DNA of 64,000 nucleotides, taken from contig CDLV01000012.1 in assembly GCA_001244265.2 (NCBI GenBank), positions 1,364,001-1,428,000 of the forward strand, written 5' to 3'. A program made the translations under genes and the position numbers. Below are positions 1-64,000 of this stretch, in pieces. The stretch is from Microbotryum violaceum. Taxonomy: Eukaryota. Below the pieces are notes generated by a model. That model had not been told where the DNA came from. It searched no databases and saw only the letters and a program-made list of their open reading frames with translations. Each line of letters starts with the position of its first letter. Positions within the stretch are counted from its first letter, which is position 1.

Positions 1-829
1 CGGCTTCCCTAACCCTCAAGCTGCACGCCCTCGGCTCGAGCCGCTGCGGTGCTATGATACCCGGCGCTCACAAATACGAACGGTAATATTTTTGTCCGGG
101 CTCCAGTCTTGATGCTGTCTATCTCGAGAATCCGAGCTTATTTGGGGGCTGCTAGGAGAACCGGGTGCAGCCGTCCTCCACAGACGCTGGGCAGCATCAA
201 GTTTGGTAATGCACGTAAAATCTCGGTCAGTGAACTCGCAATACTCAGCATGAGAGACAAGAGGCACGCACCGAGAACCTCCGGTCAGTGACCTGGCGGA
301 AGCCTAGAGAGGTTTTAGGCGCGCTTCAACGTGATGGTTGAAAAGTCTTGCTCACGAGTCATTGATTCTGTACACTTGCAATACAAATAAGCCTTACACC
401 GTGAGTTACATGTCTCTCTTGTTAGAGTCATTTTGAGTCTTTCTCAGATGCAATAACTTCTACAACAGCTTGTCGAGCTGATTAGAGTCGACCTCTCGGC
501 TACAGCACGGATCCCTTTACGAGTGATTGCGTGGTCAGTTTTATGTCTGGTAAAGGAGAAAGTAGTGGCTACCTCCTTTAGTGTCGACGGCCAGAGGCGC
601 GTGACGCTGTGGTCAAATACCAAGTATTCCACTTGAGGGAGCGCTTGCGCAGCTAGAAGTCCGCTTGCAGCAGGACTAGTCCGAAAACCCTAACCGTCCG
701 CATAGCCCTGTAGCTCAAAAAGGTGACAACCGGTCGATCAACGATGAAGACTACCATTTTTGGCAGCGAGGAATGGACAAAATGCATACTGAATTGCAGC
801 GAGGAAAGAGAGACCCAGAAAAGGAGGAC

Positions 830-3800
830 CTATCGCCTCCCTCCTCGGCCACCACCGCCACCACCACCTCGGCCACCTCGCCCGCCACTGAACCCACCGC
901 TGCGGCTTCCTCCTCCTCCCCCACTCGAAGCTCCACCCCGTCCCTTCTTGCCAGGCTGCGTCGACCGACGGACCCGCTTCTCCTTCTCAACGCGTTCCTT
1001 ACGAATCTCGTCCGCGGTCTTCAGCCCTCCAGGCGCTCCACCCAGGCGACCGGGTTTGCCGACCGTCCGGCCCTTGCGTTTGTCGGTCGCGCGGTCGGTC
1101 TTCGGTACCCCAGCCTTGTGGCGATACTTCTTCTCGCCACCGGGGGCAATCGTCGTCTTGCCCTGTAGCTCCGCCTCCCCGACCTTGGGGACCGAAATCC
1201 GCTGCTTGCGCTTCCATTCGTCAAAGACGCCGGACTTGAAGGACGCCGGCAACTTTTGGCCCGATTCGGAGCGCACGAGCTTCTTGTTGTCCGCACCGAC
1301 GCCGTCGCCGCGAACAAATTTCTTGGTTCGTCGATCCCAGCGGAGTGCCGAGGCGCGTTGTAACGTCGCGTCGGCGGGGGTCCCTTCGGTATCGCCGCGT
1401 CCCGACACATCGTACTGCGACTGCGCGGCCTGGGCAACGAACGACTCGCCGTTCGTCAATGAGTAGCCCCGCTCGGTGTCGGCCCCTTCTTGCTCGTACC
1501 CGAGGTAGAAATTGGGGTCACGGTAGGTCGCACCCGCCCCTCTCTGAGGCTTGCGTTTCCGCGGTGCACCAAAGACTTGCGCCAACTCTTCTTCGTCGGC
1601 ATCATCCATCTCGACCGCGACCCGTTTCGCAGGGTGTGCTCCACCCTCCTCCTCCTCCTCCTCCGCGGGCATCTCGACTCGATCCTCTTCATCCCGCTCT
1701 TCCCCATCTTCCTCGGGCAAGGCCCGCGCTCGCTCAGATTTGAGCATCGCCTTCCGACGATCTTTCATCAGTTGCGAAGCGACCGTCTTGCCTCTCGTGC
1801 CGACCTCAAAGACCGTCTCATTTGGTCGGAACAGGTTGACTTTGGCCAAGAGTTCGGCGCGACTCTGCTCGTCCTTGACGTTCGTCCCGGAGATGGTGAG
1901 GTAGTCTCCAAAGATGGGGTGCACCGAGGCATGTTCACCCGAGGTTGTCGCCAGACCGTAGCCTTTGCGTTCCAGGTCCTTGGCGCGGCGGTACGACTCG
2001 GCCGAGGCTTTGGACAGTCCGCGTTCGTACATTTTCTGGCCACGGCGAGCGACGTTGCCGAGCACTTCGAGCTGACCGTTGTGAGCCGACATCGAGCGCA
2101 GGGCTTCGAGGTCGAGGTCGAGGAGGGCCCGTGGCGTCGTGCCGAGGACGATCTGGTTCGAAAAGTCGACGTCCTCCCCTTCGGCCAGGGTTAGAGGACA
2201 CGTCCGGACGGGTCGCGAGAGGAAGAGCTCAAGGTCGAGCAACCGTGGCAGTTCGGCGGAAGTGACGAACGTGAAGGCCCACCCTTTACGACCCGCACGA
2301 GCCGTACGACCGACACGATGGACAAACGCCCTCGTCCCGTTCGGGAAGTCGTAGTTGATGACGTTCTCAACGCCGGGGACGTCGATACCACGCGCCGCGA
2401 GATCGGTGACGACGAGGATCGAAGTACGGCCCGCTCGGAAACGCGCCAGCGAGAGTCGACGCGCCGTCTGGTCCATCGAGCCGTAGATTGGCGAAACGGC
2501 ATAGCCGGCCTCAGTCAGGAGGAGAGTGATGTACTCGACGTGGTGCTTGGTCGCGACAAAGACGAGGGTCTGGCGCGCCGCGGGATCGATGACGGCCGTG
2601 CCGTCGGTGTTGGGGACCTCGGCATCCTCGCCGCGCTTGCGCTTCTTGCCTCGGTCGTGTGCGTGGGCGCCCCCTGTCCCCTTGCCCTTCCACGCCGGGC
2701 GACCGCGCTTGGTGTCGTCGTCCTCGTCCTCGATGTAGTCATCCTTGACCGCGCGTTGCGCATCCGTCATGAGCGGCACGGCAATAACCTCCCGCAGCAC
2801 CCCCAGCAGCACGGCCTCCTTTTCCGAGCCCTTGACGCTGAGGTATGCCATCTGCAGGTCCTTGGAAATCTTGCTGTCTACGTCGAGACGAATGAGTTTG
2901 GGGTTCTGCAAACCGGCCTTGGCGAACCCGACGAGCGTCGAAGGCAAGGTCGCCGAGAAGAGCAACGTCTGTCGCGTCGGCGGCATGCGGTGCAGGATCT
3001 CGTGGAGTTGCTCGGAGAACCCCAGCTCAAAGAGACGATCGGCCTCGTCAAAGACGCAGTACTGCACCGCGCGGAGGTCGAGCGACATTTCGACGATCAA
3101 ATGCAGCAAGCGACCGGGCGTGGCGATGACACTGAGCCAAGCAAGGAAGATCGGATTTTAGAGGTCAATATATGACGAGCGAGACAGTGTCAAAAGCTAT
3201 CACTTACACATCGGGGTTGCCGGCCATCGTGTTGAACTGCTCTTCCATCCCTTCACCACCGACGACCATCGCCCATCTCAGAGCCTCGCCGTCACCCTTG
3301 AGCGACCTCGCCAAATCCTTGCCGACCTTGAGTACCTGCAACGCCAACTCGCGTGTCGGGACCAGGACGAGCCCTCGCGCACCGTAAGAGGTGGAGTGCG
3401 TCATCAGTTGCGCCAAGAGGGGCAAGAGATAGCACAGCGTTTTGCCCGACCCGGTCCTGGCCATACACAGATGGTCCCGCGCGACAAACATCTTCTTGCC
3501 CGCGACGATTGTTTCCGCCGAACCAAGGATGCTGGGGAGGGCGAGGCGTTGGATCGGGGTCGGTGTAGTGAAACCACGCTGCAGGAGCGCCTTGAGGAGC
3601 AGCGGCGGCAGTCCGAGCGCCTGGAATGATCCTCCTCCGCTGACACCTTTGGTCGATTTGAGGTCCTTGCGCGAGTTGACAACGGCCTGACCTTCGGACA
3701 GGTTGCGGGATCGGTTCAAGGATGCCAGCGAGGCGAAGAGAGCATCCTCTTCGGCATCGGACAGGTCGAGAGGGGCGCCAAAGACGTCGCTCGTGTCCTT

Positions 3801-3956
3801 CGCACCGCTCCCTTTCGCTCCCTTGGACGTCGAAGGCTTGGACGTGGTCCCGGATGTTTTGCCCAAATCTAATTGCTGTTTCTTCTTTGGCTTGGTCGGC
3901 CCTAGCAGGGACGAGGTGATGTCGATGCCAGCATCCGAATCCGAATCCGAGTTCAT
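830..3956 (-). CDS. DBP10: DEAD-box RNA helicase Dbp10/DDX54 (60S biogenesis), 2 exons
   Basis: Q motif (GFTTPTPIQ), ARTGSGKT, PTRELA, DEAD, SAT, HRVGRTARAG, DBP10CT-like WDRRTKKF segment and RGG tail. GT-AG intron 3207-3132 restores NPDVVIATPGRLLH. Confidence 0.93.
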
Positions 3957-5568
3957 CGTGTGGACACGGGGTGGGAGCGGTTCTGAACGAGGGAGAGAGG
4001 GTGAGGGAATTACATAGAGTCAGATTAGCTAACGGCAACGTAGGGTTAGTGATACAACATTGCTCTACTTACTGCGGGTACGACGGATCGAGGAGCGGTG
4101 TCGGCAGGCCAAGCGTGACCGGTTGACAAGTCACGAGCTCGTCGGTCCACTCGAGCGCTACGACTCGAATGATGGCTGCGAACTGCTGCGAAGGCCGTCA
4201 ACGCGCATCGCGCACGGACCATGTCCTAGCCGTGGCCGGCTTTCCGAGCTTAAGCGTCGCCTTCTGCCCCGGGCCTCCGGAGAATAATTGTCAGTTGCCG
4301 AAAGAGGGTCACTAGCCGTCGCTTGTCTCGGTCACGAATCCTATCTGATCTGTCTCCGATCAGGAAACAAAGCACACACCCACTATCGCCGCCACTTCCA
4401 ATGGCCCACTCCATGGGTGCCGAATGCGCAGTCCAACGTCCCGAGCTCGAGTTTCAGAACTTAAGACAGGAAGACCGATCCGGGCCCTAACTCCGGAAAT
4501 CTGCAACCCTCTTCTGTTCTTTAATATTCGGACACGGCGATCACCTCGTCGTACTTCGCGCTTCAAATGCGCGCATTCAAAGCAAACGAAATGTCTCACC
4601 TTTGGGCCACGATCGCAGTCCGTGCACACGCCTCGTGCTCAGCACGCAGTGCACAAAGCTGCGCCTACTAGCTCAGCGGGTCTACCCCAGTGGGTCAAGT
4701 TCGGATTCGAGCTCAGTGATTCAGTTCATTTCATTCGCGACATATCATATTGCGCCCGAACCTACTGCGTCACGGAATCCGAACGCAGACTCTGTGGGGA
4801 GGAAGCATACACGGGCAAAGAACACCAAGGAGTAGTACAGAAGGCGGAGAGACAAAAAACTCATGGGACACCAGAAAATATTATGTCCTTGGGGATTTAG
4901 CAAGAGAAAAACTTCTCGATCGCTTGTCATCCCCCAGAATTAGTTGTTCTAGCTTGAGACCCATCACTGTTGTCAAGACGTGGTCACCCGGGATCCTTGG
5001 GAAGCGCTCCACTACACGTGCGTATGATCTATGAACCGCGAGAGTCATGATGTACACGCTACAATACAAAGAAAATAGCATTCTGGTCCTGAACTAATCA
5101 GATTGGGATCACAACAACAAACCAAAAAGCTGGAGCGCGAACGACAAGTCTTGTTGTGTTCAGGAGTCGGACTTCCGGAAGCGGCAGGCAATCTGACGTG
5201 CCAAGTTGCCAACAGACCCCGTAACCCCACGAATTGGCTCAGGCCGCCAGTGCTGCGTGCCACAGCAGTGACCCTCGTCGTACCTCTGTCTCTTGCTACT
5301 CGTCTTGTATCTTTGTCGTCGCCTTGTACCCTTCCACACTCGTTGTATCCGCCCGTTCTCTCTGGCTTCCCAGTGTCCCACCATTCGTTCGACACCTCGG
5401 ACTCTCACTCGCAGATCCGCCTCAGCTGCTTCCACCAGCCCACCTCGGCGAGTCGTCTCGAACGTCGATCCCACTGGCGCGCAATTTCAAAGTGTCTCAC
5501 ATCAAATTCGCGCCACAGTGTGCCCTCCATACCCCTACGGCCCATACCCCTACATCGGCCTCTCAACG

Positions 5569-7188
5569 ATGCCCACCCTCTTCGTCTTCAAGTTGACCCT
5601 TCTGACGTTCCTCGTTGCACCGGGTGTACTGGCTCACCGTCAACTTGGCACTGCCGGTGCCAGTGGCAGCTCGGACGTGGCCGAGCGAGCGCCGAACGCC
5701 GAGGCGCCGCCTCACGTGACCATCCCGCTAACGAAGCGCAACTTTGACGAGTCGAGACACTGGAAACGAAGGAATGGTGCCGTGTATATTCCCGCCTTAG
5801 CTCAAGAAGCTGCGAAAACCGCACTCAAGTACAGCAAGGTCAGTGAGTACGCTGGTGCACCTCGTGGTACTGGGGCACTGTCACGCCCAGCCCAAGCCCG
5901 CCGATTGTATCTCGGAGAAAAGGCTCGCTGACGCGCGAGTGGTTCTCCGATGCGGCCTCAAGAACGGCAGCATCGTCAACAAACGGTGGCAAAAGGTGTC
6001 ACACCCTCAGATGATCAAAACAAGAGGACTCGTGGCACTCGAAATCGAATCCTATTGTGGTGAGTAGTGTCGATGCAACAAATGAGCTCGGGTTAACACG
6101 GAATTGGCGGGCTCCATAGTGTGGAGCGGACAGATCATCGTCGCCAATCAATCGTTTTCAATGTACTTTGACTCGGGTTCGACCGATTTCACGTTGCCGA
6201 TGGTCGGGTGTGCCGAGAGTGAATGTGGGTCGAAGAAACTGTACGATCCCTCGGCGAGCGCGACGGCGGTGAACCAGAACAAGACGCTCCAGTCTCGCTT
6301 TGCGGATGGGTCCTTCTCAAAGGGGGCCTGGTTCAAAGACATTGTGACCGCGGGCGGTATGACCACGAGTCAAAGCATTATTGGCGCGACGCAGTTAAGC
6401 TCGACAATCAAGGGGCTCCAGTCGGACGGGATCATGGGCCTCGCCTTCCCAGCCCTCAGTTCGACGGGGACGCCTTCGTTCCCTTTCACGCTCAACGGGA
6501 AGGGACGCTCCGGGGTCTTTGCGATCCGGCTCTCAGACTCGGAAGCCAAGTCCGAGATCAGCTTTGGCGGCATGAACCCAGCGCAGTTCGGTGGCCCGGT
6601 CACCTACTTTTCCGCCGTCAACAGTCCCGGCCAGAGCTCCAAGACGTACTGGCAAATCGGTGAATCGGCGCCGACGGTCGCCGGCAAGAACGCGGTCGCC
6701 AAGCGCGTGAATCTCATCATCGATTCGGGGACGACCTTCATTATCGCACCTATGAGCGCAGCGACGGAATTTTACTCCACGATCAACGGTTCGCAGAAGC
6801 TCGACGAATCGCACTGGACCTACCCCTGTGCGAGTCCGCCGACCGTTGGCTTCTCTTTTAGGCGAAGCCAGCCGTTCCTCATCAAAGCCGACGACTTCAA
6901 CCTGGGCTACCTGCCCGACGCTTCTTCGCGCTGCGTCGGTGCCGTCATCGGTCAGGACCTGGGTTTGGGAACTTCATGGGTCCTCGGTTCGACCTTTCTC
7001 AAAGTGAGTTTGGAAATGAAGAACAAAACGTCGATGTGATGGAGGGTTGTCGATGGATTATCAGGAAGACTCTTTGGCGCTGACGAGCGTTTCGGCCTTG
7101 TCCTCCGCCTCCCCGCCTTGTGCAGAATTGGTACTCTATTTTTGACGTCGCGCAAGCGCGGATAGGCTTCGCGACCCCCAGGGCTTGA
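5569..7188 (+). CDS. Secreted pepsin-like aspartic protease (family A1), spliced
   Basis: Signal peptide MPTLFVFKLTLLTFLVAPGVLA, propeptide VTIPLTKR, YFDSGS and IIDSGTT catalytic motifs, DGIMGLAF, WVLGSTFLK, last exon NWYSIFDVAQARIGFA. Confidence 0.9.
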
Positions 7189-8403
7189 TGTGAGGACATG
7201 CGATCGGGTCGCGACAGGCTGCATGTCGTAGTTTTGTACTGTTGCTTGGGCTTCTTTGCATGCGCATCTTGAACGGACATGTCTCCTGTATAACCGGTGC
7301 GGTTCCACGACATCTCGCTTCAATTCGGGCCAGAGCAAGTGACATCGATGCCGTGCCTTCGGCCGCGGGGAAGTGCAGTGCCTCCTGTCTCGACACGGGC
7401 TCACTTCCGCGGCCGAGAGGCGGCGGGACCGCTTCCCAATCGTTCTAGCATACGCAGGTCACGCGGTCGGCGGCTACGTTCGACACCATCATTGCCAAGC
7501 AATTCATCCGGGACGAAAAAAGCACGTTGCCCGAGAACAACCCTCCAACTGCTGCGGGAAATCCGTGACTTGGGTCCTTCAGCGATCGAAGCGCTTAAAT
7601 AGCCCCCATCGGCCCCAAGCGCGGGCCACACCCTGTTTTTGAACAATGTGGGATTCAGGGGTGTCAAAGATCTCCGTCCCTCCCCCCCTCCCTTTCCCCC
7701 TTTGTCGTTTCCGGAACATCGAGGCTGTCAATCGCTCCCTCTGCATCGGGTCCCAGCGCTCTGAATATCGCACTCCCAAGAGACTCCACGACGTGCAGAT
7801 GAGGGGCGCGATCGACGCTGTGTGGCACGCACGACTGTGTACGCCGCTAGCGCCCTTTTCTCGATTTCTGGCATGAGCGTCGCGCCTGGGCATGACCTTG
7901 TGTGTCCCGAAGAGGAGACTCCGTTTTAGCTAGTTCTCCCTGGTGATTCTGGGTCGGGGCGGACTTGACACTTCAACTATGCCGTCACGACGGGCGAGGC
8001 GCGCGGCCGACCTTGTGCGCGGGGTTTGCCCGGCGAGACTTTCGTCCTCCTCCCAAATTCCAGATTTCTGGGTTCCCTCTTGGATTTCTCCCTTCTGCTT
8101 CTCGCGTTTTTCAGCACTGTTCACTTTGGGGCGTTGATTTTTCGTTGGAATCACCGTGCCGAGAGCGGACAGTTCGTGCGCTGTCGTCGTCGACGCCCCG
8201 ACCCCAATTTCACGGTTTTTCATTCATCCTCCGCGTCGTTTGCACCACCCTCGTCTTCTTAGTTTGCTTCTCCTACCGTCTTCTTCATTTTATCCATTTT
8301 TACGGTCGATCCTGATCTAATCTTGGGTTTGCCTACTTTCCCTCGCTGCTCGCCGCTCGTCATCGAAAGTCCTGTCGACTCTTCTTTGCTGCGCTGGATC
8401 GCA

Positions 8404-11034
8404 ATGCCATGGGCGCCGGCTTTGCGACATTCGAACTCCAACACGCCCTCAAATACCAGCAACATAGCTGGCAACAGCAATAGTCCGATGGAGCAGCCCC
8501 AAAGATGGGTCAGTGGTGAAGAGGGTACTACTTTGACATCGTTGGCGGTACCGACGATATCTGCGAACGACTCTTCGGCGTCACGATTCCGTGCTCTACC
8601 CCGTGGTGGTGACCCCTCGGGTTCGACGCTGGCCTCAACCGGCGTGACTCCGTCGGTACACCAAGAGGTCTCGTCTTCGGGGATCGTAGGTTACCAAGAG
8701 AGCGCGAACCAACAACCCCATCGCCACGATCCCTCGTTTTTTGACCAACAACGCTGGTTCCCTCGCATCAACTACCTCGGCGCCGGCGTCTCGGGACCGT
8801 CCTCGCGCAATTGCTATCATGCAGCAAGCGACCAAATCGCATCTGATCAAGGTTCCCCAACGCTCGGTACAGCTACCACGGCTAACTCGAGCCGAGTAAC
8901 CGATCCTCGGGCCCAACACCACGGACATTGCGGCGATGTACGACAGCTTCAGGGCCCGGGTATGCCGGTGTCCAGCGACGCCTTAATGAGCTATGATACC
9001 TTTGTAAGTCAAGACCCCGGGCGTGCGAACCACACGTTACAATGGTCTCACACTAGCCCTGACCGCTCCACCATCCGGACTTTTTTTTTCTGCCGTTCGA
9101 TTCGGCCTCCCCTCCGGCGACCCCCGCGCACGTGCCCTTAAAAACGACCTCCTTTCGTTTGGCGCGCACTCTTTTTCGCTCCCTCTCTCGCGCTTTCGCT
9201 CGCTAGCGCGATCCGGCGTCCCCTCAAGGTTCCAGCAGCGTCGCTTCTCCCAACGCGCCGTGGTCACCCGCGTCGACGAGTCAAGATTCATCGAATCGAG
9301 GAGGATACCTTGACCACGTGCTCACACCCTTCGACCACTCTCTCTTTGCCCAAGGCGGTAGCAGCGGTGGTGGTGATGGTGGTGGCGCAGCGGCCTCGTC
9401 AGCGTCGGTATCGCTGTCGGGGGCGGCCGGTCCGGCACCAGCCCCAGGAACGCCCGGCTCCTCGTCGACGTCGTCTCCTGGACTCGGGGGTGAGGCCGCG
9501 GCCCCCGCTGCAGGCAATCCCTCTTCGATCTTTGGCGGCGATAGCGGTGATGGAACAAGCGCACCCGTTTTCGACCCGCTGGAACATTACATCTCGTCGT
9601 TCGGTCCCTTCTCGGCTCCCTCGACCTCGAGCTGGATACACTTTGAGCACGCTGCTCCCAGCTGCGTTCGCCCTCGCTCATTCTCGCATTCGCACGAGGT
9701 CGCGAGTTTGTTCGCTCCTCAGGAGATGGGCCGAAACAACGTCCTCGGCCTGATCGTCACATCCTCTCCTGCGCCAGCGGGTACTAATACTCTGTGCTCG
9801 AACACGGCTGCGACGCCAACGATGATTAAGCGGTTCGAGGGCCACCATCTCCAGCATCATTCACCCGGACCTACGATGACGGCAACCCGCTCGTTCTCGA
9901 GCAACAGCGCACCGCCTTCGTTCCCTCTCGCTCTCCCGGCGCTACCTGCGATGACCAATCCAGGCGAGAACCGTCGTGCCTCGCTCCCCACGATCAACCA
10001 CGACGTTCGACGCGACTTGTTGAACCGCAGCATGTCGAACAGGAACGGTCCCAATTACTCTCTACCGATCCCTTACCTCCCATCGAATCGCGCCTTTGAC
10101 TCCTCTGAAGGCGGCAGCAACTCGGCACACTTCGGTGGCGGCGGCCATTTCCACCCCCAGCAACCCGATGGGACGAAGACGTTAATCTCGAATGAGATGA
10201 ATCCCGAGTCCCCTCCTTCACCATTTGCCGTCCATGAGTCGCACTCGCCTTCCTCGTCCGATTCGTACCATCACTCTGTGAGGAAGGGAGGCGTAGGGAC
10301 GGGAGGCAGTCGCCGTCCGAGGTCGAGCAAACGAAGTCCCAAGCACAACGAACGTGGCGAGCGCATCTCGCCTGTGACGGGCAAGCCGGTGAGGTTGTTG
10401 AGAAAGAGGTCGTTCCCACCCAAGGATGCGGAGAAGCGAGTCTATGTTTGTACCATCACGGGATGTAGTAGGCGATGTGAGTACTGGGTTCCGCAGGAGA
10501 CGAGGGTGACTCTCTTTGCTGACCCTTTTGGTTGACCCTTTGACATCTGCAGTCGGTCGTCCCTCGGCTCGAGACACCCACGTTCGAACTCATACGGGAG
10601 CCAAGCGTAAGCACATTTTTAGCCATTACCTTCAAGGTGAAGAGACTAACGCTGGGTTTCGCGTCATTCCAGCCTACGTCTGCCCAGTCGCAAGCTGCGC
10701 TCGTTCGTTCAGGTACGTTGATCAGTCGGAACGCAAACCCTGATGCGATTAAAGCCTGAATATGGACTTCTATCCCGCAGCGTGTTCAGCAATCTCAAAC
10801 GACACATGATTGTGAGTCATTGGTTTAAGACCCACTCACCAAATTCGATACTGACATGTCGCTCCATAGATCCACCCTTCGCTTGATTTTCGCAACGTCT
10901 CGGTCCATGACCTACCCAAGATTTGTTGCCACGAGGACGGCAACGACCTGCGCCTCGAATGGCTATCGGCCGACAGAGAGCCATCCTCACCTACGGTGAC
11001 TGACGCTGCTAACCAGCAGAGCAATTTTTCTTGA
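8404..11034 (+). CDS. C2H2 zinc-finger transcription factor (two fingers); 5' exon structure uncertain
   Basis: Spliced YVCTITGCSRRFGRPSARDTHVRTHTGAKPYVCPVASCARSFSVFSNLKRHMIIH (10441-10880) after a long Ser/Pro-rich region. The start codon is a guess. Confidence 0.75.
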
Positions 11035-11815
11035 CAGGGTGTGATATCACGCACCTGACCACCCATCAATGCACGTGTTTAATATCTCGGCGAATATTGA
11101 CTGTTTCTTCTTCCGCATCGAAATGTTTGGCTTGACTTATGTACACACTTATTCCCCTCCTTTCGCTTCCCCTGTTATCGTTTTTCCTTGCTTTACATAA
11201 TCCTTCGTTGCAGCTCTCTTGGGAAGCACCCCCGTGCCTCCTAGAGAGTACTATGGTCAGCCTTGTCGATGATCGTCGCATCGAGCAAAATCTTCCCGGA
11301 ATCCATTCCCCACACTTTTAGCGCTTATCTTGTAGTTGGAAGCTATCTTGCGCCCCACTGTATACCATCGAATCGCTTGTGCTTCTGTTATCTCATTAGG
11401 CATTGCCTCGTTCCTTTCCGCCTTCTCTCAGCTTCAGCTTCTTTTTTGGCTTGCATTGCATACCGCACGCTAGCCAAATTTGATTATGGCGGATTTTCGG
11501 CTGAAAATCGAAAAGGCTTCCATCCATGCTGGCTTTGTTTACCAAGCAAAACAATCGTAACACCTGCTTGACACTCGATCGAGTCGACTGCATCGACTCA
11601 CGTAGAGGACCGAACCCCGCGCAACGCCTCGCAAAAGCATATAAAGGCTTGGCACAAGTTGGCAGAGCTTGGCTCGCCTCGTTAGTGCCGTGCCCTGCCT
11701 TGCCTCGCTGCGGCATCTGTGCGTGTGTGTGGTCGACGCGCGCTTCCTCTTGGCCTTCTTTCCACCAGTCTCGAGTCCCTCTCTCCACGACTACAGCAAC
11801 GACCGTTCGACGAAC

Positions 11816-14470
11816 ATGTCGACCTCAAGTGACGACCACGGCCCTGGTACCAGCCCTGGCAACGCTTCGCAACTGCCCGAGAGCGGCAAGGACGAGGCAA
11901 TCTTGCTTGTACGGTGCCTTCCAACCAATCATCGACGATCGAACCAGAAGGCGAAGACGCAGAAGCATTATGTCAACGAATCGTCCTGCGCGCGTCGAAA
12001 GCTTGTACACGGCGTTCAGGTGCCATCATAGGTCGGTCCCAGAAGCAGTAAAAGAGTCATTCGACCTGTTCAAATTCCACGCCGTCCCCCACCTCTCCTC
12101 TTCCACCGCTGCCGCTCCCTGCCGTTCTGCAGTCGGAGTTAAGCGGGGACAGACGGCGGACGGCGGGCGATGCGCAGAAGACGAAGATCCCTCGAATCTT
12201 TTGTTGCAACGACGGGTGCCCTCTTCCCTTTTCTTCTAGTACTCTGTCTTGCTGTGATGCCCGTTGCCAGTTGCTTCGTTCTCTTTTCCACTCTCTCGCG
12301 CCCTACGCGGATGGAGAGGAAAGAGACGCGGGCAGCAGGCAGCAGGATCCAGAGAAGCAGTTGTGCGGATGCAAAGGCGAGGTGCTGAGATTATACCGTA
12401 CTGGAACCTGAACGCTGTAATGAGCGCGTAGGAATAGTTGCATCGTATTCCTCCCTGCCCGCTTCCCTTCCTCTTTATCATTCGTCACACCTCCCCCCTC
12501 ATGTTTCAAGTTCCTCTCAGTGGACCCCCCCGAGTCCAGGAAAACTTGTCGAGCTGACTCGGGCTCCTGGAGGCAAGTGGGGCCGATGGCTGACCTGGGT
12601 ATCCAATGCTTTGGCCCACCTCTCCCCTCGGAGGCGTAAAAAGACTCGCTCCGGGTACAGATTGGTGAGTGTAGTGTCAAGCATTCCTAGGACAGCGCGA
12701 ACGAGGCTCATACCTGTCCTCTCCCTCGAACAGACGTTGCATCGGACGTGGGGCGCATTCGAATCCTTCATGGCCGCCTTCGGAGGGTGAGGGTGATACA
12801 CGTTCTATCGAGTTCCCTCGCATGCTGCGACTGACTGGAGCCTATTCATACTTCCTCAGCATGTACTTTGTCGGCGGAATGAAGATTCTGTACAGCACCG
12901 GTATCTACTCCGGTGGACCTCGTGAGCTTGGCCCTTCGCCCTTCTCTGTGCTCATGACGACAAGCGTACTGACTCGTCCACATGGAACGACCAGCCGCAC
13001 TGTGGTCGTCCTGGATCGTGACAATGTTCGGGGCATGCGCTACTGCAGCTTGCCTCGCCGAGATTTGCTCGTCAATCCCGCTCAGTGGTAGTATCTACCT
13101 CTGGGCCGCCGCCGTGTCGGGCCCCACTTCGCCGAACCGTGCTCGTCTCTTTGGTTTCATCGGCGCATGGTGGACCTCGTCGGCGTGGATCAGCTTCTGC
13201 GCGAGCACGTCACAGGCCGTGGCCAACTTTATCATGTCCGAGCTCGTCGTCTTCAACCGTGCCTTCCCCGGCGGGCTCGACAACAGCAACATCAAGTTTC
13301 GCGCTGTTCAGTGGGCCATCGCTGAGTTCGTGCTTTTTGTCTGCGTTTTGAGTAATACGATGCCGCCGAAGCGCTTCAAATGGATCTTCCGTGCCTCGTT
13401 ACTCGTCATGGTCATCGATTTCCTTGCGCTCTTCATCGCCCTCCCCATCGGTGCCGCCAAGACATACGGCTTCCGCGGCCGCGAGTTCCTGACGACGAGC
13501 TACAATGGGACCGGCGCCTCGTCGGGCTGGAATTGGACCTTGTCCTTTTTGTCGACGAGCTACGTGCTCACAGGCTTTGACGCGGCGGCGCACATCGGGG
13601 AAGAGGTCAAAAACCCTAGTTTGGCCGCGGCCCGCGGGGTGTTTTACTCGTGCTTAGTCTCGGCCATCTTTGGTGCGCCGCTCCTGATGCTCTTGCTCGT
13701 GTGCTCGCCGCCCTTGGATGTCTTGTTCGAAGCCGCTGCGCCCCAACCCCTCGTCGTGCTCTTTCAGGACATTCTCGGCACGGGTGGTCAGCTCGTGCTG
13801 AGCATCATCTCCATCATCGGTCTCATGGTCAACGTCTCGGTCTGCCTCGTCGCTGCTTCGCGTCTCATATCGGCCATCGCTCGCGACGGCATCCTCCCCG
13901 GTTCGGCTTGGATCGGCCGCGTCGACAAGAACGGCAACCCTACAAACGCGGTCTACTTTGTCGGCGGCGTCGGTGCCGTCCTACTGTGTACGATCCTGCC
14001 TTCGACCGTCGCTTTCACGTCGCTCGTCAGCATCTCGGGTGTGCCGACGATCGCTCTGTACGCTGCAATCCCCGTCTTGCGCTTGCTCTTCACTCGCGAC
14101 CAGTTCAAACATGCTCGATGGTCCAACGGTCGCTTATCGACGCCATTATGCATCATCGCTGGAATCTGGAACCTTTTCATCTGCTCCATCATGTTCTCGC
14201 CCTACACGTTCCCCGTCACGGCGCAGACTTTCAACTTTGCCGCACCCGTCTTTGTCGGCATCGTGAGTTGGCTTTTTGTCCCTGGCTGTATACTAATGAG
14301 CAGATCTACTGACACCATTTTTTAATGATTTACCGCAGACCATTTGCGGCATCATCAGTTGGTGGGTCGTACCCGAGGAACGCTGGCTCAGCAAGGAGTT
14401 CATTCAGGCCGCCGGCCACTCCCGTGTGCTCGAGGACTCGTCGGTCTACAGCTCGGACAAGGCCGAGTAG
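11816..14470 (+). CDS. APC-superfamily amino-acid/GABA/choline permease; N-terminal exons uncertain
   Basis: TLHRTWGAFESF, YSGGP, LAEICSSIPLSGSIYLWA, GFDAAAHIGEE, SRLISAIARDG and PVTAQTFNFA motifs; many hydrophobic helices; last exon ends SSDKAE-TAG at 14470. Confidence 0.85.
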
Positions 14471-14808
14471 GACGGGGGAAAAAGCTCACTCTTCGCTGTC
14501 TAGAGAATTTTCGCGGACGTAATGACTCTCAACAGTCAAACCTTGGGTTTCGCAATGTTTATTTATTATTGGTCATCTCCGTGATTTTCCTTGAGGAGTT
14601 CCGGCAGCCACGCGCGCGCGCCGGATCCGCTGCGTCGATCCCTCCCTTTTAGGACAAGCCGAGACAAACCCTCTGGCAACCGAAATCACGATTAGCCCTG
14701 GCAGCTCGCCGAACTCCGACTAGTCGTCCGCCGTTCCGTTACCGTTGTTGGCTTTGTCTTCCCCCTCCCCTTCCCTCCGGATGCTTCTACCACGACGACG
14801 CGCGTTAC

Positions 14809-17348
14809 ATGTCTGATCCGTCCTACTTCTCCCCTCCCCGAAGAGGAGCGAACGCCTCTTCGTTCTCTGCAACGACCCTCCTTCAAATGCCTCGCGGAGC
14901 AAGTAGCGCCTCGGGCGTCGAGGCCTCCCCCGCTGCCTCGACCGCTTCCTGGCGCCCCGCTTCGACCTCAGCTTCCGGCGCGACTCGGGCTGCCCAGCAC
15001 CACCGCATTCATAATCATTCGAGTGCTTCACCGCTTGTTGGGAGTCCCGGGACCAATGCAGCGAATGGGCTAGAGTCCTCCGGTTCATCTTCGGCTTACA
15101 GTCCTAGGGTGTACCCCAGGCCACCGAGTGAGAGTCCAACAAGGAGTTCAAAGCAGGGATTCAACAAGAACAAAGGTGGCAGTGGTGGTGGTGAGCGGAC
15201 TGGTACGACGCCTTCGACGCCGACGAAGATCACGTCGCTGCCGTCTCCGAGGAAAGCGGCCTTGTCCCCATCGAGAACGAGGAATCTCACGACTCGGACG
15301 GGTCGGCCTGGGAAGGTCACGGGATCAAGAGGGTTTTATTGGACGATCCCTTTGATACGGAGGAGGGTGAGGATCAGATTATGGACGATCGTAGTTGGGC
15401 TCGTCGTTTTGGTCGGTTGGTGGAAGTTGGGGAATGGAGGGTCGGGGTTGGACGGCATAGGTCGTGACTCGTCCGACGAAGGTGATTCGTTCGAGTCAAA
15501 TGGTGGGCTGAGAGGAAAGTTGAATGGTGTTTCAGAGATTTTCAGGAATGAAGGTGGGGGAGAGGGTTGAAGAAACAGATCAAGAGGAAGGCGTTCACCA
15601 AGGGCAATCGAGGAGGGAAAGTTGGGGGTCAAGTCCCTCGCGCTCAGCAAGAGGAGGATGAAGAAGGATCCGACGACGATGATAAGCTTGTCGAAGAAGG
15701 GCAGGATGCACCACCTCAAACCTCCGGTCGACCAAATCGAAGAAACTCACAGGAACGGGAACGAGCGACGAAGAAAAGAGTCGGAACGACCAAAGATGGA
15801 CCCCCTTCGGGACGGAGAGCTTCTTCGGCACCAAAGCGCTTGGCGTTGCAGGAATGGTCGACGGATACATGTCAAACGTGTATGGTCGACCCGAGGGATC
15901 CGCTCTGTGTTTATGGGGTTGATAATATTCGGTTGTCAAGGGGGTACGAGGGCTCGGGAGTGCGGATACGCAAGATGTTGAGCAAGGCTTTGAAAGGGGA
16001 AGTCGTGCGGATCGTGAGTGCTTGCGTGTAGGGGTTGTGGCCAGCGATACCAGGAAACCTGACGCCGACATTTCCTCCTGGTGCTTTCAGGGTCTGATCG
16101 GGGGCAAGATCTCGGCAGGTCAAGGGCTGGGCGACAAGTCAAGCTGGTTCGAAATCTTTTCCCGCGATTTCCAAAAGACGTTTCCTCGCTCACAATTCAT
16201 CGACGGGTCCAAAGGGTCTTCGGTCCCGACGGCGTACCACTCGTACTGTCATTCGGCTTCGCTGCCTCGGGATCTGGATCTCTACTTCGTCGAACTGGAC
16301 ATTGGTAATGGATCCTTGGGTAGCACACTCGAAGAAGAGGACGCACTCTATCGGAGTCTGTTGCTCTTACTGCAAGCTCCCGCGATGATCCGAGTCTCGA
16401 CTTTCGACCTCTCGGACACAGATACGACGACGAGTCTCGCTTCGGCGCTCTTGACCTCGCGGCATTTCGACGTTCCCCTCATCACGGTACGCGAGATACT
16501 TCAGTCGAGGATCTTTTCGTGGACCTCGAGCGCAAGTCAATGGTTTGCCAAGGCGAGTGATGGCGTTTCGACGGATTGGGGGGTGATGAATCCTAAAGCG
16601 CATCAGGTGTTGGGAGACGTGGTGGCGTTGTATGTGAGGGAGATGGCGTGCGAGACGAAGAGGAGACAGGGGATGCCCAAGGAGGTGTTGGAGGTCAATG
16701 AGAATGAGTGGCCAACCCAAGGTGTGGTTGGGATCGTACCGAGGGCCAAGAGTGAGTTGGAGCTAGGTCTGGTCATTCGATCTTGGTGTTCAAAAGGATC
16801 TAATGCTTCTTGCTTTTGTTCCCACCATAGTCTGGGACTCTCACTCGAGCCTCGACAACCCTTCCTACGAACCAACCCCGTTTTCCCCTCACTGCATGTT
16901 CGGAAATTCCTTGTACGCCCCCTTGGTGCATTTTCCCGACCCTTCTTTGACCACACGCGAAGCATGGCAAGCCGACATGTGGGACGACCAAGCCGGCTAC
17001 GTCTCTTCGACCGTCGATTCCCTCATCTCGTTCTTCTTTACCGGATCCCAAGTCGGTTTATTCTACTGGCAAACGGATGGGATTCACCATGGTGTCAAAG
17101 TTGCGCTGCAACAACCCGGCCGAGCAAGATGTTGGGTCGATGATGAAGCTCTTGCTGAAGGAGCGGGGAAGAGTGTGCAGATCGAGGCGTTTGGTCAGGA
17201 GAGGCAGGGGTCTAGAGTTGCTTGGATGCCGGTTGTGGGCAAGGGGGATGGGCTGACTTTCGCTGAACATACAGTCAGCTGTAGGATTGTACAGCCGAGC
17301 TCGACGGAGGGGCATGTGGTTAGGATACTCGGGGTCGCGTCGCAGTGA
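14809..17348 (+). CDS. CAP64/CAS3-like type II membrane protein with SGNH-like domain; apparent 1-nt frameshift near 15555
   Basis: N-terminal TM (LWTIVVGLVVL), then CMVDPRDPLCVYGVDNIRLSRGYEGSGVRIRKML, spliced IGLIGGKIS, YHSYCH, DLDLYFVELD, HFDVP and ARCWVDD, all typical of Cryptococcus CAP64-family proteins. Confidence 0.7.
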
Positions 17349-17834
17349 GGGCACTGCAGCAGCTGAGCGGGGGTGGCGAATTCAGTGACGAGTGAAGATG
17401 ACAGTGTAGCGGGCAGTAGTAGTCAATATTACCTCTATCTGTTGCTAGTAATATCCCAAAATAGTATAACTGTAGTGGAGTGAATACACGTGGACTCTGC
17501 AAGAGCGTGCATACCGCATAGGAAGGCTCGGTTAGTAACCGCAGTAAGTGCCGCTTTAGAATTCGACTTCCGAAGAGGTGGAGGGTTTTAGTGGGTATGG
17601 TTGATCCTGGTTCAGGGTCAATGAGTCCTACACTACTGGCTTCTGCCAGTGTGCGTAACAGCATTCCCTCCGACTTTTCCGAAGATTTCTAGGTATTAAT
17701 ACAATTATGCTGTTAATGAAGTCTATCAAATAAACAAATAAAGAGGTGATAGCCCACGCGCTGCTTTTCCGCCAGTAACTTTCGCGTGTCTCGGTCCGTC
17801 TCACTTTGGGTGATCGTGTGCCGCGGGTGTCTCG

Positions 17835-20800
17835 ATGTCGCCCACGCCACCGCCAATAGCAGCCGCAGCCGCAGCCGCAGCCGCAGCCGCAGCCATGACG
17901 GATGAGCGAGATTCTTCACCATTGTCGACACTGAGTGAGCTGGATGCTGCATCGCCGCCCGTTCCCGCCACCAGCTCCAACGCGACGACGAGCTCGATTG
18001 GGCCGAGCGCGACTGGAACGAGCGCCACGACGAGCGCCACGACGAGCGCCACGACGAGCACCACGACGAGCAGCAGCAGCACCACTCGCCTGACTCGGAG
18101 CCACAGTCATTCGCCGTCGCAACCGTCTCGCACACCACCCCCAGCAGCGGCAGCCGCAACGAACGAACCCAGTCGACGCTCCAGTCTCCGCAGTTCCATC
18201 TCCACACCCATACCCACACCCGTACCCACACCCACACCTGCGACATCCCAACCCTCGACTTCCGTGCCTCGACTGCCCAAAGTGCCCAGTCGACACGGCA
18301 CCGCATCGATTCGTCGCTCCGAGCGCGAGAGGAGGGACAAGCAAAGAGGCGAGGATGTCTGTCTGGTCTGCACACCACCTGGAACGGTCTTGACCGCCGC
18401 GCAGGAGAAGGCGAATCAGGACAAGGTCTGGATTCAGTGCGAACAGTGAGTTCCCAGTGGCGATCGAGCGAGTGGCGGGCCCCACACAGGCAAGCGAGCT
18501 ATTTGAGCTGGGGTGGCCGGTGTGGGGCACTGCTATGACTGCACTCGGAGCTGCAAGAGAGTACGGTAGAGATCGATGGTAGGCTGACATTCTATGGCGG
18601 TGTTCCTTTTTGACTCGTACGCTTGTTCTCGGCGACTTTTCAGCTGCAACGCTTGGTAGTGAGTGACTACAGCTCGTCTCTTCCAGCGAACGAATCACAA
18701 GCTGATCATATTCATACGAATTCCTCTAAACAGCCACTGGCACTGCATCAATCTCAACACGGGCGATTGTAAGCTCGCCCGATGGTTATGCTCGGCGAGT
18801 GACGAATCTTCGTTTGTCGGACTAACGCTCGTCTCTTTCCCGCCTGACGCGTACAGCCCCGGAAGATTTCGACCAATGGTACTGTCCACCGTGCATCAAG
18901 ATCACATTGGCGACCAGGTACCCCCTCACGTGCACTCGTCGACCCGTACCTCGCCGAACGAACCGAGCAGCACCCAAGATCAACTATGCCAATCTCGATG
19001 CCCACTTGCCGGCCGATCACCTTCGATGGCAAAGAGTCATCGCGACGCGCAAGATCCTTCCCGCCAACTTCCCCAAGCTCAGGCCTGAACGCTTGACCGA
19101 GGAGTGGCTGTTCAGAGAGGGAACGTGGAGCGAACCCATCATCGTCGAATCGCCGAGAGGGCTGGGAATGCAGATGCCTGATCCCTCAACTTCCATCTCG
19201 GCCATCGCGGATGAGATTGGCGGGGACCATCCCATCGAAGCTCTCGACGTCGCAGCTCAAGACAGGGATCGCACGATCAAAACGCTGAGGCAGTGGGCCG
19301 ACTATTTCGAGAATCCGAGGAGGGACAAGGTGCGCAACGTCATCTCGCTCGAGGTTGGCTCAACTCCGTTCGGAGAAAAGATCGTGGCGCCAGAGATGGT
19401 GAGAAGGCTAGACTGGGTCGACAATATTTGGCCAAAGGATTGTAGGGACGAGGGGCAGTACCCGCAAGTGCAAAAGTATTGCTTGATGTCGGTTGCCGAG
19501 TCTTGGACGGTGGGTCCAAGATTGTGCTCTCTATCTGCACTGGCACTAGTAGTCACGGGCTGATAACTTGAGATCCCGACTCACCAGGATTGGCACATTG
19601 ATTTCGCTGGCTCGTCGGTCTTCTACCACATCCTGCGCGGCGGCAAAGTTTTTTACTTTATTCGACCGACCAAGGAGAATCTCAAAGCTTACGAGACGTG
19701 GAGCGGCAACACCGACCGACAAGAAGCGAACTGGCTCGGCGACCACGTCGATGCCGTCTACCGCGTCGAACTCGTCCCTGGTAACACCATGTTCATCCCC
19801 TCGGGATGGATACATGCCGTTGAGACCCCTTCCGACTCGCTCGTCATCGGTGGCAACTTTGTTCACTCGCTCAACATCGAGACCCAGCTCGAGGTCTATC
19901 GCATCGAATTGGCGACCAAGGTGCCGAAGAAGTTTCGGTTCCCGCATTTCGTCACCTTGCTTTGGCACGTCGCGAACCATTACACCGCTCGCTTGAACAA
20001 GGTCCTCGCTTCGTCAGCTTCGATGCGGACGTGGCCTGTCGAGTTGCGAAGTCGTCGGGTGTTGCTGGGGCTGAAACAGGCGTCAGAGTTCTTGATCGAA
20101 CAAACGACGCGTTGGGCCAAAGGGACAAACGAACTCAGTCGAGAACGTCGTCGCGCTGCGATTCACAACGTCCCCAATACGTATATCAAGAACCCGAACG
20201 AGCTGTCGAGGGAATTTAGGCAGGTCGTTTTGCGTGCTCTGGGGGAGCCGATGGACCGTTTGTGTGAGTTGTCGAATGATGCGATGTCGTTGACGTGGGT
20301 CTCACCGGAAGAGTTGAGGGCCGAGGCGATGGCTAGGGATATGGTGTCGACACCCAAGGGCAAGGCAGTGAACGGACGTGGGTCGGCGGAGGGATTGACG
20401 CCGATGATGAATGGCCATGGTGACGCGCGGATGAAGCGCAAAGCCAGCGACGCCGTTTCTTTTCAAGTGACAGCCGCCATGATGGACCCCCACGCCTCCG
20501 GGACACGATCGAAGAAACCTCGCATCACCCCGAGCGGGATGACCGCCGTCCCTAACGACGCCCCAACAATCTTGGAGAACACGACGCCGTACGCACGCAG
20601 ACCGATGAGGACGCAACAGATGATGGATCCCAAGAGGGCCGAAGTGGGGCTCCAATTGGCCACGGTGAACGAGTCGTCGAATACCAAGACGATCGTCAAG
20701 AGGTGGGAAGAAGGCGGGAGGGTGTTTATCGATGTCAGGAAGATGGTTACGACCATTGAGAGGGTTGAGTTTGGAGTACCTGAGGAGGAGATTGTCGCGG

Positions 20801-21825
20801 CCCAGCAGACTCTGGGTCAGCGTGGGACCGAAGGGGCCGAAGGGGCTGATGGGGTTCAGGGGGAGCAAGAGATACAGGTTGATGGAACGGCGGGTTCGTC
20901 GGGTGCGGGGCGGCAGGATGTTCGACAGACGACTGTGCAACATTTGCCCATGGAGGTTGATCAAGCCCCGATGCCCACCGTTCCCGTCGCCTCTGCATCT
21001 ACCTCCGTTCTCGTTTCCGCGCCTGTTCCCGTTTCCGCGCCTGTTCCCGTTTCCGCGCCTGTTCCCGTTTCCGCGCGTGTTCCCGTTTCCGCGCCTGTTC
21101 CCACTCCCGCGCCTGCTCCCAAGGCCGCTCCAATAAGGCCACCCATCGTCCTCGCCGAAGCCCCAGCTCATCCCTTTCCAACTTGGGACCCCTACCACCC
21201 GACTGCGTACAAGCTTTCTACGGACCCCTACGTGCGCCTCGAACAAATGAGTCGCATCATCAACACGTACCACGACCCGCACCTGATCAAGGCCACGGGG
21301 TTGAACTCGGCTTTCATGGGAAGTGACGGGACCTCCGATGCGGATGATTGGACGGACGAGAAGTTCTTCGACCTGGTTTGGAGTATGCGACCTGTGCCGA
21401 AGGAGGGGAGGGCGTCGGAGTCGGATTCTGGCACGCGGAGGAAGTCGCATGGCTCGCAGTCCAAATCCAGGACATCTTCCGGTAAGATGGGAGTGGCGTT
21501 AAAAAAGGATACTCAACCCCATGGTCCCACCTCAGTGCCCACGTCATCGTTGACGTCAGCATCAACGGCAGCTTCAACCTCAGCATCAACGTCAGCGTCA
21601 GGCTCGACTTCGCAAGCCCCTATCCTCGAGACCGGACCAGCCGCCACGAGCCCCTCCTTGCAACGCCCTGACTCCGCCGACGCTCCCATGGCATCGCCTC
21701 ATCTCAAGTCTATACAGTCCATCACGTCTTCTCCAGTACCCATCATGTCGTATATACAACAGAACCAACCCCAGCTTGATAGTGTCGCTCCTCGATCAAC
21801 TGTGCTTCCTGCCGCTCAATCTTGA
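17835..21825 (+). CDS. JHD1: PHD + JmjC histone demethylase (Jhd1/KDM2-7 type)
   Basis: PHD finger (CLVC..WIQCEQ..HWHC..WYCPPC), NVISLEV, VRRLDWV, YPQVQKYCLMSV, spliced WTDWHIDFAGSSVFYH and FIPSGWIHAVETP. Confidence 0.9.
17859..17895 (+). repeat. (GCAGCC)n hexamer microsatellite encoding poly-Ala
   Basis: About six tandem GCAGCC/GCCGCA units in JHD1 exon 1. Confidence 0.9.
21013..21120 (+). repeat. 18-bp coding minisatellite (VSAPVP) x5 plus one degenerate unit
   Basis: GTTTCCGCGCCTGTTCCC tandem units read directly from the sequence. Confidence 0.95.
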
Positions 21826-21941
21826 TTAGCTTCGTTTGTCTTCTTCGTTTCACCGTCAGCATATTTCTTCTGTTCTTTGTCTCTGTGCCTTGTTGTAATT
21901 CCATCGGGCACGTTAACACCAAGCACTCCGGACTAGTGTAA

Positions 21942-23794
21942 CTACATCTTGTCTCTCCTCTTGACCACAACCTCCATCAAATCCCTCGCCGTCCTAGCCC
22001 TCGGCCGTCCCTCCCCCTCGCCTTCCTGCGCATCTCCCAGCCAGGCTCTAGTAGCCAAGTCCTCCATCTCCCTTAACATATCCCTCCCAGCCCTAACCCC
22101 CTCCGTCTCCTCCATCGCCTCCTCATCCTCCTCCTTGAGCCCATAATCCGTATACCTCCCCGACAAATGATTCATCACCAAAGCCTTCGCGCCTACCCTC
22201 CTCGCAAATTCCCCTGCTCCCTCCGGTGTCGAATGTCCATGTTCCTTCGCTTTACGTCGAACGCTCCCGAGGGTGATATCGGATTTATTTTGTTGGGATT
22301 CGTCATTTTGGGGAAGGAAAGCGTTGGTCGCTTCGTGGATCACCAAATCGGCGTCCTGGGACCAACGTTCGATCGAACCTCCGAGCGCATCGTAAGTGTC
22401 CCCCAAGATGACCAACTTCCTCCCTTTGGGCCCTAAAGCAGGGGGTTGGAGAAGCGTCCCATCTGGTAAGGTGAGGGATTTTCGTTGGGAGGTGAGGACC
22501 GATAATAGGGAGAGAGGGTTACGAATCCCTTGGGTGGCCAAGAGCGCGGGCGCGTTACGCTTCAAGTGGGGTACGTAGAGTTTGGGGTCGAGGGGCAGAG
22601 GTCGAGGCAATTCTTGGAATATGTAACCTAGACAGGGGACTAGCGGAGGAAAGGGGTGGGGGTGGGTTAGCGGATTTGGGCTGTTTAAGGACAATTGGGG
22701 GCAGGGAGGAAAGACGTAGTACCCGTGTGTTTTATCGGCCCCGCACTGACTTTGACCGCTCCGTCGCCTAGAGTGACGAAATTTTCCCATCCTTGACTGG
22801 CCTCATTAATGCAAAGATCCAAGCCAGGCCGTTCATTCGTCGACACATTTCGATGAGGAGCTCGTTCATCCTCAGAAGAAGGAGAATTCGAAGTCGAAGC
22901 TGATGGCGGTGGAGGACAGATCGGATCGCCGGGGAAGAGCAACTCATGGACAACGTAAGGTCGCGCGAGGTAGGAGTAAGTGAGAGAAAGGGTCGTGCGG
23001 AGGAATTGTCGAAGACCTGAGGGGCCATAGATGATGGTGACGGGCTGGGCACGAAGAGAAACAGGGAGTGGGTGAGTTACCTTTGGGGGAAACAGGAGCA
23101 GAGCTTTCCATCCGGGCGCATATCGGAGCTTGGGTGAAAGTGCTCACCTCGTCGGATGAAGTCAATGACGCTGCGCCTGAACCCGTTAGTGTTTGATCGA
23201 GTTGTGCATGGCCTTCACTAGCCGTGCACAGCAAGCCCGGTAACCCATTCACGTGATCACCTGAGGGATTGTCCTCCGGAGCAGGAGTCAGCGTTTCAGC
23301 ATCAGAGGATCGGATGTTGGAGGAGCTGCGTACCGTGCATGTGGGTGATGAAGATATGCGTGATTTGACTCATTCTGAGTTTGGATTTCTGGAACTGGTG
23401 TTGGGTCGCTTCGCCTGCGTCGACGACCCATCTGAGAGGGAGGAGTTGACTCTATGAGCCACAGGTTCACGCAGCCCAAAACTGCTTTCCTGGGCACCCA
23501 CATGGCTTTGTCAACTTTGAGAGCCAAGGACGAGACGTTACGAGTTGGAGAGGGCTTGCCCGCTGCGGTGCCGAGGAAGGTGACGCTGATCGAGTCCGGC
23601 ATCGAAGCTCGCGAGAGAGGGTGAGCTGGCAGTGTGGGGATAGGTTGGGAGCTGGGCTGCGAGCGCAAGTGCTGGGATGAAGCGAAATGGCGATGCGAAG
23701 GTGCTAGACTCGTCGAGGGTGTCGCTGCGTGGATGAATGACGAGGAGGTCGCTCGAGTCAGGATGTGGACGAGTCGGAGCGACACGCGCTGCAT
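21942..23794 (-). CDS. tRNase Z short form (ELAC1/Rnz-like metallo-beta-lactamase)
   Basis: [29 protein letters not shown], spliced [33 protein letters not shown] and [11 protein letters not shown] second in-frame ATG lies at 23602. Confidence 0.88.
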
Positions 23795-24130
23795 CAACCC
23801 CAGGATCGGGATAGGTAGCGTGTTGAGCAAAGTAAGTCACTGTAGTCCGTTTCGAATCCAGATCCAAGGTGAAGAGTTTTCCGCGGTTACTGAATGTGCT
23901 CCGCCTCGGCGCACTCGCAGTCCGTGCGCACGAAGCAAGACGCCAACCGGACCGGAGCTCATGGTCACGTGATCTGCTATCTCCGCTCGAGCCCGCACTT
24001 GGCACGCCACGGCACTCCGGCTTTCGTTCGTTACCGGGCGGAGAGCCTCCTCTCAGCTTCAGTTAGTGAGCTCTCCCTCTGCCCACCTACACCTCCGACT
24101 CGACACCCACACCCTCACAGAGCCACCACC

Positions 24131-25472
24131 ATGCCGGCCGTCTACCCTGCCGAGCATGTTGTCGCGTCATTCCCCTCGGAGAACGTGTTGCTGCTAACAA
24201 TGCAACGCGCCAAAGTCAACGCCTTGAACACGGGTCAGTTTCCCGTCCACGGAACGACCTCGGCGTGTTCCCGATTTCTTTCTCGGCGCACTGACACCAG
24301 TCGTGACTCTCCTCACCAGCGCTCTGGGTCGAAATTGGTAAACACATGGATGTCGCTTCCACCGATTCGGACGTACGCTGCGTCGTTCTGGCCAGTGGAT
24401 TGGACAAGATCTATACGGCAGGATTGGACCTCACGTCAGTCGCCGCGAAGCCCGAATTCGGCTGCTGTGCTGAAGGCGATCTCGAAAGGCCCGAATGCTG
24501 ATTTGTGGGTCATATCTTATTACAGTGAGAGTGGCTTGGACCACGATGGAACGGATGCAGGTCGCTTGGCGCTTCAACACCGAAGCGTAAGTCCACGCTC
24601 TTGCTCCCATCTCGGCATCTCCGGTCGGTGGTCGCAAATTTCCCTTTCCCTCTATCTGACCAAAAACCCATCTCCTTTCCCGCCACAGTACATCAAGCTC
24701 CTCCAGGACGCCGTCTCTGCGATCGAACGATGTGACAAACCCGTCATCGCCGCCGTGCATGGCGTCTGCCTCGGCGGGGGAATCGACATCATCGTCTCGG
24801 CCGATATTCGATATGCCGCTGAAGGGTCGACGTTCTCCATCAAGGTACGACCGAAACGAAAGCGATATCTTATATCTTTGTACGATGATCCTGATCCAAG
24901 CCATCTCCCACCTGCACCGTAATAGGAAGTGGACGTTGGGCTCGCCGCGGACGTCGGATCCCTGCAACGTCTCCCCAAAACGACCGCCTCCGCCTCCCTC
25001 CTAAACGAACTAGCCCTCACAGCTCGCAACTTTGGTCCCCAAGAAGCCTACCAGCTTGGGCTCGTTAGCAAAGTTGTTCCGGGGGGTAAGGAAGGGGTGC
25101 TGAAAGCTGCGTTGGATACGGCGAAAGTGATTGCGAGCAAGAGCCCTATTGCGACATTGGGCACGAAGCATCTGTTGACTTACTCGAGGGATCATACGAC
25201 GCAGGAAGGTGAGTGCGGACACAAGGGATTTGGGAGCCTGAACGGCTGATCCTTTTGATTTGAATGGCCGGAACAGGTCTGGAGTATACGAGGATCTGGA
25301 ATATGGTCAGTCTGGGCTCTTTCCCGCGCGAGGTCCGGCCTATCATTCTAATGTAACCATTTAATTTGATGTTTTTGCTTCCCTCTCATAGTCTATGTTG
25401 CAAGCCCAAGACCTGCCCGACGCCTTCGCGGCATTCGCAACCAAGAAACCGGCCAAGTTTGGAAAACTTTGA
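24131..25472 (+). CDS. Peroxisomal delta(3,5)-delta(2,4)-dienoyl-CoA isomerase (crotonase family, ECH1-like)
   Basis: KPVIAAVHGVCLGGGIDI, FSIKEVDVGLAADVGSLQRLPK, ELALTARNF and IASKSPIA; C-terminal PTS1-like GKL; multiple introns. Confidence 0.88.
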
Positions 25473-26472
25473 TCGAGGTCGGTATCTCCATGCCGGGAGT
25501 GTGGGGTTGAAAGAGTGGCTGGGGTTTCGCCAGGCTGTAATTGTATTTTTCACATCTGAACTGGTAGCGTGGATAAGCCTCGTTATCGGTATTGGGAACA
25601 GATACGGAAGTGGTTTCCGTTGATCATGAGAGAAGTGCCCCCTGTCCAGCTCTCCCTCTGCTCGGTTTTCGAGATCGAAACGACGAAGACGTTGATGTTG
25701 CATGACAGAGGCAGGAAGGGGACATACACGAAAACGACAGACCCAGGTTCGACTCCTAGTCCAGCATCTTTTGTTGATCATTTTCGGAATCATTTGTTGA
25801 TTCCAACATTAACTAAAAAGTGTTGGGGCTCAAATTGAGCGAGCTTGGAGCGAGCGCGTGCAATCGCCGACGCCCGGGCCTGCTGACCTCATTTGCTTCG
25901 CGCGCTCCACCCGCATTCATCTACAATCAGCGACAGCATCTTTCGGCCCTCGATCGCAGGCTTTTGGACGGAACGCGCCATCGTTTCTTGGAAAGGTAAG
26001 TCTTTCCCTGTCGATCAAAGTGAGACTTGGTCGTTCACAGGGGATGCATACACGCGGGGTGACCGGCAACGTGGGTGGCTGAGACGCGACACCTATCGCT
26101 CAACACGCGCTCGAATGACCGGATCGCGGAGGAACGGCGGAGTTGCACAAGGTTCGAGCATGGCGGATCGTGCTCTTAAGTGCTTGCATGAGGGACAATA
26201 GAGGCACAGGACGGCCGGGAGTAATCGTTGCCTGGAAGCACGACACACGACACACGAGTCAGCTGAGCTGTTGGACGACGACGATGACGGCACGCGTGTC
26301 ATAGGCTCAACCAGCAATTCAGCGTAACTTTTGCGTGAATCTGTGACTTACTTCATGACGTGTACCTTTCCGCAGACGTACCACATCAAGCCAGGCATTC
26401 ATCGACCCCCTTTCTCTCAAAAGCCTGGGATCGTGTGGAGGCTGAAGCCCCGCTCTCGACCCATCGACTCTG

Positions 26473-29400
26473 ATGGCCCTGCGACCACCGACCACGCCGA
26501 GGGCCTCAGCGCTGCTTTCTCACAACTCGGTTGCTGCAGCCGGATCGACTCCCTCCTCCCTCCCTACACCGTCCCGTCGTCGAGTTTCGTCAAACGTCGC
26601 CTCGTCGTCACGCTCGAATCTTGGAGGAGCCGCCGACGAACTCGACAGCTTGCAACAGGCCCTTCGATCCCACGACCCGAGCCAATACGATCCCCCTCAC
26701 CTCCTGGGGAACAGCTATGCCTCGATAGATAGTCCGACACCGAACAAATTGAGTCATACGGTCACCCATCGAAAAGCGCTGAGGAGGCCTTCCATCCTCA
26801 ACCTCAAGTCGAATTTGGCTGTCTCGGGTGGGGGCAGTGGCGCTTCAAGACCGACTACACCTTCGGGGCGGACGTCAGGCATGGGTGTATCCACGCCTCG
26901 ACATCATGCGATGGGTGGATCGATGACGCGCTCAAAGACCCCGACTTCGATTGCGACTCGACCCCTCTCTCGGTCGACGATGCGCAACTCGCTCGACAGT
27001 TCGATCGCGGGCTTCAAAGGGTTGCAGGTAGGCGATCAGGTCAAATTTGAAGTAGCGGGGAACGCGATGGAAGGTGTGATTCGGTTCTTGGGCGCCGTCG
27101 ATGGTAAAGAGGGGCAGTGGGGTGGAGTCGAATTAGATGCCGAATGGAGCGGACTGGGCAAGAATGACGGGAGCGTTAAAGGGTAAGTAGTCATTTCTGG
27201 CGTTCTGGGTGGTCCCGTGGAGAAACAACGCGCCTTATCGCATTGAGGTGACCTCACAGTGTTCAATACTTTGCCTGCAACCCGCTGTGCGGCCTCTTCC
27301 TTCCGCTGCAAAAGATCACCAAGAAGCCGCCCGCGCCGCCGGCCATCACCGCCGGCTCTAGAGCGTCCAAATACGTCGGTCTCAAAGCTTCTGAATTGGC
27401 GTCGAACAAGCGACAGATGGAGCAGAATCGAGCATCGATGGGACCACCTGCATCACCTACCAAGGGCCAACCGCGAAGATCGTTGGCCCTACCCAGCCCG
27501 ATCAAACTCGGTTCGATTTCGTCTTCATCTGCTTCGGCCTCTTCGACACCAAGAGCGATCCGAAGTGGTCGCCCTTCGTACGGCGGTGGACCTTTTGGTG
27601 CGACACCAAGGAAATCGCTGGGGGGCATCTCGGCGTCTTCGACGACGCCCCGAGCGAACTTGTCGAGTTCGGCAGCGGGGATGAAGAGACCTCCCTCCTC
27701 ACTAAGGTCGAATTCGATCCCTGATGTTCCTGCTCTACCGCATTCGTATGCCCTGAATCGATCGATCACCCCTTCTTCATCGAGGGATGGTCGAGCGACA
27801 CCTTCGACGCCTTCGCTCGTTTCCTCGAGGATGCAACGAAGGGAATCTGAGATCTCGACGACGTCTTCGTCGACTGGGTTGGGAGGTGGCTTGGGGCATT
27901 CGACTTCGAAGCCTACGACACCTTCGGTGAGGTCGTTCTCGAGGCAATCGTTTACGAGTTCTTCGGTCTCGAGGAATAGTTTGCGGTCGACGACAAGAGA
28001 GGAGGATGATATTGCCGATTACAAGCAGCAGGTCGTGGAAGCACGGGAGAGGGAGGCGAGCGTGAGGGAGTTGTTGGAAGGGTCTGAAAAGGTGGGGAGG
28101 GAGATGGAGGCGCTTGTGGGAGAGTTGAGGGATCGGTTGAAGGAGAGGGATGTGCAGGTCGAGGAGATGGAATGGAAAGTCAAGGAGAGGGAGATGAATC
28201 GGTTGGCCGAGGTTGAGGATGACGATGCGGGGAGCAAGAAGGAGTTGCAGAGGCTCTTGAAGGAGATAGAGGAGATGAGAGAGGAGGGCAAGGTCAAGCA
28301 GGAACGATGGGACAAGTTGCAGCGCGAGTGGATGACCAAGTCTGCGGCTAAAGAGGGCGAGATCGCTTCGCTCAGGGAAAGGTTGGACATCGCGACGCAG
28401 GGTGTGGACGAGGAGAAGGCCGAGCTGCAGCGCCAGTTGGAGCAGTTGAGGAGCGCGGGACAATCGCTTTGCTTGACGTACGAGGAACGTATCGCCGAGA
28501 TTGAGATTGCGCGGCTGGAAAGCGTCGACTTGGCCGAGACGTTGGCGGCGCAGTTGGAGGCGTTACAGTTGGGTGGACGGGGCGGGGTCATCGAGAAGGG
28601 AATGACGACAAACGACGACAGTGAGGAGGTGCATCGGTCGGGATCCCCGGATTCTCCGACACGGCGCTTGGGCGCTTCGACGAATGCTTCCGTGGCGGAC
28701 ATCATCAATGCCGAATCTGCGCAGGCCGATCTCGACCACTTGCGCACCAAGGTTGGTTCGCTGGAGGAGCAGTTGGAAGAAGCGCGCATGCACCTTGAGG
28801 CCGAAGTTAACGACAGCCGTAGGCGACGGACCAAACATCAAGAGGCCGAGGCGGCCTTGAAGAAGGATTTGAAGGGGTTGCGCGACGCGTTGGATCGCTC
28901 GGCCAAGCACGAGACGAGGTTGACGAGTCGGATCGCCGAACTTGAGGTTGCGTTGCAAGAGAGTCAGGCGACGTTGGAGGATGAAAGGTCTGAGTTGGAG
29001 GGTCTGAGGAGCGACGTCGTGGGTGGAGCGAGTGCGGGTATTGCGGATGAACTCAAGAGAGCCAACAAGCTCGTCGGGAAGTTGCAGGAGGAACTCGACG
29101 AGGTCAAGCAGAGCAAAGCGCAGCAGGTTGAACGCATTTCCGAACTTCAGACGCAACTGGACGAGGCCCTTTTGTCGATCAGTCAACGTTCCTCGAGCCC
29201 GACCCAAGCGCCGACCCAGGATACTGGCTCGGCCTCGTCGCAACTGTCACCGATATCGGTGTCGATGAACCGCCGGGAATCCAGTCTCGCCTCGAGTGGT
29301 GGTCGACGCTCGGTCGGAAGTCAAGCCGACGAGATTGCAGACGCTCATGAGCAAATCGTCGGCCTCAAGATCATTATCAAGTCGCTCGAAGACGACAACT

Positions 29401-30177
29401 CGGTCCTGAGCGAACGCAACATCGCTCTAGGGAATGAAGTGCAGGACCTCAAGGATGCTCAACAGACGCTCGAGACGACGGTCGAGAACCTGATGGGGCA
29501 GATGACGAATGCCGACTCGTCATCGGTCGCAGTCAAGGTCATTTCGAGTCCTACAATGGATGCCAAGGGGACGAGGGCGGTCAGGGAGGTCGAGGAGCTC
29601 AAGCTCAAGTTGCGAGAGGTGGAGAAGAAGGCAGAGAGGGAGATCAAGGTCTTGCACCAAGAGGTCAGTATTCGTGCTACGGGGCTTCGGAAACGAAGAA
29701 AGCGACTGATGTTGTTTTTCTTCGTAGGTTAACGAGCTCGAGTCGCTCGTCGAGTCCAAAATCTACCGCGAAGATGAGCTCGAGACCGAATTGGAGAAGT
29801 ACAAGGCGCTTGCTGCAAAAGCGCCCAGCTCTTCCTCGACATCCGGCGGTGCCTCATCCTCGACTGCCACGACCAAGGGGAACGGATTGACACGGTCCAG
29901 CAAGGAAGAGGACGATGATGAAGATAATGGCGAATGCGAAATGTGTGGCGACTTGCACGACCTCGAGTCATGTCCCGTCTTTGCAGGATCTTCCTCACCG
30001 AGCAAAGTCGGTCGACCCCGTGCTTCGGTCTCGGGCGGGCAGAGGCATGCCAAGTCGACGTCTCTGGCGTCAGTATCTTCGGAGGGGGTCAAGACCTCTA
30101 CGGAAGCTTATTGCGACGATTGTGAGGAGTATGGGCATGCGCTGGAGGATTGTCCGTTAGCGAATGATATCTTTTAG
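26473..30177 (+). CDS. CAP-Gly microtubule plus-end protein, CLIP-170/Tip1/Bik1-like
   Basis: CAP-Gly GVELD..GKNDGSVKG|VQYF, long coiled coil, ELESLVESKIYREDELE, two C-terminal Cys/His zinc knuckles and an acidic-aromatic end (DIF). Confidence 0.88.
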
Positions 30178-30936
30178 GGGTGGGGCTTTTGGCGTGGTGC
30201 TTGGGGCAGGGGAATTCAGCTTTTCATTCGTTATTATCGGTTCGATTTCGCGTTTGTATGTCTTTTAACGAGCAAATCATTCGTTTCGTTGAGGCTTGTT
30301 GGAAGGAGACACTTATTTCCGGTGATGACGGTTGGGGCGACTCGAGCGATCGATGCTGATACAAGCTCGGAATTACTCGGACGGAGTGCTTGGTCAGTTG
30401 GCTTCGACCGCTCGGCTCACTCGCTTCCGAGCTCGCTCGGTGCCATGTGCGGGGTCATACTTTGAGCAATCGGTCTAGAGTCGCATCATCAATCTACCGG
30501 CGGAATCAAACGTTAGCTGTTGTGGGACCAGGTTGTGATGCATTCCACCACTCCTATCTTGGTGTGAGATATTCGCGTTCAAGTTCGGTGATCCCGGATA
30601 TAAGCAGTCGTGTGCCTCCACCCCCTTCTCGGCTGAAGGGCTCGCACGCCATCGACACCGGTCGAGTTCCCACCAGCCGCGCGCCGGCGCAGAGCCTCGC
30701 AGCGATCTTTACAAAGGGCTCAGTCAGCAAGCCCGCTTAGACAGGCTTAGACCGAGAGTCAACCCAATCGAATCGACGCCGCTCTCGAATTCTTTCGCTT
30801 CCGGTTTGCTCTTTCAGCCTAGACGCTACACCCTATCCCCTCTTGGAGGTCAAGAGCAGCCGAGGATTGATCGGCGACCGCGTTTCTACCTCGAATCAAG
30901 CCGAGAAGCGCCCCTTAGCAGCACTTTCCGGCGACG

Positions 30937-33713
30937 ATGGGCCTGCTGGCATTGGGCACTCCGCTCGAGTGGAAAGATGCCAAGCAGCACGCCGATCACG
31001 TGCGCTCCCACGGCATAGAACAGTTCCTCAAGATATGGCATCGACTCAAGGATCGCACGGGCGACAGTCTGCTCTGGGGTGATGAAGTCAGTTCTTTGAT
31101 CGTGCTGCTGTGGGCGGCTTATCTTGCGCCGTGCTTGACTGTCGAGTTGGCTTGGGCGCGCTTGAGTTCTGCCGCCCGTTCTGGCCTCGCTCTCGCTGGG
31201 GCTCCGATCGGGCCGAGGAAAAGCGGAGCGATCGCGCGCGGTCAACTAGCGAGCCGAGTACGCAACTGACACGCATCGGAATCGTCATGCGGATCGCTCC
31301 CAGATCGAATACATGGTCGTCTCGTACGACGACGAGCACAAGAACGCGAGGCTGTCCCTGAGGCAGACTGAGATTCTCGAAGATCTCCAAGCCGATGCGA
31401 CCGAGCGACAGACCCGAATGCCCGGAAGAGAGTGGGTCTACGATCATGCCTCTCGAGTGACGATCGTATCGAGGTGTTGATGGGCTATATATCTATCGTA
31501 GAGCTTGCATTCCCGTCTTCCACCCTGAATATGGCCGATACATGCTCGAGTCGACACCGGGCGCACCGTACGGGGCTACGCTCGAAGATCTGCTCTCGGT
31601 CGAGGGCAACATGCGGTTCAGGTAAGAGAATCGTACGCGCAAGACTCGTCTTCATGACATCGCCTAATCTCTCAAACGTCAAAACGCAGACGAGTGCTGG
31701 CTAAATCCCGAATGAAGGCCAACGAGGTTCCCATGACCCTGACCAGTTTCCCTCGACTCGGGGCTCCCGGCGTCTTCACCGACCCCTACTACCCGCCCGG
31801 AGGCGGCGTCTCACGATCCTTGTTCTTGCCTGACGAAATCATCAACCCGCACGTCCGATTCCCCACCCTCACGGCCAACATCCGGAGACGACGAGGCGCC
31901 AAAATCGCCATCAACATGCCCATTTACCACGATACCAACACACCAAAGCCCTTCATCGACCCCAACATCCCTTTCGATCGGGATATCTGGCCCGAGGACA
32001 GAAACGCCAGGGACGGGGCGGCGTTGCCTGATCACATCTACATGGACGCGATGGGGTTCGGGATGGGGTGCTGCTGCTTGCAGATCACGTTCCAGGCGTG
32101 CAGCGTCAGCGAGGCGAGGAGGATGTACGACGCTTTCGTACCTGTGGGACCTATAATGGTCCGTTCTGCCAAGATGGGTTTCCGAAATTGATTGCTGATG
32201 ATGATACAACTCGCACAGCTGGCCCTCACCGCCTCTTCGCCAATCTTCCGGGGGCTGCTCGCGGACGTCGATTGCCGGTGGGACGTGATTGCGGGAAGTG
32301 TCGATGACCGGACAGAGGAAGAGAGAGGGCTCAAGGTCAGTCCTCGGGAGAGCAGGTGATGGACCACCCACGATCACTCCATATTGATCTCCCTACGCCG
32401 TTCTGCAGCCTCTGCGAGACGACCGATTCGTGATTCCTAAATCGCGCTACGACAGCGTCGATTGCTACATCTACGACTGCGACTCGAACCGACCCGAATA
32501 CAATGACAACCACATGCCGTACGACGAAGCGATCAAGGAACGCCTCATGGCCGACGGTGTCGACCCCTTACTCTCGACCCATTTCGCCCACCTCTTCATC
32601 CGAGACCCGATCGTCATCTTTGAGGAAACGATGAACCAAGATGACGAAAGATCGTCGGACCATTTCGAGAACATCCAATCGACGAACTGGCAGACCGTGC
32701 GGTTCAAGCCGCCCCCACCGGGATCGCCGATCGGGTGGAGGGTCGAGTTCAGGTCCATGGAGGTGCAGTTGACGGACTATGAGAACGCTGCGCATGCCGT
32801 GTTCATCGTTCTCTTGACGAGAGCGATCATGCAGCTGGGTCTGAACTTTTACATCCCGATCTCAAAGGTGGGTCCCCCGATACTCTATTGACGAGCTGCA
32901 CTCGGGACCTGAGCTGAAAGTGACCGGGGGCTTCGACAGGTTGATGAGAATATGCACCGCGCGCACCGACGCGATGCCGTGCACTCGCAAAAGTTTTACT
33001 TCCGAAAGAACCTGTTCTCCCCCGCACCCGGTCATGGATGCTCTCCGGTACCGCCTTCGAACCCTTCTCTCATCAACGGGCTCAACAAGCACCTCAAAGA
33101 GATGACATCGTCCTCGATGTCCTCCTCGAATTCAACGTCGTCTTCCCGCGTCACTCCCAATGGTGTTCCCGCCGATATCGTCGAACAAACGTGCAGCTCG
33201 CACACGACCACACCTCGCTCCCATTCGCCCGTAGAAGGCGAGACCCCCTCCTTCGGTCCCGTCGAAGATGAATACGACGAATTTACCATCAACGAAATCA
33301 TCAATGGTTCCCCGTCGAAGAACTTCCCTGGTTTACTCGGCGTCGTGACACTTTACCTCGATGGATTGACGGACGTTCATCCTTCCACACGGGCGAAATT
33401 GGACCAATCCCTAGAATTGATCAAACGACGCGCGGATGGTAGTTTGGTCACGACGGCGACGTGGATGAGGGAGTTTGTGCAGAAGCATCCCAAGTACCAG
33501 CATGATTCGGTAATCAGCCAGGAGATCAACTATGATTTGATCCGGGCTGTCGATCAGATTGAACGTGGGATTAGGAAGGAACCGACGTTGTTGCCCGAGG
33601 ATTTCGTGGGCACGGACGACGGTCTCCGGAAGGATGATCCATTCATGTCGGCTTGTGGGCAGGCCCTGGCGTTGGATAAGGGGGCGATCGTCGAGAGGGC
33701 TCTGGGGGAGTAA
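30937..33713 (+). CDS. GSH1: Glutamate-cysteine ligase catalytic subunit
   Basis: [82 protein letters not shown] and [10 protein letters not shown]. Confidence 0.96.
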
Positions 33714-33922
33714 AGGCGATATCCAGTGCCCGCACTTTCTGTTCTGATGTGACATGTCAACTCTACGGTATCAGAAAGACGCGGCCTGTGTAGTACGTAG
33801 TTGTTCCGCCTTTTCCGCATCTTTCGTTACCGCAAAATACAGACAACGGTTGTTCCCAGACTCTGTACGAGCAAATTATATTCATGTGTACCTCAAATTT
33901 TCCAACGCGAAGCTTCGTACCA

Positions 33923-36900
33923 TCACATTCTGTCCCTCTTCATCTGCGTCGCCACATCCTTCAAGTCCTCCTTGGGTTGCGCCTTACTCGCCGGCACGAA
34001 GCCCAGCAAGTTCTCAAACAACTCATGCCTCTTGGTATACAACTCCCCGCCAAGCACGACAGGATTCTCATCGACTGAAGTTGTCGTCGAATTCGTTGGA
34101 GAAGCAGCGCTTGGGTCGTTCTCGACGTTCATATCGACTTCGCAATTGTTGCGAGGAGGCGCGGAAAGGACGGCGATCATGCAGGCGCGGAAGGCGGATG
34201 CTTCGTCTTCGTCGGTATGGTCGACGACTTGGCCGATTGAGTCTTGAAGATATTGTAGGGCGATGAGCGTGGGGCGCGTTTGACACATCTCGGTGAAGCT
34301 GGGGAAGCGAAGAGAGTGTTGTCGTCAGCACTGGTTCGTGCGAGATCAGTGGCAGGGTGACTGACCGTTGTTTGCGGACGAGGAAGCGAGCCATGCGGAG
34401 CGCTTCGTCCGGACAGGGACTGATAAGTCAAGCGACGCATTAGCTTCACCATCGGAGAGTCAGTGGATCACTGAAGAAAGTACTCACTGAAAGACCTTTC
34501 CTCTCCATAAATCGCCCAACCTCTCTTCAGTCCCCTTGAAAGGATTCCCACCAAACAAATAATGCTCCTTCCTCAACGGGTCGTAAACAACACTAGCCGC
34601 GAACCTCGGTGGTGGCTTTTCCCCTCTCTGCTCAAGTTTACCCCATTTAGATGGACCATTCGTTGTCGAATAGGTCCACACCTCATTCGAAGGTGTTTCT
34701 TTCCTGGCTTGATGATACTTGACGAGACCTGTCATCGTCGTCCATTCTCGGGTGGTAGGGTCGATCGTTGTACGGTGCGTGAAGGAGGGTGAAGGACCGA
34801 CGGAACCGTCAAGAGGTGAAGGGAGGGAAACGTCGTCGTTCTTTTGCATGACTTGGAGGATCGTAGGTGCTCGAGTAGAGAGCGTGGGGTTGCCGATCGT
34901 CGTGACGGGTGTTGCGGTCGAGACGCCTGCGATGACGGCTCCGGCTCGCCAGAAAGAGGTATCATCACTCGCACCGCTGGCCGGTTCGTCAAGATCGAGG
35001 TCGGCCGCATTGGGGGCCACAAACTTGATCGCCCATAAGTCGGCGAGGTAGGCGTCGCCTCGTTGACCACCGAGGATGTAGAGAGTGTGCGAGTGGGCAT
35101 CAAAGAACATGGAATGCCCGATCCGGCCCAGTAGACGCTCGGCACGGAAGGTGTCGTTCGATGTCGGATCGCCACTGTGGAAACGATCGGTCGTCAGTGT
35201 ACTTCCAATCGGAGGCGACAAATGTTGTTTGAACCTACAAAAGATGTAACCACTTGTTTTCCACGATATCGAAGCAGTACAGTCCGCTGTAGCGATCCTC
35301 GAGCGCATCCTCCTCGTCAGGAGGTTGGATTCTCCCACCAAACACAAAAAGCCTCTGCGATTCCGAGTGGAGGAACATCTGGTGGTCGAAGCTGTGGGAG
35401 CGAACGCCCGGCGACCATCAGTCTTGGTTCGGAATTATTTCGATCTACAACCGGAGTCCACCCACAGAAGCTTGGGTCCCCCTTGCGTCGCAGTATCCTC
35501 ACTGATCAACTCCCACTTGCCCTTATCCGTCCCAACGAACTTGTACCTCCAGAAATCACTCGCGTAAACGCTTTTCCCATCCCATGAGCTAAACCCATTT
35601 CCCTCTCCATGATGTTCGGCCTCCATCGCATCACCGTTCTCGGCGTTCCCACCCGCCTGTTGTGCCTTCCTCTCCGCGAACGCTTCTTCATCTTCCCTCG
35701 TCACGCGTGATCCGAGCATGTAGACCCATCCTTCTCGTTCGTCAACTGCCATCTGATGACAACTCCTCTTGCGTGGCCATAGTCGTCGATCAGTAGACGA
35801 TGCCCCATCCAGCTTCCCTTCCTCTTCCCCCGAATCGATCAACCTCCACGAGAGGATCGGCATGTCCTCCTCTGGTGAAGGTAATTCCGCCGTCCATAGA
35901 TCCGCGAGATCTTCTTTCCCATCGAAACCACCAAACAGCAACAACTTCCTCCCGATTCTGACCATCTGGTGACCCGCTCGAGCTCTCGGTTGAGGAGGTA
36001 GGTTCGAGTACTGGACATCGTTCAGTCGCTCCCACCGGACGACACTGACACCTTTCCCACCACCCGGCGTCCATTCTTGGAACAGGTCCTGTGTTTTCGC
36101 TTCTTCGAGCAATCGCTCTGCTCCGACAAAGTCGCCTCGTACAACGATGGTGTCGTGCAACTGCGAGAGAAGTGGATGTTCGAACGATGAGGCCACGGAC
36201 GGAGGGATCGAGTTGAGCAGCGATTGGAACGTCGGGAGGAGTGCGGATCGTCGAAGGTGTGAGAGGACGAGGTGGGTCGTTGTAGCTGATCGATACTGGG
36301 GGCAGGGGGCGATACGGTCAGATCCGGGTCTTTGTGCGACGCACGACCGAGGGAAGACTCTTACAGTGTCGTAGGCTACGAGTGCCGCGTCGATGTCGTT
36401 CGTGAGTCCCATTAGCCAAACGTGCCAGATTGAGACTTGTGAAGGGGACAATAGACTATGTCAGGTCGAATGCCATGAAATCGATCGAATTCGCTCCAGT
36501 CCTCCACTCCAAGACTGACCGTTGTAATTTTGCGTGTGGGGCGTGAGCGCATCAATTCGAATGAATTTGGAGGGAAGAACCTGCCGTGTGCGGGTTAAAC
36601 GAATTTACCAGCATATCGCTTCAGCCAGAGTTCACAATGAAATCATGAGTGGACTCACTGCTGATGGTTTGCCAGGAGGTGCAGCGGCATCGGTCGGCAG
36701 CTTGAACTGCTCCGGCTGAGAATCGTTCTTGAGCCCGGCGTGGAGCAGCGGTTCCATGCACGACAGGTCAGACGACATGCCACCGTAGACACTGAACTCG
36801 TGCAAGTTGCATGGATGAACCCTGCGAGTCAGACAGAAAGGAAAAAATATGTTAACCTTGCTTGCTGAAGAAGAAGTTCGAGCTCAGAGGTGGTTCGTAC

Positions 36901-37381
36901 TTGTGGTACTTGCCAAAGCCGATCGCGGTGACGATCGCTGGCTGTTCGAGCTCCAAGGTAATGTATTGAATCTCCCGGGATCTTTTCAATCCTGATGTGG
37001 ATGGTCGCGCCCCCGCTGCTGCTGCGCCGCCATTCGTGTTGGCTCGGTCGCCCGCGTGGGGTTTGTGGCGCTCAACGAGTTGTTCGACGCCGATGAGGAC
37101 GACGCCGGGGACGACGCAGCGGCGGCGGCTGCAGTCGGCTGCTTGGTGTTGAGTGCAGTCCAGCGTGATGATTGATCGGATGGGTTGTCTGTCAGGATGT
37201 GGTGAGGCTGGAACGTCGAGGTGTAGCCCGAGCACGAGTGGATCCTGTTCGCGAACGGGCGACGGTAGCGGCATAGCAGCAACAGCAGCAGGCATGACAA
37301 CAGCAAGGTCAGTCAAGAGTCGAGAGCGGGAATCATATAGCTCGGTACTGACGTGTAGGACAGTCGGACTGGCTCGTCCAT
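33923..37381 (-). CDS. Muskelin-like protein (discoidin-like N-terminus, LisH/CTLH, kelch repeats)
   Basis: IHSCSGYTSTFQPHHIL..SRWT, YITLELEQPAIVTAIGFGKYHK, HPCNLHEF, GLKND, SIWHV, RAGHQM, PRKRSCHQM and HYLFGGNP motifs. Confidence 0.88.
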
Positions 37382-38860
37382 CCTGTGGGAGCTCGGTCCG
37401 ATGTTCGCTGACCACGCCACACGACGGACGGAGGCGATCGAGTGATGGCCGAACGAGCCGCGATCTCGGGCACCACAACTCGCCGAAGTCAAGTCAATTC
37501 GGCGAGCGCACCTTCAAGAACTAGACTATAGAATTTGTTCCACGTCGATTTCCGCCTCTGAATTTGCTGCAATCCAATTCCCATGTATTCTCAACTTGTT
37601 TTCCAGGCGACTTCGACGATCGAAATGAATCCGACAACATCTACATCAAATCGCTACCGAACCATACTTGTAAGAAGACCTAGACATTCAGCTTAGTCAG
37701 ATGGTGACTGTCAGGCGTCGCGTACCCATTGTTCGGAACACCGAGCAGGCCATGTCATAGAAGAGGATTCTGGCGAGCTTTCGGGGAATATATTGTCGCG
37801 ATAATGCCGGGAGATGTCAAAACTCTGGACGCTTCGGTAGCGTGGTCTCCTTAAACAAATGGAGGCTCTGGAGAGTGAGAAAATCACCTATGAACCAAGC
37901 TAAGACTACCCATCTAAGCGGACCGGCTTGTACCTACTCTCGCACGAAGGATTGGGCGGCGGATCGATCTTCTCCGAGTCTGCAACCACCAGCAAGGTCT
38001 CGAACGGTCGACTTAGCGGTTCACTTTTTTGTGAGAAGTTCGTGTGGCCCTTCATCCTTGAGATAACTGTCCTTCCCTATTTATGCCGCATTAGCAGCTG
38101 CTGTGCCGTATCACGGAGCCCCTAAGCCGCGACAGCCTGTCGGATCACCGAGAATTCCGCCCGACATTTTGGGCGGAAGCAATGCCCAGCTGAAGACCTG
38201 GATCACCCCGAAGTTTCGGGATGAAGTGAATGGATCCAATAAATTCGAGGAGCGTGTCTTTAACACTTCAGTCGCACCTGTTACCGATCCCACTCCTTTT
38301 CGGGAGAGACCTTGCAGAAAGACGCTTTAAACAGCTCCGGCGCAACCAGACTCCATTCATCGGATCCGAAGTCGCAGCGCTCTTTGCCTTTTCTCCTCCC
38401 CTTGGCGGTACGGAACCTTCTAATGCTGCTTCTGCTTCTCAATAAGGGGTGGGTCAACCCCAGGTTTTCTCGCACCGCTTCAAGGAAATATCTGCACCGC
38501 CCAGAGTGCTGCAACGCGTATTTAACGCTCACTCGAAATTTCAAATCCGTGGCGCATGCGCAACCAAACGAGCTTTAAGGCTGTTTAACGCAAAAAATGT
38601 GTGGGTTAATGCCTTCCACCGCCCGAAAAAAAAACGTCGCATGGCCCGCGGAATTGCGGAAGCCGTGCACACGTGCAACGGCTCTTGGGCGCCGCCGGAC
38701 GCCCGTCACCCATCATCCTTTTCAGCCTTTTGCGCTTGCACTGACATGCACAAAAACATAATTCCATTTTTGCAAGGCGGCTCTGAGTCTGGACGGTGGC
38801 AGCATCAAATTGAAACCGACAGTTCGGGCGCCGACCTTGCAGTCCACGTTTCGACTCCGC

Positions 38861-38970
38861 GGAAGGAGCGGCGAGCGGTCGAGGAGGTCTGTGCGGCGTA
38901 CGAGTTCGACGAACGAGCCAAACGAACTCGTACGCCGCACAGACCTCCTCGACCGCTCGCCGCTCCTTCC
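38861..38970. repeat. Perfect 48-bp inverted repeat with 14-nt spacer
   Basis: 38861-38908 is the exact reverse complement of 38923-38970. Confidence 0.97.
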
Positions 38971-40411
38971 AACTGTCTAAGAGGATCTCGCCGTGTGATA
39001 GGAATAGTGGGATACATGTCATGGGATTCGGGCCTCGCACGATGAAGCGAGTTCGAGCCTGGCCACTTTCTAATTGGCCCTGGTGGCGACTATTCGGATC
39101 GGCCAGTTCAGCCGCGGTAAAAAATGCTTATGAGTTGACAATTGTCGACGGGGTCTGGCGCGTCGCACACAGAGGGGGTTGCTACGATGTTGAATGATCT
39201 CGCCCTGCCAAATGACCCCCACAGAACCCCACCGCTCCGAAGTTTGGAGTTGGGCCGCCGCAGCGCCAATGAATGGAACTCCGAGTCTGCGATGGGCTTC
39301 TCGCTCGACTCTGGGATGTGCACTTGTGGAGAGTGTATTTGAGTCCACCATCGCCTTCCTCGAGTCTTCCCGGCCCCTGACAGCCCGATGCTCGAACTGG
39401 AAGGACTTTCTCTCAAATCCCTCGCTGTGGCGGCCAACACCAAACTAGTCTGACTATGCAATCTTCTAGACATCTGGAACGATGAACTCAATTCCAGGAA
39501 GATGCTCAGAACCTTTGGTGCAATTTTGAAATGTGCATAAAATGAGCGGCGGTGCAATTGAATCGCAGCTCGAACAGGCTGATGAAAAGGAAGATAAACG
39601 GCTCGAACATCGACCCACGCCCGCCGGTAGCCGAGGGCCCAGGGACAGAAGAACACTGTTCGCTTCACGGAGCGGATCGCCAGGCCCAAGAGTTGAGATT
39701 TCGACAATAATCCACGACCCAAGTTGTTTTCTGCCCAGCGCCGCGAGCGCGCGTCGCGCGCGTGGCAAGCTCATGCACGTGCACACGCATGCCGATTTAT
39801 TTTGTTATACTGCTTTGCTTTCGTTCCGTCCACAAGAAAAGCACAAATGCTATAGATCTTTTACCGTTCAGCGGATATCCGTAGGCAAAGTTAAGAGATG
39901 ATTGGATAAATGAGCGTGTAGCTGATCAAAAGGAGCAAGGTTTCGTGACTGCAAGAGGCCGACCCGTAGGCTCTGTGCATCGAAGACACGCTGGCCACGG
40001 ACTCACGGTCAAGGGGCCGGAACCCGTCGGCACGGGATTCGGCAGTTTGATTATGAGCTCAATTGACAATTAAATACAAGCGTTGTCATCATTCCTCGGC
40101 CAGAGAATGTCCGAGTTCCTGTTTTCGGGGCCGACGTGAATGGGCCTCGCAAATTGCCAGGTTGCAAGCGCGGGGCGGCGCGTTTGTTTCGATCGCGCGC
40201 ACAAACTCTCTCTCGCCTTTGCTGTACCTGGAGGCGGTCGATAGGGACCAGACCGGACACAGACGTCGGCCGCACAACACGACCACATATGTTTCGGCCT
40301 CATCGTCTTCTCCTTCCTTCCTTCCTCCCCATCACTTCAGCTTCCCGTCCCGTTTCCAGTCTCCAACCCTTGTCACTCTTTACCGACCGACCCACACTCA
40401 TTTAATTTAAC

Positions 40412-41532
40412 ATGCTCGCCGTCCAAATCCTTTCCTTGTTGGCTGTCGCCCTCCCCGTTTTGGCCTCCCACGGTAAGTGGTCTCCTGCAACTCCAGCGAA
40501 AGGGATCGGTCATTTATCGCGTGCAACAACTGATTGTGCTTTCACCACCTCTTCGCCTCTCCAGACGGCACCTCGTTCGGCCTCGACAAGCGAAGCCTGC
40601 AACGCGAGGCGTCCGCCCGCATCGCGCTCGCCCGCGCCCGCGCCGCCCGCAAAGCCAAGCGCTCGGTCGAGAGCGACTCGGACAACTTGGCCACCCGCAA
40701 CTTCGAGGAGGCCTATGCCGCCGTCGGCCTCACCCGTCGCGACTTCGAAGACCACATGGAGAGCTCTGTTCTGAGCAAGCGCTCGCAGCCTAGGTTCCGC
40801 TGCTTCGTCGGCCGAGAGCGTGAGTTTCCCTCCGTGGTCGAGACTCCCAGCACCCCGACGCGTCCGCCCACGACTCCCCTACTGACCTCTGCTCGACTTA
40901 CTTCCGCGATCACAGGCAACGCTCAGGCCAACGCTAATGCCCAGTGCGTTCGCCACTACCGCAACAGGGTCACGTACGACCCCAAGGTCGCCGTCGTCAA
41001 GTGCAACCAAGTTTGCACCATCACCTGCCCTTTCGGTTACACAACTCGGATGACCGACAAGGCCACCGTCTGCGTCAAGAACGTCGACAAGTGCAAGGGC
41101 AAGACTTGCCCCAAGAGCCCCAACGGTGTGAGCGGCTGCGCTAATGGAAAGTGCACGCTCCAATGCACCACCCGCGGCTACACCCTCAACAAAGCCCAAA
41201 ACGCCTGCATCGCTCTCGGCTGCGACCCCAGCAACTGCGGTCGTGTAAGTCCTTTTCATCGCGATTCGGGACACTCATCGCTCGTTTTCCTGACCTCTCT
41301 GCTGTTGGTTCTGCTTTTATAGGAGGGCAGCAAGTGCGACGCCTCGTACGACCAGAAGTACGCCGCCACTTGCATCGTCGGCAGGTGCAGCCTTAGTCAG
41401 TTATTTCACTCCTCCCTCATGCGATCATTTGTCTAATCACTGCCGCTTCTTCTCCCGCCTCTCACAGATTGCCCCAGGGGTTTCAAGGCCGGCACCAACC
41501 GCCGCAGGCAAAAGACTTGCGTCAAGGCTTAA
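40412..41532 (+). CDS. Small secreted Cys-rich protein (PriA/CPL1-like C-terminus), 5 exons, candidate effector
   Basis: Signal peptide MLAVQILSLLAVALPVLA, KR sites, about 19 Cys in repeated modules, a DPSNCG motif and four canonical GT-AG introns. Confidence 0.8.
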
Positions 41533-43013
41533 ACCGCTTTCAACGCTCGTTGGGGACGCCCCTTTCCGTTTTTCAACGCCCATATTGCTGCCGCCTTTCA
41601 TTCGTGTCTTCATCTTCAGCTCGCCGTCGACTCTTTCTCACAGAGATCCGGATCGCAGCATTATTTCTTATTTAAACACCCTCCACCGCCGCTTCTCGTC
41701 CTGTCTCCCCATTAGAATGTACACGCCCTTGCCGGGTTTCTCTTTCCTTCTTTTCTATGGGGTGGCCTCTTTGAATGCTGTCTTTAACAGTCGTTTTCTT
41801 CGGTTTATGACTATTCAGTATCATTATGTCGTACACTCGCTTGGGCCTCTTTTGAATAGGACATTGCTGGGTTTCATCTTATTATACCCACTTAATCGGT
41901 GCTTGATTGCCCTCCGAGAGCACCGACGGTGTTTGTGCGACACGACGAGTCTCGTCAACGTGTTCGAGCGCTAAGGCGTTAGAATCCTCGTGGAACGCAC
42001 TTTTCGCATGGTGTATTGTAAGACTCCGCGCGAGGAAGAGTATTTAATGACGATCTAGGTCAAGTAAAAGTAAATACGTTCCCTCTAGACAAAAGCCAAT
42101 TTTCCCCCAAAATGGGGTGAATCGATCGAGTCTGCTGCGCACGGACTTGTGAAGCGAGGAACGGTCTTTAGGCATCGAGCATGATGAACGCAAAGACCAC
42201 ACTAGGGTGAAATTTCGAAGACACTGTTCATTGAAATGATGAGTGCAATCAGCCAGATGATCCGTGTGGTACCTCCACACCACGCGGTTGCCGGAAAAAG
42301 CAGACAGGAGCTTGTTGAACCCGGGAAGAGGTGCAGAAATACGCATGCGAGTGGTAAGATCCTGGTGTAATGCACGTCTACATGTATACAATGGATACGA
42401 CCTGGAGCTTCATTCCAAAGCAACTGGACGACGGGATGACTAGATATCGTATATACTGGGTGCTGCTCCCAAGTCCACTCTCCCTGACCATCCGGTCTTC
42501 ACTGGCAGGCCCATTAATCTCACACTGCAAAAGCGGCAGGTTCATCCCGTCTGTAATCTCCTTGGGCATCAAGCTAATCTTGGACCCTCTGCGACATATC
42601 ACCTTGATGGCCGTACCATCGTGATCCAGGTAGACGAACTGACACCTACAACTAGGCGCTTAGAAACTTGTGCCGTAGCCCCTGTCTGTTCTGGCCAGCT
42701 GGCTGCCGGTCGTTGCCCTGCCTAACCCGGCTGCCCGCAGGCATATAACAACTCACACATCCCTTCGACTTTCGACGCGGTCACACTGTTGGAAAAACAA
42801 ACGTGAAGTTCGTCAGTTCAATCCTCTATTGAGTGCGACAATTCGAGATGTTTTGCCGGTGGATGATAATCATGCATACTGTTCAGATTCTCCTAGTCTG
42901 TTTAAGTTTCATCATCCCGTCGATTTCCCGGGTTCCCACTGGTTCCCCAAAATTACGAAATGAAATGCCAACAATGAATGAGAACTAGAAACATCATCAG
43001 GAACGAAAAAAGT

Positions 43014-45134
43014 CTACTCCGAGTGAAGTTGCAATCCAAGATACTCTCTCATCTTGTTTTGCATGTCCTCCATCAAAGCTTTGGTTCGTTCTAGATGGTC
43101 TAGAAGGAGGCCCCAGGTGGGAAAGAAACGTGCGAAGATGTCAAACACCTTTCCTTCCGCTGGATCGAGCTCGCGAACAGCTTCGAGCAGCTGATTGCAC
43201 TTGCGTTGGTCTTGGACGTAATTGCTCCAAAGGTTCAGACGAGAGGCGAGAAAGCCCAAGGACGGTTGCGCGCGCATCGGCGCCAGGCACAGCGCGCTCC
43301 AGACCCCGGTGCCCGTCGATTCCTCCCAGAAAGCACCCAAGACGAGCATGAACCAGTACGTCGCCGACTCTAGATCCTTCACCAGAATGTGAGATGGGAG
43401 ATCCATCCAACCTTCCTTGAGAATCCAGAGAAGAACGCTGAAGGGGGTCGTGGTGAGCGTCACCCTGACGGATTCTTCACTGCGGTCATCTGCAACACAT
43501 ATCCGGGACGGGCTCATCCCAGGGTGCAACAATGGCCGTGTCCCAATCGACCAGAACGAGATGCCCTCGATAGTGCAGAATGTTGCCGAGCGACAGGTCG
43601 CGATGGTGAATGCCGAGATCGAAGAGAACCGGTAGAAGCGTGAGTAGCTGGTGGAAAACATGGTACGCATCCTTGAGCGGGTCGCGTCGACTCGCAGCGC
43701 GGTCAACTTGAACTCGGGTGGGAAGCGGAATAGGATTGCGCAGAATGAGCATGTCAAGTTTCCGTCGCTGAATCCGTTGTTGAGATTATTCTTCCGGCAG
43801 GCTCGTGTCCCTCATTTGCGAGCAATGAAGGCCGAACGACTTGGCCGTCTCTAGACGAGCGGTGTGCAGAGGCTGAGGATCAGCGCTGACAGTTCGGGAG
43901 AAGCGGACGCACACGCTGCTCAATCATTCGCAAAACCCTCGCATCGGACTCGACGCAATTGGGCGTATTGTGTTGGATCTTGAGCACGAAAGACGGTCTT
44001 GGAGCTGAAGCCGACGATGGCACCATGAGGCTTAGTCGAGTCAGCTGGCGCACACCGGTGCTGCGGCTAAAGATGGACCCGCCACTTGCATCTGCGGAGT
44101 CGATGAGCTTGGCAGGCTCCTCGTCAATGAAATCGACGGTGCGGCCGATGAAGGGAGCATCGTCTACGACTTCTCGAAGGTACTTTGGAATGAATGATAT
44201 GGGTGTGAAACCAGTACCGATGGGACAGTCGTAGCGGATGAGAGGGCTCAGTCCCGCGGAGTAGATATCGAGTCCCAACAGAACCGAAACAACGACCCCA
44301 AGCTCGCCAAACCCCTCGTCCCAGCAGTCCGAAATGGTAGCGATTCGGCAGGCCTCATGATCGACAACGACGAGATGGGCTGTTGTATCCGTGACGGCAA
44401 GCCCCGGCGCAAACATGCGAGTGGGTTGCCTGAGTACGTGTTGCCCCACGTCGAGAACCGTATCGGCTATGGGAGAGGGGGTGTGATCCGCAAGCTCCTC
44501 CATGACCGCACCGACGCGGCAATGTATAGGGACGAGCATACCATGCGCGTCAGACCCATTGTCAGCCGAAGCCGAAAGATCGCAGCACGTCAGAAATGGT
44601 GGAGTTGGGTCTTCTGAGGTTGGGGCCTTCCAGGCTTTTTGTCGCAGGTGAATCGAGGACGTCGTTGCGCGTGCGCGAGCGTCAAAGTCTGATGACGACC
44701 ACCGGCAGTTGCCTGTAGCAACGGACGACAATCGAGACGGTGGTCAGACTTACTGTATGTTCTCATCTCCAGCGAAGGGTTCTCGACTCAAGGCGGATGA
44801 TACTCACAAACTCGGCAAGCGACAGTACCCATTCTGCCTTCGTTTCGTTCGCAGACTGTCCGCAATCGCGTATGAAGTCATGCCGAAGCGATGCTCGGCC
44901 GGGACGATTCTGAACATGTTAAGCGCGTTCGAATCAGAACCGGTCTCGCTCGATGCCAGCGACCGAATTCATCAAAGCAGAGCTCTCGCACATCACGATA
45001 CGTGATATGATCTCGTCTTCGAGGAAGTATCGGTCGGCATCACGGTCCAGCGGATGCGACGTTAGAGCCTCGATCACATTGTCGTTTGCCGAAGTGTGGC
45101 GCGTTTCTGTTGGCGCCTCTGATTGTCGCGTTCA
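43014..45134 (-). pseudogene. Fungal-type protein kinase (FunK1/Pkinase_fungal) pseudogene, copy A
   Basis: QPTRMFAPGL..VVVDH, FSRSTGV, FVLK, IHHRDLSLGNIL..VDWD and KDLES motifs. In-frame stops, frameshifts near 43490 and 43860-43915, intron 44807-44713, and no start codon. Confidence 0.85.
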
Positions 45135-47255
45135 CCTCAATCGCCACCCTCGCGCGCTCGCGCTCGCGCTCACCACATTCCCCTGCGGATAACAGTCCGG
45201 TGCGCGATAGAGTAGTCGAGGTTCTTCTTCCGGCTCCGCTGGACAGTGACATGGACCGCGACTTCCTCGAGGAGGAGCTCATCCCACGCATCGTGATGTG
45301 CGACACCTCCGATCTGCTGTACTCGGTCTTTGGCACCGAGCGAGACCGGTTCATCGAACGCGCTTAACATGTTCAGAATCGTCCCGGCCGAGCATCGCTT
45401 GGGCACGACTTCATGCGCGATTGCAGACGATTGACGAACCAAGCGAAAGCAGACTGGGTAGTTCCGCTTGCCAGCTTTGTAAGTGTGACGTGATCGCATT
45501 TGACTTGAAATGCGAACCCGAGATGACATTAATTGCAGCGCATTCGCCTCCCCAGGCAACCGCTGGCGGTCGACAACAAAAATTGACGCTCGCACATGCG
45601 CTCCAGCGAACTCGATGGTCCTGCGACGGGGAGTCTGAGGAAACCGAAGTTTATCATTTCTTCACGGGTTGCGAGCGACTGGCGTCGGAGAATCACGGTT
45701 CCGCCGCGCATAGAATGCTTGTCCCGATTCATTTCGGGGTCACGCCACTTGCTGAGGCATCTCATGACGGCATTCCTCCCTTCGTCAGGGTCGCGTTCGA
45801 CATGGCGCAATATGCGCTCGAGCAACCGGCCCGCCTATTTGTGTCGGGTCTTGCCGTTACGAGGACCACGGCTAACCTCGTCGTGATCGATCATGAGGCG
45901 TGCCGGATCGCGACCCTCTCGGACTGCTAGGGTGAGGGCTTCGGTGAGCTCATGCGGTGATTGTTGCGGTTTTGTCGGGGCTGGACGTCTACTCCGCGGC
46001 ACTGTGCCCTTTCGTGCGCTACGAATGTGCTGGCAACATCGGTTTCAAGGCAGTATCATTCATCACATGGTACCTTCGAGCTCCCGAGCTCGAAGACGAT
46101 GTCCCTCTCGTCGCTCGCACCCTCGAGTTCATTGACGAGGAACCCGTCGAGCTCCTCAGCTGCGCAGTCGCGCGCGGCGGATCAAACTTCAGTCGCAGCA
46201 CCGCTGTGTTTCAGCTGACCCGTCCAAGTCTGATGGGGCCCAATACGTCTTCTATATCCGATCCACCGCACTCCTTTGTACTCAAAATTCAACACACCAG
46301 ACACGGGTGCGTCAGGCACGAGGCTAATGTGCTACAAATGATCGAAGAGCGTTGTGTATCCGCTGCGTCGCAGGAAGTGTCGGCTTTGATCTTTAGCCAC
46401 ATCAACCGTCTCGAACATGCCAAGTCGTTCGATCTTCATTGCTCGCAAATGAACGACAGCGACTTTTCGCTGGTGGAAGGAAGGGATTCTCATCGACGAG
46501 TACGACGGCGCAAACTGGCCCTGCTCATCCTACGCAATCCCACTCCGCTGCCCACGCTGGTTAATTGCGGTCAAGATCGTTCCCGCCCGGTGGAGGACGC
46601 TTACCAAGTTTTCGACCAGCTGCTCACGCTTTTACCGCTTCTCTACGATCTCGGCATCCACCATCGCGACTTGTCGCCAGGCGACATCCTGCAGTATCGA
46701 GGACACCTTGTTCTGGTCGATTGGGATACTGGAATCGTCGCGCCCCTGGGGGAACCTGTCCCGATAGGTGCAACCAATGGTACCGGGTCGGTCAGGGTCA
46801 ACCTCGCTACGACTCCCTTCGATGTGCTCGCCTGGTTTTTTTTGAAAGGCCAGACCAGAATACCAACGCACATACTGGCGAACGATCTAGAATCCGCGAC
46901 CTACTGGTTTGTGACCGTTCTGCGCTCGTTCCGGGTGCAGTCGTGGGAAACTGCCGCTTGGAGGGCATGGAAGGCGTTGGATTTACCACCGGGCAACCCA
47001 ACGTTCGTGAGAGCTCTTGTGCATGCGCGTTTGGAACTGTGGGGCAACAGCGGCGAGAGCTAGTGCCGGCGCATTGCACTCCTCGAAGCTTTGCGAGATC
47101 TCTGTCCGGCGGAAGGCCCGGTGGTGGACATGTTCACGCGTATCCTCCCCGTCTGGCGTGACATACTGAACATTTATCAACTCACCAAAGAAAGGATAGC
47201 AACAATGCAGGCCAAGATGTGAGACATTCTCGCATTGCAGCCTCGCTCCGAGTAG
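45135..47255 (+). pseudogene. FunK1 kinase pseudogene, copy B
   Basis: Same motifs and same intron position (45479-45556) as copy A. Stops at 45365, 45928, 47061 and 47220; the natural end aligns with copy A (LQPRSE* vs LQLHSE*). Confidence 0.85.
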
Positions 47256-47735
47256 TTGTACCCTTTCGTTCTTCTCTGTTCTTTGATGTATCTAGTTCTC
47301 TCCTTCATCGTTGGCGTCCCATCTTGTACCTTTGAAAACCTTCCAGTCGTTAGTAAAGAAGCTTTGCTCCCAAATCTCGGCATCTCTCATCGATGGCCTA
47401 CATGTCACCATAACGATAATCCTTACAAGCCTAGGCACACTTCCGTTACTCCGAACTATTCCCCTCCATCCCACCCAAGTCTCAACCCCTCGATCCAACT
47501 TCTTTCCATCGCCCTTCCCCAATTTTCACCCTTCCCTCGCTTTCCAAATCGCATCGACCTGCGCGCGTTCTTCCTCGGTCCACAACTCGTCGTTCCAAAG
47601 CATAGAGCCCGTACCTCGCCGTGTTCCTCTTCCGTCTGGTTCGTATGACATACAGGAGTTTAGTGAGTAATTCTGCACGGAAGTTTCCTCCACCTAGGTG
47701 GCACCACCACCCGAAATGGAAATGCTCACAGGCCA
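45653..47735 (+). repeat. ~2.1-kb direct segmental duplication, copy 1
   Basis: Aligns with 52662-54745 at an offset of about 7010. Confidence 0.93.
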
Positions 47736-49561
47736 TGATGGTCGCGGCTGGGAAGGGGGCCTCCCATAAATCGAGGAATCGCATCTGTCTTGGAAACTTG
47801 GCCCTATTCGGTGAAGAACGAAACCTCGGAAATCAGATCAGCTTCATCCCCAGAGGGTGATATTCGACCCTCAACCCATGATACCAGAACTCACAAATCG
47901 ATCCCGCCATACTTCTCCGCTGCTTCCCTCGACTCGGGTTTGGGCCTAATCACCATGACCACATCCTTCAACGTCTTGAAGTACTTCAAATCATCAACCC
48001 GAGCATCCACATCCTTCGGTTCAAAAGCAACGATGGTGATCATCTGCAGATTGACGAATTCCCTCAACGAGAAATCGCTCAAAGTCCATCCCGTTGCGTC
48101 CATCTCGATATTCAGACTTTTGAGACTCGTTCTCGATCCTTTGGCGATCATTGGTAACAACGACTGAGCAAAAGAGCCGATCGCCAAGGTTTCAAGATGG
48201 AAGCTATCGAGGTCGAGGGTTTGGAGTAGGCTGGAGACGTGTTCGAAATGGCCGTAGACGACGAGGTCTTTGAGGGCGACGAAGCGGTCGAGGACCATGG
48301 ACAGTAAACTGAGGTCGCTGTCGAGGTAAGAGGATTCGATGACGAGGGAGGTGATTTGCCGTCGCCATCGGGTGATCTGTGCGGGTATCAAGGGCCGGAG
48401 TCAGGGAGGGAAAGAGATGGGAAAGGAGTCGAGAGAGCTGACCTCTGATATGATGTAGAGCATATCGAGACCGAGGAAGCCTTTGAGCGTCACCTCATGA
48501 AGAGCTTGGCACTGTAATATAGAAGACCGAGCTTTAATCGGTTCTGTCCACGCAAGAATTTGCGTCCGCACCCACACCCTTGCAACTGACCATTTCAAAC
48601 AAGGGCGCGATGTTGTCCATCGTAAAACTCATCATCGTCATACCCTCCAACTCGTCATACATCTCTCGATCCCCCTCAAAGCTCGCATCCAACACCAAAG
48701 TCCTCACATGTCTTCTCAACGCTTCATTCTGATACAACGCCTCGTGCAGGCCTAGATTCTTGAGTCGACAGACCGTCCTTCTCAATTCGCGTTCGCCTCG
48801 ATTAATAGTAACCCCGAACTCAACCTCTTCCTGTTCAGTCAAGGGTTGGGGATCCCATTCTTCGACAATTTCAAGTCGAATATCACGATAGAGCAACTCG
48901 ACGCCAAAACGAAGAAAAGCCTTCGAGACGAGACATACCCGAGCGAGGTCGACGAAAGGGGCTGGGTCGAACGTTTCGGGAAATTCGTAGAGCGATTCGA
49001 GGATCAGCGGGATCAGTTCGATCGGAAGGGAGACGGGACCGGCGGGTGCGGATATGGAAGAGTCTTGGTCGATTTTTGTTGTGTCTATGGTCGAGAAAGT
49101 GCCTGTAGCTGCCTGGGCCGGCGTCTCAGCGGCGAGTATGGGATGCGCAGGCCATTTCTGCCACGCTACGTCAAGTTCCGCCAAGCGCATTAATCAGCTC
49201 TTGCGACCCACTTTCACCAAAGGGACCACAACCTACCTCTCCTCAGCGCTTGTTGAGCACTAACACTCTCGACCTGCTGATCGAACGTGCTCTGCATCTC
49301 CGGATACAACCTCTGCGCGGTTTTGATCTCCCAATGATGCGTCGTCACGTCGAGCACTTCGGCCATCACGTGCGAGCGGTGACTGCCCATCAAGTTCCTT
49401 CGCAAGCCCCGGCGAGGTTGTTGTACGCCTCCTCCGTTGGGAACAAGAGCAACAAAAACAGCTTGAGGAATGGGTGCTGCACCTGGTCCAGTAGGTCGAG
49501 GTGGTCCAGCTGCGGGTGCTCCAGGAGGGGGTAGGGGTGCGAGACGTTGGTTCGTCGCCAT
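47482..49561 (-). CDS. F-box domain protein, 5 exons, probably intact
   Basis: F-box SLPIELIPLILESL..DLARVCLVSKAF..LLY followed by LRR-like segments. Four GT-AG introns restore one reading frame; the last codons are uncertain. Confidence 0.7.
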
Positions 49562-50029
49562 GTGTCGACCTCTTGATGAACGACTGGGCGTGTCCGCGAC
49601 GGTCGTGTCTCCGTTCTCCGTTCGCCAGTGCTGGTCGGCGAGTCGATACGATCCTAAAGTTTCCACAGTTTTGATGAAAGATAGGAAATACACTCGAGCC
49701 CGCTTGCGACCGTCGAGGCAGCGTTGAGCACGGTTGAAGAGCCGATGCCGATGACGAGCCACGGCGAAGAAGGCCAAAGACGACCGCGATCGGACCCAGT
49801 CCCGACCCCCCATGGCCGCCAGCGATCTTGGGCGATCCGATCTCCGGGGCTACCCACTTGCAAGACCATGCGCCTCGGGGGTGCTCTCTCAAACAAAAAT
49901 AAGAGCAACCGAATAGATCCTTCACGAGATACCTTGTTTTTCAACAAAGAAGAAAATAAGATACCCTCGATCAAAATCTATGATAATTTTCGTGGGAGGA
50001 GCAATGGTATTTATTCATCATCCCTCAAG

Positions 50030-51498
50030 TCAGAAAATCTTGAACGGATCTGTCCCCCACCCAGCACCCCGGAGAATCAGTGCTGATCAATCCAAACAAG
50101 TCCCGAGTCTTTCAAACTTACACCCCCCCTGCTTGACCTTGAAGATGCTCATCACGACCCCGGCCATGACGACGACGATCGCGGTCCAGATGTACACCCC
50201 GACGCGTTGCTTGACCGGGTCTCTGACCGTCGGCAAGATGTACGCCAACGTGTAGGCCGAGAAACCCAACAGACCATCTAAATGGGGCCAAACGAGTACA
50301 AGAATCAGCGTCGAGCTGGATTCGATCGCTATAGTCGACTGCACTCACAGCAAGCGGCGATGATGTGCGTTTCGGCACCGTACTGGTTCGAGTACCCAGG
50401 TTGGATGTACATCGTCGTACCCTCGCGGGTCATTTGCGAGTAAGGCGGATGACGAATCTGGTTCCACATGTAGCCACCGTTCATCAATAAGATGATAGAC
50501 TGTGATTTGTAATCGGGATGCGGGGGCAAGGTCAGTTTCGATTTGGGCAAGCAGGTAAGCGAGTGCTTACCAGAACACCAGCGGCCCAGATATAAGTCTG
50601 CGACGCGATGAGGTACAACACCGACGAAGCCTTCCAGATCGTCAATCCGAGCGAGACGAAGATGAAGACGGTGCCGAACGCCTTGGTGCGGTCGATGGGA
50701 CGCGAGAAGGAGATGGGCACCTGCGCGTTCGCCTTGAGCCACGACGAGATCCCTTCGGCATTGTAGCCTCTGTTTTTGGGCAGTGTCCAAGGCGAATAAG
50801 TGGGACTGATATTTGAATTTCCATGTCGGGTAGAGAAGGCTCACAATCGACTCAGGTCGGTGGTGATGGGAGAGGAGCGAGCGCCTTCACTTCTCGGTCC
50901 TTCGGTCGGCAGGAACGTTTGGAACGTCGGAGCAGTTTGTAGTCCAAGCTGATCAATGCTTGTGTCAGCTGAGAAACCCTAGCATAGAGCAGCTGCAGTA
51001 CAACGCTCGGCCCCACACGCTCCCCCGCCGACGCACCCTCTGGTAGATCTGCTGACCATCGACGAAATCGAGCACGGCGAAAAAGTGGTTCTCGTCGACC
51101 TTCTTTTGTTGACTCTGCCATTGCTTGGCCAAGAGGTCGTACTCGGGTTGGACTTGGCTGGGGGCAGGAAAGCGGAGACGAGCGAGCGTAGATCGGGAGC
51201 GCCACGTCGCCACGTCGTCGTCGTCGGATCAGCCCGAATTTCCTCCATCGCCCAGCAGGTACAGCACCACTCACTGGCAGGGTTGACAATTGAACTGCTT
51301 CCCCATGGCGGTCAACAAGATGCTGACACTGTAATCGCGAGGGGACTGGGTGATGTGGTCGTACAGTGCCGTATCGAGCTTGATGAGCCCATTGCGTTGC
51401 AAGCTGCGGAACTTGGCCGCGTCATAGTTCTCGGACTTTTGCGCGAAGACGAGCAGCGGAGCTGAAGCAGCTAGTGCTGCGACGAGTCGGATCAGCAT
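50030..51498 (-). CDS. OST3: Oligosaccharyltransferase OST3/OST6 (gamma) subunit
   Basis: Signal peptide, PRDYSVSILLTA, thioredoxin-like CQPC, FFAVLDF, GGYMWNQIRHPPY, NQYGAET and spliced C-terminus FKVKQGGYPFKIF. Confidence 0.9.
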
Positions 51499-52661
51499 CG
51501 TCGAGCGGGTGCGTTCGACGGTGTAGCGACGCAGGGAAGGACGACGACCCCGTGCTGTAGTGCTGGGCCAGCGCGACGCACTCGACACAATCCTCGACTT
51601 AGCGCGCGCGCGGCTCGTTCGAAAGCGCGCCGAGTTTGCGCAAGAGCCCATTGCAGTGGCACGGACTCGGACGAGTCGGAGTCGCCGCCGCTCAATTGGT
51701 GGAAACATTTGCTCCTCGATAATCTTCATTGGGCTCATCGCCAAGTCCAGCAACGCCCTCACTTGCTCATGCGCGCCCTCGACCGCCAGTGTCGACTAGG
51801 GGCCGAGTGACTCCGAGTCAGCGCGAACTTTCACTGACGACTGGCCCTCATCCCATCCCACCCTCACACCAAGACGATATATTATTCAAAACAATCTGTT
51901 TATTTAATCAAAATGTTCTACTGTTCAGGTTGCAGGAGTATCTTGGTGAGTGCTGTGTCGTCTTACGTCACGCCGAGCGCACCCTTATCACGTGACACTC
52001 GCTCCTCCACCCCCACCCCACACGCCGGCCGGATTGGCAGCCTATCACCACGAGCCTACCCTGCGCCACACCCCACTCGAACCACCTTTGTACCATTCCT
52101 GACCGACGATTTGATGAAGCGTGGTTTTGACCTCCATTACCTGGTGGGGGATTGTGCACTCATCGCGACCTTACCTCGCCGGGTGTTCACACCCCCACAT
52201 TCGCAATGACACCTGAGTCGTGCGGCCCTCGGCGACGATTGATGGGTATTGCAGCATACTCTTGGTACTGCGACTGTCGTTGAACCGTTAGTAGACCATG
52301 ACCAATCATTCTCGTGACTGAGGCTTTTGACAGACCTCGATGGATGACTTCGATCACCTCAACATCGTCGGTGAAATTTGTGAGAAAAGCGTCCCACTTG
52401 GTCTCAGCAAATGCAAGACGGACAACGGTCAGCTCCCTATGACGCACACCATTTCGCGTCTCTGATGATCTCCAGCTCGGCTCGATCGGTGCACTGACAC
52501 AGTCGTTCGCCAAGGTATCACTCCTACGACTTTTCGAGCGTCCAAGCTCAAACGCTGAGGCACGCTCGGAGAGCCTTGATGAGAGGTGCTGAAGTTATAG
52601 GGATTCATTAATCACTAACAACATATTTTTTTCGTTGCAAAGTATAGTACGAAGAAAAACC

Positions 52662-54266
52662 ATCATTTTTTCACGTGTTGCGAGCGACTGGCGTCGGAGA
52701 ATCACGGTTCCGCCGCGCCTAGAATGCTTGTCCCGATTCATTTCGGGGTCACGCCACATGCTGAGGCAACAACTGGTGATGGCACCCTGTCTCCCCTCGT
52801 CAGGGTCGCGTTCGACATGGCGCAAAAAGCGCTCGAGCAACCGGCACGCTTATTTGTGCCGGGTCTTGCCGTTACGGGGACCACGGCTCACCTCGTCGTG
52901 ATCGATCATGAGGTGTGCCGGATCGCGACCATCTCGGTCGGACTGCTGGGGTGAGGGCTTCGGTGAGCTTGCGGTGATTGTTGCGCTTCTGTCAGGGCTG
53001 GATGTCTACTCCGCAGGACGGTGCCCTTTCTTTCGCTACGAGTGTGCTCGTAACATCGGTTTCAAGGCAGTATCACTCATCACATGGTACCTTCGAACTC
53101 CCGAGCTCGAAGACGATGTCCCTCTCGTCGCTCGCACGGTCGAGTTCATTGACGAGAAACCCGTCGAGCTCCTCAGCTGCGCAGTCGCGCGCGGCGGATC
53201 AAACTTCAGTCGCAGCACCGCTGTGTTTCAGCTGACCCGTCCAAGTCTGATGGGGCCCAATACGTCTTCTATATCCGATCCACCGCACTCCTTTGTACTC
53301 AAAATTCAACACACCAGACACGGGTGCGTCAGGCACGAGGCTAATGTGCTACAAATGATCGAAGAGCGTTGTGTATCCGCTGCGTCGCAGGAAGTGTCGG
53401 CTTTGATCTTTAGCCACATCAACCGTCTCGAACATGCCAAGTCGTTCGATCTTCATTGCTCGCAAATGAACGACAGCGACTTTTCGCTGGTGGAAGGAAG
53501 GGATTCTCATCGACGAGTACGACGGCGCAAACTGGCCCTGCTCATCCTACGCAATCCCACTCCGCTGCCCACGCTGGTTAATTGCGGTCAAGATCGTTCC
53601 CGCCCGGTGGAGGACGCTTACCAAGTTTTCGACCAGCTGCTCACGCTTTTACCGCTTCTCTACGATCTCGGCATCCACCATCGCGACTTGTCGCCAGGCG
53701 ACATCCTGCAGTATCGAGGACACCTTGTTCTGGTCGATTGGGATACTGGAATCGTCGCGCCCCTGGGGGAACCTGTCCCGATAGGTGCAACCAATGGTAC
53801 CGGGTCGGTCAGGGTCAACCTCGCTACGACTCCTTTCGATGTGCTTGCCTGGTTCCGCATGGAAGGTCAGACCAAACTACCAACGCACATACTGGCGAAC
53901 GATCTAGAATCCGCGACCTACTGGTTTGTGACCGTTCTGCGCTCGTTCCGGGTGCAGTCGTGGGAAACTGCCGCTTGGAGGGCATGGAAGGCGTTGGATT
54001 TACCACCGGGCAACCCAACGTTCGTGAGAGCTCTTGTGCATGCGCGTTTGGAACTGTGGGGCAACAGCGGTGAGAGCTAGTGCCGGCGCATTGCACTCCT
54101 CGAAGCTTTGCGAGATCTCTGTCCGGCGGAAGGCCCGGTGGTCGACATGTTCACGCGTAACTTCCCCGCTTGGCGCGAAGTACCGAACGTTCATCAACTC
54201 ACCAAAGAAAGGATAGCAACAATGCAGGCCAAGATGAGAGACATTCTCGCATTGCGGAACGAGTAG
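52662..54266 (+). pseudogene. FunK1 kinase pseudogene, copy C (5'-truncated)
   Basis: Near-identical to copy B. A 4-bp TCGG duplication near 52935 shifts the frame, and the TAG at 54078 is shared with copy B. Confidence 0.88.
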
Positions 54267-54745
54267 TTGTACCCTTTCGTTCTTCTCTGTTCTTGCTGAT
54301 GTATCAAGTTCTCTCCTTCATTGTTGGCATCCATCTTGCACCTTTGAAAAACTTTCAGTCTTTAGTGAAGAAGCTTTGCTCCCAAATCTCGGCATCTCTC
54401 ATCAATGGCCTACATGTCACCATAACAATAATCCTTACAAGCCTAGACACACTTCCGTTTACTCCGAACCAGTCCCTTCCATCTCACCCAACTCCCAACT
54501 CCCTCGTTTTCAACTTCTTTCCATCGCCCTTCCCCAATTTTCACCCTTCCCTCGCTTTCCAAATCGTATCGACCTGCGCATTCTTCGTCCACAACTCGTC
54601 GTTCCAAAGCATAGAACCCGTACCTCGTCGTGTTCCTCTTCCGTCTGGTTCGTATGACATACAGGAGTTTAATGAGTAATTTTGCACGGAAGTTTCCTCC
54701 GCCCAGCTGGCACCACCACCTGAAATGGGAAATGCTCACAGGCCA
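52662..54745 (+). repeat. ~2.1-kb direct segmental duplication, copy 2 (kinase body plus F-box 3' end)
   Basis: Aligns with 45653-47735 and ends exactly where the TIR element begins. Confidence 0.93.
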
Positions 54746-54893
54746 CATCAGCAAAATGGGCACACGCGCTTAAGCTCGAGGACGTCTTGTTAAGCGCGCT
54801 TAAGCGCCTCTAAGCGGTGCGTGCCTTTAACCCGGCGTTATCTACGGATCGCATAATGGTGCTTAGTGGCCGCTTAAGAATGCGCGCGTTATG

Positions 54894-55203
54894 CTTTGCA
54901 CAGAGTCTTGCCAATAGTAAGGCCGTTGGCAACCAGGGTGTCGAGATCGGCGGCTTTGGGAAAGCGGAGGCCGTGCTGACCCTTGATGACACATGACATT
55001 GCGCCGGTAAGGGCAGGGTAGTGTTTGTCAAGCGCGAGGAGGACTTGCTCGACCGAGGTTGAGGGTGGGGTGTTGATGATGACACAATTCTCGATGTTGT
55101 GCATCAGTGGATGGGCGGCGACGGCAGTCGAGACGTTGGCGGTGGCGTTTCCGTGCTTCGCAGCGGAGCGGGCGCCGACCGCGGCGGAGTATGATTTGGT
55201 GGT
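54894..55203 (-). mobile_element. Non-LTR retrotransposon ORF1 fragment (inverted copy)
   Basis: 310-bp reverse complement of 55395-55704 with about 8 mismatches by eye. Confidence 0.7.
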
Positions 55204-55292
55204 AGCTTGGTGGTGGTGGTTTTTCGGAGTGACGTGATTTAAAATCACTGCGCACTCTTAATTCCTTTGTCCACTACCACTCTCCGGCAGAC

Positions 55293-55999
55293 ATGGACAA
55301 CAACAACAACAACATCAACAACGCCAGCCCTGCTGCTGCTATACCACCTCTTCGCCCTGACCCTCCCGATCCTCCCGGCCAAGCCCCCGCCACCACCACC
55401 AAATCATACTCCGCCGCGGTCGGCGCCCGCTCCGCTGCGAAGCACGGAAACGCCACCGCCAACGTCTCGACTGCCGTCGCCGCCCATCCACTGATGCACA
55501 ACATCGAGAATTGTGTCATCATCAACACCCCACCCTCAACCTCGGTCGAGTAAGTCCTCCTCGCGCTTGACAAATACTACCCTGGCCTTACCGGCGCAAT
55601 GCCATGCGTCATCAAGGGTCAGCGCGGCCTCCGCTTTCCCAAGGCCGCCGATCTCGACACCCTGGTGGCCAACGGCCTTACTATTGGCAAGACTCTGTGC
55701 AAAGTCGAGAAGCTGTACAGCTCTACTAAAGGAGGTGTTGTACAATGCACCCTTACGGGCTTTTTCTCCGACTCAGGGCCTCCGCCTGTTCGATGAGCAG
55801 ATCGCTGCCTATGGCACGGTCCTCCGCCGTAGTATCCAATACATTGGAAAGACGAAACATATCTCTGGGGTGTACGACTTTATCCTTGCCCTTAAGGATG
55901 TAGATGTTTTTCCCCCTGCCTCACTTTCTATTGCTCGTGACGGTGTTACTGAGCGAATCCCACTGAGGATCACCGGTGGCATGCGCCACTGCGTCTTCC
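55293..55999 (+). mobile_element. Non-LTR retrotransposon (L1/Tx1-like) ORF1 5' fragment, inactivated
   Basis: PPDPP, KSYSAAV, an RRM-like AAYGTV region, and an end at the zinc-knuckle start RHCVF. TAA at 55551 and a frameshift near 55778. Confidence 0.65.
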
Positions 56000-56525
56000 G
56001 CCCTGCGAAGCGTTAATCGACGGCCTCGCGCGTGCCCATTTTGCTGATGCACTAGTATGACGGTGGATGCGCTGGGATGTGACGGAATGGTCCCTGAGAT
56101 GGTCAGGTGATATATGTGGAGCCAAGAGGAGCCACTTCGATAGCCCAGGTTGCCGGTTGAGTCCGCATGGCCGGTTGCTAGAGGCGATAGGACTTGCTTG
56201 GAGACGACCAACAGGCGAGCTGAGCGAGACCACGCGAAAGCGCGAGCTCGATTCTGCCTGTTTCTGCGTCAAGTATTCTGGTTTTTCGCCAAGTGACTGC
56301 TCTCTCGCTGACGAGTGACATGAGTTAAACGTATGGCTCCACATATACATATCATAACACCAACAGCAGGGTGTGGGAAATACCAAATTGTCACAACAGT
56401 GCGAGTGTGGGGTGTATTGAGGAGTCTACAATTCTACCAGCTGTCTATGATATGTTATAATACGTGCATAATCCGAGAGACGATGAAAGGAAAGGTAAGA
56501 ACACAACCAATCACCTGCACTCCCC

Positions 56526-59500
56526 CTATCTTTGCCCAGCCGCTGCAGCCGCCGCTCTCGCCGCGGCCTCGGCCTCCTCCCTCTTCTTCTTACTGGACCC
56601 ACTCGGCGCCACACCCCCCAACAACTTCTTCTTGTCATTGGCTGAATAATTGATAAACATCGGGGCCAAGCCGCCCGACTTCTTGGTTCGCACCGTAGGC
56701 ACTGCTGGAGAGGACATTGAGCTTGTCAAAGGCGGTCGAACGGGGGATGGTGGGGGTAAGGGAACCGTGGACTTGGGTGGGGAGATGCGGGCTCTCTTAG
56801 TCGGTGATTTGGGTGGAGAGATGGGGGAGTCGGGTTGTACAAATGTATCGCTCGAATCCACCATGGGCCGGGGCATCGAAGAAGGGTGGTGGTGGGTCGG
56901 GTAGAACGACGACGACGACGAGCCTGCAACTGAAGAAGCAGAGGTAGCTGCGTACCCATAGCTGTACTGCTCCTGCATCGTGTAAGGCGCTCTTTGGGTC
57001 TGGTATTCCGGTGCCTGGTGTTGCTTTTGTTGTTCGGAATATGGGTACGACATCCGATTCGGGTGCTGAGTCGCGGTGTAATATGTCGGATGCGCAGAAA
57101 GACCATCGCTGGACCGACGGCGTCGAACAGGAGACGACAAGCTATCCGAATCGACGGACTCGCGTCGTTGGTACGTTGGCATTGCCGATACTTGGTAACG
57201 AGGTGTCGTCGGTGTAGGTGGCCCGCCGGTGGTGTTGGTCGCGCTGTCGTACTGGTACGCCGCGCCATGGGACCAGCCCATCTGGTGCGAGCCCATCGGC
57301 GCGGTGTACTGCGCAGGCCGAGACGCATACGACACCTGTTGCGACGGATGAGGCCCGCCATACTGCCCCGGCTGAGGACCGGGTTTGAAGGTGGTCTGCC
57401 ACGCCGGTGCAGAAGCAGGGTAAGGTTTAGAACTGTCGTTGAACTGATTGTGGAATTCGGCGTCATCGAGTAAAGCGAGATCCCCTTCGTTTAAAGTCAC
57501 GCCCGAGATCTCGAAGCTCGCAATGCCGAAATTCGCTGGAGATGACAGGCTATTCTGCATCCTCGACGGGATCGAAAGGTGTGGTGCACCTCGCGGTGAG
57601 CGAAGGGGAACGATGGGTCGACCCGGGGAGGACGACATCGCCTCCTGCATCGACTGGGAAGCGCCGCCTCCTTCGGGCCCGAGAAAGTTGTCGAGCTGCC
57701 CGAGCAATTGTTCCATATCGCGCTGCGAGGCCGCCTGTTGGGTCGGAGTCATCGGTCGAGTAGAACCGGCCTCGGGGCACGAGGGGTATGGGCTGCTCGG
57801 CGACGCCAGTCCCCCGGGAAGCGGGTGTGCTCGATTGGGCTGCTGCTGCAGGTAATTGGGCGGGACTTCGATGCTCAGGCGCGAAGCCTGGCGCCTCACC
57901 TTGGGGCTCGTCTCGATCTTGATAGGTGCTGGACGATGCGAAGAGCGTCTTCCGAACAGCGAGGTTTTAACGGATTGAGCTTCACCATTTGACGACGAAG
58001 CGCGCAACAAGGGCGACGACTCCACCAGCACCAGGTCGGCATGGGTCTGCGAAAGCAGTGGGGGTGCCGAGGCATATGACGTAGCCGAACTGGGACTGGC
58101 CGACGAGGCATTCGAATCATGCGAGGCAGACCTATACAGTGCGTCTAAAAGTCGCGAGGTGGGTTGGGGACGAGCGCAGGTGAAACAGGATGTGGAGTCC
58201 GGGGCGAAAGGAAGGGACAAAGGAGGGGGATTAGCTCGGCTCGAGCTCCTGACTTCAAATCGACCTGGCGCGCGCGCAGCGTTGGTACCCGGCGACCGAG
58301 ACGTGGGCAAGTGAATGCTCAAGTCCTCTTCAACCTCGATGCATCGAGCATGGAAACATGGAAACATGGAAACACTACTCGTCGAGAGGTCGAATCGCGG
58401 TGGGGTGTCCTCGGGGGAGCCCCTCCGCGAGAATTCTGGTGGCACCAAAGGATCCCCACGAGCGCGCGCAATAAAGGCGCCGTGACTTACCCATTTGGGA
58501 AGGCGCGACGAACAACGACGGCCTTGGAGGCGTTGACGAAGTGGACATTAAACCCGACGCGAGCACGTCGTGGCTTTGAGAGTGGTGCTGACACTGCTGT
58601 TGGGGTAGCGATGGTGGTAACTGCTGTTGCAAGTAAACGTCTTGCATCTCCACGAACGCACTGCTGACATGAACTGAGGTCGGGCGGGTCGAGGAGCGCG
58701 GAGGAGGCAGAGGGGCACAACGTGACCTCCCTGCGAGCGGAGAGCCGAGCGGTCCAACGCTGCTGACGCTGCTGTAGTTCCTGTTCGGCGTCAAAGTACC
58801 ACTGGGCAGCGAAATGCGCCTCCTGTTGATCACAGTCGGCGAAGGTGGGGGCGAATAGTCGTATAGCGTCGCCGAAGCCGCGGTCGGGGTCCCGGTCGAG
58901 GCCGACGAAGCGATCGATGCGGCAGGCGAGAGCTCCGGGGTTCCTTCCGTCGAGGAAGCGGAGCCCGGATCAAAGAACGACGGCGACGACCAGTGCTGCT
59001 GCTTTCTTTGTTGCTGGAGGTATTGTCCCGGTTCAATGTATGAAGATCGACGAAGATGGGACTGCGGATGCAATGAATGCTCGGGAACGCGAAAAGAGGC
59101 AGAGCGAGGCAGAGATGCCGAAGGAAATGCCGCCGTCAACGACGACGATGAGGATGGCCATGGCCCCGGGGCGAGATTGCACTCGCAATTTAGGCGGTCC
59201 AGATCGAGCCCGCGCGCACCATGCGTAGGGTGCAGAGCCTGACCCTCCTGTGCCGCGTCACGAGGAGCCGCGCGTCGAGCAACCGTAAAGCCTGTTGTCT
59301 CGCTAGAGCAAAAGGACAGGCCGTCGCCTTCGCCGCCGCGGCGCATCGCAGGCTCGATCAAGTCTTGCCAGTCGGCTGGCGCCGCCCGTTCCATCGCCGA
59401 GCCTGAAGTCGAGCTTGCGAAACTAACAGATCTGGGCGTCGTCTCCCACAGCTCGTCGGGACGAGGGTGTGTTAAGAGTGGCTCTGAATCGGTAGCAGAT

Positions 59501-59898
59501 AATACTGAGAGATCGTTGGTGCTCTCTGTTACATAGGAGGGATGCCAGTCGAGCATTTCGGACTCCGCGTCGACGTCGACCCCGTTGGCGAACCGTGGAA
59601 CGCGTCCGAATCGAATCGACCCCCGCGCCGGAGCAGTCGAGGCCGGCGCTGGGGCAGCCTTTGAGGTGGAACCGAGCAATGCCGCCGGGGCCATCTCGAG
59701 CACCGAAATCTGCTCTGCCGCCGTGACGGCGTTGGAGTTCAAGTTCAGATCGATGTCGTCACCCGACATGGGCAGAAGGTACGCATCGAGGCTCGCAAGG
59801 AAAATCGCGTCGTCGTCGGCAGTCGCGTCGTCGTCGGCGGGAGGGGGTTGAGTGATCCAGGTCTGGGTCCCGTCGGTAGCAGAATCAGAATCGCACAT
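56526..59898 (-). CDS. WetA/ESC1-domain developmental regulator-like protein, 2 exons
   Basis: C-terminal FINYSANDKKKLLGGVAPSGSSKKKREEAE matches the WetA/ESC1 motif (FVNFT..D..ILxGVAPSGSSK). Intron 58490-58145 joins the two long ORFs in frame. Start codon uncertain. Confidence 0.75.
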
Positions 59899-61029
59899 GG
59901 GCCCGGGAGGGGGGGGGGGGGGGGGTTGAGGATATTGGCCGGATTGGAAGTTCCTCGGCGATAATGACGACAGTCGAATGATTCCGCAGGCTTAAAGGGC
60001 TGACAAAGCAAGTGGATACCTTATTAGTCAGCTTCAATCGTCGATGAAGGACGTACAACTCACAATGTGAGTGCTGATTTGGGTGTGGCCTGTTTGGGTC
60101 GACCAAGCGGGTGGTTGCTCGAAGCAGGAGGTAAATGAGCCTCCAAGTCGATCCGATGGGTAAGTGGTCGGCTCAAAAGTACTGCAACATAGAAGGTGCT
60201 TCTGTCCCACGCGAGAGGTGTGCACACAAAAAGGTGGGGCGACGGAACAAAGCATTTAAAGCTCGGGCCTGAGTAATCATCTGCTGCCCGGGCAAAAGAT
60301 AATCAGGATGGCCCGGGGCTCAGAGACCTTCCAAGTTTGGGAAGTCCGCCGCAGATGAGGGACAATCGAACTTGGTCGTCTGGAGCTTGCAATCTGGCAA
60401 CCTTGCAATCTCGGCAGAGCTCTATCCATGAAACACGATGCGCTTTTGTAAGTCACGATCTAGGAACACGAGGCACCCAATCTGGCCCACCTTGCTAAAT
60501 GTACCTACGACTACTGTTCCTCCTTGATTCTCGGCGCCAACGTCGCTTGGAGGGCACTCGAGGGACATCGGCTCGATCCGAAGATTCCACCTCCATTACA
60601 GTGCTCGTGTCTGTTTCCCAAAATCCCTCACACTATAATCATGGCAATGCTGCTGTAGCCGTTGCTTGAAAGGAAATTAAAGAACATCCTGAAACTTAGA
60701 CACTTTGGTGCTGAGCCCTCTCCAGCCCGTCCTTTTGGTGTTCCAAGCTGAATAGGGTTGGGCCTGAGCTCCGGGTCAGCTAATTCAGGGGCTGCCCAGC
60801 TCAAGAACGTTCCAAGCGCTTAGCGCTCCACTCGGAACGTGCATCGAGGCGTGCAGGCTGCCGTGACGAATCAAAAGTCGATCTACATTCTCCCTGGGGG
60901 TGGTTACTTATGTCGAAATACTGACTCTGCGAATCAAGCAAATATAGGTCCTGGACAGACGTTCGCTGGGCCCATCACCCATGTCTGCGATGGAGAACTT
61001 TTATTGATAGCGACGATTCTTTGCTCGAT

Positions 61030-61330
61030 GCAAAGCATGCGCGTGACATCACATCCTTCGCATAATCAATGACACAAAGACGTCCGTTTGTCATCGGCTG
61101 AACCCCATTATCCTATCCCCGAGTCCCTGCAGGATGGGCCTCTGTCCGCACGATCCAACGGAAGCAAGTTCCTCCGGATGAACAAGGGGATCAGCTCTGG
61201 GGAGTCGAGTCTGAGGGCCAGTTCCCCGAAAGCTGGGACCTCCGACTCGATCATGGAGATGCTATGATTATGACTTTTCACGATCGAAATTGCAAAGGGT
61301 TCAAATTTGAACCACTCGCAGCCCAATCTC
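61030..61330 (-). pseudogene. Possible highly degenerate protein kinase relic
   Basis: Fragments IESEVPAF..PELIPLF, ILQG and DN..GRLCVIDY resemble kinase subdomains but lie across several frames. Confidence 0.25.
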
Positions 61331-62243
61331 GAAACTCTCCTTTACTTCCCAGTTTCTTCTTCGAAAAGACAAGCGAAGTCGCGCATGGGCGCTCTCGGAC
61401 GAGGAGGGTCCGGCGATGAGCCGAGGTTTGGCCTGTTGTACCCCTGTTCTGAGTAAATGCCGTTGGGCTCTAGGGAATCTCACCACGCCGCGTCGTAAGA
61501 TCCTAGTATAATGCAAGGATAGAGGTATCTATTTACCTAGTTACGTTGGATGACGTTTCGAACATCATTTCCAAGCGAAAAGGTTGACGCGATAATGCAT
61601 ACCGCATATTCTCCGTGCTGCTCGCAGGATCGCAGGAGTCCACTGCTCCCCGCGCGGGCCGGTGGGCTGATCTCACTTGCAAAAGCGAACAGCTCATCTC
61701 GCAAAGGTTCATCCTAGGCAGCGATCCGGGCTGAAAGCACTATGCGACGTGTTGCTTTCAATCGTTGAAGCAGCACTATATTCTGGAAAATATGAATTAT
61801 TGCGTGCCCCTCGTCAAAAACACATTGTGCCCCCTTTACCCTGACTAGTAAAAAAAAAGTGTGAGTTAAGGAATGTACCTAAAATCGCTGTTTTTACCTA
61901 GGTTGCGGCCCTCCGGGCAGCCTGTGGTGGATGTACCAGCATACTGTTGTGTCTGCCGCACCTGCCTGTGGTGTCCATGTTCCGATCAGAAGTCATGTAC
62001 AAGCGCTGTGGTGACTTTTGTATTTTCCGCGCCGTTCCAACGAAGCTACAGCGCTCCCAGTATTTTCCTTCTTTTTTTGGCTCACATAAAACAATGCTTC
62101 CACTCATATTGCATTTAATGAACCGCAAGCGCGTGGCTTTGCATGATATTGCTTCTACAGCAGAGCTCTGCCTGACGTGCGAGGCGAGGGCTGGCGTTTG
62201 TCACGTGATGCGGTGCGCCGGCGGTGGAGTGTCATTCCGGCAG

Positions 62244-62382
62244 TCGACCAGCGGCATTAGGGGCTGAGCGCTGAACAACCAATTTGCCCGTATGGCATTC
62301 GACCAGCGGCATTAGGGGCTGAGCGCTGAACAACCAATTTGCCCGTATGGCATTCGACCAGCGGCATTAGGGGCTGAACAAC
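62244..62382 (+). repeat. 55-bp tandem repeat, about 2.5 copies
   Basis: Unit TCGACCAGCGGCATTAGGGGCTGAGCGCTGAACAACCAATTTGCCCGTATGGCAT starts at 62244, 62299 and 62354 (partial). Confidence 0.95.
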
Positions 62383-62491
62383 AAATCAAACCACGTAAAT
62401 AATCCTGCGCCACTCCCTCGAACCTTTCCTTTCTCCCTCCCACCCTCATCCAATTTTAGTGACACTCATTCAAGAACAAACCTTCGCTACT

Positions 62492-64000
62492 ATGCCCCTG
62501 TCCCAAGGTCGCCAGGGAGGGCCATCGCAACCTCGCCAAGTCTTGGGCGTGAGGGTAGCGCCGTACCATGGGCTACCATGGGCCTACTCGAGCGCCCGCT
62601 GCTGGGCGCCCCGCGGCTCGACCCTCTTCGTCCCGCTCCGATCAACAGAATCAGCCCCCGCGCGTCATGACAACAATGCAACCGATCTTGGCATTGCGAC
62701 ACGTATACGAGCCCGCCGTGCAGCTGTGCAGAACGGACAGCGTCGCCAGCGCGATGGCCAACTCGACGCTGGGCTCGCCCCACCACCACCTCCGCAAAGG
62801 CGAGTGCGCCGGGCTCGAATCGCGCTCAAACCCCTCAAGCCCCACGTTTTCGCAGGGCAAGGTGCAGCTACCTCCCCCTCCCCAGCCCAATCTCGAGTAT
62901 CGGCAGCTTCTTCAAGGCTCGGATAGCGGTCAGTTGCTGCGTCCAACAACATTCGTCTGCAGTTGACCCACATGCTGAATTGTGCGATGCACCTACACAG
63001 ACGCTAAAGCATTCCGCGAGAATGCCCGGTCTTACAATAACGCGTTGTCCTTTACTTCGCTCGCTGCCCACTGGGACCAAACCCAAGTGGGCACTCTAGG
63101 ACCTCCTGTGTTTCGCGTGTTCGGCCGCCTCTATCATTGACTCGGTGCCCTGATCCCTGCCGTGAATCAACGCCCAGGCTTTGCCCAGACATGGCTGATC
63201 GACCCGGCCGAGGCCACCGACACACGACTTCAAGGACCCGACAGCGCAGAGACTCGCATTCAAAGATCAACGCTGACCAAGCTCGAGTCCATGTTGCGTA
63301 CAAAGAATCACTTTGTGAGGGAGTTCGCATCGGCCAAAGCCCGCGCAGGTTGGGACACGGCCAAAGAGTCGGCCCTGCGCCTCTGCCTACCACCTGGCCG
63401 AGACCGACGCACCCACAACCTTCCTAGGTCGAGCACGGAAATGGCGATGCTTATCTGCGATTCCGACACCAACACGGGAGATCGTGGACCGCAAGGCCTT
63501 ATTCTCCAGGTGCACGGTGATCGATGTCCCGATGGTCGGCCCAAGTACCAAACCGTTAGCTCGCTCCATCCGTCTGCGATGCCTCTCCGGTACCCACTAC
63601 TCTTCCCCGCGGGGAAGATGGCTTCCACCCCAACATTCCTCTTTGCGGTTTCAACCAAGCTGAGCCGCCCATCGCCAGAAACCGAGAGCAGATCGACAAT
63701 GGTGTCCAATTGCGCGAGCTACTTGACGGCCTTGGTCCAGATGAAGAAGACGAAGAGGAGGACGATGAGGATGAAGGCGACGAGGAGGACGAAGAGAATG
63801 GTGATGGTGAACGTAAGCTAAGCGCCTTCGGCTCATTCTCATATACCTCTCTGTTGAGACGCACCCTCAGACTGACATAAATTGTTCGAAAATCTAGGAC
63901 GAAGATCAAACAAGAGGGGTCGAGGTGGATCAACCCGAGTTTCGCGTTCCCAATACTTTGCATATCACTTGCACGAACGCGACGACTATTTCTCCATTCC
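62492..64000 (+). mobile_element. Helitron Rep/helicase N-terminal region, degenerate, runs off the window
   Basis: GKVQLP, FRENARSYNNALSFTS, GPPVFRVFGRLYH*LGAL, PGFAQTWLID, KNHFV, RTHNLP and HPSAMPLRYPLLFPAG(E)DGFH are characteristic Helitron motifs. Stop at 63138 and frameshift near 63612. Confidence 0.88.

Follow-up and report, generated by a model that had tools for sequence, protein, structure and literature searches.

Pack-MULE and other Pack-type elements are bounded by terminal inverted repeats (TIRs), have no transposase, and carry foreign cargo; they are defined by amplified copies that share the same cargo and bear target site duplications (TSDs). Among LINEs, the 5′ inversion of L1 by twin priming gives insertions that are anchored at the 3′ end and truncated at the 5′ end, with little or no duplicated sequence.

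The Ds-like elements of maize (Ds-l4/Ds2), as described by Du et al. (2011, PMC3260210), also have no transposase and retain their TIRs and short ends around a foreign interior, which is drawn from genes, retrotransposons (including LTR retrotransposons), and other transposons. Most of those described there do not respond to the autonomous element. Mu killer, again from maize, is presented in PMC3440606 as a naturally occurring locus in which part of a transposon gene's 5′ region is duplicated in inverted orientation, next to a gene from which a long read-through hairpin RNA is potentially made. The duplicated sequence, which takes in the TIR, belongs to the very DNA transposon that is silenced, and the hairpin RNA, the siRNAs, and the heritable silencing are reported there as demonstrated. 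Lastly, the Ac/Ds composite insertions described by Wang et al. (10.1101/2020.01.07.897926) are aberrant DNA-transposon events with inverted duplications at the termini and duplications in the flanks; their inverted repeats consist of the transposon's own sequence, and both dsRNA and siRNAs were measured in that work.

Here, we describe a locus in a 64,000-nt stretch of DNA from the anther-smut fungus Microbotryum violaceum (assembly GCA_001244265.2, contig CDLV01000012.1, positions 1,364,001 to 1,428,000), which we call the window and in which all coordinates are counted. The locus is a TIR-bounded unit without a transposase, which encloses two head-to-head fragments of the 5′ region of a LINE ORF1.

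Like the Ds-like elements, the unit has kept its TIRs and short ends around a foreign interior. It differs from them in that no 8-bp TSD and no transposase that would place it in a superfamily were seen, that a LINE 5′ end, duplicated in inverted orientation, makes up the filler, and that the host is a basidiomycete. With Mu killer it shares a natural partial inverted duplication of a 5′ region beside a gene, but here the arms come from a LINE, lie inside an element of a different class, measure 310 nt rather than kilobases, and are known from sequence alone. As in the Ac/Ds composite insertions, inverted repeats are found together with a flanking duplication, although these repeats are of an unrelated LINE and their tie to the duplication is a coincidence of coordinates only. 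The resemblance to Pack-type elements lies in the TIRs, the foreign cargo, and the missing transposase, and it ends at the same-cargo copies with TSDs, which were not found as far as the contigs allow. Finally, an inverted LINE segment lies next to a direct one, as after twin priming, but here the LINE has its 5′ end and no 3′ end, and the duplicated stretch amounts to 310 nt.

Structure of the Unit

The preliminary description of this DNA had reported 23-bp TIRs with an imperfect extension, a cluster of TTAAGC motifs next to the left TIR, the lack of a transposase, and a head-to-head pair of LINE ORF1 fragments. All of these features stand, except for the extension. The two TIRs (Table 1) match at 22 of 23 positions. 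When up to three mismatches are allowed, the 23-mer occurs at only two sites in the window, which are the two ends of the element, and none of 100 shuffles gave two matches. An extension beyond 23 nt must be rejected, because the score of the gapped local alignment was reached by 55 of 500 shuffles, and MAFFT aligned nothing further. The junction between the left flank and the TIR is bridged by a short-read contig (54642-54856, with no other letters).

Table 1. Features of the unit and its neighbors (positions in the window)
Feature	Position	Strand	Remarks
Duplicate of a kinase-like family gene, 5′-truncated, with about 490 nt of 3′ flank	52662-54745	+	Last base directly adjoins the left TIR
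Left terminal inverted repeat	54746-54768	+	23 nt; flank/TIR junction supported by X1 contig record 5
Left subterminal region of the TIR element	54769-54893	+	Clustered TTAAGC/GCTTAA(GC) motifs
Left arm	54894-55203	-	LINE ORF1 codons 35-137 in inverted orientation; frame open
Inner spacer	55204-55292	.	5 nt, then GGTGGTGGTGG (55209-55219), further sequence, and a short LINE leader before the ATG
LINE ORF1 codons 1-34	55293-55394	+	ATG, Asn-rich start; within the hairpin loop
Right arm	55395-55704	+	LINE ORF1 codons 35-137, in-frame TAA at 55551-55553
LINE ORF1 continuation, not duplicated	55705-56002	+	Ends just 5′ of the first CCHC knuckle
Filler	56003-56012	.	10 nt separating the LINE end from the transposon end (contigs have loose ends at 56002 and 56013)
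Right end of the TIR element	56013-56049	+	14 nt subterminal and the 23-nt TIR at 56027-56049
Conserved Microbotryomycetes gene	56526-58547	-	Reads toward the element

Six of the 16 copies of TTAAGC/GCTTAA in the window fall within 54768-54877, and this cluster is the densest 155-nt stretch of the window for the motif; the 37-nt right end has none. Repeated subterminal motifs, which count among the marks of class II TIR elements and are present here at the left end, are putative transposase-binding sites. In the four element frames tested, Pfam gave no family at E ≤ 0.1. Likewise, an Rfam search of 54000-57000 at E ≤ 0.1 gave 0 matches, and the TIR had 0 exact matches in metagenome contigs.

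A scan for lengths of at least 3 nt gave no TSD at the ends listed in Table 1. The only flank match of at least 3 nt is CAC, which requires the left end to be moved by 1 nt; at the listed ends only CA/CA is seen. On the strength of its TIRs, its subterminal motifs, and termini that occur at several loci, we class the unit as a non-autonomous derivative of a class II TIR DNA transposon, with no TSD to go with these traits. Of the 1304-bp unit, only 148 nt on the left and 37 nt on the right are still transposon sequence.

Between these ends, from 54894 to about 56002, all but some 60-90 nt of the spacer could be assigned to the LINE. The arms form an ungapped inverted repeat of 310 nt with eight mismatches (97% identity) and 191 nt between them. 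They point apart, with their 5′ ends adjoining. The left arm is an open frame of 119 codons on the minus strand, and the right arm belongs to the frame that opens at the ATG at 55293. At position 55551 the left arm and the family contigs have C, as against the TAA of the right arm. A 2-nt deletion near 55771-55774 changes the frame, and the contigs have two more letters there. After 5 nt of spacer, counted from the left arm, comes the 11-mer GGTGGTGGTGG; it is perfectly complementary to CCACCACCACC (55390-55400), found where the right arm has its inner end.

A single palindrome spanning both TIRs and arms was considered and rejected, as the centers of the two repeat pairs are about 98 nt apart.

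Source of the Cargo

When translated, 55293-55790 has its best relative in P0002, a gene model of 1111 aa from Microbotryum silenes-dioicae, and shares 96% identity with the N-terminus of that model (residues 2-159). Downstream, P0002 has two CCHC knuckles and an RVT_1 domain at 536-677 (33.4 bits, against a cut-off of 29.6). It is important to remember that P0002 is a gene model, so the join of ORF1 and ORF2 in it is the annotator's. The LINE was recognized in an all-against-all protein search alone, not by Pfam. That search gave 25 protein matches, and all five of those that were looked up are Microbotryum proteins. The knuckles are visible in P0002, P0003, and P0005, and absent from the fragment in the window. 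Because this fragment ends at 56002, just before them, it represents only the 5′ part of the LINE ORF1, in agreement with the region first proposed for it. Beyond the end of the fragment, P0002 goes on with CRSAAHVRKDC.

Evidence on copies elsewhere comes from the short-read contigs of public runs, namely two DNA runs (X1 and X11) and two that are guessed to be RNA, and from loose ends of 30 letters. Among the loose ends listed, 56002 is where the LINE contigs of all four runs part from the window to continue with unrelated letters. The collapsed LINE contigs reach a word depth of 1036-1064 in X1, versus 32.5 for the flank contig, and of 641-699 in X11, versus 25.9; this is about 25-33 times the depth of the single-copy flank contig, where depth should not be read as copy number. 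Compared with the dominant LINE contigs, the right arm has an identity of 98.8-99.2%, differing at two of 236 letters (X1 record 6) and four of 338 (X11 record 14). Judged by these protein and contig matches, the cargo comes from a high-copy non-LTR retroelement of Microbotryum, of which it represents the 5′ part of ORF1.

The arms also share differences from this family. At 55465, 55679, and 55683, both carry letters unlike those of the family contigs, with no mismatch between the arms, and P0002 has A and V at sites where both arms have V and I. These shared differences argue that the arms were copied from one source. Five of the arm mismatches change an amino acid, and in four of these five cases the left arm is the one without the family residue seen in P0002. 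RIP-like mutation at TCG was considered as a source of the differences between the arms and is not supported, since the contexts of the eight mismatches, inspected by eye, show no such pattern.

Origin of the Interior

The structure exists in the assembly, and faulty DNA repair is its most likely origin. In the reading that we favor, and which we regard as rather probable, the unit is a solitary derivative of a TIR element whose interior was replaced during break repair by LINE filler and a fold-back. The repair mechanism that we infer from the anatomy would begin with a break, or an excision gap, within a TIR element. The gap would have been filled by synthesis from an ectopic LINE template, which supplied about 1.1 kb, comprising the leader and approximately the first 237 codons of ORF1. 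The new strand would then have folded back on itself, or switched template, at (ACC)n/(GGT)n microhomology, giving the inverted codons 35-137, and the ends would have been joined with few filler bases. The whole may represent one complex repair event, by the same process that produces Ds-like elements with foreign filler DNA. The filling of transposon breaks with foreign DNA by SDSA is described in PMC4423477.

Two signs that are hallmarks of repair can be seen: the 10-nt filler, and the complementary sequences at the inner ends of the arms. At the outer junction (54893/54894), microhomology is at most 1 nt. Retrotransposition was considered and rejected as the source of the unit, because the 5′ end and ATG of the LINE are present, whereas the piece stops near codon 237 and has no 3′ end.

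The same end product is reached by a stepwise history, in which a full-length LINE entered a complete TIR element, later deletions removed the 3′ part of the LINE and most of the interior of the element, and a local inverted duplication made the left arm separately. We consider such a history unlikely. Nesting of TEs is frequent (P0006, for example, fuses the same ORF1 N-terminus with a Helitron helicase), the LINE part does begin at or near the LINE's own 5′ end, as a full-length insertion would, and the LINE family is abundant, with 392 LINE copies reported for M. lychnidis-dioicae in Table 2 of PMC4469406. However, stepwise decay would take three or more independent events, each with its end inside the same 1.3 kb, and the 3′ end of the LINE, its poly(A), and its target duplication are all absent. 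The joins themselves also look like products of repair: the left arm sits directly on the transposon at 54893/54894, and the right join carries the filler.

Flanking Genes and Rearrangement

The unit lies between two genes. The protein of the right-hand gene is 97% identical to a protein of M. silenes-dioicae and 89% identical to one of M. saponariae. Because this gene reads toward the element, the two neighbors converge on it, with their coding ends about 490 nt and about 477 nt away.

The kinase-like gene on the left belongs to a segmental duplication (45653-47735 and 52662-54745). The right ends of the two copies show no homology beyond these limits, and the copy at 52662-54745 stops exactly at the left TIR. 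The other copy was tried as an empty site. It does not qualify as one, because homology stops at 47735/54745; the sequence from 47736 onward has no similarity to that from 56050 onward (score 25, versus a shuffle maximum of 31). Since the duplication stops at the left TIR and the right-hand continuations share no homology, the locus has seen an additional rearrangement that the proposed repair event does not account for, and the two ends of the unit could come from two copies of the element.

A duplication that ends exactly at a TIR recalls rearrangements of the Ac/Ds type.

Potential for Silencing

With RNAi genes in the host and convergent genes on either side of the locus, the unit could physically act through a hairpin RNA in the way Mu killer does. 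For M. lychnidis-dioicae, PMC4469406 reports one Dicer, two Argonautes, and one RdRP, all of them expressed. The arms, 310 nt at 97% identity, give the locus a trait expected of a Mu killer-type silencer, in which the transcribed 5′ region of the target TE is duplicated in inverted orientation. In the predicted MFE structure the two arms are paired along their full length, and a transcript reading through the locus would fold into a dsRNA stem of at least 310 bp.

If the locus were a functional silencer of this kind, which we hold to be improbable, read-through from a convergent neighbor would take in both arms, Dicer would cut the dsRNA into siRNAs, these would repress the LINE family in trans and so dampen it, and selection would keep the locus. 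The siRNAs would match the family, given the identity of the right arm to the dominant LINE contigs. In addition, the same junction contigs are found in two differently labeled organisms (X1 and X11), and loci that act in this way are described in the accounts of Mu killer (PMC3440606) and the Ac/Ds composite insertions (10.1101/2020.01.07.897926). Against a silencer, the upstream gene copy is truncated at its 5′ end and may lack a promoter, and the left arm holds four of the five scorable arm changes, as neutral decay predicts. The LINE family also persists in great abundance. Its contigs reach a depth of 61-78 in the two runs guessed to be RNA, where the neighboring genes have about 2-10; if that guess is right, the LINE does not look like a silenced family. 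The boldest form of the proposal would make the locus a natural basidiomycete hairpin-RNA gene, a cross-class "Mu killer" that damps the most abundant LINE of the genome and is shared among Microbotryum lineages because it is useful, and to this we give little credence. By default, the unit should be regarded as a neutral by-product.

Copies Elsewhere and Mobility

The preliminary description had also put forward a unit that may be mobile with its LINE cargo, and had named other TIR copies without this cargo as a sign against it. Other copies of the ends do occur. Contigs that match up to 56048 and then pass into other flanks number at least one in X1 and at least two in X11 (the X11 pair agree at only 0.65), and the window itself holds no further copy of a TIR end. 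Because both ends occur in other contigs, the TIR family is real; to judge from these contigs, it is a multi-copy family of low copy number. The other copies have different interiors, so the LINE cargo is lacking at both internal junctions. Among the loose ends listed, contigs of both X1 and X11 match from 56013 onward with a different interior, and an X11 contig of another copy matches as far as 54894, beyond which its sequence is unrelated and not LINE.

Mobility with the cargo is not supported: against it stand these interiors, the missing TSD of at least 3 nt, and a single-copy junction. The junction between the LINE and the right end lies in a contig of single-copy depth that runs unbroken into unique flank in both DNA runs. 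In X1 (record 8, 3917 nt, depth 32.5), the contig leads from 55969 in the LINE part through the right end to 57549 in the unique flank, with three other letters; in X11 (record 16, 3961 nt, depth 25.9), it follows the same path from 55969 to 57549, with two.

A Pack-type chimeric element, with unit and cargo mobilized in trans by an autonomous relative and present at several loci, is therefore very improbable. Its termini are recognizable and relatives of its ends do exist, but the right end is only 37 nt long, and as far as the short-read contigs reach, no set of copies was found that share this cargo and differ in their TSDs. It should be kept in mind that these copy counts come from the contigs of two DNA runs, which leaves room for a small number of same-cargo copies. 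The unit is probably a solitary, non-autonomous, and immobile derivative.

Contig cover is uneven. None of the four runs covers 54974-55261, the two runs guessed to be RNA do not cover 54686-55261, and multi-copy contigs are absent from 55118-55261, with depth resuming in the bin 55262-55405. Short-read contigs cannot cross the arms, and these gaps speak neither for nor against transcription or the structure. Across 54974-55261, support for the left arm and for the inner junction comes from the assembly itself. Although palindromes are a known class of artefact and this interval has no short-read contig, a fold-back chimera of long reads is extremely unlikely, as the arms differ by eight substitutions with no indel over 310 nt, unlike an artefactual fold-back, and independent short-read contigs bridge both the left flank/TIR junction and the path from the LINE through the right end into the flank.

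Implications

If the unit is a by-product of repair, which is likely, it would be a clean fungal case of non-autonomous TIR elements gaining foreign interiors. It would also illustrate a chance origin of inverted TE duplications, which are raw material for hairpin silencers. The locus would further mark a rearranged spot beside a lineage-specific, duplicating family of kinase-like genes.

To our knowledge, very few natural, locus-defined triggers of TE silencing are known outside plants and flies. If the hairpin proved to be transcribed and diced, this locus would be one of them. The TE dynamics of Microbotryum are closely studied, owing to the non-recombining mating-type chromosomes of the genus, so the question of how a TE is first recognized would be testable here.

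Architecture of the element

The element is bounded by 23-nt inverted repeats (54746-54768 and 56027-56049) that are complementary at 22 of 23 positions, as the preliminary description had it. A tolerance of up to 3 mismatches places the 23-mer at only two sites in the 64-kb window, both at the ends of the element, and two such matches were found in none of 100 shuffles. The clustering of TTAAGC beside the left TIR is likewise borne out: 6 of the 16 TTAAGC/GCTTAA words in the window fall within 54768-54877, which is its densest such stretch. An imperfect extension of the TIRs past 23 nt had also been claimed and must be dropped, as MAFFT returned none and the gapped local score, reached by 55 of 500 shuffles, is not significant.

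Coordinates of the parts of the element and of its right-hand neighbour (window positions)
Feature	Position	Strand	Remarks
Left transposon end	54746-54893		148 nt
Inverted copy of ORF1 codons 35-137	54894-55203		
Spacer	55204-55292		5 nt, GGTGGTGGTGG (55209-55219), sequence of unassigned origin, short LINE leader
ORF1, ATG to about codon 237	55293-56002		
10 nt of unassigned origin	56003-56012		
Right transposon end	56013-56049		37 nt
Conserved Microbotryomycetes gene	56526-58547	-	Right neighbour; frame ends at 56526; precomputed domain PF28419

Inside the TIRs, the two proposed opposite-facing copies of one ORF1 5' region are indeed present. They form a 310-nt inverted repeat (54894-55203 against 55395-55704, 97% complementary) with 191 nt between the arms, and the LINE copies stand head-to-head, their 5' ends adjacent. 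On the minus strand the left arm reads as an open frame of 119 codons. The frame to which the right arm belongs begins at the ATG at 55293 and is interrupted twice, at 55551 by a TAA and near 55771-55774 by a shift of frame. The GGTGGTGGTGG run of the spacer is exactly complementary to 55390-55400, where the right arm has its inner end. At E ≤ 0.1, no family was found by Pfam in four frames of the element or by Rfam over 54000-57000.

The translation of 55293-55790, with X at the stop, was searched against 1.84 billion representative proteins and gave 25 matches at E ≤ 0.001, 14 at ≤1e-10, and 8 at ≤1e-30. The best of these, P0002 (a 1111-aa Microbotryum silenes-dioicae gene model), is 96% identical over residues 2-159 and then runs into two CCHC knuckles, visible in its sequence, and RVT_1 (33.4 bits; cut-off 29.6). 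By homology, the cargo is therefore ORF1 sequence, from the 5' part, of a non-LTR retroelement. All five matches that were looked up are Microbotryum proteins (two M. silenes-dioicae, three M. intermedium). Pfam, applied to nine matches, placed RVT_1 in one, Helitron_like_N and PIF1 in one (P0006), and no family in seven. P0006, an M. intermedium gene model, joins this same LINE ORF1 N-terminus to Helitron_like_N, PIF1, and Pif1_2B in one annotated protein; it is either a product of gene-model merging or a Helitron in which the 5' region of this LINE is captured or nested.

Eight substitutions, six of them transitions and two transversions, and no indel separate the arms, which argues against a fold-back assembly artefact. 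Five of the differences change an amino acid, and the family residue is retained by the right arm at four and by the left arm at one. Between 55334-56002 and the family contig (record 20 of public run X15 and record 26 of X16) there are 15 letter differences and 2 gaps; the best-supported differences listed, 14 in number, lie within 55465-55947, and 9 of these are T or A in the window and C or G in the contigs. Among the listed differences, both arms carry the same letters at 55465, 55679, and 55683, departing from the family contigs, and both arms read V and I at the two residues that are A and V in P0002. Judged by these shared departures, both arms are copies of a single source.

Copies and junctions in public runs

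Four of the 24 public runs listed for 53746-57049, two of DNA (X1 and X11) and two that are RNA by guess only (X15 and X16), were compared as short-read contigs with 53246-57549 at 88% likeness. The LINE is a high-copy family: the word depth of its contigs, which is not a copy number, is 1036-1064 in X1 and 641-699 in X11, against 32.5 and 25.9, respectively, for the single-copy flank contig. In all four runs the LINE contigs depart from the window at 56002, with other letters beyond, in agreement with P0002, which enters its first knuckle there.

The transposon ends are also multi-copy, and their other copies have a different interior. Among the contig departures from the window that were listed, 14 of 26, the right end is followed up to 56048 and then into other flanks by one X1 contig and two X11 contigs, the latter two showing a mutual agreement of only 0.65 beyond that point. 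Contigs of both X1 and X11 match from 56013 onward with different, non-LINE sequence before, and an X11 contig that follows the left subterminal region turns into non-LINE sequence after 54894.

The chimeric junction between LINE and right end is single-copy. Starting at 55969 in the LINE, two contigs cross both the filler and the right end and reach unique flank: record 8 of X1 (3917 nt, depth 32.5), with 3 other letters over 1581 nt, and record 16 of X11 (3961 nt, depth 25.9), with 2. The left flank/TIR junction is spanned by X1 record 5 (54642-54856, no other letters). No contig from any of the four short-read runs covers 54974-55261, so the left arm and inner junction are read from the assembly alone. 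Of the mobile unit originally proposed, the multi-copy TIR ends stand; given the non-LINE interior of other copies and the single-copy junction, it is highly improbable that the unit moves with its cargo.

The rearranged locus

The element sits between two genes that read toward it, both with their best relatives in Microbotryum; together with the Microbotryum matches of the cargo, this assigns the window to an anther-smut fungus. The left neighbour is one copy of a gene from a kinase-like family specific to Microbotryum (homologues 215-686 aa, the length range searched), and its coding part ends near 54257; the matching protein P0027 has weak kinase-type Pfam matches. This copy is a 5'-truncated duplicate that starts at about residue 121 of P0027. 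It belongs to copy B of a segmental duplication of 2.1 kb and 94% identity (copy A, 45653-47735; copy B, 52662-54745). The duplication ends at the base that adjoins the left TIR, and what follows copy A has no similarity to the sequence that follows the element. Such an end, with unlike right-hand continuations, points to a transposon-associated rearrangement. Because no TSD of at least 3 nt was found flanking the element, and the duplication stops at the left TIR, the locus is rearranged beyond a simple insertion.

Several neighbouring features deserve mention. A third kinase-like paralogue, 71% identical, lies inverted upstream (43351-44454), and copies A and B are separated by a housekeeping gene of ordinary kind, two open frames of which (50329-51795, minus strand) have OST3/OST6 family matches (E 7e-17 and 6e-12). 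An open frame immediately upstream of the duplicated segment (52187-52594, minus strand) has a weak CENP-B_N match (pogo-type HTH; E 0.004; 17.2 bits, below the cut-off of 21.2), which may reflect either what remains of a transposase or chance. To the right of the element, at a distance of 61 nt, stands a perfect inverted repeat of 14 nt with TA-rich borders (56111-56124 and 56334-56347, 209 nt apart) that could be what is left of a small MITE-like element. Because single-copy X1 and X11 contigs pass straight through, it is no multi-copy repeat at this place. By locus-tag numbers, the right-hand gene adjoins kinase-family genes in M. silenes-dioicae and M. saponariae too, and orthologous intergenic regions therefore exist.

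Origin of the cargo

Retrotransposition products are 3'-anchored and usually 5'-truncated. Here the LINE piece has its 5' end and lacks its 3' end, it joins transposon sequence directly on one side and through the 10-nt filler on the other, and the inner fold-back junction lies within an (ACC)n/(GGT)n run. For these reasons we consider a DNA-level origin of the cargo, by repair, reasonably probable. A break or excision gap may have arisen inside a TIR element and been repaired by synthesis that used an ectopic LINE as template and switched template or folded back on the way, with end joining last. Repair products of the same kind are described in plants: in maize, the foreign filler of Ds-like elements derives from genes, retrotransposons, and other transposons (PMC3260210), and in rice SDSA repair puts foreign filler at transposon breaks (PMC4423477). 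The main rival is a stepwise history, in which a full-length LINE became nested in the element and deletions and then a local inversion-duplication followed; we regard it as unlikely.

Potential as a hairpin locus

An RNA crossing the unit would fold into a stem of at least 310 bp, and in the predicted MFE structure the arms are paired end to end. Identity between the right arm and the dominant LINE family contigs is 98.8-99.2%, and M. lychnidis-dioicae expresses its one Dicer, both of its two Argonautes, and its one RdRP (PMC4469406). What inverted-duplication loci can do is illustrated by Mu killer (PMC3440606) and by Ac/Ds composite insertions (preprint 10.1101/2020.01.07.897926). However, the LINE start region lies within the loop and is directed through the right arm only, so a hairpin RNA would require read-through from outside; the upstream kinase-like gene copy is 5'-truncated, the left arm is decaying, and LINE contigs in X15 and X16 (RNA by guess) are much deeper than those of neighbour genes (61-78 against about 2-10). 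A putative functional hairpin silencer is thus very doubtful. Over 55334-56002, the LINE ORF1 contigs of these two runs, again RNA by guess, are 1147 nt at depth 61 and 812 nt at depth 78; if both runs are truly RNA, the LINE family is well expressed.

No such Microbotryum locus is described in the open-access literature searched. The structure is real and neatly resolved, and its potential as a hairpin locus would be testable, if unproven. Both of its ingredients are already known, one being non-autonomous TIR elements that carry foreign filler and the other the inversion and duplication of TE 5' regions by chance; this locus adds an example in a fungus, across TE classes.
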